Shown in pieces: positions 1 through 64,000 of a stretch of DNA of 64,000 nucleotides. A program made the position numbers and the translations under genes. Position 1 is the stretch's first letter; the number at the start of each line of letters is the position of its first letter. A model generated the notes under the pieces. That model was not told where the DNA came from, made no database searches, and was given only the letters and a program-made list of their open reading frames with translations. The stretch lies in contig CM075988.1 of the NCBI GenBank assembly GCA_038087875.1, forward strand, positions 10,604,001 through 10,668,000, written 5' to 3'. The stretch is from Malacoraja senta (taxonomy: Eukaryota).

Positions 1-629
1 ATGCAATCTTAAAAATTGAAATGTATTGAACACAGAACAATACAGCACAGAAACAGATGGCCCACAATTTCTGTTCTGAACATGATGCCAAGGTAAACTA
101 ATCTTATCTGCCTGCACACGATCTATATCCCAACATTACCTGCATATCCATGTGTCTAGCCTCTTAAATGCCACCATCGATCGTATCTGCTTCCACCACA
201 AACCCTGGCAGCATGATCTAGGCACCCACTATCCTCTGTGTAAAAAATAAACATGCGCGCACATCCCCAGTAAATATCTCAAAAAATATAAAAAATATAT
301 ATATTCAATTGCCAGCATATTTCACTCATTGGATGAGCCACTTAAGAGAGCCCATCAGTGCTGTTTGTTGCCTCTCTTAATATTCTGAAAATTAAGTAAT
401 GTTGTGACATATCTGACAGTGCAAATCAGTGAATAAAGTATTGGGATGGACCTTGCAACTTCTGGACCTCAACATCTATCAGATGCTCTCTATCAATTAT
501 CCCATGTATTCATTGTGCAATTTAAAAGCTTCTGTTGCAATCCACCCTGCTGTTCTCCTCCAGTTTCTGTGCCAGGGTTTAGCCATATAACCAGAGGGAC
601 AGGAGAATTTCAGATAAGTGAGTTTAGTA

Positions 630-925
630 TTTTTTTGTTTAGTTCAGCTTAGAGATACAGTGTGGAAACAGATCCTGCAGCCCACCAAGTCCGCACCGAC
701 CAGTGATCCCTGTACACTAGCACGATCCCACATGGACAATTTATAATTTTTACCGAAGCCAAATTAACCCACAAACCAGTATGTCTTTGGAGTGTGGAAG
801 GAAACCGGAGCACCCAAGGAAAACCCACACGGTCACAGGGGGAACGTACAAACTGTGTGCAGACAGCACTGGTAATCTGGATCGACCTGTAAGGCAGCTC
901 CTCTACCGCTGCTCCACCGTGCCAT
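630..925 (-). mobile_element. HE1-type tRNA-derived SINE
   Basis: (TTTAG)n tail, agatacag...gaaacag, ctacaaacc core and tRNA-like head, shared with many copies. Confidence 0.85.
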
Positions 926-1424
926 ACCCGGTGCTGTATTCTATTTATCATCCACCTATATTTGTGACAATGTGTGCTGTATCATTTTTCACATTCATTC
1001 ATTCTTTGCAAACATTCTTTTAATCTTCTCTGACTTCAGTGTTTCCAGTTATTTCCTGCACTTCTTCAACCTCGTATGTCCTTTATCTCCTTGATAAGTC
1101 AGAATGATTTGGTTTAGGAAATTTATTCATTTCGCTTTGTAATTACTGTGGTTTCTTATTGATGATTTTCAGAACTCAGATTTAAAGGGCAGGTTATGCT
1201 TGACTAATTTAATCGAATTTTTTCTCCAGCAAGCTGCTCAGTGAATAGACTGAAAGGAGTGAAGTAGATAAGGTACGCATGGACTTACAGAAAGACCTTG
1301 TAGAATCATAACAGAGGCCACCTGCTGCAAAACGTAAAATCCACGTGAATAAAAAAGAAAAAGATGCCCGATGGCAGTAACCCTGAACAAATGGGGATTT
1401 AGAAGGAGGAGAAGGTAGGTGATG

Positions 1425-1725
1425 ATTTAGTTCAGTTTAGAGATACAGCAGACAAGCAGTGCCTTTGGCTCATCGGGTCCGCACCGACAAGCGATCCCCA
1501 TACACTATCCTACACACTAGGGACAATTTACAATTGTTGATTTTTTAAAATTAACCTAGAAACCTGTATGTCTTTGTAGTGTGGGAGGAAACCAGAGTTC
1601 CCTGAGAAAACCCACACGGTCATTGGGAGAACGTATAAACTCCGTGCAGATGGCACCCATAGTCAGGATCGAACCTGGGTCTCTCGTGCTATTAAGCAAC
1701 AACTCTGCTGCTGTGCCGCCATGCT
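1425..1725 (-). mobile_element. HE1-type SINE
   Basis: Same consensus; B-box ggttcgatcc on the minus strand. Confidence 0.85.
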
Positions 1726-2416
1726 GTGATGTGTTCAGATATTTAATTGGAAGTTTATTGGGTGTGGTGACGTGTATTGTGACAACTTTGAATGCACTGT
1801 CTTCTAGTTTCAATGCTTTAAAAGCAACGTTGCTGATTTTCCCCATTCACAGAGTGTTGATCACCTTTCCTCTGCTAATCCTCTTCCACCAACAAACAGT
1901 AACTGCTTGACTATGAGGTTTTTCAGGGACCCCAGGCACAACAGAAACTTGAAAGGTATAGAACATAGAACAACAACATGGGAACGTATCCGTAGGCATA
2001 CCATGTTTACGCCAAACATGACACCAAGTGAAATTGGACTCCTCTGCTTATTCATGGTGCATATCCCTCTATTCCTTACAAATCCATGTACATATCCAAA
2101 AGCCTCTTAGATTCCACTACTGTTTCTTACTCCACCACCACCCTAATGCGTTCCAGGCACCCACCATTCTCTTTTAACAAAAAACTTGGACCACTCTCTT
2201 CATAGATGGAGTATTGCCGTCAAGACTGAAATGGTCTATCATCTCAGCAAGTTCCCGTGTGAGATACATAAATACTCTGACAACACTCTATGGTAAACAA
2301 TGCTATAGTCATCGTTACACATATTGGATATCAAGGTTCTCATGAAAATGTTCAGTAGCCAATTTGCACACAGCAGGCTTAACAACTAATGGAGTAATGG
2401 GAGATAATCTATTTAG

Positions 2417-2730
2417 GGTGGAGCAGTGGTGCAGCTGGTAGTGCTACTGCCTCACAGCACTAGAGACCCAGGTTTGAACATGACCTGCGGTACTGCCTGT
2501 ATCGAGTTTACACATTCTCCCTGTGACCACGTGAGTTTCCTCCGATGCTCCAGTTTCCTCCCACATCCCAAAGATGTACGTGTTTGTTGGTAAATTGCCC
2601 TGTGTAAAATTGCCCCTAATGTGTTGGTAATGGGGGAGAAAGTGAGAAAACATTGAATTGGTGTGAACAAGTAATCGGTGGTCGGCATGGGCCTAAGGGC
2701 CTGTTTCCAAGCTCTATCTCTGAAACTAAA
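2417..2730 (+). mobile_element. HE1-type SINE
   Basis: tRNA-like head gtggtgcagctggtag followed by the HE1 body. Confidence 0.8.
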
Positions 2731-2744
2731 ATTATGTCTACTTT

Positions 2745-3005
2745 TCTACTGATGAATATGAAATGCCCAGCATACTGGGAATAAGTTCCTGCTCTTTGAA
2801 ATAGTGCCAAGACATTTTATGTTTAGTTGAAAGAACCAGCAAGGACTGAATTTAATGATCCATTTATCACCCAACACTCAGAGCATACAACATGCTCTTA
2901 CTTTTGCACTGGAATGTCGACCTGCACATTTACATTCAAGTCCTTGAAGTTGAATTTGAACCCATAACCATTCAGCCTGAAAGCAGGTGTTTTTCCAAAC
3001 AAGTC
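2745..3005 (-). mobile_element. Ancient Deu-domain SINE remnant (SacSINE1/AmnSINE1-like)
   Basis: cctgctctttgaaatagtgcca...tgcactggaatgtc...ttgaacccataacc resembles the Deu-SINE reverse complement. Related pieces at ~12525-12720 and ~63775-63975. Confidence 0.55.
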
Positions 3006-3217
3006 ATGCTCAAAATAAAATGTTAAATAACACTGTTAAAATCAGGCAGCATCTGTAGAAAGAGTAACGGATCTTCCACCTGAAACATCTTCTTTGTTGT
3101 ATAACTTGCTGTGTGTTTCCAGTGTGTTTGCTGTCTCTGCAGCATTCATCCAGCATTTGCAGTTTTGTTTTGGGATTTTAAACCAAGGTGAAAAATGTGT
3201 CTGATGTACATCATTCT

Positions 3218-3545
3218 TTTAGTTTAGTTTAGTTTAATTTAGTTTAATTTAGAGATACAGCACAGAAACAGGCCCTTCAGCCCACCGAGTCCGCGTCGAC
3301 CAGCGATCCCCACACACTAACACTACCCTACACACACTAGAGACAATTTAGAATTATACCAAGCCAATTAACCTACAAACCTGTTCATCTTTGGTGGAAG
3401 GAAACCGGAGATCCCGGAGAAAGCCCACACTGGTCACGGGGAGAACGTACAAACTCCATACAGACAGCACCCGCAGTCAGGATCAAACCTGGCTCTCTGG
3501 CGCTGTAAAGCAGCAACTCTACCGCTAGGCCTCCACGCAACCCAT
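3218..3545 (-). mobile_element. HE1-type SINE
   Basis: Full-length match to the other copies, (TTTAG)n tail. Confidence 0.9.
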
Positions 3546-6204
3546 GCTACCAAGCATTGTTCCAGCACCTGCAGTTTTGTTTTGAGCCATGGTGGAAAAT
3601 TTGTGTGATGTACATCATATGGCAGTTTATGAGACTGTGGAATCCATTATCAAGACTAGGTAATGAAGCTTAGTCATACTCTTGACTTCAATAGAAAATT
3701 AAATAAACACTGTAAGCAAAAAATAGATCAAAGAACTGAGCAGGAAAATAGGAGTGGACTAGATAGCTCTGATATGAACACTCCGCAGTTTTGAAATTTC
3801 CATGATTCTGTGGATCATTTCCACTTAGATGGCAGTTCACTTTGTGTTTTATCACGATCTTACATTATCATAGTGGTTGAGATGGTCTGTGATATAGTGA
3901 CAGGTTCATTGCATTTGATATGAGTTGACAATTTGCTCTGAGTTTACTTCCTCTCTGGAGGTCATAAAAAATTAATGTGTTCTTATTTCCAAAATGCAGC
4001 ATCCAGTCCCAGTCTCAGAAATGGCCTTTTCTCTGCTATGCACTTGGGCTTTCCTTTTACAGATATTCACATCTCTCACCAATGTGTGTAGAAAGATTCC
4101 ATTTATAGCTCCTAAAAAGTGTACGAGCAGGCTGTAATGTGTGGTACTAGTAGCGGTAATAAAGGTTGATCGGATTTCTTGCTGTAAAAATTTGAGTTAC
4201 ATATATGACAAACATTTGAAAGCATAAAACAGGGCTAATTTGATATTGGTTCATTAACATCGATGATCATGGAGTTATGTGGTGTGAATTGGACTCAAAG
4301 GTACCTGTATGCCTTTATTTCTGTCGTCATCTTAATGGAGGTTACAACATTAAAAATAATCGAGTGGATGTCCATTGAAAGATCAAAAAAGCAACTGCAT
4401 ACTGATGTACAAAGAGGATACCAGAGCCTCAAGATATGCAGCAAATGAACAATTTGGAGTTTAGTTAAGGTTTGGAAACACCTTTATATAGATGGTGGGT
4501 GACCTCAAACCTCTTGAAAATGGTATTCAACCCAGGCACATACTTCTGTCAAAAACGTGGTAGATACCATCTTCTTAGGTTGTTACATGCACAGCTTAAA
4601 GAGCAGAGCCAGCAGGCAGGTTATAACATGGATGAAAATCAGTTAATAAATTGCAGATGCTGAAAATCTGAAGTAAAAACAGAAAGCCCTCAGCAGCTCA
4701 GGCAGCATGCGTTGCAAGAGACCCAGACAGGTTCCAGGTGAAAGACTCTTCCGTTTATGTCACCATTCAATGTCCCCATTGAGTTGATGTCAGCACTACC
4801 AGTTTTAATATTCCATACCAATCTGTGCCATCGTATCCTGAAAACTGACCACACTTTAAACAAGAGCTCTCCCCCCCCCCCCCCCCCCCACCTTCCCACC
4901 ACCATCAGAGCTACTTGAAGGGATTATGAATGTCTGAAGAAGGGTCTCGACTTGAAATGTTACCCATTCCTTCTCTCCAGAAATGCTGCCTGTTCCGCTG
5001 AGTTACTCCAGCTTTTTGTATCTATCTTATGAACAGAACAATTGACAGATATGTTGCTGGATTATCTCTCTTGTCTATGCATAATCTTTCTCATTCTTTA
5101 TTTTAAAGAGATTGAATGGGCTAATGGTTCATAGAATAGTGTGGATTTAGAAGTTAGCATTGAAATAAATTGCTTCCAAATATTGGCTACATGTTAATCT
5201 TCATCTAGGAATTTAATAACCTAGACTAGAAGAATAATGGATACATTGAACACACTGATCACAGTGGGAGGATAAGAAGAGAAATGCAGCATTACACAAG
5301 AGATCATGCCCAATGTGTTATTAGGCAGTGATTAGCTTGCCTTTTTGAGAAGGACTAATATTTGAGGTGTCTTACAAAAGATGATGTTACCCAAATCTGC
5401 CTTCTGCTGCCACCACAATGTAGGACAAAGGCAACATTCTCAGAGAGCTTGCAGTGTGCTATCAGGAGAGGTGTATGAAGCAGATACAATGGCAATGTTT
5501 AAGAGGGATTTACAAAATGATATATGTACAGCAGGGAATGAAGGGGTGTGGACCACATGGAAGCAGATGGGATTAGTTTAATTGACCAAAATGGGCAGCA
5601 CAGGCATTGTGGGCTGAAGGGCCTGTTCTTGTGCTGTACTGATCTATGTTGCAGTGGATTGGAACGTTTATTTACATAGATTCTTCCAGGCTACTGTTGA
5701 AGGCATAAGCAATGCAGCATTGTGTAATTTGCTGTACATTAAAGGGGGTTGACTTATAACAACACACATGCACACACATACAGATGGGAAGATTTTTCTC
5801 ATTCTCTTTCTTAACATGCCTGAGAAAGCGAAGTGACATAAATGTTTACAATGGACTGTAGGCTATCCCGCTGTGCAATCCTCCACAGCTTCATGCACCT
5901 TCATCACTTGATCTACCATCTTGTGTACAGTGGCTTTGTCGTAAACCCCGATGTGGCAAATGTTCTGTGACCATGAGCAGCAAATCATGCAGGAGCTTCC
6001 CATGATGATATAAACAGAGAATACTGGAAATACCCAGCTCACCTGACAGCACCTGTGGTGAGAGAAACAGTTATATTTGCTGTCCCGTTTCCAGGTAAGG
6101 ATCTAGAGAGGGCATTGAGTGATCGAATCCATGTTCCAAGGTGCCACCAGAACTTTTGCCAGAGGGTCTGATGACAGGTCCTCATCCAGAAATATTGACT
6201 TTGT

Positions 6205-6920
6205 TTGACAGGCACAAAATGCGGGAATAACTCAGCAGGACAGGCAGCATCTTAGGAGAGAAGGAATGTGTGACATTTCTGGTCAAGGCCCTTCTTCAGA
6301 TTGTGAGTTGGGGGAGAGGGTCTCAAGAGATGTGGAAGGGTAAAGTGTGAAAACATCAGATCAAAGCAGATGAAGCTAAGGAAATGTAGAATGGTTCATT
6401 GTTAACTGAGGGGGAGGTGACTAGGAGGCATATAATCAGTAAAATTAATCAGAAGGACAGTGAAACTAGTCCGAGAACTAGGATTGGGGTGGGATGGAGA
6501 GAGAGGGAAAGCAAGGGTTACGATGTTAGAAAAATCAGTATTCATACCACTGAGTTGTAAGCTGCCCAAGTGAAATATGAGGTGCTGTTCCTTCAATTTG
6601 TGTTGGGCCTCACTCTGACAGTGGAGGATGCCCAGGACAGAAAGGTCAGCATGGGAATGGGAGGGGGATTTAAAGTGTTTTGCAACCAGGAGATCACGTA
6701 GGCCTAGGCGGACTGAGCGGAGGTGTTAAGCGAAACATTTGCCGAGCCTGCACTTGGTCTTGCCGATATATAGAAGTTTGATGCTGCCTAAGATAGACAC
6801 ATAAAGCTGGATTAACTCATTGGGCAGGCAGCATCTCTGGAGAGAAGAAATGCGTGACGTTTCAGGTCTAGACCCTTCTTCAGACGCTTAATGCTGCCTA
6901 ACGGGCTGAGTATTTCCAGA
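6205..6920 (-). mobile_element. Penelope-like 3' fragment plus pseudo-LTR copies
   Basis: EQHLIFHLGSLQLSGMN on the minus strand. Same 3' UTR and terminal motif as 29545-30860. Confidence 0.8.
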
Positions 6921-7729
6921 ACCACATATTGCAATCTTTTCCACTTGTAGACTTGTAAAGCTCGTTAGCGGTATCGGTTAAAGACTGAAGCCAGACTAAC
7001 TCAATTTTCTCTCTAACAACTTCCTGCACAGTGTTTTATTTCCTCTATATATATTTTTTGAATTCTGTGGCATGCGCAGATATTTCCACAATCAGCAGTT
7101 TCTAGTAATCTCATCCTGCTACATTATTCCTGTAGGTTCTCTCAATTCATAGATTGCTGTACAACATTGTGAGTTAGCAGACCAATCTGGCTATTATTGC
7201 CGTATTTATAAAATATGCATTTTGCTTTCCCTGGAAACATTTAAATGTAAATCAACCTCCTTGCAAATCTCAAAGGTCAGCATCTGTTAATGACATCACC
7301 TGATAAGAATGACAATGGGCCATTCTTTATCATCGTAGCATCCCTGATGAGATGGTGCGTTATGAGGCTTATTCAGTATATTATGAGTAAATTGCATTGT
7401 ATGTTATTATAATGATGATACTGACAAGAAAAAAGCCAACTTGTTGAGCACTTGGAGAGAGCTCGCACAATGGGACAAGATGTATTAAAATCATTTCATT
7501 CAATATCCGATTGTTAAGAAGGTTAAACCCAAGGTCGTTGTGACTGGGAATATGAAAGCTTTTTACTCAGATTGAAGCATCTTATTCTCTCCACAGCTGC
7601 GTTATCCTTACACACTGTATGCTGCTCTGTGAATTGTTATATTTGAAACCAGTTGAAAAATTAACACAAATTTACAAGCATTCAAATGCTTGGTGTCTGA
7701 ACATGAAATCATGGTGTCCAGCCATGAAA

Positions 7730-7980
7730 TGTTTTCTCACAGAGAGTGGTGAGTCTGTGGAATTCTCTGCCTCAGAGGGTGGTGGAGGCAGGTTCTCTGG
7801 TTGCTTTCAAGAGAGAGCAAGATAGGGCTCTTAAAAATATAGCCTGGGGATATGGGGAGAAGGCAGGAACGGGGTACTGATTGGGGTTGATCAGCCATGA
7901 TCACATTGAATGGCGGTGCCGGCTCAAAGGGCCGAATGGCCTACTCCTGCACCTATTGTCTATTGTCTATTGTCTATTGA
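7730..7980 (+). mobile_element. CR1/HER1 3' end
   Basis: HER1-type 3' UTR with (CTATTGT)n tail. Confidence 0.85.
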
Positions 7981-8689
7981 AATCAGAATAGATTCAAGAA
8001 CTTGGAAATGCATTATTCCGGTTTGTTGCTTGGCTTTGTGGAACTAAATACATATGCCTATCCTAACTTTCAACGTTGGTGCAGCTACAGTTCCTATCAA
8101 TTGGAAGGTTTTGATCATGGTTGGCTTCTGGACAGTAGTTCCTCAAAGGTTATGAAACCAAAATCTTGGTTATGTCAACTGTGTGTAATCCATAAACTTG
8201 GGTCTGAAGTTTAATCTCCTTAATACAAGTCATTGATATTTGCAAATTTAGAGAGAACCATGATTCAATTTGCCTTTTATTAATTACAGAAGTCATGCTG
8301 GCTAATGGATTTGCTGTTTGATTTACTTAAAATGTAAATCTCGCATTTGTATGATCATTTAGTATCTGCTAGGTAAAGGTTAATCAAAATGAGCATCTGA
8401 TTTTTTTCCAATGGACTTTATGGCTGACTCTTAATAAGGGAAGCAGGTTGTATTTTAAATAGAACACCAAACTCAGTGGTTAAATTTAATTCCGCTATGT
8501 TATGCATGTTAAATTGTGGGGAAACAAACAGCCTGTTGCCAGCATGGCCCAGGTTGGATTACACTCTGCACCTAATGACTATAATACGTTCAATTTTCAG
8601 TATTCTTTATTTTTATATCTACCATGAATAACCTGTTTTGCATTTTCAAGGATTGGGTGAGAAAACACAACTGGATTAAATCAATTTAA

Positions 8690-9000
8690 TTAGACTTTAG
8701 AATTTAGACTTTAGAGATACAGCGCGGAAACAGGTAGTTCTGCCCACCAAGTCCGCACCGACTAGCGATGCCCATACACTAGCACTATCCTACACACTAG
8801 GAACAATTTACGATCTTACTAAAGCCAATTAACATACACACCAGTACGTCTTTGGAGTGTAGGAGGAAACCGGAGCACCCGGAGAAAACCCACATGGTCA
8901 CAGGGGGAACGTATAAACTATATACAGACAGCACCCATATTCTGGATTGAACCCAGGTGTCTGGTGCTGTAAGACAGCAAATCTACCGTTGCACCCCTGT
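8690..9000 (-). mobile_element. HE1-type SINE
   Basis: Consensus match. Confidence 0.85.
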
Positions 9001-9434
9001 CCCAACACATGGCCTCTAGATATTCACCTTATGGTATAATCTCAAGAGCATTTAAACTTCGAATTTAACTCAAAGCTTCATTGCTTGACACCACCATCTC
9101 GTCAATGACTTCCCAGACCTATATCTTCTACTTTTCATATAAATACACCCTGTTAATTCTACAATTCAATATTCCATTGAGATACTGAAAGAAATCCTGA
9201 GATTATTTAGCATTTGCACATTTAACACAAATACTAATTATTTGTCCTACCACTTACATACCAGTCCCACCACTTCTACCAGCTATCTCCCCGATACTCC
9301 ATCAGTCTGAAGATAGGTCCCAATCCGAAGCATCCAGTTTTCCACCACAGAGGTTGCTTGACCTGCTGAGTTCCTTCAAACTTTTTTTTTTGCTCTAGAT
9401 TCAAGCATCTGCAGTCTTTTGTGTCTCCCCTTTA

Positions 9435-9750
9435 AGTTTTAGTTTAGTTTAGTTTAGTTTAGAGAAACAGCATGGAAACGGGCCTTCGGCCCACCGAGCC
9501 ACGCTGTCATCAATCATCTGTTCATACTAGTTATCTAATTTTCTTGTCCACCCCTAACACACTACTCACTAGGGACAATTTACAGAAGGCAATTAACCTA
9601 CTAACTCACACGTCTTTGGGATATGGGAGGAAACCCACGCAGTCACAGGGAGAATGTACAAACTCCTTGTAGAAAGGACCCAAGGTCAGGAACAAACCTA
9701 GGTCACTAGAGCTGTGAGGCAGAAGCTCTGTACTGCAGTTATGCGCTGCC
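9435..9750 (-). mobile_element. HE1-type SINE
   Basis: Consensus match, (TTTAG)n tail. Confidence 0.8.
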
Positions 9751-9995
9751 ATTCATTTAAATCTTATTTACTGCTGTTAAGAAGTCAAACACATCATGAT
9801 ATTCAAATAGCCATTGTTTGAATGGTTGATGAACTGAAATGTGAGCAAACATATTTGAATAAACTTCTCTTTGAATATTGCAATGGGATCAAGGAAAACT
9901 GATGCCTTAAAATAATACCATCCCTGCATCCTCTCTCATTACTGTGCCCATTTGCACACCCATTTCTCCCACTATCCTGCCCTTCTTTCCTCCCG

Positions 9996-11140
9996 GCATG
10001 GATAGAGTGGATGTGGAGAGGATGTTTCCACTAGTGGGAGGGTCATAACCTCAGATTAAAGGATGTTCCTTTAGGAAAGAGATGATGAGGAATTTCTTTA
10101 GTCAGAGCGTGGTGACTCTGTGGAATTCATTGCCACAGAAGGCTGTGGAAGCCAAGTCAATGGATATTTTGAAGGCAGAGAACAATAAGTCATTGGATGG
10201 CGCTGCGTGCGGCAGCCTCGCCAGCAGTTTGTCAGTCATTTCGACTTTTTGGTTTTTTTTTTAGTATGTCTATATGTATGTGTTAATGTCTCTAGGTGTG
10301 TTTTTATGTGGGGGTGATGGGGGTGGGGCGAAGGGGGAAACCATTTCCAGTCACTGACCTTGGCGGAATGTGACTTTTCTCCTAGTCCTCCCTCGTGGCC
10401 TAACAACTTGGATTGTTGTGGCCTTTCCCGGAGCTTCAGCAGCAGGCATGGCTAGGACTTCCATCGTGGAGTCAGAAGAAAGGCTCCAACCGCCGGCCTG
10501 CTGACTTTAACATCGTGAAGCCATGGTCTGCGTAGCCTCTAGCAGCAGGCGTGAAGCGGACTTACAATCCCGGAACCAGGGATCCCTTTCCGAGGATTGC
10601 CGGAGAAGGGCTCCGACCGCTGGCCTGCCTGTGGCCTATAACATCGAGAAGCCGCGGTCTCCGGTAAGTTAGTGGCCGATTCGGGCACTCCAAGTGTGTT
10701 CCATCTGTCCTGATGTCGGAGCTGCAATCATCCCGACAAGAGGGTTTGTACATCGGGCCATTCGTAGCGGTGACTACGGAGGGTCAAGGCCCCAAACACG
10801 GCTGAACAAAAGGAGGAAGACTGACTGAACTTCATTGCCTTCCATCACAGTGATCACTGTGGTGGATGTTTATGTTAAGTTCTATCGTTCTTTTTAATTG
10901 TGTTGTGTTCTTTTAATTGTACGGCTGCACGGTAACTCAAATATCACTGTACCTTAACTGGTGCACGTGACAATAAATGTGAATCATAAATCTGGATTCT
11001 TGATTAGCACGGGTGTCAGGGGTTATGGGGAGAAGGCAGGTAATTGGGGTTACAAGGAATAGCTAGATCAACCGTGATTGAATGGTGAAGAAGACTTGAT
11101 GGGCTGAATGGCCTAATTCTACTCCTATCACTTAGGAATT
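9996..11140 (+). mobile_element. CR1/HER1 3' end split by an ~800-bp insertion
   Basis: MRNFFSQSVVTLWNSLPQKAVEAKS breaks at ~10180 and resumes at ~10994 (gattcttgattagcacgggtgtcaggggttatgg). Confidence 0.85.
10181..10993 (+). mobile_element. Non-coding CpG-rich retroposon with a Rex1-like 3' tail
   Basis: Its 3' end (cactgtaccttaactggtgcacgtgacaataaa) resembles the tails at ~56925 and ~57095. Internal imperfect repeats at ~10481-10530 and ~10608-10660. Confidence 0.6.
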
Positions 11141-11342
11141 TACGAAGCTCCATCATCCTCTTCCACCTATATTTCTTCCTCTGGCTTTACATTTCACTCT
11201 TTTGTCTCCTTTTTCACCTCCAGCCTTCGTCATTTACACCATCTAACAACCAATTGAACCCCCTTACCTGTATCCTTACCTGTATCCATCTATCATTTAT
11301 CAAGTTTGTTCCCACCTCATCTCTCCTTTCCGGCTTTCTCCC

Positions 11343-11380
<38 letters not shown>
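11343..11380 (+). repeat. (TCAA)n microsatellite
   Basis: About nine perfect TCAA units, read directly. Confidence 0.95.
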
Positions 11381-11381
<1 letters not shown>

Positions 11382-11599
11382 GTTTTATCACGTACTACAA
11401 TCAGCATGAAGAAGGGTCACCAGTCCATTCCCTCCATCGATGCTGCATGACCCATTGAGTTATTCTAGCACTTTATGTTTTGCTCAAGATTCCAGCATCT
11501 GTAGTTCCTTGTATCAGCGCTAAATCATTTTACAGGTAATGTTGAGAAAGTAAACCTGATGCAATTTTAGAAGGACTGTAGTGCATGTATCTGCTCTTT

Positions 11600-12484
11600 T
11601 CATAGACCATTCATACGCTCCACCAGCCCGGCTGCTTGCGGGTAATACGGGCTGTGGAGAGTCCACTGCACCTCACTATCAGCTACCCACTGTTGTACTC
11701 TGTTACCTGTAAAGTGGGAACCGTTATCATACTGAATTTCCCATAGGGTGCCATACACGGCCATTAGCTGTTGCAGGCCATGCAACGTGTGGTCCTGATT
11801 GGCCTTATTGGCTGGGACAGCCATTAGGATGCCAGTGTAGGTGTCCACCAGGGTCAGCGCATATCCCTTTTTCTGACACATGAACATCGGGCCAATATAG
11901 TCAATTTGCCAGATACTTCTTGGCCCAGTTCCCTGCTTAATCTGTCCCTCTGTCCCAGCAGAGCTGCTCCAGGGCTTCTCTTCCTGACCTACCACACACG
12001 ACTGGATGGCTGTTTGTACGTCATCCTGGGAAAGGGCCACCCCCCAGTCCCTCTGCCCACTTACCTGTCCCCGCTATACCCAGGTGGCCACTCTGGGCAT
12101 GTGCCCAGGCAGCCAAATGCCCATCCGCGGGGGAGGTGACCATTTGAATAAGCGCCGCCTCATCTCCTGCGGCATTAAACAGGGCCTCAGCATCTCCCCA
12201 CCAGTGTGTGCATTCACATGGTCAACCGTGATGGTTCTACGGTGGTCCTCTTCCCATATCCTGATCCACAGTGACTGTCCCCACAACCGCCGACCATATA
12301 TCTCCCACCCCTGGGACTGCCACAATGTCATCCATACAGCCATACCATTGGCAACTGCCCAGGAGTCAATGTACAGTCGGACTGGAGTATTGTCGTCGGT
12401 CAAGGGAAGCGTGGCCACCGCAAGCTCGGTCAGTTGGCTCGAGTCGCCAGTGCCAGTGTCTCGTCGGTCCTCAAAAAGATCGTA
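11600..12484 (-). mobile_element. Endogenous retrovirus pol fragment (RNase H plus integrase), class III/ERV-L-like, frameshifted
   Basis: RNase H motifs VRLYIDSWAVANG and HVNAH; integrase N-terminus WAHAQSGH...SCVVGQ; core WQIDYIGP, DNGSHFTG and PYYPQAAGLVERMNGL. Confidence 0.88.
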
Positions 12485-14004
12485 GGCTTGATATTTTATT
12501 CATCTTGGATGTGCTTAAATATTGGCAAGGATATTGGGATTAATGTCCTGTTCTTTTTCAAATAGAATCTTAGAAATCACCAAATAAAGAGGTTGGTATC
12601 TTATGTTGCTATCTCATCTAAAAGACGAGGAGAGTGCATCCTACTATCTAGTAAACTGCAATGCCCACCTCAAATTTATGGTTAGTTCTATGAAGTGGAA
12701 TTTGAACCAAGAATCTCTGAAAAAACGAATGAAAGTACTGGGGTAACTCAGCGGGTCAGGCAGCATCTCTGGAGGACATGGATAGGTGATGTTTCGAGTT
12801 GGGATCCTGCTTCAGATGTAGGCTCAGGACCTTTCTTCTGAAGAAAGGTTCCAACCCAAAATGTGACCCATCCCTGTTGTTCAGAGATGTGTCTGTTTTT
12901 CTAAACCAGCATCTGTGGTTCCTTGTATCCAAAATGAACTTCTGACATGGGTAAGAAAGGTTTGGGTAAAACCCAAGGTCCATTTAAGTTTCAGCTTAAC
13001 CAGTAAGTGATAACATTGGGAATGTGAAGTTTATGTATTGGTGCCCAGAGTTCCAATGTAAGTATATCCTTAAGCAGGGGGTCATAGAAAGGCTGATTAG
13101 ATGGCATTTCAAAACTGGCTGCACTCCACGTGGCGTAAGAAAGGCTGCCTAGTCCAATTTGGTGCATCCTACTTTGCTAACCGAAGTAAATGTTATAGCG
13201 ACAACATTGTAATCCTGCTTAGATGTGGGAAGCTATCAGAGGACTGTGGGATTCCATCCATGCTTAAAGGAAAGTAAGGGGATAATCCTGTTAATTCCAG
13301 GTGTGCTATGCCAAGGATGATAGGGGGAAATGTTTAGCGCCAATGATCCTACACAAAATCTATTGGAGAAACCCAGAATTCAAAGACAGGACACATTTAT
13401 TAAAAAACAATCATATATTACTGCATTGTCTAATATATTTGATTAATAAGGAAATATGTATGGTCTTGTGAATATTGACATTATTTTTTTTAAACAAATC
13501 ATGCACGGCATAATGACAAATGACAAATGAAACCCATAAAATCAAATGGTTGTGGCAAGATAAATATAGTGTTTGCTGAGGGATAAAAATGAGGCAGCAC
13601 TGATAATATTTCAGACTTGAAGGGAAGTATGCATTACAGAAACCCACAGATTAGGTTTGAAAACATTGCCCTTTAATACATATTTATATCCCCAGGCATA
13701 TGGGGCATAATTCTAAATTTCAAGTTAATCAAAACTTGTAAACATGGTAAACATTGACAAAGGTAATAGAAGAAAAGAAGAAATTGAAATGTAAGGTCGA
13801 TAGATGATTGAGAGATGAAGTAGCTTATTTTGGTACGAAGAATGAGGATACCGAAGATAAAGTGTAAAAAGTTCAATAGAAATAGATGCAAGAAAATATG
13901 TAAATATAATTTTTATGCAGTTAATTATAATGCACTACCTGAAAGAGATGGAATTTGATTCAATAGTATGTGTGGATACAGACTTGAAAAAGAATAATAA
14001 ATGC

Positions 14005-14285
14005 CGGACTAGCGCTGCAATGGTAGAGTTGCTGCTTTACATTGCTAGAGACCTGGGTTCAAACCTGATGAAGGGTGTTGCATGTATGGAGTTGTACGTT
14101 CTCCCTGTGACTGCGTGGGTTTTCTCCCACATTCCAAAGACGTACAGTAGGTTAATTGGATTTTGTAAAAATTGTAAATTGTCCCTAGTGTGTAGGCTTG
14201 TGCAAGTGTACGGGGTGATCGCTAGTGGACATGAACTCGGTGGGACGAAGGGTCTGTTTCCGCACAGTATCTCTAAAAAAAACTA
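14005..14285 (+). mobile_element. HE1-type SINE
   Basis: Consensus match. Confidence 0.85.
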
Positions 14286-16459
14286 TGCAAAAGGCTGTGA
14301 CTAATTGGAAAATATCACTGATACAATGAGATGCATGAGTTCTTGTTCAGAATTGTACAATTGTTCATTGATGTGCTTGGGGCTTAAGAGAAAATTAAAA
14401 GACCTTTGAGGCACTAACCAGAGTTGATAGTTATTGTTAGCAATACCAGAGTGAATGAAAAGAAGAACGAGATTCCAAGAGCTAACAAGATACATTGCCT
14501 TGCACAAATTGGTTGTCACATTTTCTTATATATAATAATTGAACACAGTAGAACAGTAATTTATTAATTTAAAGGCAGTTTGTGGCATCCAGTGGCCTAA
14601 ACTACACAAAGTAGAAAGAATATTTCCTCCTTATTTATCAACATCGACCTTTTGGGTCAATCCATGTACCGTGCAATGGATACATGGTGTCCGAGGAAGG
14701 ATCCCGGCCTGAAACGTCACCTGTCCATATTCTCCAGAGACACTGCCTGACCCGTTAAGTTACTCCAGCACTTAGTGTCTTTTTTTGTAAACCCACATCG
14801 GTAGTTCCTTGTTTCTATCCTGCAATGAATTGATAATAACTAAAGAGAGTTGGTGAGGAAATATGATGACAATGATCCCAGCCAGAGTAGAAGATAAAGG
14901 AATTAGGCAGAGCGAGTACTCAAGTCTGGCACGTAATACTTAACTTTCCCCAGAGGATCAGCAAACTGATTAAAATGATTGAATTTGCCATTTAATGAAA
15001 TGTAAAACAATCTGTGCACCAAGATTACTTGTGAAACAGTACACTCTGCTCTCTGATTGCACTCTCCTGTACATATCACTTGAATAAGGTTGTGGTACCC
15101 AGAAATTAAAATCAAGCAGAGTATGACTTTGAAAAGATGTGTGGAAAGGAGTTAGAAATTAAAAAAGTAACATAAAGAATGAAGATAACTGTGTGTCAAT
15201 GAGAAAAAAAAAGATCAACATAATCAATCAATTACAACCATTGTATTTCACAATATCTGCATGATCCCTTTCCACTGGGGTCAAGGAAAGAGCGTTCATA
15301 TCGCGGCCCTGTTTAAACCAATCTTTCCACCACCACGCATGATCTTTCCACCATCACGCACAAGACAGACATCATTGTATGCAGATGCCGAGAAGTGTGA
15401 TCAGCTCTGGCTGAACAACTTCTAATTTTGTATGTGGACTCGATAAGATGAACATCCATTTCCAATGGGAAAAACACACCTCAGATAGTTGGTATGCACC
15501 ATTTGTTACTGAAATGTTCGAAAACATCACATTCAGATTATTGTTGGGGCAGCTATTCATATTTTTACACTAACATTTTTCATAACCATGATTCTGACCT
15601 TGGCAATTGTGGTTATCTGTTACTGCAGAAATTTGCATCACAACCAAGTATTAACTTTCAGCTGGACAATGGAGTTTGAAACTTTTACTTACAGTCAACA
15701 GTGAATTCCATTTGTAAAAATGTCATTGTGTCTGCTGGCTATGGCCTTGGTGCCATGTGGCATGATTTTGTTTGTCCTTCCAAAGAAACATTTGTCTTTG
15801 TGTTTGCGCAGCGAGTTAACTCAATTTTTTCTGAGAATCTTTTTTTAATAAACGGTGAGTCATATCCTGCTGCAAATCTGTCTCTGTGGCATGTTAATAT
15901 TGACAAATATTAATTAAAAAATGGAGAAACATGCCTTTCATAAATCACCTATCTAATCACCGCAGGTCATTCGAAAAAGTTTAAAGCTGTCAAAGCCTAC
16001 ACCTCTTTCAAATATATTTTGAAGCAAATGATACCTAGTTCTGGTAGAGATAAATAAAATCCAAGCAAATTGAATAAGAAAATTAGAAATTAACGACTAA
16101 TGTTTCATTACAACTCGAAAATACTAATGAATGATTGCAAAAAAAATTAGAATTAAGTAGCACTTATGTCTAGAACATATTGTAACGATACATAACTTTT
16201 ACCAGTGGGTCAGCAAATCAATTTCATACGATTGAAGTTGTCTGGCCCTCACTTGCCTCAGTGGTTTATGCAAAGGGGCTGCATGCAAAGTGTATGTGGT
16301 TCCTTTGTCAGTATTACTGGGCTAAATATTGGCAGCAGGTGGAATGTCAAGGCACTCTGACCTGTTTTACAACCCACACAGAAATACAAAGTGTATGCGA
16401 GATCAAGTGGCTGAAAGCTCCCTGTTTCTTACCTGATCAGCAGCACTACTCCTCCACCT

Positions 16460-16710
16460 ACTCAGAGAGTGGTGAATCTCTGGAACTCTCTGCCACAGAA
16501 GGTAGTTGAGGCCAGTTCATTGGCTATATTTAAGAGGGAGTTAGATGTGGCCCTTGTGGCTAAAGGGATCAGGGGGTATGGAGAGAAGGCAGGGATGGGA
16601 TACTGAGTTGGATGATCAGCCATGATCATATCGAATGGCGGTGCAGGCTTGAAGGGCCGAATGGCCTACTCCTGCACCTATTTTCTATGTTTCTATGTTT
16701 CTATGTTTCT
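16460..16710 (+). mobile_element. Young CR1/HER1 3' end
   Basis: Nearly identical to 62865-63090, with (CTATGTTT)n tail. Confidence 0.9.
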
Positions 16711-17474
16711 ACCTACAGTACTTTGCCTCCCTCTCAATCACGTCTGAACCCCAGAACATTCAGCTGTCAGTCATGTCTTTCCACAATGGCTACAACATCA
16801 TTAGTCCCAAGCACTGATCTAGGGTCTGCGTTCATCTGCTTTCTCCTCAATATTCCTTGCATTGAAACAAACAAACTTCAGCCCATCAGCATCACCATGT
16901 TCCTTCCCCTCTCCTGCCTGTCCTTCTTTTGAGACTTACTGGTCATGGCCTCTACATTCCCATCACTCCTACCAATATCTGACCTACTACACTGGTTCCC
17001 ACCACCCTGTCTCTCTCTAGTTAAACCCTCATGAGTATCACTAGCAAACCTGCCTGCAAGGATATTGGTACCCCTCAGTTCAGATGAACTGGAGCTATAT
17101 TCCTGGAAGCTGGAGGGGGATACTGACAATTTATGGCAGCACTACATTGGCAGTATAGCAAGCAAAACAAAACAAGTACTCTTGGTTGTTGAAGTAATTT
17201 GACAACTTATTTACTGACCATAATTTGTGACAAGACTGGGCAAGTGACAAAAACAATGAAAAAAGTACATTTGCATCTCATGTATTAAAAAGTTGAAAAG
17301 TGACCATCTTAACAGAATGATCAAAATGCAGGAGGTCCTTCATAGGTCAAACAACTCATACATTTGGCAGTATAAACATCCTAACTGTTTAATTTCAATC
17401 AAGATCTCAGAAGAACAAAGAAACAGGACCTGGAGTAGGTCCTACAGCTCTGTGAACCTACTTTAGAATTCAGG

Positions 17475-18230
17475 AGACAGACACAAAAAGCTGAAGTAAC
17501 TCAGTGGAACAGGCAGCATCGCTGGAGAGAAGGAATGGGTGACTTTTCGGGTCGAGATCGTTCTTCAGACTAGTCAGAGGAAAGGGAAATGAGAGATATA
17601 GACGATGATGTCGAGAGATAAAGATATGCAAAAAAGTAACAATGACAAATGAAACAGGCCCTTGTTAGCTGTATCTTGGGTGAAATCGAGAAGCTGGTGT
17701 GACTTGGGTGGGGGAGGGATAGAGAGAGAGGGAATGCCGGGGTTACTTAGTCATAGAGTCATAGCATGATACATAGTGTGGAAACAGGCCCCCTCGGCCC
17801 AACTTGCCCACACGAGCCAACATGTGCCAGCTACACAAGTCCCACCATTCTGTGTTTGGTCCATATCCGTCCAAACTTGTCCTATCCAAGTATCTGTCTA
17901 ACTGTTTCTTAAATGCTGGGATAGTCCCAGCCTCAACTACCTCCTCTGGTAGCTTGTTCCATACACCTACCACCCCTTGTGTGAAAAGGTTACCCATCAG
18001 ATTCTTGTTAAATCTTTTCCCCTTCACCTTGAACCTATGTCCTCTCGTCCTCGAATCCCCTAATCTGTGCGAGAGATTCTGTGTATCTACGCGATTAATT
18101 CCTCTCATGAAGTTATTCATACCAGTGGGCTGTAAGCTGCCCAAGTGAAATATGAGATGCTGTTCCTCCAATTTGCATTTAGCCTCACTCTGACAATGGA
18201 GGAAACCTAGGACAGAAATGTCAGAATTCA
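17475..18230 (-). mobile_element. Penelope-like 3' fragment interrupted by a CR1 3' end (~17748-18110)
   Basis: The chimeric ORF joins Penelope CQSEAKCKLEEQHLIF to CR1 RTRGHRFKVKG...WNKLPEEVVEAG. Confidence 0.8.
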
Positions 18231-19689
18231 GGATCACAGCTGAAATATTGCATTAACTCAAATTTTCTATTCTGACCCCATTTCCCCTTAAATGGCTAAA
18301 ACTATATCAATCTCAGGCTTGAATAAGATCAATGAAAGAGACCTTCGGGGCCTCTGGGAAAAGAAAATTCTGAAAATATTTTAATAGTCAATGATGTTGA
18401 GAGATTAGTCTTGGAACTAAACACCTCAGCTTCTAATAAATATCAGATCAATTAGCAATTTCACAGCATGTCACATCAGCGCATGTATTGACTTTGTGTT
18501 CATCTATTTACAAAGTGGGATAGGACTTTGCAAATGTTTGCAGATATTTTGCTCTATTATAATTAACTTATTAACAAAGTTGATATTTCATACACATTTT
18601 CATAACATGTGGAATATTTTATGCTAATAACATAAAAGCACTAAAATCTTAGAAATAGAAGCAGGTGTTTCATTCCTTGTGCTTGCCATTCAATACCATA
18701 CCAGTATCTGTGTTGAAAATACTCACCACAACACTGAGTTTTCATAACCTTGTTAGGTAGGAAATTATAAAGATTCACTAGTTTTACTATTAATAAATAT
18801 TTTCTTATCTCAGACCTGAACTTAGTTTGAGATAGCCATTGGTTTTTGATCTACAGCCAGGGGACTCATCATACCACCATCTGCCCTGTAACAATTTTGT
18901 AGTTTTCAATGAGATCATCACTCATTATTCTCAGCTCTAGTAATAATCTTAGTCTACCTTATTGCTCATCAAATGCAGAACTCATTTAGGCAAAGCTTCG
19001 CAATACTCCTTCCTATCGCAAGTATATCCTTCCTTAGGTCTAGAGATCAGAGCTGTAGATAATATTCCAGAGCAAAACACAAAGTGCTGGAGGAACTCAA
19101 CAGGCCTGGAAGGATCCGGGCAAAGAAAGGGCATTTGATGTTTTGGGTCCTGTCCATTCCCTGCCCAGATACTGCTTGGCCCTTTGCATTTCTCCAGCAC
19201 GTTGTGTTTCACTCAAGATTCCAGCATCTGCAGTTTCTTAGTCTCAGCAATATGCCAGGTGTGGTTTCACCAAGTCCATATGTAATTGGATCAGGGATTC
19301 TTCACACTGGTACACGTGTATACATCTGTCTTAACACTGAAATATCTCAAACATCCCCAATTCAAATATTTAGATGAATATTTGGGATGAAAAATGCTCA
19401 TTATTCTGTCCATTACAACAAATGTATCATGGAAGAGGTGATTTGTGAAATAACAGAACACAGAGCTGGTGATAAAGTAAAAAAATTCTTATTGTGAGAA
19501 AATAATTATCAAAACAACATCAATTCAAAATTCTGTTAATTTCTGAAAGGTCTGAAGACATTCTTGAATGCAACAGAGGAACTTCAAAAGATTCATTATT
19601 TGCATATTATTTTAATTCCCTCTATAATTTTGAATGCGGCAAGAATGTGAAGAATCAAATACACAGGACAAGATGTTAAGAAGTCCCTT

Positions 19690-20150
19690 GTGCCAATAGG
19701 TGGGGAGCATTTCACAACATTCGTTGATTGTTGAGAGTGGTAGACGCTCAACATCGGGCGAGGGGGGGGGGGTAACCTTCAGGACAGTTGGGCACAGGAC
19801 ACATCATCAGTGGTGGACCCTTGCATCACTGGGTGTTTCGGCCTTTTAACACTATACACCCTCCACAAGGGCGGCCCGCTGCAGGATGATCAACCCTCAG
19901 CGCATGTCCCGTGTCAAACCGTCCCAAAGATTCACCCCGACATACTTGGGGCCCAGCATGGGTCTTTCCGCTTGAGCCAAATCCACCGGCTGCTTCTTTT
20001 AGCCGCCTCTGAGAGTGATCTTATGGTCTTCCGCAGAGCCTGACCGTGGATTCCAAGCTCCTTCAGCTGTCTGATGGTAGATGACGCAACAAATCCTCTG
20101 CATCCCACTTCAACTGGATAGACTTTGGTGTTCCAGCCACGCTGCGTTGC
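19690..20150 (-). mobile_element. 3' end of a HERO/NeSL-type (restriction-like endonuclease) non-LTR retrotransposon with its 3' UTR
   Basis: GWNTKVYPVEVGCRGF...AAKRSSRWIWLKRKDPCW resembles the C-terminus of fish HERO ORFs. Stop at 19932, followed by a structured 3' UTR. Confidence 0.72.
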
Positions 20151-20409
20151 AAGAATGTGAAGAATAACATGTTGCTGGTAGGCATAATACAAAATCATTA
20201 TTTTGTTCTTTGTTTTATAATGGAAATCCCACTTTGTCATGGCCATCAACTGATGCTTTTACATCCTTGCAGAAGGAAACACAAATTTAGAATTTGACTT
20301 TGAGATTGTGTAAATTAGATAACAGCAAATCTACAGCAGCCTTATAACTTTTGCACTGATTGAAGTAAATGCAAAGTAGGCAGAAGATTTGTTACAATCC
20401 ATTTTACAT

Positions 20410-21473
20410 TGTAATGGAAGTCAGGATCTGTCCCAAAGAGTTGATAATATTATAGTGTAAGTTATTGGGGGCAAATCCTCCAAGATTATGGAAGATCTCG
20501 GGGATAAGGACCTGGACATTTTAAAACAGACATGCTGGCTGCAAAAGGAAAAAAAACAAAATGGATCACAAGTTCAAAGCCTGTCTGTGGGCCTGGGCAG
20601 CCACATGACTATGCGAATGGTGAGAACAGGAAAGGCCGGGATGGAGATAACGACATTATCTTGGAAAGACAAAGGAAGGAACCGAGCCCAGCAGACGGGG
20701 GTAAATAGCACAGCAGCAAGACAATCACCTTCTTAAATGGCCCATCCATCGGGACAATGGGAGCCCATCCAGGTGATGGGATAACGATCAGGCTGAGACA
20801 TCGTGACATCAGCAAACCCATTATCATCGGAAGCCTATTGTTCATGCCAGATTGAAACTGGGAATCATCGAAAGACCCTTTTGTCCAGAGGACCACCTGG
20901 GAGGTTTCAAGGGAGAAACTCAGGTATAAAAGGGACAGGCAAGCAAGAGCTTGCTCTCTTTTCTGCTCTGTTGGATGGCTCCTGACCCTGCATCGATCTT
21001 GCTGTAAGTACCCCAGACGACCTGGTGAAGTTCCCGAAATAGCATAGAGGTTGAGAGAAGAAGGGGAAAGGGGGGGGGGGGTGCATTTGTAATTAAAATT
21101 GTGTAAAGTAAGTTTTTACGACATGCCCGATAATTTTCATTCCATAGTCTTAGTTTAAAGCATAAGTTTAGTCACGTATTATGTAGAGTTGGTGAGATTC
21201 GATTTCTCATTTGTTCAATAAAGCCTGTAGATTTTAGACTTGCTTTGAGTCCGTCTTGGTTTCTGTTTTCTCTCATCAGCACGCTCTGGTCAAATCAACC
21301 TTTTATCATATCCCACCATAATTCCGAGGTCTAGAACCCAGGGGAACCCTTTTTTTTGTATTCTCTCTTGGGAACCGCTCGAGTGGAGTGGTGGCCGTTT
21401 GACCCACCGACAAGGGAGAGAATCACTCGGGCAGTTGGGCCCGAAGTGGAGCAAAGGGAACAAAACCCCTACA
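20410..21473 (+). mobile_element. Solo-LTR-like element
   Basis: TGTA...TACA termini, TATAAAA at ~20926, AATAAA at ~21217, no ORF. No clean TSD found. Confidence 0.45.
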
Positions 21474-21579
21474 ATAGCGCTGTGGAAATGATATGTAGAC
21501 AACAGCACTCTTCACTTAATGACAACAATGATTTGCTTCACTCTTGCTGTCCTCCACTCTCTTTATCACTCTAAGGTGC

Positions 21580-22110
21580 TATTTTGAATGGGGAAATGTA
21601 TATGTGGAGCCAGGGGATATGAGTGGGGTCGTCAGGGAATGCTTCTCACCCAGGGAGAAGGATGTGGAGGCTGAAGAATTAGTGGGAGTGGTTCACCTAT
21701 ATTCTGGAACGTATTTGGATCAGGAAGGATGAAGTGTTGTATTTATTTTCACAGGTTAAGGTGGATAAATCCCCAGGGCCTAATCTATTCCAAAGTGTAA
21801 TGGGAAGCAAGGGAAGGAATTGCTGGGACACCAATCAAGATGTTTGTGACATTGCTAGCCTTGGGTGATGTACCAGAATACTGGAGGGTGGCAAATGTTG
21901 TTTTCTTCTTCAAAAAGGGGGGGGGGGGGGGGATAAGCCAGGAAACTGCATACTAGTGAGCCTTACATCAGTCACAGGGAAATTACTGGATAAAAATCCT
22001 GAAGGACAGGAGTTATGTTCACTTGGAAAGGCAGGGACTGATTAAGAGGTCAGCATGGGTTTTTTTTACACGGGAAGTCTGCTTCAAATCTGCTTGATAT
22101 TTTTGTGGAG
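21580..22110 (+). mobile_element. Old CR1 ORF2 fragment
   Basis: Decayed VDKSPGP, WRVANV and LVSLTSV motifs. Confidence 0.7.
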
Positions 22111-22504
22111 CTATCTATTGTGAAAGTGACTGAATTACTGGAGATTGGAATCTGAAGTTGGTGAATGTTAAAGATTTTTGTTCATCACAACACTCACGCA
22201 TTCTCTTGAAGAGCATCTCAAACATCTCGAAACAGTCTCTCTGAACTCAAAATACATTGGGGATTTTTATACTCTGAAGACAAAGATAACAGCAGGTGAT
22301 TCAATACAATTTCAATAGCTACAGTGACATTATTTACTTCTGTAGTTTGAATCTGATAAATGGTTGTTTTGAATTATCTGTTTACAAGATGAACACACTA
22401 AGTGACAAGGCACTCTGAATAATGAACAACCTTTGCTGGGACAAAATAATTCACATGGGTGGTCCAAAGATTTTTGAGGACAGGGAACCCGAACACCCAA
22501 TATT

Positions 22505-22970
22505 TGTTCCTGCCCAGGTACTTTCCCCTGCAACCGCAGGATGTGTAACAATTGTCACTATACCTCTTCCTCCGCCTTCATCCAGGGACCACAGCAGTCC
22601 GTTCTGGTGAGACAGAGGTTCACTTGAACCTCCTTTTTCTCCATCTACTACATCCAGTGTTCCTGATGTGCCCTCCTGTACATTGATGAGATCAAGCGTA
22701 GACTCAGCAGCCATTTTGCTGAGCACTTGCACTTGGCCACCAAAGCCTTCTGGATCTCTCAGTTGCTAATCATTTTTTATCTCCCCTTCCCATTCCCTAA
22801 CTAACCTTTCTGACCTGGGACTCCTCCATTGCTAGTGTGAGGCCACATGCAAATTGGAGGAACAGCATCTCATATTCTGCTTGGGTAGTTTACAACGCAA
22901 TGGTATGAATATTGAATTCTCTACTTTTAGATAACTTTCACAACTACCTCTCTTCCCTTCCCCAAAGTGC
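22505..22970 (+). mobile_element. Degenerate Penelope GIY-YIG fragment
   Basis: PGTFPCNRRMCNNC and EEQHLIFCLGSLQ homology to the 30 kb copy. Confidence 0.75.
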
Positions 22971-23324
22971 CCATTTTTGTGCTTGTGGCTCTATGACCAT
23001 GTCACCATTACTGCCAAATACAGATTCAAACACACTGGAAAAAGACTCAATGCCAATTTCCAATTTTTAGATCTACATAATCCTTTGAGAACTTTCACAA
23101 TGAATTGTGAAGTGCAATCAAAAAACAGATGTACCAAGCAACTATTAAATGCAGTTCACTCTTCTCTGCAAGTTCTGTCGACTGATGCTTCAAATTCAGT
23201 AAATGTTACTCAACGCTGCCTGAATTACACTGTAACATTTTAGAAATGAAGGATCTTCCTTGGTTCCTATTATTTAACAAATGACCTAATGAATTATATT
23301 CACTAGCCTGATTAGTTATTGCAG

Positions 23325-23640
23325 TTCATAGGTTCTAGGAGCAGAATAAGGCCATTCAGTCCATCAAGTCTTCTTCCGCCTTTCAATTGTCACTGATCTA
23401 TCTTTTCTTCTCAAACCTATTCTCCTGCCTTCACCACATGACCCCCAAGACCCTTACTAATCAAGAATCTGTCAATCTCCACCTTAAAAATATCCATTAA
23501 CAGCCACCACAGTCATCAGTGGCATGAATTCCACAGTCACCACCCGTTGCCTAAAGAAATTCCTTCTCATCTCCCTTCTAAAGGTATGTCCTTTTATACC
23601 GAGGCTGTTGCCTCTGGTTCTAGGCTCCCACCACATTCAC
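23325..23640 (-). mobile_element. CR1/HER1 3' end, degenerate
   Basis: Reverse complement of the HER1 3' UTR seen in other copies. Confidence 0.75.
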
Positions 23641-23739
23641 TCTAGCCAGCCCTGTTCATTGTAATTTGTGTTATAATGAAGGGCAAGGGTTTCCAGGAGT
23701 AGGCAACCCTGGATGACAGACATATTGAGGCTTTGGTCA

Positions 23740-25735
23740 AGAAATAGAAGGTATATATCTGATATAGGCAATGGGGATAAAGGAAATCCCATGAGGATCA
23801 TAGGAGGGGTAAAAGTATACAAGAGTGAAATCATGAATGCAAAAAGGGAATATATGTGATAGATATGGCAAATAAGGTACATGAGAATCCAATGAGAGTC
23901 TAGAAATATGTTATGGGCAAAAGAGTAATTTATGAGAGAATGGATCTTCTTAAAAATCACAGAGGTTATCTACATGTGAAGCCATTTGAGGGGCAAGGTG
24001 TTAAAAGAATATCTCTCGTGCGTATTTTCTGTGGATAAAGACTTTCTTGATAGGGATCTCAGGGAAGTCCAAAGGGATGTCTTGTAGAGAGCCCATGTTA
24101 CCAAAGAGGAGGTCCGGGAGGTCTCTTAAAACACATAAAAGTAGATAAATCCCCAGGACATGACCATGTGTCCTTGGACATTGTGGGAAGCTAGTCAAGA
24201 AATTGTGGGTCCCTGGCAGAGATATTTGTATCATTGATAGTCACGGGTGATGTGCTGGAAGACTGGAGGGCAGAATGAAAAATCCTGGAATCTACAGACT
24301 GGAAACCTAACATCAGTGGTTGGTACGTTTTGGTAGAGATTCTGAGAAATAGGATCGACATGCATTTGGAAAGGCAAGGACTGACTATGGGTACTCAGCA
24401 TGGTGTGTGTGGGAAATTGTGTTTCACGATTTTGATTGAGTTTTGTGAAGAGGTGAATAAAAGGACACAAGGGCAGTGCAGTAGATGTGGTTTACATGGG
24501 CTTTAGCAAAGCCTTTGACAAGACACTGCATGGTGGACTGGTCTGGAAGATTAAATCGTCTCAGATCCAGGGAGAGCTTGCCAATTTGATGCAAAATTGG
24601 CTTGGAGGTAGGAGACATAAGGTGGTGGTAGAGTGCTGTTTTTTTCAGACTGGAGCCCTTTACATGTGACATGCCAAAGGAATCGTTGCTGGGTCCACTG
24701 TTGTCCGTTATTTATAATTAGAGAGTTGGATGACATTATTGGTGCAAGGCTAGCATATTTGTAATTTGTAAATGACACTAAAATTGGCAGAATAGTGGAC
24801 AGTGAGGAAGGTTATCTAAGATTACCGTGGGAGTTTGATCATCTGGGCTAACAGGCCAAAAAATAACATGGGGAGTTTAATGGAGTTTAGTGGAGTTTTG
24901 TGGAGTAAATGTGAGGTGGTGTATTTTGGTAAGACTAACCAGGCAAAAAAGACAAAGCCAGTAAAAGGTAGTACCACGGGGGAATGTTGCACAATATGGA
25001 GAGGCAGGGGGTCAGGTATATAGTTCCATGCAAGTGTCAACACAGTTAAGCAGGGTGCTGAAGAAGCCATTTGGCATGCTTGCCTTCATCAATCAGTGTA
25101 TGGAGTTCAGGGGTGGGGATATCATTTTACAGCTGTACAAGACTTTAGTAAGACTGCATTTGGATTACGATGTACGGTTCTGGTTACTGTGCTATATAAA
25201 GGATGTCAATAAAATCATGAGGGCCATAAATAAAGTGAATAGTCACAATCTTCTTCTCAGAGTCAGGGAGTCTAAAACTAGAGGGCCTAGGTTAAAGGTG
25301 AGATATAGAAAAAAGCTGAGGGGCAACTTTTTCACACAGAGGGTGGTGCATATTTTAGATTTTAGATTTTTAGATTTTAGATTTTTTATAGATATTTGAT
25401 TAGTACAGGTGTCAGAGGTTATGGGGAGAAGGCAGGAGAATGGGGTTAGGAGGGAGAGATAGATCAGCCATGGAGTAGACTTGATGAGCCAAATGGCCTA
25501 ATTCTACTCTGATCTTTTATGACATGGCCTTATATAGAATGAACTGCCGGAGAAAGCAGTAGACTGTGGGTACAGTTATGCCACTTAAAAGACGAGGATA
25601 GGTACACGGATAGGAAAGGAGTGATATGGGCAAGGTGCAGGCAAGTGGGACTAGCTAGGCTAGGCAGCTTGGTCACCGAGGACGGGTTGGGCTGAAGGGC
25701 TAAAGTCTGCGCTGCATAGCTCTATGACTCTGTGA
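23740..25735 (+). mobile_element. Old CR1 LINE with a nested CR1 3' tail (~25355-25530)
   Basis: MGFSKAFDK, LQLYKTLVRLHL, NFFTQRVV, many lesions. Confidence 0.85.
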
Positions 25736-26754
25736 CTTTAATCATGGCCTCTAGTAATGCGATTGATCAATATCACTAAAATGTACGTCAGCTGGTTGAA
25801 CATGTTATTTTGTGGACATATATGACATTGCCTCGTGTTCCGAATGAATAATTGAAAAACATCTTGGTAAAGGAGAGACCAATACTCAGAAGACATGTGA
25901 AGGTGCACTGGGAGACAAACAGCAAGAATATGATATTTCTTAGTGCTGGCCATCATGAATCCAAGGCATAGGATGAGGAAAATGTGGGCAGTGAGCAGGA
26001 AATGAAACAGTAATGTTTACTTTGATCAAACTGCTCTTTGCTCATTAAATCAAAATCACTATTAGTACTATTTTTTCTGTAAAATTCACAGACGTTTTCA
26101 CATTCTTGTCTGCATCATTTCTCAAATCATGAAAAAGAACAGATTACCATAAATGTAAATTCATACCATACCTTGTTCATGCTGTACCTATGGGTTTCAG
26201 ATTGAACATGGCCAGGTATGAATGAAGGCCTTTTGCTCTTTGTGAATGCAATTCATGAATCAGTTGATCTATATTTTATTACTGGCAGCTCAAACTATAA
26301 TTTTTCATTTACCGATATTTTTATTACTTTTCCTTATTGACCTTTCTTGAAGACAAATTAAATGAGAATGGAGTTCTGAAAGGAAAGATGACCTATGCTC
26401 CCTTATCGAGATAGTCATTCTTCATTGGAAAGAAATACCACTGAAGTATTTTCAACCAACACTGCATCTTTCATTCACCATTGCACACCTATAATTAATT
26501 TTATATTGGCACCATTGTATTTCAGATTCTGGTGAGCACCATCCATCAGACAGTGCCTAGTATTTACACCAGTAACCCAGTTTCTTTGCTTCGGCTTTGA
26601 ATGCATTTTAGGATCAAATGATTGCATGGAGTCCAAGAGTTATACAGCATGGAAACAGGCCTTTCACCCCAACTTGCCCACACTGACCAACATGCCCATC
26701 TACACTAGTCCTGCCTGCCTGAATTGGCCGATATCCCTCTAAACTTGTCCGATA

Positions 26755-27550
26755 GAAGGAACTAGACTAATTTCTAAATGGGTAGAAAATCCAGAAATGG
26801 GAGGTGCAAAGGGACTTGGGAGTGCTGGTGCAGGAATAAATGGTCCAAAATGTTAATCTGCAAGTCAAATCGGTAGTAAAGAAAGCAAACTCAGTGCTAG
26901 CATTTATTTCAAGAGGGTTTGCATACAAAAACAGGGATACCATGTTGAGGCTCTTTCTGGCACTGGTGAGGCTGCATTTGGAATAACGTGAGCAATTTTG
27001 GGCACCATATCTGAGGAAGGATGTGCTGGCTCTGGAGAGGGTCCAGAGGAGGTTTACAAGAATGATTCCAGGAATGAGTACGTTAACTTATGATGAGCGT
27101 TTGTCGGCACTGGGCCTGTACTCGCTGGAGTTTAGAAGAATGAGGGGGTCTTCAATGAAATATACAGAATAGTGAAAGGCTTGGATAGAGTGGATGTGGG
27201 GAGGATGTTTCCATCAGTGGGACTGTGGGAGAGTCGAGAACTAGAGGTCATAGCCTCAGAATTAAAGGACATTCTTTTAGGATGGAGATGAGGAGAAATC
27301 TCTTTGGTCAGAGCGTGGTAAATCTGTGAATTCTTTGCCACAGAAGGCTGTGGAGGCCAAGTCAGTGGATATTTTTAATGCAGAGATAGATAGATTCTTG
27401 ATTAGTACAGGTGTCAGATGTTATGGGGACAAGGCAGGAGAATGGGGTTAGGAGGGAGAGATAGATCAGACGTTATTGAATGGCGGAGTAGACGTGATGG
27501 GCCGAATTGCCTAATTTTACTCCTATTCCGTATGATCTTATGACCTTATC
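26755..27550 (+). mobile_element. CR1/HER1 3' fragment
   Basis: Homologous to the RT C-terminus and 3' UTR of the 62 kb copy. Confidence 0.85.
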
Positions 27551-27552
27551 TT

Positions 27553-27772
27553 AATATTTCTTAAGCGTTGTGATAGTCCCTGCCTCAACCACCTCCTCTG
27601 GCAGCTCGTTCCATACACCCACCACCCTTTGTGTGAAAAGGTTACCCCTCAGGTTCCTATTAAATCTTTCCCCCCTCACCGTAAACCTATGTCCTCTGCT
27701 TTGCGATTCTCCTACTCTGCGCCAAAGACTCTGTGCATCTACCCGATCTGTTCCTCTCATGATTTTGAACAC
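27553..27772 (-). mobile_element. CR1 fragment
   Basis: KIMRGTDRVDAQ...RGHRFTVRGERF...WNELPEEVVEAG. Confidence 0.85.
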
Positions 27773-29355
27773 TATTCTCACAGTAAGTGACCATATCACG
27801 TGTGTGGGACTGATTTCAGAATAAACTCAAGTGATTCTAAATGTAGCTGAGGAGCATCTCCATTAACCAAACTCCCAAATACCACTAATGATTAGTTCAA
27901 CTAATTCACTGAACAAATAATTCATATCAGGTTTGTAAACATATTTAATTATTTAATTGCATTGAACTATGGTGGTGATTTACCTGTGGTATTGACCGAT
28001 ATCTCTCCAGTGGGACATTTCCCAGTGCGTAGGAAGGAACTGCAGATGCTGGTTTATATCGAAGATAGACACAAAAAGCTGGAATAACTCAGCGGGACAG
28101 GCAGCATTGCTGGAGAGAAGGAATGGGGGCGTTTCGGGGCGATCAATGTTATGAAATTGCAGACATTATTTTAATAGACAGAGTGATCACTCATGGGCAT
28201 TACCTCAGCGAGGTCATGAGTGATCATTATTGTACACAGGTAACATTGTAACATTATTACCTCTAAACATGTTGACAATTTGCTGAGCGCTGTCCGATCA
28301 GAGAGACTGTGTGGACCAAAAAAAATGATGTGAAAGGGCACTCACTCACTTGCAGGTGAAAGGTGGATTAAATAAATTATCTGTTCCATTCGAGAATGGA
28401 CATATGTGAATAATTCCTTGTTCCAACTTAAGTCATATGGAGGTCTGCAGAAAGTAGCCTTATAACTTGTTGGAGGTAACGTTATCATTTCTACAGCTCA
28501 TAGTGGAAGCGTTGATATTTATCTCCTATAAACAAATTCTCCAGACTCGGTGTATGCCTACCCATCTGAAGTGGGATGAATATTTTGCTGTTTCCAGTGT
28601 GCAAGTTAACCTAATGTGACACATAGTTTGCAATGTCCTTCTGCAGATTTCTCTTTCACTTCTTGGTTATCTTTCCAAGGACACCATAACCAAATCTACA
28701 ACATTCAGTCTCAAGATGGGTCCCAAGCTGAAACGTTACCAATCCATGTTCCCCACAGATGCTGCCCAACTTGCAAAGTTACTCCAGCACTTTGTGTTTT
28801 TATTTTTAAATGAGTCAGCATCTATTGGCAAAGCCATGAAGAATGGAGCCTTAAAAGGGAGCATGGGAAGCATACTGTATGTTCAATCTTGATCAATTGA
28901 TCAAAACTCTCATTCTAAAAGCATTTGGCACAGATAATCCCACATTAGAGCATCAGAAAGATATATTTCTTAACTCCAGTAGTGCAAAAGGCATTTACCA
29001 CTGGGAGACTTCAACTGAGCGATGACCAGGTAGCTCATCTCTCATGTACTTCACTAAATGTGCTGTAGATTACACAGCTCCTTGATTGCAAGCCAATGAC
29101 AATACATTAAGTCATTATTCTAGTTATTGTTCTTTTGTTTTTCGCATTTAAAACTGTAAAATGTTCCATTCTTGCTTTATGATGTATTAACAATAATGAC
29201 TCAATTGTTGCTTTGAGACTCGCTGCCAGTCATTTACTATCTCATATTTAACAACGTGTAATATTAGATTTATATGTTTCAATGAGGTCCCCTGATTCTT
29301 CTAAACTCCAGCGAGTACAGGCCCAGTGACGACAAACGCTCATCATAGGTTAACC

Positions 29356-29393
29356 TAAAGACCTTAGAGCGGATCTCCGCTCTAAGATCTTTG
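29356..29393. mobile_element. 38-bp palindromic mini-MITE with 8-bp TSD (hAT-like)
   Basis: 18-bp arms TAAAGACCTTAGAGCGGA / TCCGCTCTAAGATCTTTG (2 mismatches) with a 2-nt spacer. GGTTAACC is duplicated at 29348-55 and 29394-401 inside a CR1 fragment. Confidence 0.75.
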
Positions 29394-29544
29394 GGTTAAC
29401 CTACTCATTCCTGGGAGCATTCTTGTAAAACTCCTCTGGACCCACTCCAGAGTCAGCACATCCATAGGGTGCCCAAATAAATGATGTAATAACAATAACA
29501 ACTAAACTGTTGTTTTAGGACTCACTGGCAGTAATTTATATTAT

Positions 29545-30860
29545 GTGATAGGTGGAGGGGTGCTACCTCCTGCACCAATGCAGAACTCATGGACTTCATC
29601 AACTTCACCACCAATTTTCATCCTGCACTCAAATTTACTTGGACCATCTCCAACACTTCCCTCCCCTTTCTTGATCTCACAGTCTCCATCACAGGAATAG
29701 ACTATTGACTGACATCTATTACAAACCCACTCCCACAACTATCTCGACCACACTTCTTCCCACCCTGCTTCCTGCAAAGACTCTATCCCCTACTCCCAAT
29801 TCCTCCATCTACGCCGCATCTGCGTCCATGATGATGTGTTCCATATTAGAACACCCGAGACGTCCTCATTCTTTAGGGAACAGGGATTCCCCTCTCCCAT
29901 CATAGATGAGACTCTCACTCATGTACTCCTTGATACCCCACAGCTCAGCTCTTGCTCCTCCTCCCCCTAGTCCGCCTAGTCCTTACCTTCCACCCCACCA
30001 GCAGTCGCATACAACACATAATCCTCCGAAATTTCCGCCACCTCCGACGGGATCCCACCAAAGAGATTTTCCATCTCCACCCATTTCCGCCTTCCGCAGT
30101 GACTGTTCTCTTCGCAACTCCCTGGTTAACTCATCGCTTCCCACCAAAACCACCCCCTCCCCAGGTACCCTTCCTTGCAACCGCAGAAGATGCAACACAT
30201 GTAGCTATACCTCCTCTCTCGACTGTCCTGGGACCACGACAGTCCTTTCAGGTTAGGCAGAGGTTCACTTACACCTCCTGCAACCTCATCTACTGCATCC
30301 ATTGTTCAAGATGTTGACTCTTATACATCGGCGAGACCAAATGCAGACAGGTGATCATTTTGCTGAACACCTTCGCTCAGCCCGCCTGAACCAACCTGAT
30401 CCCCCAGTTGCTGGTCACTTTAATTCTCCTTCCAATTCCTACGCAGACCTTTCTGTACTTGGTCTCCTCCATTGTCAGAGTGAGGCTAAACGCAAATTGA
30501 AGGAACAGCATCTCATATTTCACTTGGGCAGCTTGCAGCCCAGTGGTATGAATATTGATTTCTCTCACTTCAGGAAACCCCGGGCATTCCCTCACTCTCT
30601 ATCCCTCCCCCACCCAAGTCGTACTAGCTTCTCATTCTCACACTGCAAACATCTTACAATGGCCTGTTTCCTTTTTCATTGTTAATTTTTTGCATATCTT
30701 ACATTCATTGTTCTTTATCTCTCAACATCACCGTCTATATCACTCATTTCCCTTATCCCTAACCAGTCTGAAGAAGGGTCTCTTCCCAAAACATCACCAA
30801 TTCCTTCTCTCCAGAGATGCTGCCTGTTCGAATGAGTTACTCCAGCTTTTTGTGTCTCTC
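29545..30860 (+). mobile_element. Penelope-like element, 3' half (RT C-terminus, GIY-YIG endonuclease, pseudo-LTR), frameshifted
   Basis: FHPALKFTWTISNTSLPFLDL, TDIYYKPT, CNRRRCNTC, CNLIYCIHCSRC, YIGETK, FAEHL, EQHLIFHLGSLQPSGMN. Ends in the CTGAAGAAGGG... terminal motif. Confidence 0.9.
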
Positions 30861-31237
30861 TCATATTTAACAACATGTATTATCAGATTTATTGGTCTGG
30901 AACACAAAGTGAATGATACATTCCAACAATGTTCTTTCTAAAGGACTATGGAAATCAACACCTCAAAATCTTTAGTCTTACATTAGAGAACCAAGAAGTG
31001 TTCACTTTGGAGGGCCCCAGAACAGATTAACTTGTTTAAATTAAGTGCCTTAAACTGGAAGTTGGTTTCCTCAGATTAAATAGGACATTGCTTTTAAAAT
31101 GACTAAAAGAAGACATGTCTCTAATCAATGTCTTCCAGTTTTGTTGATATGAAAAGTTAATTCATTTCTCTTAACAAATGGATTCTGTTCATATTAGAAA
31201 AAATAAATATTTCTGCAGACCACTCAATACATTGCAA

Positions 31238-31550
31238 TAGTTTAGTTTGGAGATACAGTGCGGAAACTGGCCCCTCGGCCGACTGAGTCCACAACGACCA
31301 GAAGTCCCTGCAAACCAACACTCAACTACACACACAAGGGACAATTGTTTACATTTATACAAACCTACATTAACCTAGAAACCTGTACATCTTTGAATGT
31401 GAGAGGAAACCGAAGATCAAGGGGAAAATCCATGCTGGCCACGGGGAGAATGTACAGACTCCGTACAGACAGCACCCCGTAGTCAGGATCGAACCTGGGT
31501 CTCTGGCGCTGTAAGGCAGTAGCTCTACCGCTATGCCACCATGCCACACT
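31238..31550 (-). mobile_element. HE1-type SINE
   Basis: Consensus match with A/B-box-like head. Confidence 0.85.
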
Positions 31551-32965
31551 GAAGGTCTATTGCAATAAAATGCTGGCAAAATGCATGTGTAATGTGTGCA
31601 CAAACCAAACCTAGCCAGTAAGTGTAAAGACTTGTCAAACACGTGATGTCTTCACTCTTAGTTTATTGCATCCATTGTAGTCGTATACACACATATTGCC
31701 CTAGCTGTTCGTGGTCCGTCACCGGAGCTAGAGAGCGAGCTGGGGGTGGGAAGGTTACAATTATACTGAAGATAATGGGGAGTGGTTAGTAGTGGTGAGG
31801 TCATTATGTTAAAGGAACATGCACTGATCTACAGTAAGGACACTATACTTCCATGAATCTTGAATCAAAGAAGGAGTTATCTTCATAGATTCCACCTACC
31901 GACTCACTGAAAGAAATGATTGCATTGCAATAAGTACTGATGAACCATTAAATCAAATTTAAATTGTTCAAATGATTGTAGTGGGATATATTGCTTTAAT
32001 TGAAAAATATTCCTGAGCTGAATAACTTTGAAATGTTGAAAGAATTTTAATTCATCTCAGGGCAGTCAATTGGGTTGGAATTTAAAAACTGGCAGATTAC
32101 AGGTAAGAAAACTAATTCATGATTAAAAAGATGGAAAATGACATTTTATTAAATTTAGTCAGTTGCATTTCACTGCTGTATTTGGGTAGTTATTTGATTA
32201 TTTTCTGGGATGAATTCCCCAGTGAACCAATGCAACAATGTTATAAATACATTATATCAAAAGGATTTGTCAGTGCACTCAAAAAATCTTCACTTTCCCG
32301 TATTAAGGAATCTTACGAGATCACACTTTTATATTAGACACAATAATGCTGGAATAACTTCGACCCAAAACGTCACCCATTCCTTCTCCCCAGAGAAGCT
32401 GCCTGTCCCGTTGAGTTACTCCAGCTTTTTGTGTCTATCTTCAGTTTAAACCAGCATCTGCAGTTCCTTCTTACACACTCATATATTATGTCTTTATCGA
32501 GGAGAACATAAATCTGAATAGTGAAAAAGGTCACGATAATAAACATATCTTTACACTGTCTGTGGACTCAGAAATCTTTCCCTTTCAGATTGCTTTGTTG
32601 CTTGTGTGAGTTGTCACAATATTTTGTGATCCAGGAACTTGTCTTTACCTTTAACTGCTCATTGAAGGGCTGTTGCATATCAGCAATGCCTGGTTTGTTC
32701 ACAGGCCTGGAATTTCAATGGAGGACCAAGGTATCATTGACTATGTCCCTGATGTGGTGGAGACATTGTGAGATCAGGGCTGCAGTGCATCAGTGGGCAT
32801 AGGGGAGGTGGAGGATGGCACAGTTTAAGGTGGGAAGCCTGACGGCAAAAGGCAGTTAACCAAAAGGACTCAGACCCTCACACAATCAACTGCAGATGCT
32901 GCCTAACCCACTGAGTTACTCCAGAACTTTGCGTCCAAAGAGACTCATCTGGATTGGGTTCCTAA

Positions 32966-33759
32966 AGGGCCTGTCCCACTTACGCGACTTTTCAGCAAAC
33001 TGTCTGCGACCTTCAAGCTCGGGGGCACTCGCCTGAAAAACCGCGAGCTGGATCGTCCGGCAGCGTTGAACACACACACACACAAACACATGCAAAGGTG
33101 GGAGCCAGCGAAAGCGGGGGAGCGCTGTCTGAAATTCACACGGTGCAAAGCCAAGGTGATACCCGCGATGAACAGGAAGGTTAAAGACGGCTGGCACAGT
33201 GTACGGTAAGTCCTTTAAAAGAGCGGGGGGGGGGGAGGGGGGAGGGGAGAAGGGGGAGATGGGGTGGGGGGGGTGAGAAGAAGGAGTGGAGACACTTTTA
33301 AGAAGCCAGACAACTTTTAATAAGCCAGAGATACACAGCTGTGAAGTTTAGCGGGCATTTAACATTGCCGGTAGGTTTTCCTTGGTTCTGAAAACTCGTG
33401 CTTACATTTTTCCCCAATGAGCCAATAAAATGCCTGGTCAGCAAAGGAGATTACCTATGGCTACCTCGACTACCTACAACAACATGGCAACCCCACTACC
33501 ACTGCACTACGAGTTCCAAAGTATCGATTTTCTCCATGCCGACCAATTTTTACTCGCAGAAAATGTTTCAGCTTGTTGAAAAATTTTCCGCGACCAAACT
33601 GAGGCCACGAGTAGTAACCACTATGCGGGAACTCCTCTCGACCATGAAGGAGACTTACCAGTGACCACGTACGACCACGTGTCGACCATGCTGCGAGCTT
33701 GAGGCGAGCGCAAACTCTCCTAAACTCGCAAATTAGGTCGCCGTAGTGGGACAGGCCCT
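32966..33759. mobile_element. PIF/Harbinger-type MITE
   Basis: Perfect 15-bp TIR AGGGCCTGTCCCACT (32966-32980 / 33745-33759), direct TAA TSD (32963-65, 33760-62), CpG-rich, non-coding. Confidence 0.9.
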
Positions 33760-33807
33760 TAATACTGTACAAGGATCCGTTCAAGTGGTCTCCATCAAAT
33801 AGCTTGT

Positions 33808-34985
33808 AAAGATAGAAACATAGAAACATAAAGATAGGTGCAGGAGTAGGCCATTCGGCCCTTTGAGCCTGCTCCGCCATTCAATATGATCATGGCTGAT
33901 CATCCAACTCAGTATCCTGTACCTGCCTTCTCTCCACACCCCCTGATCCCTTTAGCCACAAGAGCCACATCTAACTCCCTCTTAAATATAGCCAATGAAC
34001 TGGCCTCAACTACCTTCTGTGGCAGAGAGTTCCAGAGATTCACCACTCTCTGTGTGAAAAATGTTTTTCTCATCTCGGTCCTAAAGAATTTCCCCTTTCC
34101 TTAAACTGTGACCCCTTGTCCTGGACTTCCCCAAAATCGGGAACAATCTTCCTGCATCTAGCCTGTCCAACCCCTTAAGAATTTTGTAAGTTTCTATAAG
34201 ATTCCCCCTCAATCTTCTAAATTTTAGCGAGTACAAGCTGAGTCTATCCAGTCTTTCTTCATATGAAAGTCCTGACATCCCAGGAATCAGTCTGGTGAAC
34301 CTTCTCTGTACTCCCTCTATGGCAAGAATGTCTTTCCTCAGATTTGGAGACCAAAACTGTACGCAATACTCCAGGTGTGGTCTCACCAAGACCCTGTACA
34401 ATTGCAGTAGAACCTCCCTGCTCCTATACTCAAATCCTTTTGCTATGAATGCTAACATGCCATTCGCTTTCTTCACTGCCTGCTGCACCTGCATGCCTAC
34501 TTTCAATGACTGGTGTACCATGACACCCAGGTCTCGTTGCATCTCCCCTTTTTCCTAATTTGCCACCATTTAGATAATAGTCTACTTTCCTGTTTTTGCC
34601 ACCAAAGTGGATAACCTCACATTTATCCACATTATACTGCATCTGCCATGCATTTGCCCACTCACCCAGCCTATCCAAGTCACCTTGCAGCCTCCTAGCA
34701 TCCTCCTCACAGCTAACACTGCCCCCCAGCTTCGTGTCATCCGCAAACTTGGAGATGTTGCATTCAATTCCCTCGTCCAAATCATTAATATATATTGTAA
34801 ATAGCTGGGGTCCCAGCACTGAGCCTTGCGGTACCCCACTAGTCACTGCCTGCCATTCTGAAAAGGACCCGTTTACTCCTACTCTTTGCTTCCTGTTTGC
34901 CAGCCAGTTCTCTATCCACATCAATACTGAACCCCCAATACCGTGTGCTTTAAGTTTGTATACTAATCTCTTATGTGGGGCCTTG
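33808..34985 (-). mobile_element. CR1/HER1 LINE, same subfamily as 62052-63112, with frameshifts
   Basis: Near-identical peptide (VTSGVPQGSVLGPQLFTIYIND...LEYCVQFWSPNLRKD) split across frames. Confidence 0.95.
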
Positions 34986-35745
34986 TGAACTAAACACAAA
35001 GTGCTGGAGTAATTCAACAGGTCTGGCAGCATCTCTGGAGGGAATGAATGGATGACATATTGTGTCTGTGCCCATCTACAGACTGATTGTAGTGGGGAGA
35101 TGAGAAAGCTGGAAAAGATATGGGGGCAGGACAAAGCCTGGCAAGTGATAGATGGATACAGGTGAGGGGGTTCAATTGGCAGATAGGTGGATAACGGCTA
35201 GAGATGAGAAGGAGATAAGAGAGTGTTAGATAAGGCGAGAAGAGGAGTTAAATTTAAAGCCAGAGGGAGAGATATATGTGAGGGGGGGGGGGGGGGTGGG
35301 GAGGAGGTGGGAGAAAGGGCAGGATAGTGGTGGAAATAGGTGCACACTGAGATAACAGGGACACAGGAAAGATGTGAACTGATAGATAGACACAAAATAC
35401 TGGAGTATCTCAGACGGACAGGCAGCATCTCTGGATAGAAGGAATGGGTGGGAAGGAAACTGCAGATGCTGGTTAAAACCTGAGATAGGCACAAAATTCT
35501 TGACTAACTCAGCGGGACAGGCAGCATCTCTGGAGAGAAGGAATGGGTGACGTTTTGGGTTGAGACCCTTCTTCAGAAGGAATTGGTGATGTTTCAGGTC
35601 GAGACCCTTCTTCAGAAGGAATGGGTGATGTTTCAGGTCGAGACCCGCCTGCAGAGACCCCCTGCTGCCTGTCCCTTTGAGTTACTCCAGCATTTTGTGT
35701 CTATCTTTGGTTTAAACCAGCATCTGCAGTTCCTTCCTACACATA
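34986..35745 (-). mobile_element. Cluster of Penelope 3' UTR/pseudo-LTR derivatives with a 39-bp tandem repeat
   Basis: Several copies of ...ctcagcgggacaggcagcatctctggagagaaggaatgggtgacgtttcgggtcgagacccttcttcag. The 39-bp unit recurs about 3 times at 35536-35646. Confidence 0.75.
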
Positions 35746-36834
35746 TGAACTGACAGGTTCAGCTCCCCAGCCAGCCCACACTTCAGTTTGAAGTTCAGAA
35801 TTATTAATCACAACAGACGTGCCTTAGCATTGTTTTCATTCATCATCATTCTTCGCTGTCTTCATGTTTTGTTTACTCTACTAAACCTGCCATTGAATCT
35901 AATTGTATTTTACTTAAGAAAAAAAACTGTTTGTGAAGCTATGGCAAGCACTTCCTGAAAATTGGAGTAAATTCAATTCACTCTTTATCTCCTTACTATG
36001 CTGTAAATGTGGCATGAACAAATAAGCAACACTTGCCCCTTATTTCTTGTTTATATTGTTGGAGTTTATTACATCTGGTCAAGGTAGTTTCAGACATTCT
36101 TATTTAATTTCAACTGCTTTACTGCTTTCATGATACACAATGGAATTGAAGATACCATTTTATCAGTCTTGTTCTAAAGATTGATGTCGAGTCGATTTAG
36201 TCTGATTTTCTATGTTACTTCTATTACACCTCAGGCCAGATGTATCATCTTTTATGCTCGTAGCACCAATGATCTACAAAATCTACATAACCCTCCATGG
36301 TGTTGCTGTTTCTAGTAGTTATTCTAATAACTCTAAATAGGTTTTATCTATATAATTTCCCAGCTTAATTTCTGACTAGCAGGAGGAAATATCAAGAAGG
36401 GTTTCGATCCGAAACGTCACCTATCCACGCTTCACCGGAGATGCTGCCTGACCCGCTGAGTTATTCCAGCATTTTGTGTCTTTCTCAGAAGGAAATATTA
36501 ACTCTGTTTGTGGTGTCTATAGAAGGAGCTTTCTACTTAATACCGCAACTCTGCTTTTAAATCTTTCTTTGATCGATTTTTATCCATGACTGGTATTTTA
36601 ACGGGAACATATTTTGCACAGTGATTGCCAATTTACCAAGAAATTGAATATTTTTATTTTTGCCTCATCTGCATCACACATAATGTTCAACATCTCCACA
36701 GAATCTCATTCCAACCTTCCCTCTGCTCCTTGCTAAAGACCTGAATGCCCTGAAAACTTTCGTCATGGGCTTCTTATGTTTTCTGAATTGGATTTTCAAG
36801 ATAAATATCCAGAGGATTATCAGAACTTCAGAAG

Positions 36835-37100
36835 TTGCACAGTGGTAGAGAGTTGCTGCCTTACAGCACCAGAGACGCAGGTTCAATCCTGACTACAGGT
36901 AATATCTGTGTGGAGTTTGTACGTTCTCTCTGGGACTGCACCGATTTCTCCGGGTGCTCCACTTTCCTCCCACACTCCAAAGATGTGCAGGTTTGTAGGT
37001 TATTTGTCTGCTAGTATGTAGGATAGTGCTAGTGTATGGGGTGATGGCTGATCAGTGCAGACTCATTGGGTTGAAGGGCTTGTTTCCGTGCTACATCTCT
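36835..37100 (+). mobile_element. HE1-type SINE
   Basis: Consensus match. Confidence 0.85.
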
Positions 37101-39419
37101 CCCTAGACGTCACAAATTCCTCTTTCAACACCAAAATAAAAAATGTAGATTAGGCCGTTTCCAAGGAGAGAGAAAGGGAAATCCAGTCACCTGAAATTGT
37201 TAAATCTTGCCTTAAGTCCTGATAGATGCAGTCTCCCATGACTTAAGGTGAGATGTTCACTAATTCATTTGCATCTGCCAAACCCACAATGGCCAGTGAG
37301 AGTAACACTATAACTCTGAAATCATTGCCTTAATAATTCTCATACATCAATCTTTATTTGCACACAAGACAAATTAATTTTATCGAAAGCTTGATCAAGA
37401 ATTTCTGTTTTGGCACACATGCAAATAAAACACTCGTGACTGATGCAAAGCTGTTGCTCAACCTGATGCTGGGCTTTGTTGAAACTTTGGGGGGAAACAA
37501 AGGCAAAGTGGTCTTTGTGGGAGTGGGTAGCAAGAGCCAGAGACCGAGGTGCAACCCTGACCTCCAATGTTATCTGGGTGGAGTTCCCTGTGGATTTCCT
37601 CTGGGTGCTCCAGTTTCTTCCCCACATCCCAAACACAGACGGGTTAGGATATTAATTAGCCATTGTAAATTACTGGCGAGTGAAGAAATATTTCTTCCTC
37701 CAAACACGTTATGTTTCTAAGAGAGTTGAGGGAGTACCAACTCAGAAGGTGTTTTCTAATCTTTATTTCCTATTAAAATGCTGTCAAATGCTTTGAATGT
37801 GGGTCAATCATTAACTGGCCATCTGTGTTTTATATTCCTTCCTCCGGCCCTTAAAACCGCGTGCAGTCTTATAACCGTACGACTCCCAATTCATATTTGG
37901 GCCCCGTGGTTCACTGAATTCAGATTTTCTCTCACTTTGTGACTGTTCTTCTCATTTCGCTCACCTCGTACTCATCCAAGCAAGGTCCAGCTTTGTCGAC
38001 CTCCAATACTACCCCTTGTGATTTATGGGAGAAAATGATTCTGTCTGAAACCTTGCAACTTTTGTGAGTGTTGCTTTCAAACAGTATGTGTTAAGAGAGT
38101 GTTTTGATCCATGACAAATCCATCCAGTACTCATTCCCTTCAACATGGTTGCACATACAATAGAATTTGCACCAACTGTTGCTTTTAAGACTATTATCTT
38201 TCCATTAAATCAATTACTAGAATCTCCATGAACTTCACTCCGGAATGGCTTCATCAAACTTCTTACTGAGTTATTTCCCACCAGTTGAGTGTCCTTTTCA
38301 GATGGATTAATACATTTCTTAGAATTTACTTTGATAAAGAATGTCATTACTTTTTTTGAAAAGGTCTTAACCATTAATTATTATTGGTACATTGCAAATG
38401 ATTTACTGTCATTCTCATAAATGGAACCACTTGTGACAGCAATGTATGTGCCTGCCATTTTAATTCTGGGGACATGAACTTCATACAAAAAGCTACTTAC
38501 AGTCAATAAACTGCTAACAGCATAGTTTGCAAAAGATAAAATATGGACAATGCACTGAATCATATAGGTATTATATGTATTTGGCTTGGTTTTCTAACAA
38601 ATTAATGTGCATTCACGCCATGTGTGTGTGAATTTGAGCTCACTTTGTCTGATTCTCATCCATACAAGACTCGTAATCTGAAACATAAAAACAATCCTTC
38701 AATGGTTCAATGGAGCTTTCTTGGTCACATGTGCAACTGCACAGTGAAATTCTTTTTGCATATTTACACATGCAGATGCCGCCATGTTTTGGCGCCATTT
38801 CCACGGTCCGGTCCGCCTGCACATTCGGTCTATGTTGACTAGTCCCTGATCCAGGTAAGACCCAGGCTCCTGCAGGGCCTTCCTCCATTGCATTCAACCA
38901 GATCCGCCTGTGAACTGAAGTCATTCTCCTTGCCCAGACGTCTTTGTGCACCACATACAGCCGACCTTGAAGATGCTGGAGGCAATACCCCTGAACCAAA
39001 TAACTGCTGATGCTGGATTATACCAAAGATAGACACAAAGTGCTGGATTAACTCAGGGGGTCAGTCAGCATCTCTGGAGATAAAGAAGGGCATTGGGCCT
39101 CTTCATCAGACCCTTCTTTATCCCCAGAGATGTTGCCTGACCCGCTGGGTTACTCCCGCACTTTGTATCTTTTGTAAGCTGAAACAGCAGTCTAGTGTCA
39201 AGCCTCGATAACAGAGTAATGTTGAGAGTGTGACCTTTTTTTATCTTTCTTTGCTCAGATGCTGTTAGAATATACATTGTTTTTTTTTGGAAGAAATGCA
39301 CATGACTAAGAAATGAAACAAAAAAATCACAGAAAGTGCTGGAGTAACTCAGCGGACCAGGGAACATCTCTGGATGAGATGGATAACTCATGTTTCGGGT
39401 TGGGACACTTCAGAGACTT

Positions 39420-39702
39420 TTGAGAGATACAGCGTGGAATCAGGCCATTTCGGCCCACCCAGTCCGCGTCGACCTATACACTAGCACTATCACTCACACT
39501 AGGGACAATTTACAATTTACAGCAGCCAATTAACCAACACACGACTTTGGAGTGTGGGTGTAAAGCGGAGCACCCAAAGAAAACCCACGCGGTCACATGG
39601 AGAACGTACAAACGCCGTACAGACAACACCCGTAGTCAGGATTGAACCCGGGTCTCTGGCGCTGTAAGGCAGCAACTCTACTGCTGCACCATTGTACCGC
39701 CT
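39420..39702 (-). mobile_element. HE1-type SINE nested in a Penelope-derived repeat
   Basis: Penelope terminal sequence breaks at ~39415 (cttcag) and resumes at ~39712 (tcagactga). Confidence 0.85.
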
Positions 39703-40904
39703 TCTATTTACTCAGACTGACTGTAGTCGGGGGGAGAAAACAGAAGTGCTGGGGGCAGGAGAAAGCCTGCCAAGTGATGGGTAGATACAGGTGAAGGGGG
39801 ATTCCATTGACAAGATGAGTGGACAAAGGCTAGAGATAAAAAAGTTTTCACTTTCATTCCTCGTCTCTCCTTAGCTTACACGCCAAAACATCACCCTGCC
39901 ATGCCCTCCAGAGGTGCTGCCTGGCCCGCTGAGTTACTCCACCAGTTTGTGTTTTTTTAGTAAACCAGCATCAACAGGTCCTTGTATCTCAAAGAAAATA
40001 AAATATTATATTCAGCCAGAGGGATATCTTCCACATGGAGACGTCACACCTTCATAACCACACACGTAAAATAATTAAGCAGGATACATTCCATGCGATA
40101 CTGATATAAATCGTGAATCAAAATAGATGCATGAAGTTATATTCATACAATTGTACTACACACAAATTGATGCTTCAGCCCATCACAATCCTATCCCTTC
40201 TGTCCATTGGCACTGATCACATTTGCCAGCATTAGAACCATACAGTATCCTGTGCCTTGCAAATTACAGTGTCTGTCTAGATGCCTCTTAAAGGTAGTAA
40301 TTGTATCTGAAATGTTTTATTCTTTCCACATTTAGATCTATAATCATTTTTATTTATTTAGCTATTAATTATTTTTTTGAATAGGTCTCAAAACAGGTCT
40401 TTCTTTTGAATATAGACACAAAATGCTGGAACATTTTGGGACAGGCAGCATCTCTGGAGAGAAGGAATGGGTGAGTTTCGAGCCGAGACCCTTCTTCAGA
40501 GTAAGAGTCAGGGGAAAGGTTAACTAGAGGTCTGGAAAGGTACAAAGAGAATGTAAGGTGTAAAAAGGGCAGACCAAAGCAGACGTTCTTTTGAATGTTT
40601 GGGGTTGCCAGCTGACCTGCAGTGCTGGGAGTTCAGATGTGTGGGGTGGGCCCAGGCAGAGCCAAAGAGGAAGCCAATCAGTAGTGTCAGGGTTAGTGGC
40701 AGATCGGTGGCACACTGCCTTGCATGTCCCAAGATGATTTACTGCCAACGAGGTATTTTTGAAGTGCAGTTACTGTATTGTACACACAGCAAATAATTTA
40801 TGCAGAATAAGGCCCTATAACCAAATAAACCAGTGATCAGAAAATATGTTTTTAAGCATTTGTTTAGGAATTGGCCTGAGATTATTTCTTGCTCATGTTC
40901 AAAA

Positions 40905-41405
40905 TGGCACCCGATAATGGAGGGAGAGTGTCCGATGGAGGATATTTCGTGCTCCTTTGGGGGTAGTTTGCCCACCTTTTGTCCTCACCTGGCAGCCACC
41001 TCTCACCTGTGGTTCCAAGAAGCTGTTAGCATGCAACAGCTGCCACACCCTGGAAAACCATGTGAGAATAGCCGGCGGATCTCGAACCCTTGGTGAGTTT
41101 AGGAGTTTGTTCAGCCCGGCATGCGGAGTCTGTTTAGGTGGATTGGGTGGAAGAAATCCACTGGAGGGTTCAACGGCCAGGAAGGCGGCTCAGCAGTGCA
41201 CTGTGGAGTGCAAAGGGCATGTCAACGCACAAGAGAAGACATGACCATCCACTGCAGCCAAGGGAGTTTCCAGCCATAACGTGTAACCGTGCCACTGGAA
41301 TCCACCTCCTGTGGCCGAGAGGGTGGGGTTGCTCGTGTTCAACAGCCTTAATCTCTCCCATGCACAGGTTTTGTGCAAGTCCTGCACAACCATGTTATCG
41401 TCATC
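40905..41405 (+). mobile_element. Probable RTE-related non-autonomous retroposon
   Basis: GC-rich, non-coding, structured 5' part. Resembles my recollection of RTE 5'-derived repeats of sharks and rays; not verified. Confidence 0.35.
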
Positions 41406-43569
41406 TACGATGGGCCATTGAAGATAATCCTGCTATATCTCGCCAAAGGTAGCTCACAGAATGTCTGGGGCAAGCCTGTCTCCTTTAACATACATAAGTA
41501 TGGATCTTATACACAAGACATCAGCTTCTAGTCAACATAACAGTGCCATCACCGTTATACCATTAATTGCACAAAAAAACATGTTAAATGCCAATGGATT
41601 GGAACATTGCAAATGTCTAATTGTCTTTATTTGCCAATCTTTAGAGACAAAGATCAGATGCACAGGAAATAAGTTGACTATCGTTGATCAGGAGAGAAGG
41701 AATGGGTGATGTTTCCGGTCGAGACCCTTCTTCAGACTGCAGATGCTGGACTCTGGAGCTAAGAACAAAGCACTAGGGAAGCTCAACAAGTCAAGCAGCA
41801 TCTGTGGAGGGTCTAAATTATGGGTCAAGATTCCACAAAGGGATGATCCATAATTTGCGTCAAGAATCTACACGAGTACCCAAGACATCAATCATTCCTT
41901 TGCTTCCATAGATTCTGCTTGACCCACTGAGTCCCTCCAGCAGCCTGCATTTTGTTCCTCAAGGGGTAATCTTTGATTTCTGCAGGGAGTTAGAGTACAC
42001 AATTAAACATTCATTCAATTTGACCTTGACGTGATAGTGGATTTCTCCCTGTCACTGGCATACCTCCCCTTGATGAGCACAAACATTCAGAGAATAATTA
42101 AGCAGGATGCAGTTCGTGTGATGCTGGTGTCAATTTTCGACGTGAATATTAAAACATTAAAGCAACCGCTAAGAGTATGTGTCAAGCAGCTAAATCTGTT
42201 TCATCACCTCAGACTAAAATAAGTCCTCTCCCCATCATCTTAATGTGCACTTCTGCAATTAATCACAGTAATTGTGCACCTAGGAGCTGGAAGCAGGAAG
42301 TTAACTCTTGGCTGCTGCAGGAAAAAACAGCCTCGAGAAACTGGAGTGTGTCCAGGATGCTGAGAATGTAACTGCAAAGATATGTCCGAATCGCAGTTAC
42401 TCAATATTCTCATCACATCCATTCGAGCAAACACTACTGAATACACAGCAGTGATAACTTATAAAGCATAAGAATTATCTCTATCTCATGCAAGCAGCAA
42501 CCAAATGTGCTCATCCTGACCAGGAGGATTTATAAAGCTTACTTCAGCAAGACAAAGCAATGGACGATGATTGAGGGAGGTGGCCAGATGGTAAACTATA
42601 GACGGAAGGGAGGCCTTTGGGAGGTAGAAGGAGAAGAGCGTGATATGGTGGCACAGCATTAGAGTTGCTGTCTTACTGCGCATGAGACCCGGGTTCGATC
42701 CTGATTACGGGTGCTGTCTGTGCGGAGTTTTACGTTCTCCCCGTGACCTGCATGGGTTTTTCCTGGGAGCTCTAAAGACGTACAGGTTTGTAGGTTAATT
42801 GCCTCGAGACCCTTCTGAAGACCCAAAACATCACCTGTTCCCTTTCTCCTAACCCTTTAAGTTACTCCAGCATTTTCTGTCTATCTTCGGTGTAGACCAG
42901 CATCTATGGTTCCTTCCTACAAAATCCTTATCAAAATATGCATACTGTGCACTGTATGTACCCCATCCTGCCTTGCCCTTCTTGAGATGTCTGCAGTTTG
43001 TTAAGTCTTCTATTAATCTGAAAAAGGGACTCGACCCAAAACGTCATCCATTCCTTCTCTCCAGTGATGCTGCCTGTCCCGCTGAGTTGCACCAGAATTT
43101 TGTGCCTATCTTTGATTTCAATCAGCATCTGCAGTTCTTTCCTACACATGCAATTTATTAAGGTTGACCACAATCCCACCCACAATCATCATCCCACCTG
43201 AGTTCACCATCATCCAGGTGGATGGGTCACAGTCATTTGCTTCCCTTAAAATATATCCAATTGACTCAAGAGAATTACCTGCAAAGATTTCCCTTCCCCC
43301 CCCCCCTTAGTCTCTCTCACTTATCCATCATCCAGCCAGCATATATTATCAGCCGAATACATGGAGAGCAAAGTGATCACACACAGTTCCATTTCACTAG
43401 CACTTCTTGCACACTAGAACCTCTCTGTCTCCACATTGTCAGAGTAGTTCCTGGAGATTATCAGGTCCCCATCAGCAACCTCCCCTGGACATTGCTGAAC
43501 ATTGATACCATCCCTCGTCCTGGACTCTGCAGAAACGAATCTACTATGTTGAAGTTAAGAATGTAAGTT

Positions 43570-43812
43570 AGACTTTATGCTTTAGAGATGCAGCACAGAA
43601 GCTGCCCCATTGGCCCACTGAGTCCATGCTGACCAGCAATCACCCCGCACACATAGCATTATCCTGCACACTCGGGACGATTTACAATTTGATCGAAGAC
43701 AATTAACCTACAAACCTGCACGTCTCTGGAGTGCGGGAGGAAACCAAAGCACCCAGAGAAAATGCACGTGGTCACAGGGAGAATGTACAAACTCCACACA
43801 GATAGCACCCTA
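43570..43812 (-). mobile_element. HE1-type SINE, 5'-truncated
   Basis: Consensus match. Confidence 0.8.
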
Positions 43813-45344
43813 CTTTCAAAAAGCTTAGAGTGTAATATTATTACACAGAGATACACGTGAGTTATAGTCCATCCTCATTTGTGATTGTTACTGCCGACAG
43901 ACTCAATGGGAACATCGGTGTCATTAACTTGACATATTTTAAACCATTGTTTGAGACCAACAAAGATAATTACAATCTAGGTCTTTTTCTCTCCAGAGTG
44001 TTTTCTGAAGCATGTCTTGGCTGAGCAAAGGATAGTTCCTCACCGTCGTTTTCAAGATTGTTGGTGAAAGGGAACAATGGCTACAACAGTCTAACGTGTA
44101 AAACTGCTGCACTCCAGTTTACCAGGGAATGAAATACAGCTACATTAATTTCTTGGCATGTCAGCTATTAATGGAACAATTACATAAAATATAAGAAAAT
44201 GAAGTGCAAAGCAGCCTATTAAATTTAAATTCTATTACAATGAGGAAAGGAATAGTCAGTTTGGCTTGCAAAATGAAAAAATATATATTACTTTGCTTGT
44301 ACATTAGAGATATGAGTGCACTGGAGGATTGTACAGAGGAAATTTACTGAACATAACCTATCAGTTAAGAGGTGATCCCATATCGGTTGGGCTCAGAGCA
44401 CAGGATGATGATGAAGGACCTGACAGAGGTATACAAATAATGCAGGACAAAGGGTAGATAGTGAGAAACCTTTCCTTATTGCAGAGACAATAGATTGAAG
44501 GAGACACAAAGAAATGCAGATGTTCAGTTCTGTTTTAGTTTATTGTCACGTGTACCGGTGTACAGTGAAAAGCTTTTGTTGTGGCTAACCAGTCAGCAGA
44601 AAGATAATACATGATTGCAATCGAGCCATTCATGGTGTACCGACGCATGATAAGGGAATGACGTTTAGTGCAAGATAAAGCCAGTAACGTCCGATCAATG
44701 ATAGTCCGAGGGTCATCAGTGAGGTAGATAGTGGTTCAGGATGTTTTCAGTCTGAAGAAGGATCTCGGCCCAAAATGTCAACAATCCATTCTCTCCACTG
44801 ATGCTGCCTGACTTGCTGAGTTACTGTAGCATCGTGTGTTTTACAAATAAGTTTATTGTAAACAGTAAGAAGGCTTGATGGTGTTTGAAGATTTTTTTTT
44901 CACCCTGAGGGTGGTTGCAATCTGGAATACATTGGCTGAGCAGATAGTGGAGGCATCACTCTCATAATATTTAGAAGGTATCTGAGTAAGAATCATCAAG
45001 GCATTGAAGTTTAAGTGCCAAGTGTTGGGAAATGAGATTAATGTGGATTGGTACTTCATGGACCGAAGGGTCGGCTTCTGTGCTGAATGACTGTATGACT
45101 CAATTGTAAAGGGAAAATGCACATATTTTAAATAAATCATAATGCTGATGCCAAACAATGGAATGTGATGTTTTTGTGATAATCCGCTTTATATGAAAGC
45201 TATGTATTATGTGAGTAATGCAACAAAAAATAAGAGGTTTGCCAGAGCATTTACTCTTTAGCTATCTCAGAGGTTAGTATTACTCACTGCAAGGAGAGCT
45301 TATTTTATATGTGACTGTAACGCCTCATGTTCTTATTATAATAC

Positions 45345-46960
45345 ATAAGAAGGACAATCCCAAAAGATTTTATAGATACATAAGGGGGAAAAGTGTAACT
45401 AGAGAGTGATTGGGACTTCTCAGGAATCAAAGTGGTCACCTCTGTGTGGAGTCACAGGAGATGGGCAAGGTCCTAAATGAGTATTTCTCCTCTGTATTTA
45501 CAGAGGAGAAAGACAGTAGGGCGGAGGAAATTGGAGCAGTCACTGGAAGTATCTTGAGAGCAGTCAGGGTTACTGTCGAAGAAGTACTGAAGGTACTGTT
45601 GTGTTTGAAAGTAGTCAAATCTCCAGGGCCTGATCTGATATATCCGAGGACATTGTGGGAAACTAGAGAGGAAATTGCAGGAACCCTGATTGAAATGTAT
45701 GAGTCTTCCTTAAATACAGGAGAGGTGCCAGAAGACTGGAGGGTGCAAATGTTGTACCTCTTTCCAAGAAGGGCTGCAGAGAAAATGCTGGGAGCTGTAG
45801 GCCAGTGATATACAGGCATTTGGATGGGGAAGGGCTAATTAGGGATAGTCAGCATGGTTTTGTACGTGGGAGGCCATGTCTCACTGATTGATTTTTTGAA
45901 GACGTGACCAAAAAGGTTGATGACGGCAAGGCTGTAGATGTTGTGTACATGGACTTCAATAAGGCGTTCGACAAGGTTCCGCATGGTCGGCTGCTCTGGA
46001 AGGTTAGATCGCATGGGATCTTAGGAGAGATAGCTGAAAGGATAGCAAATTTGCTCAATGGAAGGAAGCAGAGGGTAATGGTGGAAGGTTGCTTCTCAGA
46101 CTGAATGCCTGTGACTAGTGGTGTGCCTCAGGGTTCGTTACTGTGCCCATTATTGTTTGTCATCTATATCAATGAATTGGATGAGAACATATAGGGCAAG
46201 ATTAGCAAGTTTGCTGATGATACAAAAATTAATCCTTTTGCAGATAGTGAAGATGATTGTGAACGATTGCAGCAGGATCTGGATCGATTGGCCAGGTGGG
46301 CGGAGGAATGGTTGATGGAATTTAATACAGAGAAGTGTGAGGTGTTGCATTTTGGGACGTCGAACAAGGGCAAGACCTATACAGTAAATGGTTGCTCTCT
46401 GGGTAGTGTTGTGGAGCAGAGGGATCTAGGAGTACAGGTGCATGGTTCCTTGAAGCTCGAGTTGCAGGTAGATAAGGTGGTCAAAAAGGTTTTTGGCACT
46501 TTGGCCTTCATCAGACAGAGTATTGTGTATATAAGTTTGGAGGTCATGTTGCAGTTGTATAACACATTGGTGAGACCACATTTAAAATATTGTGTTCAGT
46601 TCTGGGTATGTTATAGGAAAGATATTGTCAAGCTTGAAATGATTCAGAAAAGATTTATGAGGATGTTGCCAGGACTAGAGTGTGTGAGCTATAGGGATAA
46701 GTTGAATAATCTGGGTCTCTATTCCATGGAGTGCAGGAGGATGAGGGGAGATCTTATAGAGGTGTACATAATCATGAGAGGAATAAATCAGGTAGATGCA
46801 GAGAGTCTCTTGCCCAGAGTAGGGGAATCGAGGACCAGAGGACATAGGTTCAAGGTGAAGGGGAAAAGACTAATAGGAATCCGAGGGGTAACTTTTTCCA
46901 CACAAAGGGTGGTGGGTGTATGTAACGAGCTGCCAGAGGAGGTAGTTGAGGCTGGTGTTA
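45345..46960 (+). mobile_element. CR1 LINE ORF2 fragment, degenerate
   Basis: KSPGPD, MDFNKAFDKVPH, KFADDTK, RTRGHRFKVKG, with stops and frameshifts. Confidence 0.92.
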
Positions 46961-48841
46961 ATGAGCGGGGATTGCTAGTCGGTGCGGACTCGGTGGGCCG
47001 AAGGGCCTGTTTCCGTGCCGTATCTCTAAACTCAACTCAACTAAACTAATTATCTCTGAAAATAAACATGTGCTTTTGGATGTTTACACTCATTGTTCAA
47101 GCATTAAGGTGAATATGTGGCTCTTTAAAAGGGTTTACATCCTCCCTTTCTTCCTGTGCATAATGTATTTTAATTCATTAAGTTGAGGTGGGAGTCACTG
47201 ACAGGAGCAACAATTACTTTCCACCCAGAAATGCCCTTGAATCAAATAAATTGCTTGGCAATTTCAAAGGACAGTGGGCGTGAAGTCGCATATAGGTCAG
47301 ACTAGATAAGGACAGCTGATTTCCTAAATGAAAAGAATTTTCCATAAAAAAACAATCTTGCAGTTTTATAATGACCAACTGTTCTTTAAACCACATTATA
47401 AGAGCTGATTTTAATTCACCAGTTGCCATGGTGAGATTTGAACTCTTGTCTTTGACTTAATAGTTTAGGCTTCTAGTGTTCTGATCAGTAACTTTAGCAT
47501 CCAGTGTGGCCAATGTAATAATTAAAAGGGCACAGTGGCACAACTGTAAAACCCCTGTCTCACTGTGCGAGCTGACCCACGAGGTACCCCGAGTTTAAAA
47601 CAAATTTAACTCGTGGTAATCACGTACAATTAACGTAGCGGGAACGTCGGAACTCGTGGACGCAACTTAGCGACTCTTGGCGCTAACGGCAGGTACCCGT
47701 TAAACTTGTTAACTCTTGAAAAAGTTCAAACATGTTTAAACTTTTCCATGAGTAAAATGTACTCTTGAGGTTAAAATGTGAAACATTTAAACACGTTGTA
47801 AGAACGTAGTGGCCCGTGCGTTTACCTTAGTGACTCGTGAGTCTACCGTGGGAACTCTTTAACTCAGCGGGCAGGCAGCATCTCTGGAGAGAAGGAGTGT
47901 GTGATGGGATGACATTTCCAAATTTCTGCTGTGTCTTTGTGTAACTCCAGCGCTTTTAGGTGGTATGATATCCACCTTCACAAGGTGACCCTGAAGTGCG
48001 ATCAGCGGTACATGGGATATACCATCCATAACGTACATAAAGTCGACGATAATAATTTAAATATCCATTATGATCCTAGAGACAAATTCAGTTCCTCTGA
48101 GACAGATGATGAATTTTGAAAAACGTCATCATATCTAGAACTGTGACAATCAGAAATTGAATTGCGGAAACGATGTATTTTGCCGCATTGTTTTTGATGC
48201 TGCATTTTGGTTTTGTGCGCTGCTGGGGGCGACCGTGCAATAAAATGTAAATGATCAAGTATAACATTTGTGGGGCGAGGTTACAACTGAATGTGGAGAT
48301 ATTAAAACAGTTTGGTATATTCGTGTACTGCGACCGGATTTGTAAAACGGGAATCTTCGTTAAATCTTGATTTCGCCTCAACCAATATATCTCCCAGTTT
48401 CCCTGCAATTTTGGACTCCAGAACATTTTGATTTCCGAAAACAAATGTGACTTTTTTGCTTGCCTTTTTTACGTCGTTTTCAAATAACGATTACAGATAA
48501 TATTGTGAACTGTTTTACATCCGGCTGCCAATTGTATCCAGGTAGCTTCTTCAACCTGCCTCTTACATGTCTCCCATTCTGCCATTGAACAGGTAAATAT
48601 TTGCACAGAGGCAGAGGTCCTTGTGCAACAATAAACATATAAACATAAAAGTCACTCCCGGGGCCTGAAATCATCTGGCTTTCCATCATTGGCTGAGATT
48701 ACTCGATTCTTCACTATCGAAGATCGAGTTGAGTGTTGCTACATCCGCAGACCCCGCAAAAAAAACCAAGTTTTGACTTTGTTAGGATTTAGACATTTAA
48801 TATGGAATACGATTATTAAAACAGAGGAAAAACAATATCTC

Positions 48842-48847
48842 TTTATT
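48842..48847 (-). promoter_or_regulatory. Candidate AATAAA polyadenylation signal of the Zic5-like 3' UTR
   Basis: Plus-strand tttatt reads AATAAA on the minus strand, ~1.37 kb after the stop. It is followed by T/GT-rich sequence and no poly(A) run. Confidence 0.45.
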
Positions 48848-50213
48848 CACAATTGGAAAATACACTGTCACACGGTTTAACCTCTTTCACTGAAACACAA
48901 AGTACACGTGGATCATTCATTTCAATAAAGGAACTGTCTTTGTTGCATTTTTGTTCAATCAGGAGTTCTGGGTGGTGTTTGTCAATGCAAGGGAAATACA
49001 AGATGACTGCAACATGCATCATGATCATAACATGGACCAATACTGTAGTTACAACGATTAACCACCATTGAGCAGAAATAAACAATCACATATTTTACTT
49101 TTCACATTTTACATTTCATTCAATTAATCAAAAATTAAATTGTCTGACGAAACCACAGATTCATAAACACCACAATATCGCACCAAACGTAATAATATAA
49201 TTATTTGGTGTGTCTGTACTATCGCAGAAAGATATGACACATCAGCAAATAAATTATAGTTTACAAATAAAAGAGCATTACTGGACAAAATCTTAAGATA
49301 GCTAACGATTACATCAACGACTTGCTGCCCACAACAATGATGTACAAATCCTACAGGGACAGGCCTGTCATTTTTGCATCTTCTGGCCTCTAAGGACATA
49401 TTAGTGCTCTTTAGTTTGTTTGTCTGAAGGCCTGAATAATTATGTGTAAAATATGAGATTTTTGACTTTTCCATGACGGATAGAAGATCACTCAAAAGAA
49501 TCTTAGAGCTCTTGGATTTAAGGGTTGAGATATTGTCGATTCTGATTTCAGGGTCAAAAAGAGTCCTTGTGAGTTTCACTCTTACTGATAGAAGACGCTT
49601 TTCACATATAGCAGGAAAGTCCGAATTCAGCTTTGTATGTTAGGGATGTGTAAATAGAATGCCGCTTGTGCTTCGTTACCGAACGTGGTGGCACTGGGTC
49701 ATTTCACTGAACACAAGGCTATGGCCGTTTTGATTCCCTCCAGGGATTGTAGTCATGAAGATTTTACAGAATTGTAGAATTTCCCTTCTTTCGGACAATG
49801 GTCTCTAATTTGTGAGTAAGCAAAGGTCGGCTATGTATGTATCACTTCCAAGAAGCGAGGTGTTTCTCGTGGGTCGAAGATTCTATTGCCAGTCCAAAAT
49901 GGGTCTGATGATATGTTTTATCTATTTAAGTCACGTCTGATTTCAGAAAATCAATATCTATAGTCTGAAAGTAAATGAGATAGCGATTCTCTTTTACCTC
50001 GAAGTACACACAATAATTCTGACTGACACGGAGGCCAAAAAGTTGCTTAAGAACCGATACTTAGCCCTTAAATTCCTTTCCTACGAGGTTTGAATCTAGC
50101 TGGTGTAAGATGGTCATCATTGGACATCCTAGCTGCCTTTAGTTGATGGGCTCCATTGCCACTATCCCTGCGTTGACTCTTGCCCACTTGCACACTTCTC
50201 CAACGCACCTATG

Positions 50214-50596
50214 TCAGAGCATAGTTCTGGGATCAGAGTTCGTGTAAACTTCCTCATCCTCGGTGTTGGACGAGGTGCCATTGTTGGAAGGTGCGTGCAG
50301 GCTGTTGGCCACCCCGCTTCCCTCACTGACGTACCATACGTTGAGGTTAGTTACTTGCGAGGACACGCTGGCAGTGCGGCCCCTGACTGTCTCTGCGGCT
50401 GAGGACACCATCCCCAGAGATGTGTTTGAAAGCTCATAGCCTGAGCTAGCGGGAGGGGGAGGAGATTTGCAGTGAACTTTCATGTGTTTGCGAAGAGAAC
50501 TAGGGTGAGTGTATGACTTGTCGCAGCCTCTTACTTTACAGTTGTACGGTTTATCACTGGTGTAGATGTGAGAATGCTTCTTCCTCACTGCTATTG
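50214..50596 (-). pseudogene. zic5: Zic5-like terminal-exon fragment (end of C2H2 finger 4, finger 5, C-terminus); 5'-truncated and mutated
   Basis: Translation [44 protein letters not shown]...[11 protein letters not shown]...[25 protein letters not shown] matches the Zic4/5 subgroup, and the tail matches ZIC5 (QVTNLNEWYVCQ...TEDEE). Lesions: a 2-nt deletion between the NSS and RKK codons (aat agc agt ga--gg aag aag, ~50584), zinc-ligand HVH->HIY, and NEWYVCQ->NVWYVSE. Homology stops at ~50596 and no upstream Zic exon is visible. Confidence 0.88.
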
Positions 50597-50975
50597 TTTC
50601 AAACAAATCATAAGTATAACTGCTCTGGCACTGGACGGTGCGCATTTTCCCTTTGTAGGTCATATCAATAGATGCGGCCGCGCTGAATTCTATCTTAACT
50701 CAAAGCCGCAGGATGGAGATGTCTTCTTTAACACTGTTGCTTATTAAAACAGACTTCATTCACGGTTGGCTCAAGAGTAACTCGGGAGAGGAACTTGATA
50801 ACTCGGGAGACGAACTTGGAACATCGCAGAAATGACAAGTAAACGGCAAACTTAGTCATACCCATGGGAACTCGGTTAAACTCTTGATCATACACTTGGA
50901 ATCTCGTACACTTCGACGAGTCTTTCACTCGGGGTACCTCGTGGGTCCACTCGCACAGTGAGACAGGGCTTTTAA

Positions 50976-51282
50976 GGCGGCACAATGGTGCCGCTGGTAG
51001 AACTGTTGCCTCACGGTATCCCAACCTCGTGTGCTGTCTGTGTGAAGGTTGCACGTTCTCCCTGTGACTGCATGGGTTTTTTCTAGGTGCTTCCCAAAAC
51101 ATCTCAAAGACGTGGCGGATTTGTTGACATATTGTCCTCGGTAAATTGCCCCTCTTGTGTCAGTGTGGATGAAGATGTTGGGTAACACAGAATGAGTGTA
51201 TACCTGGTTATTGTTGGTTGGTGCAGACTCAATAGGCCGTATGTCCTGAATACATGTTGTATCTCTAAATTCTAAACTCTAA
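50976..51282 (+). mobile_element. HE1-type SINE abutting the right TIR
   Basis: Head ggcggcacaatggtgccgctggtagaac, tail tatctctaaattctaaac. Confidence 0.8.
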
Positions 51283-51493
51283 TATCTTTGATTGGAGCAT
51301 GTGAATCTTTCATTAATGCATGTATTCAAGAGAGCGTTAGATATAACTCTTAGGGCTAACGGAATCAAGGGATATGGGGAGAAAGCAGGAACTGGGTACT
51401 GATATTGGATGATCAACCATGATCAGATTGAATGACGGTGCTGGCTTGAAGGGCCAAATGGCCTACTCCTGCATCCATTTTCCATGTTTCTAA

Positions 51494-52087
51494 AGGCTCT
51501 GTCTTACCTGTTTGCGGTCATCGGCGGTGAAGCGCGGCGTTGCCGGTAGCGGGGACCGCACGGCAACGGCGAGAGCGCCGAGCCTATCCACTGGAGCGCC
51601 GCACGGATGCTGCGCGGGGGCCGAGTAATTCAAATACGGCTGGTCCCACGTGCTTGCGGTAAGTAAAAAAAAGGGCGGGCCGACTGCGATGACGTCGGCC
51701 CGCCGCACGTGACTCACTAGCGGCGGCTGTGGCGGCGGCCGTCCTGATCGCGGCGCTGTAGCGGTGGCTGTGCCTGCGGCCATGCCGCACACGTGCCTCA
51801 CTGGCGGAGGCACGTGCCTCACTGGCGGAGGCTGTGGCAGTGGAAGTTTGATGCACAGCGCTCGAGCCACACTGGCGGCGGCCCGTGCGGACGGCCGTGC
51901 CGCACTCGTGCATCACTGGTGGAGGTTGTGCGGTAAGAATATAGTTTTAAACAGTGTAGGTTTTATTTTAGCACCGTGCGGTGTTGGGAACGGCCCCGGA
52001 ATTGTGCGTTCTCACGAGTGCGCGGTCTATGGCGGCAGATTCTTCCCGTTTCGCCGCCAATGACCGCAGACTCGTGAGACAGGCCTT
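51494..52087. mobile_element. GC-rich PIF/Harbinger-type MITE inserted in a CR1 tail
   Basis: Imperfect ~40-bp TIRs (AGGCTCTGTCTTACCTGTTTGCGGTCATCGGCGG versus rc AAGGCCTGTCTCACGAGTCTGCGGTCATTGGCGG), TAA/TTA flanks, internal 21-bp tandem duplication at 51790-51831. Confidence 0.8.
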
Positions 52088-52394
52088 TTAGTTTCTATAA
52101 AGTCAGATGCTTCAATTTAAACAATGTAAATGTAATGTTACTCCATTATTTTATCTCCCAGCTTTTTTCAGAGCATCCTTTCACTTTTGCATTACATTTA
52201 AATGAACTGGGGTTTCACAAGAAGCAGCATTCTGTTACATCCTGCTACTCAGCCCATGATTGAAATTAAACTGTAGGTGTATGCTGATTATTTTGAGCCA
52301 ACAATCTTGCCGTATCTTTCCAAGTCACATATCATTCTGATATTGACTTACCGTACAATAGCATTTCTTCAACGCTGATCATTCAAAATCCTTG

Positions 52395-53290
52395 CAGAAA
52401 ACAGACATACTACCCTTGACCATGACCTCGCAGACGAACACCAGGCCATCACCTCCATACTGTTTCTGATCTCATCACTTTTGGCAACCTCCCTTCCATA
52501 GCCTCCAACCATATTATTCCCCGGCCTAGCACTGCCCACTTCTCTCTCCTTCCCAAAATTAACAAACAGAACTGCCCTGGCAGACCCATTGTTTCTGCCT
52601 GTTTCTGCTCCATAGAACTCATCTCCAAATTCCTAGATTCCATCTCCTTCTGACCTGTATCCAGGACACCTTACATGCCCTTCAACTCTTCATAACTTTC
52701 AATTTCTAGGCCCTCATTACCTCATGTTTTCCATGAACGTCCAGTCCTTTACACTTCCACCCCCCACAAGGAAGGTACCAAGGCCCTCCAGTTCTTCCTT
52801 GAACAGAGACCCAATCAATTTTCTTCCACTAACACTCTTCTTAGCCTGACAGAACCTGTCCTCACATTTCCAACTTTAGGTAGCTACCAACCACCCCCTT
52901 CCCCACTCCAGCTTTCTTTCCCACTCTCTCTCCCCTGTGCCCCACCTGGACTTGCACCTATTTCAGACCTCCCCCACCCCTTCCATCTACATTCCTTCCT
53001 CTTGCTTCACAATTCGCAATTCTTCCATCCTTTTGTCTCACATCTTTGGTCCTTTCATCTCTGGCCTTTGTCCAACCTTCTGCCTATCAAACCCTCCTTT
53101 GCCAATATCCACCTGACACTCGGCAGGCTATGTCCTGCCCTGCTCCATTCCAGCTTTCTCCCTCCCACCCCCCACCACAATTAGTCTGAATTAGGGACCC
53201 AATCTGAAATGTCATCCATCCATTTTCTTTAAAGATGTTGCCTGACCCGTTGAGTTACTCCAGCACTTTGTGTTGTTCCTTGTTTCTGCA
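52395..53290 (+). mobile_element. Degenerate Penelope fragments (RT N-terminal part plus 3' UTR)
   Basis: LLPKINKQNCPGRPIVSAC motif typical of Penelope RT, then the 3' UTR and terminal motif. Confidence 0.75.
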
Positions 53291-54004
53291 AAATCCTTTT
53301 CAGGATTATCCTTGGTAAGATCACCACACAGACTACCACAACTCCACATCTTCTTAAGGACAAATGGTCTGGATAATAAACAGTGATGTTGACACATGGA
53401 ACTGCAGATGCTTGTTCACAAAAAATGTCGGCAGATATTATTATTTTTGTCAGGAAATCTTTTATTTATTTTTAAGTAGAGTATGCCAAGATTTATTGTC
53501 CATCATTAATGCCCATGAGTTAACTCAGAGGGCAATTAATGCTCAACCACGTTGCTCAGTATGCAGTCAAATTAACCCATCAGAAAATAGCTGCACATTT
53601 TCTCACAGAAATTATTCAAATACATTTTTACAATCCTATAGATTTAAGGACAGCATTGGTGACGCTATCTTTTAATTCAACATTTATTTTTCTGCCCAAT
53701 GGATTTCAGCGTTTGACTTTAATTTCCAAGCTTGCATTGTGGGACTTGAACTCGTGTCACCTGTCAACATGGCAGCCCTTGGCACGTTACTTCCAGCAAT
53801 GTCCAGGTTACATCCCTACGATTTTCCAGACTAAAGAACAGGACCAGTATGAGCTATCTGTCGCTCACAGGATTCTTGGAGAAAGGGTGAATTTGGGGCA
53901 CATCACAAAGATAAGCTCAACCGATACCACTCAAAGCCAGGATTTTCTACAGGTGTGTATCTGTCCAGGTACTCTGAGCATCCTAACAGGTTGAGTGATT
54001 TTAT

Positions 54005-54495
54005 TTTATTTGGTTGAATTAAAGATATGGCTTGGAACCAGGCCTTTCACCTCATAGAGTCCACACTGACCATCAATCACCCATACACACTAGTGTTATC
54101 TCACTTTTGCATCCATTCCAGTACACTTGGGATCATTTACAAAGCCTATTAACCTTTACATCCGCACGTCTTTGTTTTTGTTTTCACTTAGAGATACAGC
54201 ATGTAAACAAGCCCTTTGGCCCACCATGACCACGCCGACTCTCTGTCACCCCTTCACACATGTTCAATGTTATCTTAATTTCTCACCCCCTACACACCAG
54301 GGTTTCAATTTACAAAGGCCAATTTACAAAGGGATCTACAATCCCTCAAACCATCTTTACGATGCGAGAGGAAACCCACGCCATCTCAGGGCTAATGCGC
54401 AAAGTCCACACATACAGCACCCGAGGTCAGGATCAAACCTGGGTCTCTGGTGCTGTGAGACAGCTGCTCCACCAGCAGAGCCTCTGTGCCAATGG
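54005..54495 (-). mobile_element. Two tandem HE1-type SINE pieces
   Basis: Two successive 3' segments starting at ~54010 and ~54180. Confidence 0.7.
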
Positions 54496-55934
54496 TGGAG
54501 ACTCAGTCATTGATTGATATTGAGATTGATAGATTTCTGAATTCAAATCATCCAGGAACCACAATGGAAAAGCTGCCTTTGTGGATATAAATGTTTGTGC
54601 ATTTCAAGTGAAGTCATTGATGAAGCACAATGAGAAAAGCTGAAGTACTGACACGGGTGATGGGTCAATTATCAACCTACTGCATTGCAGTTCTATAAGA
54701 ATCAACATTATACTTCAACATCAAGACTAGACGTTGATGGACAAATTTAATGGATACCCTTAAGCCATAAGACTGTCCATCCCATGACTGCATCTTCTTG
54801 GAAAGAATCATTGAATTGTTACTTAATTGATTTGGGAGCATAATATTTTTTTCAACAATGCAAACCAATGTTACTGTATTATAAAGCAGGAATTTTTGCT
54901 GTGAGACTGCTGAAAAGGGTCATGCAGTCTCAAATCAATTAAAGAGATTTGATCACACTGAAAAATGTGGTGTGAAATGGCTATATGCTGAGACCCTAGC
55001 CTATTCCCATTCACATGAGAAATTTGTATGAGCATTTTTTTACAGAGGGTTTGAAAACACTTATCGCATAATACGGGGAGTCTGACAGACCAACTGAAAG
55101 GTGATAATTGCCTTTAACCACAGCTGGGGCCATTGCACAGTCGGCTTCACATGGTGGACTAGAAATAACGAGATGCCAACAATAAGCTTAAAGTGGAAGC
55201 ACCCTGTGCAAGTGGGAAAAGATGACCAAATTGAACTGAAATCAAATTAGTTACAAGAGGTTGCTGAAAAGGTGAGTGTCAGAGTAATGCCATTGTATTG
55301 TTGTCTCATCAGCCCAAGTAGTTTAACCATTTAATATGCCGATCCGGGTCAGTGTGCCCATCAACAGACCCCCATCTCCTAACTACTTCACTGTGGCTGT
55401 CTTCCAAAACTCTGCACCACTCATTGAATAATCATCTGCTATCATTCATTTTAGAGCACCTCGATGGTGGAACAGGAGGGGGATGGTGGCTGGCCAGCAG
55501 ATGGAGCACCATAACAGCCGAGAATATGGAAAAAGCCTGCAGTGGGGAGAGACACTCAATTGTTGTGGAGTCCATGCCGATGGAAACAGGTCTCTCTCTG
55601 CCAGGATCCCTGTGGTGGCTATCTGTGCACCAGCCTCCCTACATCTAAAGATGCCAAGCACAATTTTCCAATAGGAGGAACATTACTACTTATAAAGTCT
55701 GTGGCAAGGTAGTGCAGTACCAAGGGGAGCATTGTATGTCCAACGCAGCTTGTAAACTCCATCCCAAGGAGGACAAGTAAAAAGTAGGCACTACGGAATA
55801 CAGTTAACAATTTGTTAATAATTCCATGTCTTTGTTGACATTGAACATATTAAATATTTTGGTAATCGCTATTAGTGGTCAGGATTTGTATTTGCGGTGA
55901 ATGATGAGTGTTTGGTGGGACGTTCCCACAGAGA

Positions 55935-57120
55935 TTCTCCACTGTTATCAGGCTTCTGAAATCGTCCTTCCATAAGCTAAGGTATAAAAGCATTCACCTC
56001 TACTCCATTGTGGACATTGGGCTTTGTCTATGGAACTTTACTCATACTATACTCATTGCTGCGTAGCCGGACATAGTGCAAACTCCATCATCAAGTTCGC
56101 CGACGACACCACTGTTGTGGGACAAATCACTGATGGGGACAAGTCAGAGTATAGAAGTGAGATAGACCGATTGACCAAATGGTGCCAGCACAATAACCTG
56201 GCTCTCAACACCAGCAAAACCAAGGAACTGATTGTGGACTTTGGAAGGGGTAGGATAAGGACCCACAATCCTGTTTACATCAACGGGACGATGGTGGAAA
56301 GGGTCAAGAACTTCAAATTCCTGGGCGTGCACATTTCCGAAGAACTTTCCTGGTCCCAGCACACTGATGCAATTATAAAGGAAGCACATCAGCACCTCTA
56401 CTTCCTGAGAAGACTACGGAGAGTCGGTATGTCAAAGAGGATTCTCTCGAACTTCTACAGGTGCACAGTAGAGAGCATGCTGACTGGTTGCATCGTAGCT
56501 TGGTTTGGCAACTTGAGCGTCCAGGAGCGGAAAAGGATGCAGAAAGTTGTAACCACTGCCCTGTCCATCATCGGCTCTGACCTCCCCACCATCGAAGGGA
56601 TCTATCGCAGTCGCTGCCTCAAAAAGGCAGCTAACATCATCAAGGACCCACACCATCCTGGCCACGCACCCATCTCTCCGCTACCATCGGGCAAAAGGTA
56701 CAGGAGCCTGAAATCTGTTACATCCAGGTTCAGGAACAGTTGCTTCCCCACAGCCATCAGGCTATTATACTCGCCAACAAACAGACTCTGAACTGTAAAA
56801 GCCTATTGCACTTATTTATGTATATCTGCTTATTTATGTGTATATTGAACTGAACTGTTCTGTATTTTTGCTTACAATATTCTGTTGTGCTGCAGCAAGC
56901 AATAATTTCATTCTCCTATCTGGGGCACATGACAATAAACTCTCTTGACTTGACCTGGGTGCTGCAATGCTGAGAACTATATTCTGCACTTAGTTTCTTC
57001 CCCTTTATTGTACTTAAGCTTGAAATTATGGCATTTTTGTATAGTATATCTATTTGGGGAGCATGCAAAACAAGGATTTTCACTTTACCTTGGTACATGT
57101 GACAATAATAAGCATGAAAC
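55935..57120 (+). mobile_element. Older Rex1-like 3' end, split by the nested Rex1 copy
   Basis: 55935-56036 and 56956-57120 read as one continuous LINE 3' UTR ending gtacatgtgacaataat. Confidence 0.6.
56037..56955 (+). mobile_element. Rex1/Babar-clade LINE, 5'-truncated, open RT C-terminal frame
   Basis: IIKFADDTTVVG...NNLALNTSKTKELIVDF...FYRCTVESMLTGCI...LPSGKRYRS, stop at 56791, then 3' tail with caataaa and (CTTGA)n. Confidence 0.92.
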
Positions 57121-57904
57121 CTGATTCAAGTTTCTCTTTCCACAGTCATGGAAGATTGGAGCTGGCAGAAGGTAAACACACATTGAAATACCCAAATTGT
57201 CTTTGACTCCCTGCCATCCAAACCTGATTGTGCATGCACTGATGGATCTTACACAATATTGATAGGTTGTCAACTCCAATGAAGTGAATGAGTGAGTATA
57301 TGAAATGCACATACCACGTTAATATGGTACACTCCTTACAGTATATCATGCCGATGCTTTGCTAACTAACGGATTGCTTCCTTCGTCCTTCAAAATCTCA
57401 GAGTTTGAGCTTTACTTTGCTGACAAGGATATCGGGTTGATTTACACATCGCGGATGCATTATGGCTGTGGTGGCCCACTGAGAAAGTTCAGGGTGGTTG
57501 TAAGTGTGATACCTTGCATTAAATGAATCAAATCTTCAGTGACTTTGAGAGGCAGGTCGGGGACCACTGCAACAAAATGTGGCAATCATTCATGGCTTTC
57601 TGTGAAGCTGGAAGGAGTACCTTGTGGCAGACTAAAGGGTTCTTGCATAACCGAGTGACTGAATGGCTGGCCCACCGTTGTTCGTGGCCACTGGTTAACT
57701 TGCGGATACAGTGAAAGACTGATGGTAAAGATGACGACTGCCAAGAGGAAATTATTATGGGTTTTATGGCACAATGTTAACTTGTCAATTATTGTCACAA
57801 CTCTGCTGGCAAGGTATTGTTGCATGGAGACACAGAATACCTCTTCATGTGAGCCCACATTGGACAGTAAGGGGTCAGAATCTGAACCCCACAGTGATAA
57901 AATG

Positions 57905-58460
57905 AACCTGTAGAGAATATCCAGAAACGACTACCCTTGCCAATGGCTGCCCTCTTCCATTTTTTTCCTTCTTCTCATTCTTCATCCTCTTTCTCCTCCT
58001 TCTCTTGCTCCACCTCCGACTGATGCTGCAGATGGCAAAGCTTGTGTTCTCAGAGAGCAGAATCATGGAGAATACAACATATCATCAAACAAGAGATGTT
58101 TAAGAAAGAAATGGAGATGCTGGAAAAATCGAAGGTAGACAAAAATGCTGGAGAAACTCAGCGAGTGAGGCAGCATCTATGGAGAGAAGGAATAGGCAAC
58201 GCTTCTTCAGACTGATGTTGGGGGGGTGGGTAAAAGTATGGAAGATGTGGAGACAGTAGGCTTGTGGGAGAGCTGGGAAGGGGGTGGGGAAGGGGTTGGA
58301 GAAGGGGGTGGGGAAGGAGGGAGAAGCAAGGACTATCTGCAATTAGAGAAGTCAATGTTCATACTGCTGGGGTGTAAACTACCCAAGCGAAATATGAGGT
58401 GCTGTTCAGACTTTCTTTGTAAAATACTGGAGAAATCTCTGTTTAAGGACTTTGTATTAT
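57905..58460 (-). pseudogene. Decayed PIF/Harbinger transposase C-terminal remnant, interrupted by the Penelope fragment
   Basis: Minus strand reads VLKQRFLQYFTKKV, then the insertion, then LMICCILHDSAL* and an acidic EVEQEKEEKEDEE run. This resembles the Harbinger/HARBI1 pattern LLKxRF...LQY.PEKV...ACCVLHN.AL plus acidic tail. Confidence 0.45.
58101..58406 (-). mobile_element. Penelope 3' fragment
   Basis: Reverse complement encodes EQHLIFRLGSLHPSSMNIDF, followed by the terminal motif. Confidence 0.75.
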
Positions 58461-58614
58461 TTTGCAGTTCCATATTCAGTTTGTATTAATTTTATCTGGC
58501 ACTATGGTGGACTGTTGCAGAAGAAATGGATGGATACTGATAGATACACGTGTTAGACCTTATTCCTTGAAATTTTCCTTGAGGATCCACAAAACTGCCT
58601 TCATTAACAAGTTG

Positions 58615-59375
58615 GTAGTTGAGAATTAATTACTTCAAGTTCCTGGATGTGCATATCTCTGAAGATCTGTTCTGGTCCCAACAAATTTATATTATCAGAA
58701 AGAAAGCACATCAAATTTATGCAATCATAAAGAAAACTCTTCAATACCTCTACTTCTTTAGAAGATTGTAAATAAGCAAACTGTACAATCTGGAGTTCAA
58801 GATCATCTTTAATCGGTACACATAGTATACACAGCAGGTTGTTAGTTGTTAGTTCATCGTTACTGCTTCCAGGACTGACCAATATAGGAAGTGGGTGTTA
58901 GTATGAATCATACAGTAAGGTGGGGTTAGTGATGCTATTTCTACTATCATTGGTTCACATGCAATAACCAATCTACAAAGATTAAAGGAGATTTTGATAT
59001 GTTGATGAATACTTTAGTGAACTTTTAAATGTATACGGTAGAGAGCAAATTGATTGGTGTGCAACATGGCTTTGTTTGGCAACTTGAACTCCCAGGAACG
59101 AAAGAGATTGCAAAAAGTGATCAACACTATCATGACTGTGGTCAACACTGACTTCTTACCATTGAAGGGACCTATTAGAGGCGCTGTAGAAAAAAAAGAG
59201 GCAGCCAGCATCTTTAAGGATCTACCATCAGGAAGGCATAGGAGTCTGAAAAAATGTAACATCCCGGTTCAGAAACAGCTTCTTCTTATTGTCTATCAGG
59301 CTGTCGAACAATACGAACTTCAAACCTGTTATGCTGCTGGTGTGAGTAAGAATTTTATTGTTCAATTTCGGGGCT
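58615..59375 (+). mobile_element. Degenerate Rex1-like fragments
   Basis: FKFLDVHISEDLFWSQ and FGNLNSQERKRLQKV homology to 56037-56791. Confidence 0.75.
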
Positions 59376-60005
59376 TTGTGAATCACACTCAAAATTGAGC
59401 AAAACATTAAAAAATACGTCGCACGTAGAAATCCTGCATTCAGGAATAACATCTCCACATGGAGGACTTTCTGGTGCTACATTGTGTGATTAGTTCCTGG
59501 GGGTCTCTCACCCTGGTTGCCGTAGATCAGCATGCTGTCAGTTTGTTAGCTTCATTCGCAGGTTGTTCTCTCCAATTATACTGAGACTTTTGTGTCCACA
59601 CAACATACAATTCATGTCACATCTGGAGGAAGGACACATTATAATTGGGCGACTAGAATGAAGCCAAGCAGCAAGGTTAATTTGTTGGGTAATTTTATTC
59701 GCAGATGTGGATTCTTTGACTATTTTTGCAACATGTGGTAACTGCTCAGTTAAGCCTAAATTAGATGTTTGAATATCTTCCATTCAAGTTGTTTCAATAA
59801 TACAAGGTGTTATATGCACACAGCAATGTGTTGCACAAACTGAGCTCTATTGCACTTTCAAATATATCTTCAAATCTAGTCAATACCAATATCATTTGTA
59901 GATTCTCGAGCGTTTTTAAAAATTAAACACGCACTTTTAGAGTCGTGAGAGCAAAGGTGGATAAGGTAAGGGTACAGACACAGCCAATGTATGCTGGAAG
60001 AAGCA

Positions 60006-60325
60006 TTTAGTTTAGTTTAGTTTAGTATAGAGGTACAATGTGGAAACAGGCCTTTTGACCCACTAAGTCCGTGCCGACCAGAGATCCCCATGCACTAGCG
60101 CTATCTTACATACTAGGGTCAATTTACAATTTTCCTGAAACCAATTAACCTACAAACTTGTATGTCTTTGAAGTGTGGGAGGAAAGCGGAGCACCCTTGG
60201 GAAAACCTATGCAGGTCACAGGGAGAATATACAAGCTCTTTATTGATAGTACCCGTCGTCAGGATCAAACCCGGGTCTCAGGCACTGTAAAAGGCATCAA
60301 CTTTACCGCTGCGCCATCGTGCTGC
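60006..60325 (-). mobile_element. HE1-type SINE
   Basis: Consensus match, (TTTAG)n tail. Confidence 0.85.
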
Positions 60326-62051
60326 CCAATTCTTCAATTAGTATGAAATGAGGCATTTCTTCAATTAAGACTAACGAAGATTGCTCAATCGGGAAGTCGC
60401 TGACCACTTCAAGAGTATATAGAGAACATTCACAATCCACAGATTGATTACACAACCTCCAATCTTAATGTACTCTGTTGATCCAGCTTTGCAAGTTTTC
60501 AGCTATGGAAGAACTGGAGTGGAAGTAAGTCATGCTCAATCCCAAGGAACAATTGAAGAAGAAACAAAATACCATTTTGTATGTGTAATCTAAAATAAAG
60601 AAAGGAAGCAATATTTAATGTTGGCTTTGTCTAACTCACAGCTTGAATTTACAAGCTACAAACTCTACCAAATGGCAGTGGGAATTAACAAGAACTATAG
60701 TTACTTAATGTTACCAATAAATAACATTAAAATCAGAAACCCCACTGGGAGTGCTTGAAGTTTATCCTTAACGGAGAATGAACAAATGAATTACGGGAAG
60801 ACACAAAATGCTGGAGTAACTCAGCGGGACAGATGAATTACAGTTCCATCTTACCAACTAATTCATAACCACAGCCTATAGATTAGCTCTCATAAATTGG
60901 CTCAGCTACTCAGTGGTTTACTTATGGTTCGGGGAGTATTGTTAAAAATGGCTTTGATGCTGAAATTAATGTTACTCAGGTCTTTCGAAATAAATGTTGC
61001 AACTTCTATCAGACAGGTACTCTATCGACAGATACTGCCCACTTGCTGAGTATTCCCAGAATTTTCTTTTTTTATATTTCAGATTTCTGGCAATTTGTGT
61101 TCTGCATATTACAGTTCCATGCAGTCGTTGTTTTGGTATCATTCAGTCTGCCCATACAGATCTCCCTCAAAAGTATCTGGAACATCTCCAGCATCTCATC
61201 CCTGGTTTGTTTCAACCGTATCTGCTTGGCCCCAAATGAGTGGAAGTCCAAAAGAGTTGAGTCACAAAAAATGGCGAGTCAGCAATTCCCTTTGAAGCCA
61301 CCCAGCTGTCTGTCAGGGTGATCATGTCCATTCTCCACCCTTCCACTTTATCTCCAAACAAAGGATGGTCCTTTGTAAGGTCCATCACAGCAAAGGACCA
61401 GTTATGATGGAATTATTACAACTCCATAACTTGATCCACAAATCTATCAATTTCAATATCATTCAATAACCGAGTCTCCACTAGCATGGCCACATTGGCC
61501 CAGTTTGATCATGACCTTGGGTACTGTTGTGTGGAGTTCTCGCCGTGATCATGTGGATTTCTTCTGGGTGTTCCAGGTTTCCTCGCACATCAAAAGACGA
61601 GTAGATTTATACGTTAATTGGCCATTGCAAATTGCACCTAGTGTGTAGGGAGCAGATGTAATAGAAGGATAACATAGAACTAAGATGAACAGGTGATTGA
61701 TTGAGTGTTTCCATGTGGTATCTCTAAAGTAATTAAACCTAGTTTAACGGTCTCCAACGAAGCATGACCTATCCTCGATGCCTGATGTAGTATGAAACAA
61801 GGTTGACAACTTTAACCATGCAAACTTATTTCTATTCCAACAAAGGATCTACCACCTGAAACAATAACTCTACTTCTCCTTTCACAAGTGCTGTCCAGTA
61901 TGCTAAACATTTCCAATATTTTCTGCTTTCATTTCAGATATAAAGCCTCTCAATTTTGTTATGGATTTCCACTAACTTATTTCCCTTTGGACTGAGCTTA
62001 TATCTTGAACGCTGGGGTCCAAGTAATACTGTATATAATATTGAGTGTCAC

Positions 62052-63112
62052 TTTTCACAATGGCAGGCAGTGACTAGTGGGGTACCGCAAGGCTCAGTGC
62101 TGGGACCCCAGCTATTTACAATTTATATTAATGAACTGGATGAGGGAATTGAAGGCAACATCTCCAAGTTTGCGGATGACACTAAGCTGGGGGGCGGTGT
62201 TAGCTGTGAGGAGGATGCTAGGAGACTGCAAGGTGACTTGGATAGGCTGGGTGAGTGGGCAAATGTTTGGCAGATGCAGTATAATGTGGATAAATGTGAG
62301 GTTATCCACTTTGGTGGCAAAAACAGGAAAGCAGACTATTATCTAAATGGTGGCCGATTAGGAAATGGGGAGATGCAGCGAGACCTGGGTGTCATGGTAC
62401 ACCGGTCATTGAAAGTATGCATGCAGGTGCAGCAGGCAGTGAAGAAAGCGAATGGTATGTTAGCTTTCATAGCAAAAGGATTTGAGTATAGGAGCAGGGA
62501 GGTTCTACTGCAGTTGTACAGGGTCTTGGTGAGACCACACCTGGAGTATTGCGTACAGTTTTGGTCTCCAAATCTGAGGAAGGACATTATAGCCATAGAG
62601 GGAGTGCAGAGAAGGTTCACCAGACTGATTCCTGGGATGTCAGGACTTTCATATGAAGAAAGACTGGATAGACTTGGCTTATACTCGCTAGAATTTAGGA
62701 GATTGAGAGGGGATCTTATAGAAACGTACAAAATTCTTATGGGGTTGGACAGGCTAGATGCAGGAAGATTGTTCCCGATGTTGGGGAAGTCCAGGACAAG
62801 GGGTCACAGCTTAAGGATAAGGGGGAAATCCTTTAAGACCGAGATGAGGAAAAACTTTTTCACACAGAGAGTGGTGAATCTCTGGAACTCTCTGCCACAG
62901 AGGGTAGTTGAGGCCAGTTCATTGGCTATATGTAAGAGGGAGTTAGATGTGGCCCTTGTGGCTAAAGGGATCAGGGGGTATGGAGAGAAGGCAGGTACGG
63001 GATACTGAGTTGGATGATCAGCCATGATCATAGTGAATGGCGGTGCAGGCTCGAAGGGCCGAATGGCCTACTCCTGCACCTATTTTCTATGTATCTATGT
63101 AATCTATGTATG
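62052..63112 (+). mobile_element. Young 5'-truncated CR1/HER1 LINE with open RT C-terminal frame
   Basis: SGVPQGSVLGP, SKFADDTK and RPHLEYCVQFWSP in one frame to the stop at 63008, then the 3' UTR and (CTATGT..)n tail. Confidence 0.95.
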
Positions 63113-63774
63113 TACCTTACATTCATGAGTAAATGTTTGGAAGTTCTGTGCAGATATTTTAAAATCTCAAAGGTAAAAGGGACAATTTTAAACAAATAAG
63201 CTATTATGATTTATGATTTATACAGTCAAAAACAAAGCCAATAAGCATAGGATTAATGTATGTTCTTTTAAATGCAAAAGGGAAATGAAAGAGTTTATAC
63301 ATGCTCTACTTCACAGCTCATTCGTCTTCTAAATAGATATTTCAGTTTAATAAATATGAACATTTCCACACAGAAATTGGGACTATATTTCTGCAGTTTA
63401 AACTATTTTTTGAAAGAAAAAAGAATGCAATAAATTGTCAGTAATGCTTCGAAAAAAAATAATAATAATACATTGACTGTAATGTTTCAAAACAACAGCA
63501 AGTTTTAATCGGGAAAAGGTTTCTAGGCATTAAGATGGATCACCACAGATTGTTCACGGAGGTTGCAGGTAAGCCTCAACAAAAAACGCATGGATTTTAA
63601 TGATGCTATTCACAAACCTGGCATTTTTCAAGATGCCTGACAGCCAAAGCAGTATTTCTGACATTAAAGATTGCAAATGCAGGATACCTTGCAGCTAATG
63701 TATGCAGAGCTGGATTTCACAAACAGCAATATGATAATGACCAAATAATGTGTTTTCTTTTAGTGCTGTCGGTT

Positions 63775-63975
63775 GAAAGAAACATATTGCCCAAGGCACT
63801 GGGAAGAACTCCCTATTGATTCTTCAAAATTGGGAAATGGGTTTAGCTACATTTACGTAAGAGGCAGTAAAGGGGGCTTAAGTTTATCATCTCACCTGAA
63901 AACCACCTCCTCCAACAGTGCAGCGCTCCCTCAACACTCCTCGAACCTCCAGACTGAGCCTCAGATGGACAACCT
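63775..63975 (-). mobile_element. Ancient Deu-domain SINE remnant
   Basis: ggcactgggaagaactccc...cacctcctccaacagtgcagcgctccctca motif. Confidence 0.6.
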
Positions 63976-64000
63976 TCCAAAGGTAAGAGTATCCCAATGA

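Follow-up and report, generated by a model that had tools for sequence, protein, structure and literature searches.

The window, which is the whole 64,000-nucleotide stretch analyzed, contains a 3422-bp unit (47550-50971) in which part of the developmental gene zic5 is enclosed by the arms of a repeat. We consider that the 3' end of zic5 was picked up in a single capture by a non-autonomous Harbinger-like DNA transposon, which was later copied as this unit to a few dozen places in this skate lineage (probability about 0.83). The element is best read as a lineage-specific multicopy Pack-TIR, and its membership of Harbinger, judged from the target site and the ends only, is probable. Contigs of four public runs were compared with window positions 47000-52400, namely X1 and X2 from organism A and X4 and X15 from organism C; the outgroup evidence comes from one DNA run, X4.

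The ends of the unit form inverted repeats of 45 nt, which differ at positions 3, 23 and 24. The initial annotation had described these termini and, within the ~3.4 kb between them, a Zic5 fragment with its 3' region, and alignment and the protein match confirmed both. The left terminal inverted repeat occupies 47550-47594 (plus strand) and the right one 50927-50971 (minus strand). The inverted match could be lengthened to 55 nt at 89%. After the region had been shuffled 50 times, the top inverted match was 21 nt, compared with 48 nt in the real sequence. The left target copy is TAA (47547-47549, plus strand), read from the sequence and present as a single TAA at the empty site of organism C (X4 record 24). 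The right copy is TTA (50972-50974, plus strand), which differs from the left one in its middle base and was placed by the same empty site. A resident repeat follows in the right flank (50975-51290, plus strand); it resembles at least 11 further places in the window and comes directly after the left flank at the empty site (X4 records 24 and 29). This repeat is presumably a SINE-like head.

A 3-bp T-(A/T)-A duplication and a terminal inverted repeat of 25-50 bp characterize PIF/Harbinger, and both were found here, the latter with 45 nt. The difference between TAA and TTA may be a later mutation; more speculatively, a staggered-cut overhang could have been carried into an oppositely oriented target. 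Excision by staggered cleavage within the duplication is proposed for Tourist-like elements in the cited part of PMC4561436. A Pfam search of 7 of the 25 listed frames gave only zf-C2H2 above the cut-off and no transposase or Myb family, an absence expected of a non-autonomous element. The Harbinger-like assignment stands on target site and ends. The proposal that the termini share a core with the MITE at 32966-33759 holds for the end core; it does not extend to wider similarity, the arms giving only 10-11 nt matches at chance level. That MITE itself measures 794 bp and has a perfect TAA/TAA duplication beside the shared end core.

The two arms represent the left and right parts of an element without overlap, with one inverted end apiece. 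The left arm (47550-47860, plus strand) is high-copy in both species and contains AACTC/GAGTT motifs at 16 per kb versus 1.5 per kb in the cargo. The right arm of 377 nt (50595-50971, plus strand) contains a 20-nt tandem pair at 50778-50818; the match of X15 record 10 (organism C) begins at 50595, and summed depth climbs there. Between left arm and cargo lies an unstranded filler (47860-47950) separate from the cargo. Its beginning (47860-47904) derives from a common interspersed repeat, which matches 35505-35550 at 93% over 46 nt and recurs at over 10 further places of the window. We take this repeat to be SINE-type. In organism C the range matched by the cargo is 47951-50585, which refines the initial annotation. 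Microhomology at the capture junctions was at most 1-2 nt. At 47860, four X1 contigs diverge from the left arm and continue as TTAGAAACAATA; 11 of 12 positions agree with the reverse complement of 50592-50603 at the opposite capture junction. This match may reflect an inverted repeat internal to the cargo-free element at the capture points, or could come from copies with inverted cargo.

The cargo lies on the minus strand and consists of 2.26 kb of captured zic5 3' non-coding DNA (47951-50213), comprising the 3' UTR and possibly DNA past it, and the last exon of Zic5 (50214-50595), which protein comparison showed to be 5'-truncated and frameshifted. On this strand 50217-50591 aligns with the C-terminal 123 residues (351-473) of ZIC5 from Amblyraja radiata, which has 473 aa; 9 of these 123 residues differ (93% identity). 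This was the best of 934 matches, the next being ray and shark ZIC5 at 83-89%, so that a skate is very likely the host. The exon remnant is without the splice acceptor and about the first 17 codons; as the contig protein P0003 shows, the last Zic exon normally starts ~21 codons ahead of the matched piece, after intron-like sequence. Finger 5 and the C-terminal tail are kept, and the last His of finger 4 is replaced by Tyr. A 2-bp deletion near 50585, deduced from the protein alignment, is common to the deep contig X1 record 6. Poly(A)-like hexamers were present at 48842 and 48796 in the 3' cargo. The window and the deep X1 contig share 47 nt at 48209-48255 where the organism C contig has ~6 nt.

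No other Zic coding pieces, neither exon 1 nor Zic2 fingers, were found in the 64-kb window by tblastn with the full Amblyraja radiata ZIC5. Exon 1, the splice acceptor, five intact fingers and a Zic2 neighbour, by which a functional zic5 would be recognized, are all missing here. The window copy cannot make Zic5, since it is without promoter, exon 1 and splice acceptor. A 149-codon open frame (50214-50663, minus strand) begins at an ATG in the right arm and is in frame with the Zic5 remnant; it is because of the shared 2-bp deletion that this ATG reads into finger 5 and the Zic5 tail. The chimeric 149-aa protein was absent among the 103 matches of a protein search, which contained ordinary Zic proteins only. 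It is doubtful that the family is a young gene-shuffling element on a plant scale with some of its dozens of copies active, whether as zic5 3' regulatory DNA or RNA feeding back on the real gene or as a new 149-aa protein family made from the arm ATG in one skate lineage.

A real degraded zic5 gene, or a retrocopy later flanked by repeats, is a very improbable source of this piece. The matched coding part lies in one exon with its 3' region, so that no intron discriminates DNA from RNA copying, and the presumed RNA run of organism C (X15) had coverage on repeats and arms only, being uninformative on expression or transcript end. However, the window is devoid of exon 1 and Zic2, the cargo match extends ~890 nt beyond the hexamer at 48842, the junction has no poly(A) tail, and on either side of the cargo stands an arm of the same element, inserted where organism C has an empty site.

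The orthologous insertion site in organism C is empty, as the initial annotation had proposed to look for in related species. Behind 47528, X4 record 24 reads GGCACAGTGGCATAACTGTAAAGGC, in which the left flank passes through one TAA into the beginning of the right flank. Because the outer flanks are joined by one TAA, the 3.4 kb entered as one piece, and this 3422-bp insertion is later than the split from organism C. The length of the empty site fits a 3-bp duplication with one mismatch. A 2-bp TA duplication was rejected, as it predicts one A fewer than the empty site of organism C shows. The initial annotation had also envisaged that the two ends might belong to independent MITE copies. Two such copies flanking a segmental zic5 duplicate would suit the unlike target copies (TAA and TTA) and the great abundance of the arm family. 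This is nevertheless extremely unlikely, as the site in organism C has neither end and shows that the 3.4 kb arrived whole, and as the left and right arms cover separate parts of the element, each with a single inverted end.

The cargo was also found in organism C, on a different contig. X4 record 27 is a 5989-nt contig of depth 24.7 (flanks 20.7-27), which matches only 47951-48208 and 48256-50585 and runs on for ~1.6 and ~1.8 kb past the cargo with sequence unlike either arm. We take this contig as the parental zic5 locus. Cargo plus exon differed from it at 99 of 2588 nt. This armless single-copy contig, together with the lack of exon 1 and Zic2 fingers in the window, agrees with the earlier view that the window does not contain the native zic5/zic2 locus. 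Organisms B and D-G contain 0.27-0.29 of the words, similar to C.

Organism A appears from its flanks to be the species of the window or very near to it, with 8 of 1200 nt different in X1 and 0 of 579 nt in X2. The samples X1 and X2 come from the same study and have unrecorded library types; the sample of the assembly itself may be among them. In the listed pieces, cargo to flank depth was 94.6/4.5 = 21 in X1 (range 18-25; 5 cargo and 3 flank contigs) and 726/21.5 = 34 in X2 (17.5-52; 6 cargo and 2 flank contigs), versus 24.7/24.4 = 1.0 in X4 from organism C (1 cargo and 3 flank contigs). Bins of 180 nt over 48086-50438 agreed, with depths of 43-176 against 4-5 in X1 and 569-2229 against 18-32 in X2. 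At several cargo sites (49470, 50165, 50267), X2 had 4-5 alternative contigs. X1 record 6 (50183-50624, depth 92, gapless) crosses from the exon into the right arm; the amplified form is therefore the chimera and not the parent. We estimate the cargo copy number at about 20-35, bearing in mind that contig depth is not a copy number; this may be an underestimate owing to private mutations, since only ~67% of 31-mers survive 1.3% divergence. The suggestion that the element may have dispersed its cargo gains weight from a 21-34x depth excess, which makes dispersal to separate genomic places likely, although the contigs examined showed no other insertion site.

It is conceivable but unlikely that the chimera is real and the extra copies all stem from one further place, amplified in tandem, as a segment or on a supernumerary chromosome, the window copy being a single insertion or the result of gap filling into a MITE that had landed earlier. 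Depth carries no position information, the ratios of X1 and X2 are unlike (21 vs 34), and according to the cited part of PMC8277862 most animal Pack-TIRs form by transposition-independent gap filling. On the other hand, the depth excess ends at the element with the flanks single-copy, the site in organism C is without a resident element, the exon-arm junction recurs in the amplified form, and the ends are intact.

An assembly artefact joining zic5 DNA to repeats is scarcely credible, and misassembly of the window structure is unlikely. Among the listed contigs, the left flank-end junction was crossed by 23 nt (X1 record 1, 47020-47572, depth 4.95, which passes from the unique left flank 23 nt into the left terminal inverted repeat) and the exon-arm junction by a contig that extends 30 nt into the arm, both short of the 31 nt required by the rule for such crossings. 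The left arm-cargo and right end-flank junctions had no spanning contig among the pieces listed, so that 2 of 4 junctions would leave room for an artefact, as would the possible inclusion of the assembly's own sample in the organism A runs. Against this, the exon-arm junction and the frameshift both recur in the independently assembled contig of depth 92, private substitutions are numerous in the window copy, and the depth excess occurs in both samples.

The window copy differed from the deep contigs by 1.35% and 1.20%, compared with 4.5% for flanks between species; this would put the spread after the species split. It probably dates roughly half-way back along the lineage of the window. Among the private exon changes of the window copy, 7 of 8 alter the amino acid, as expected without selection. 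The finger 4 His-to-Tyr change was not among the eight differences of X1 record 6, therefore the majority of copies share it. The sequence suggests that the window copy is decaying neutrally, and any function would be putative.

Capture of the zic5 3' end by the transposon may be pictured in three steps. Repair or stalled replication within a member of the high-copy family would have led synthesis to switch template to the zic5 locus, copying ~2.65 kb that starts within the last exon, together with ~90 nt from other repeats, before returning to the right arm. We infer such a template switch because the arms do not overlap, the break lies inside the exon, the match continues ~890 nt past the hexamer, ~90 nt of filler is present and microhomology is at most 1-2 nt. 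The 2-bp deletion by the exon-arm junction would have arisen at capture or before the spread, because the majority shares it. A transposase supplied in trans could then have moved the unit, one copy landing at a TAA after the split from organism C; movement of this kind is suggested because both ends are intact, the site is empty and depth is in excess. The window copy would afterwards have decayed neutrally. The anatomy of the capture fits the gap-filling or FoSTeST schemes in the cited part of Tan et al. (PMC8277862).

Features that mark a Pack-TIR were recovered in the unit. Both terminal inverted repeats bounding it belong to one repeat family with arms that are high-copy in both species, the cargo comes from a host locus not linked to the element (ZIC5 match, armless organism C contig), and insertion occurred as a unit with a target duplication, one mismatch between the target copies and an empty site. 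As in multicopy Pack-TIRs, the cargo was amplified with an arm (21x, 34x; X1 record 6). Pack-TYPE elements of plants reportedly combine exon capture with repeated transposition, and a multicopy Helitron-borne gene is said to occur in platyfish. The window element likewise resembles plant Pack-MULEs and Pack-TYPE elements in exon capture followed by repeated transposition, but plant MULEs make long target duplications in other hosts, whereas the duplication here is 3 bp. Of the rice Pack-MULEs, 36% are multicopy as cited in the relevant part of PMC8277862.

The multicopy Pack-TIRs in the cited part of Tan et al. (Pack-hAT-N8_XT and three others; Ssk-FB4 of Drosophila) likewise contain host DNA between non-autonomous TIR arms, and the Pack-TIRs described there share the empty orthologous site, a parent that is not adjacent and little or no microhomology. 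Ssk-FB4 also has extra filler, of 45 bp, at one junction (PMC8277862, in part). The same survey, as far as its cited parts go, lists 370 animal Pack-TIRs in 100 genomes, with 21 PIF-Harbinger rows in Supplementary Data 1. Only 4 of 281 vertebrate Pack-TIRs there were multicopy, with cargo of 206, 279, 291 and 458 bp; the two described examples had 3 and 5 transpositions, and none of the four IDs was a PIF-Harbinger row (PMC8277862). The window element differs in its ~2.65 kb of cargo and estimated 20-35 copies from these few copies of 206-458 bp. PIF-Harbinger Pack-TIRs of Xenopus and alligator are likewise vertebrate Harbinger-type carriers of host DNA, but in those parts of PMC8277862 they are not listed as multicopy, have cargo of ~0.1-1.1 kb and mostly lie near the parent. 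The initial annotation had called such capture much less documented in vertebrates. Vertebrate Pack-TIRs including PIF-Harbinger ones were, however, already described in that source (PMC8277862). Animal Pack-TIRs being already known, the present element is unusual in its cargo size, copy number and carrier.

PIF/Harbinger and Tourist-like MITEs, as characterized in the cited parts of PMC4561436 and PMC9179366, likewise have TIRs of 25-50 bp and duplicate 3 bp whose middle base is T or A; the window element differs in that it contains no internal transposase or Myb-like gene and its target copies are unlike. Harbinger is reported as undetected in the elephant shark in the cited part of PMC9179366, which counts against the Harbinger label, and this cartilaginous fish had 0 Pack-TIRs in the survey, whose strict filters may miss cases (PMC8277862, in part). 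A different reading of the flanks, with AAA to the left and TTT to the right, would suit Spy elements; these leave an intact AAATTT at empty sites and are reported from invertebrates in the cited part of PMC4122938, whereas the empty site here has no AAATTT. A Spy transposon was rejected on this ground. No published report of a Zic5 capture or a skate Pack element appeared among the best 10-20 matches listed from the open-access literature, no published enhancer in the zic5 3' region appeared among the matches listed, and the words 'Harbinger' and 'Zic' occurred 0 times in the main text of one elasmobranch genome preprint.

If the reading as a multicopy Pack-TIR is true, plant-like capture and spread of host DNA occurs in cartilaginous fish. 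The spread DNA would be 2.65 kb from the locus of a developmental transcription factor, present in some tens of datable copies; the parent can be identified, and a close outgroup has the site empty. In the cited part of the broad survey, transposition of captured host DNA is rare in vertebrates, with short cargo and a handful of copies (PMC8277862). The element offers a tractable case of how capture occurs and of whether scattered copies of the zic5 3' region affect regulation. In the species of the window, zic5 qPCR, in situ probes, read mapping and gene counts would be confounded by the extra copies.

Other repeats were observed in the window. An element with related ends at 51494-52087 is flanked by TAA and TTA as well, its left boundary being uncertain by one base. 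Its summed contig depth was 150,000-180,000 in X1, where single copy is ~4-5, and X4 had zero depth over 51525-52067. These depths point to a very large MITE burst specific to the lineage. X4 record 30 begins at 52090 and is consistent with an empty TAA target for this element. Metagenome contigs scanned with a 17-nt end motif gave 60 loci, which are attributed to chance because none matches the Zic5-bearing unit beyond 28 nt. Minus-strand frames at 11600-12499 resemble, as judged by eye, what is left of the RNase H and integrase of an LTR element or endogenous retrovirus. Two LINE reverse-transcriptase-like copies at 33831-34865 and 62051-63086 are in opposite orientation and ~95% identical over 1 kb, and further LINE pieces occur at 46195-47049 and 55988-56791.
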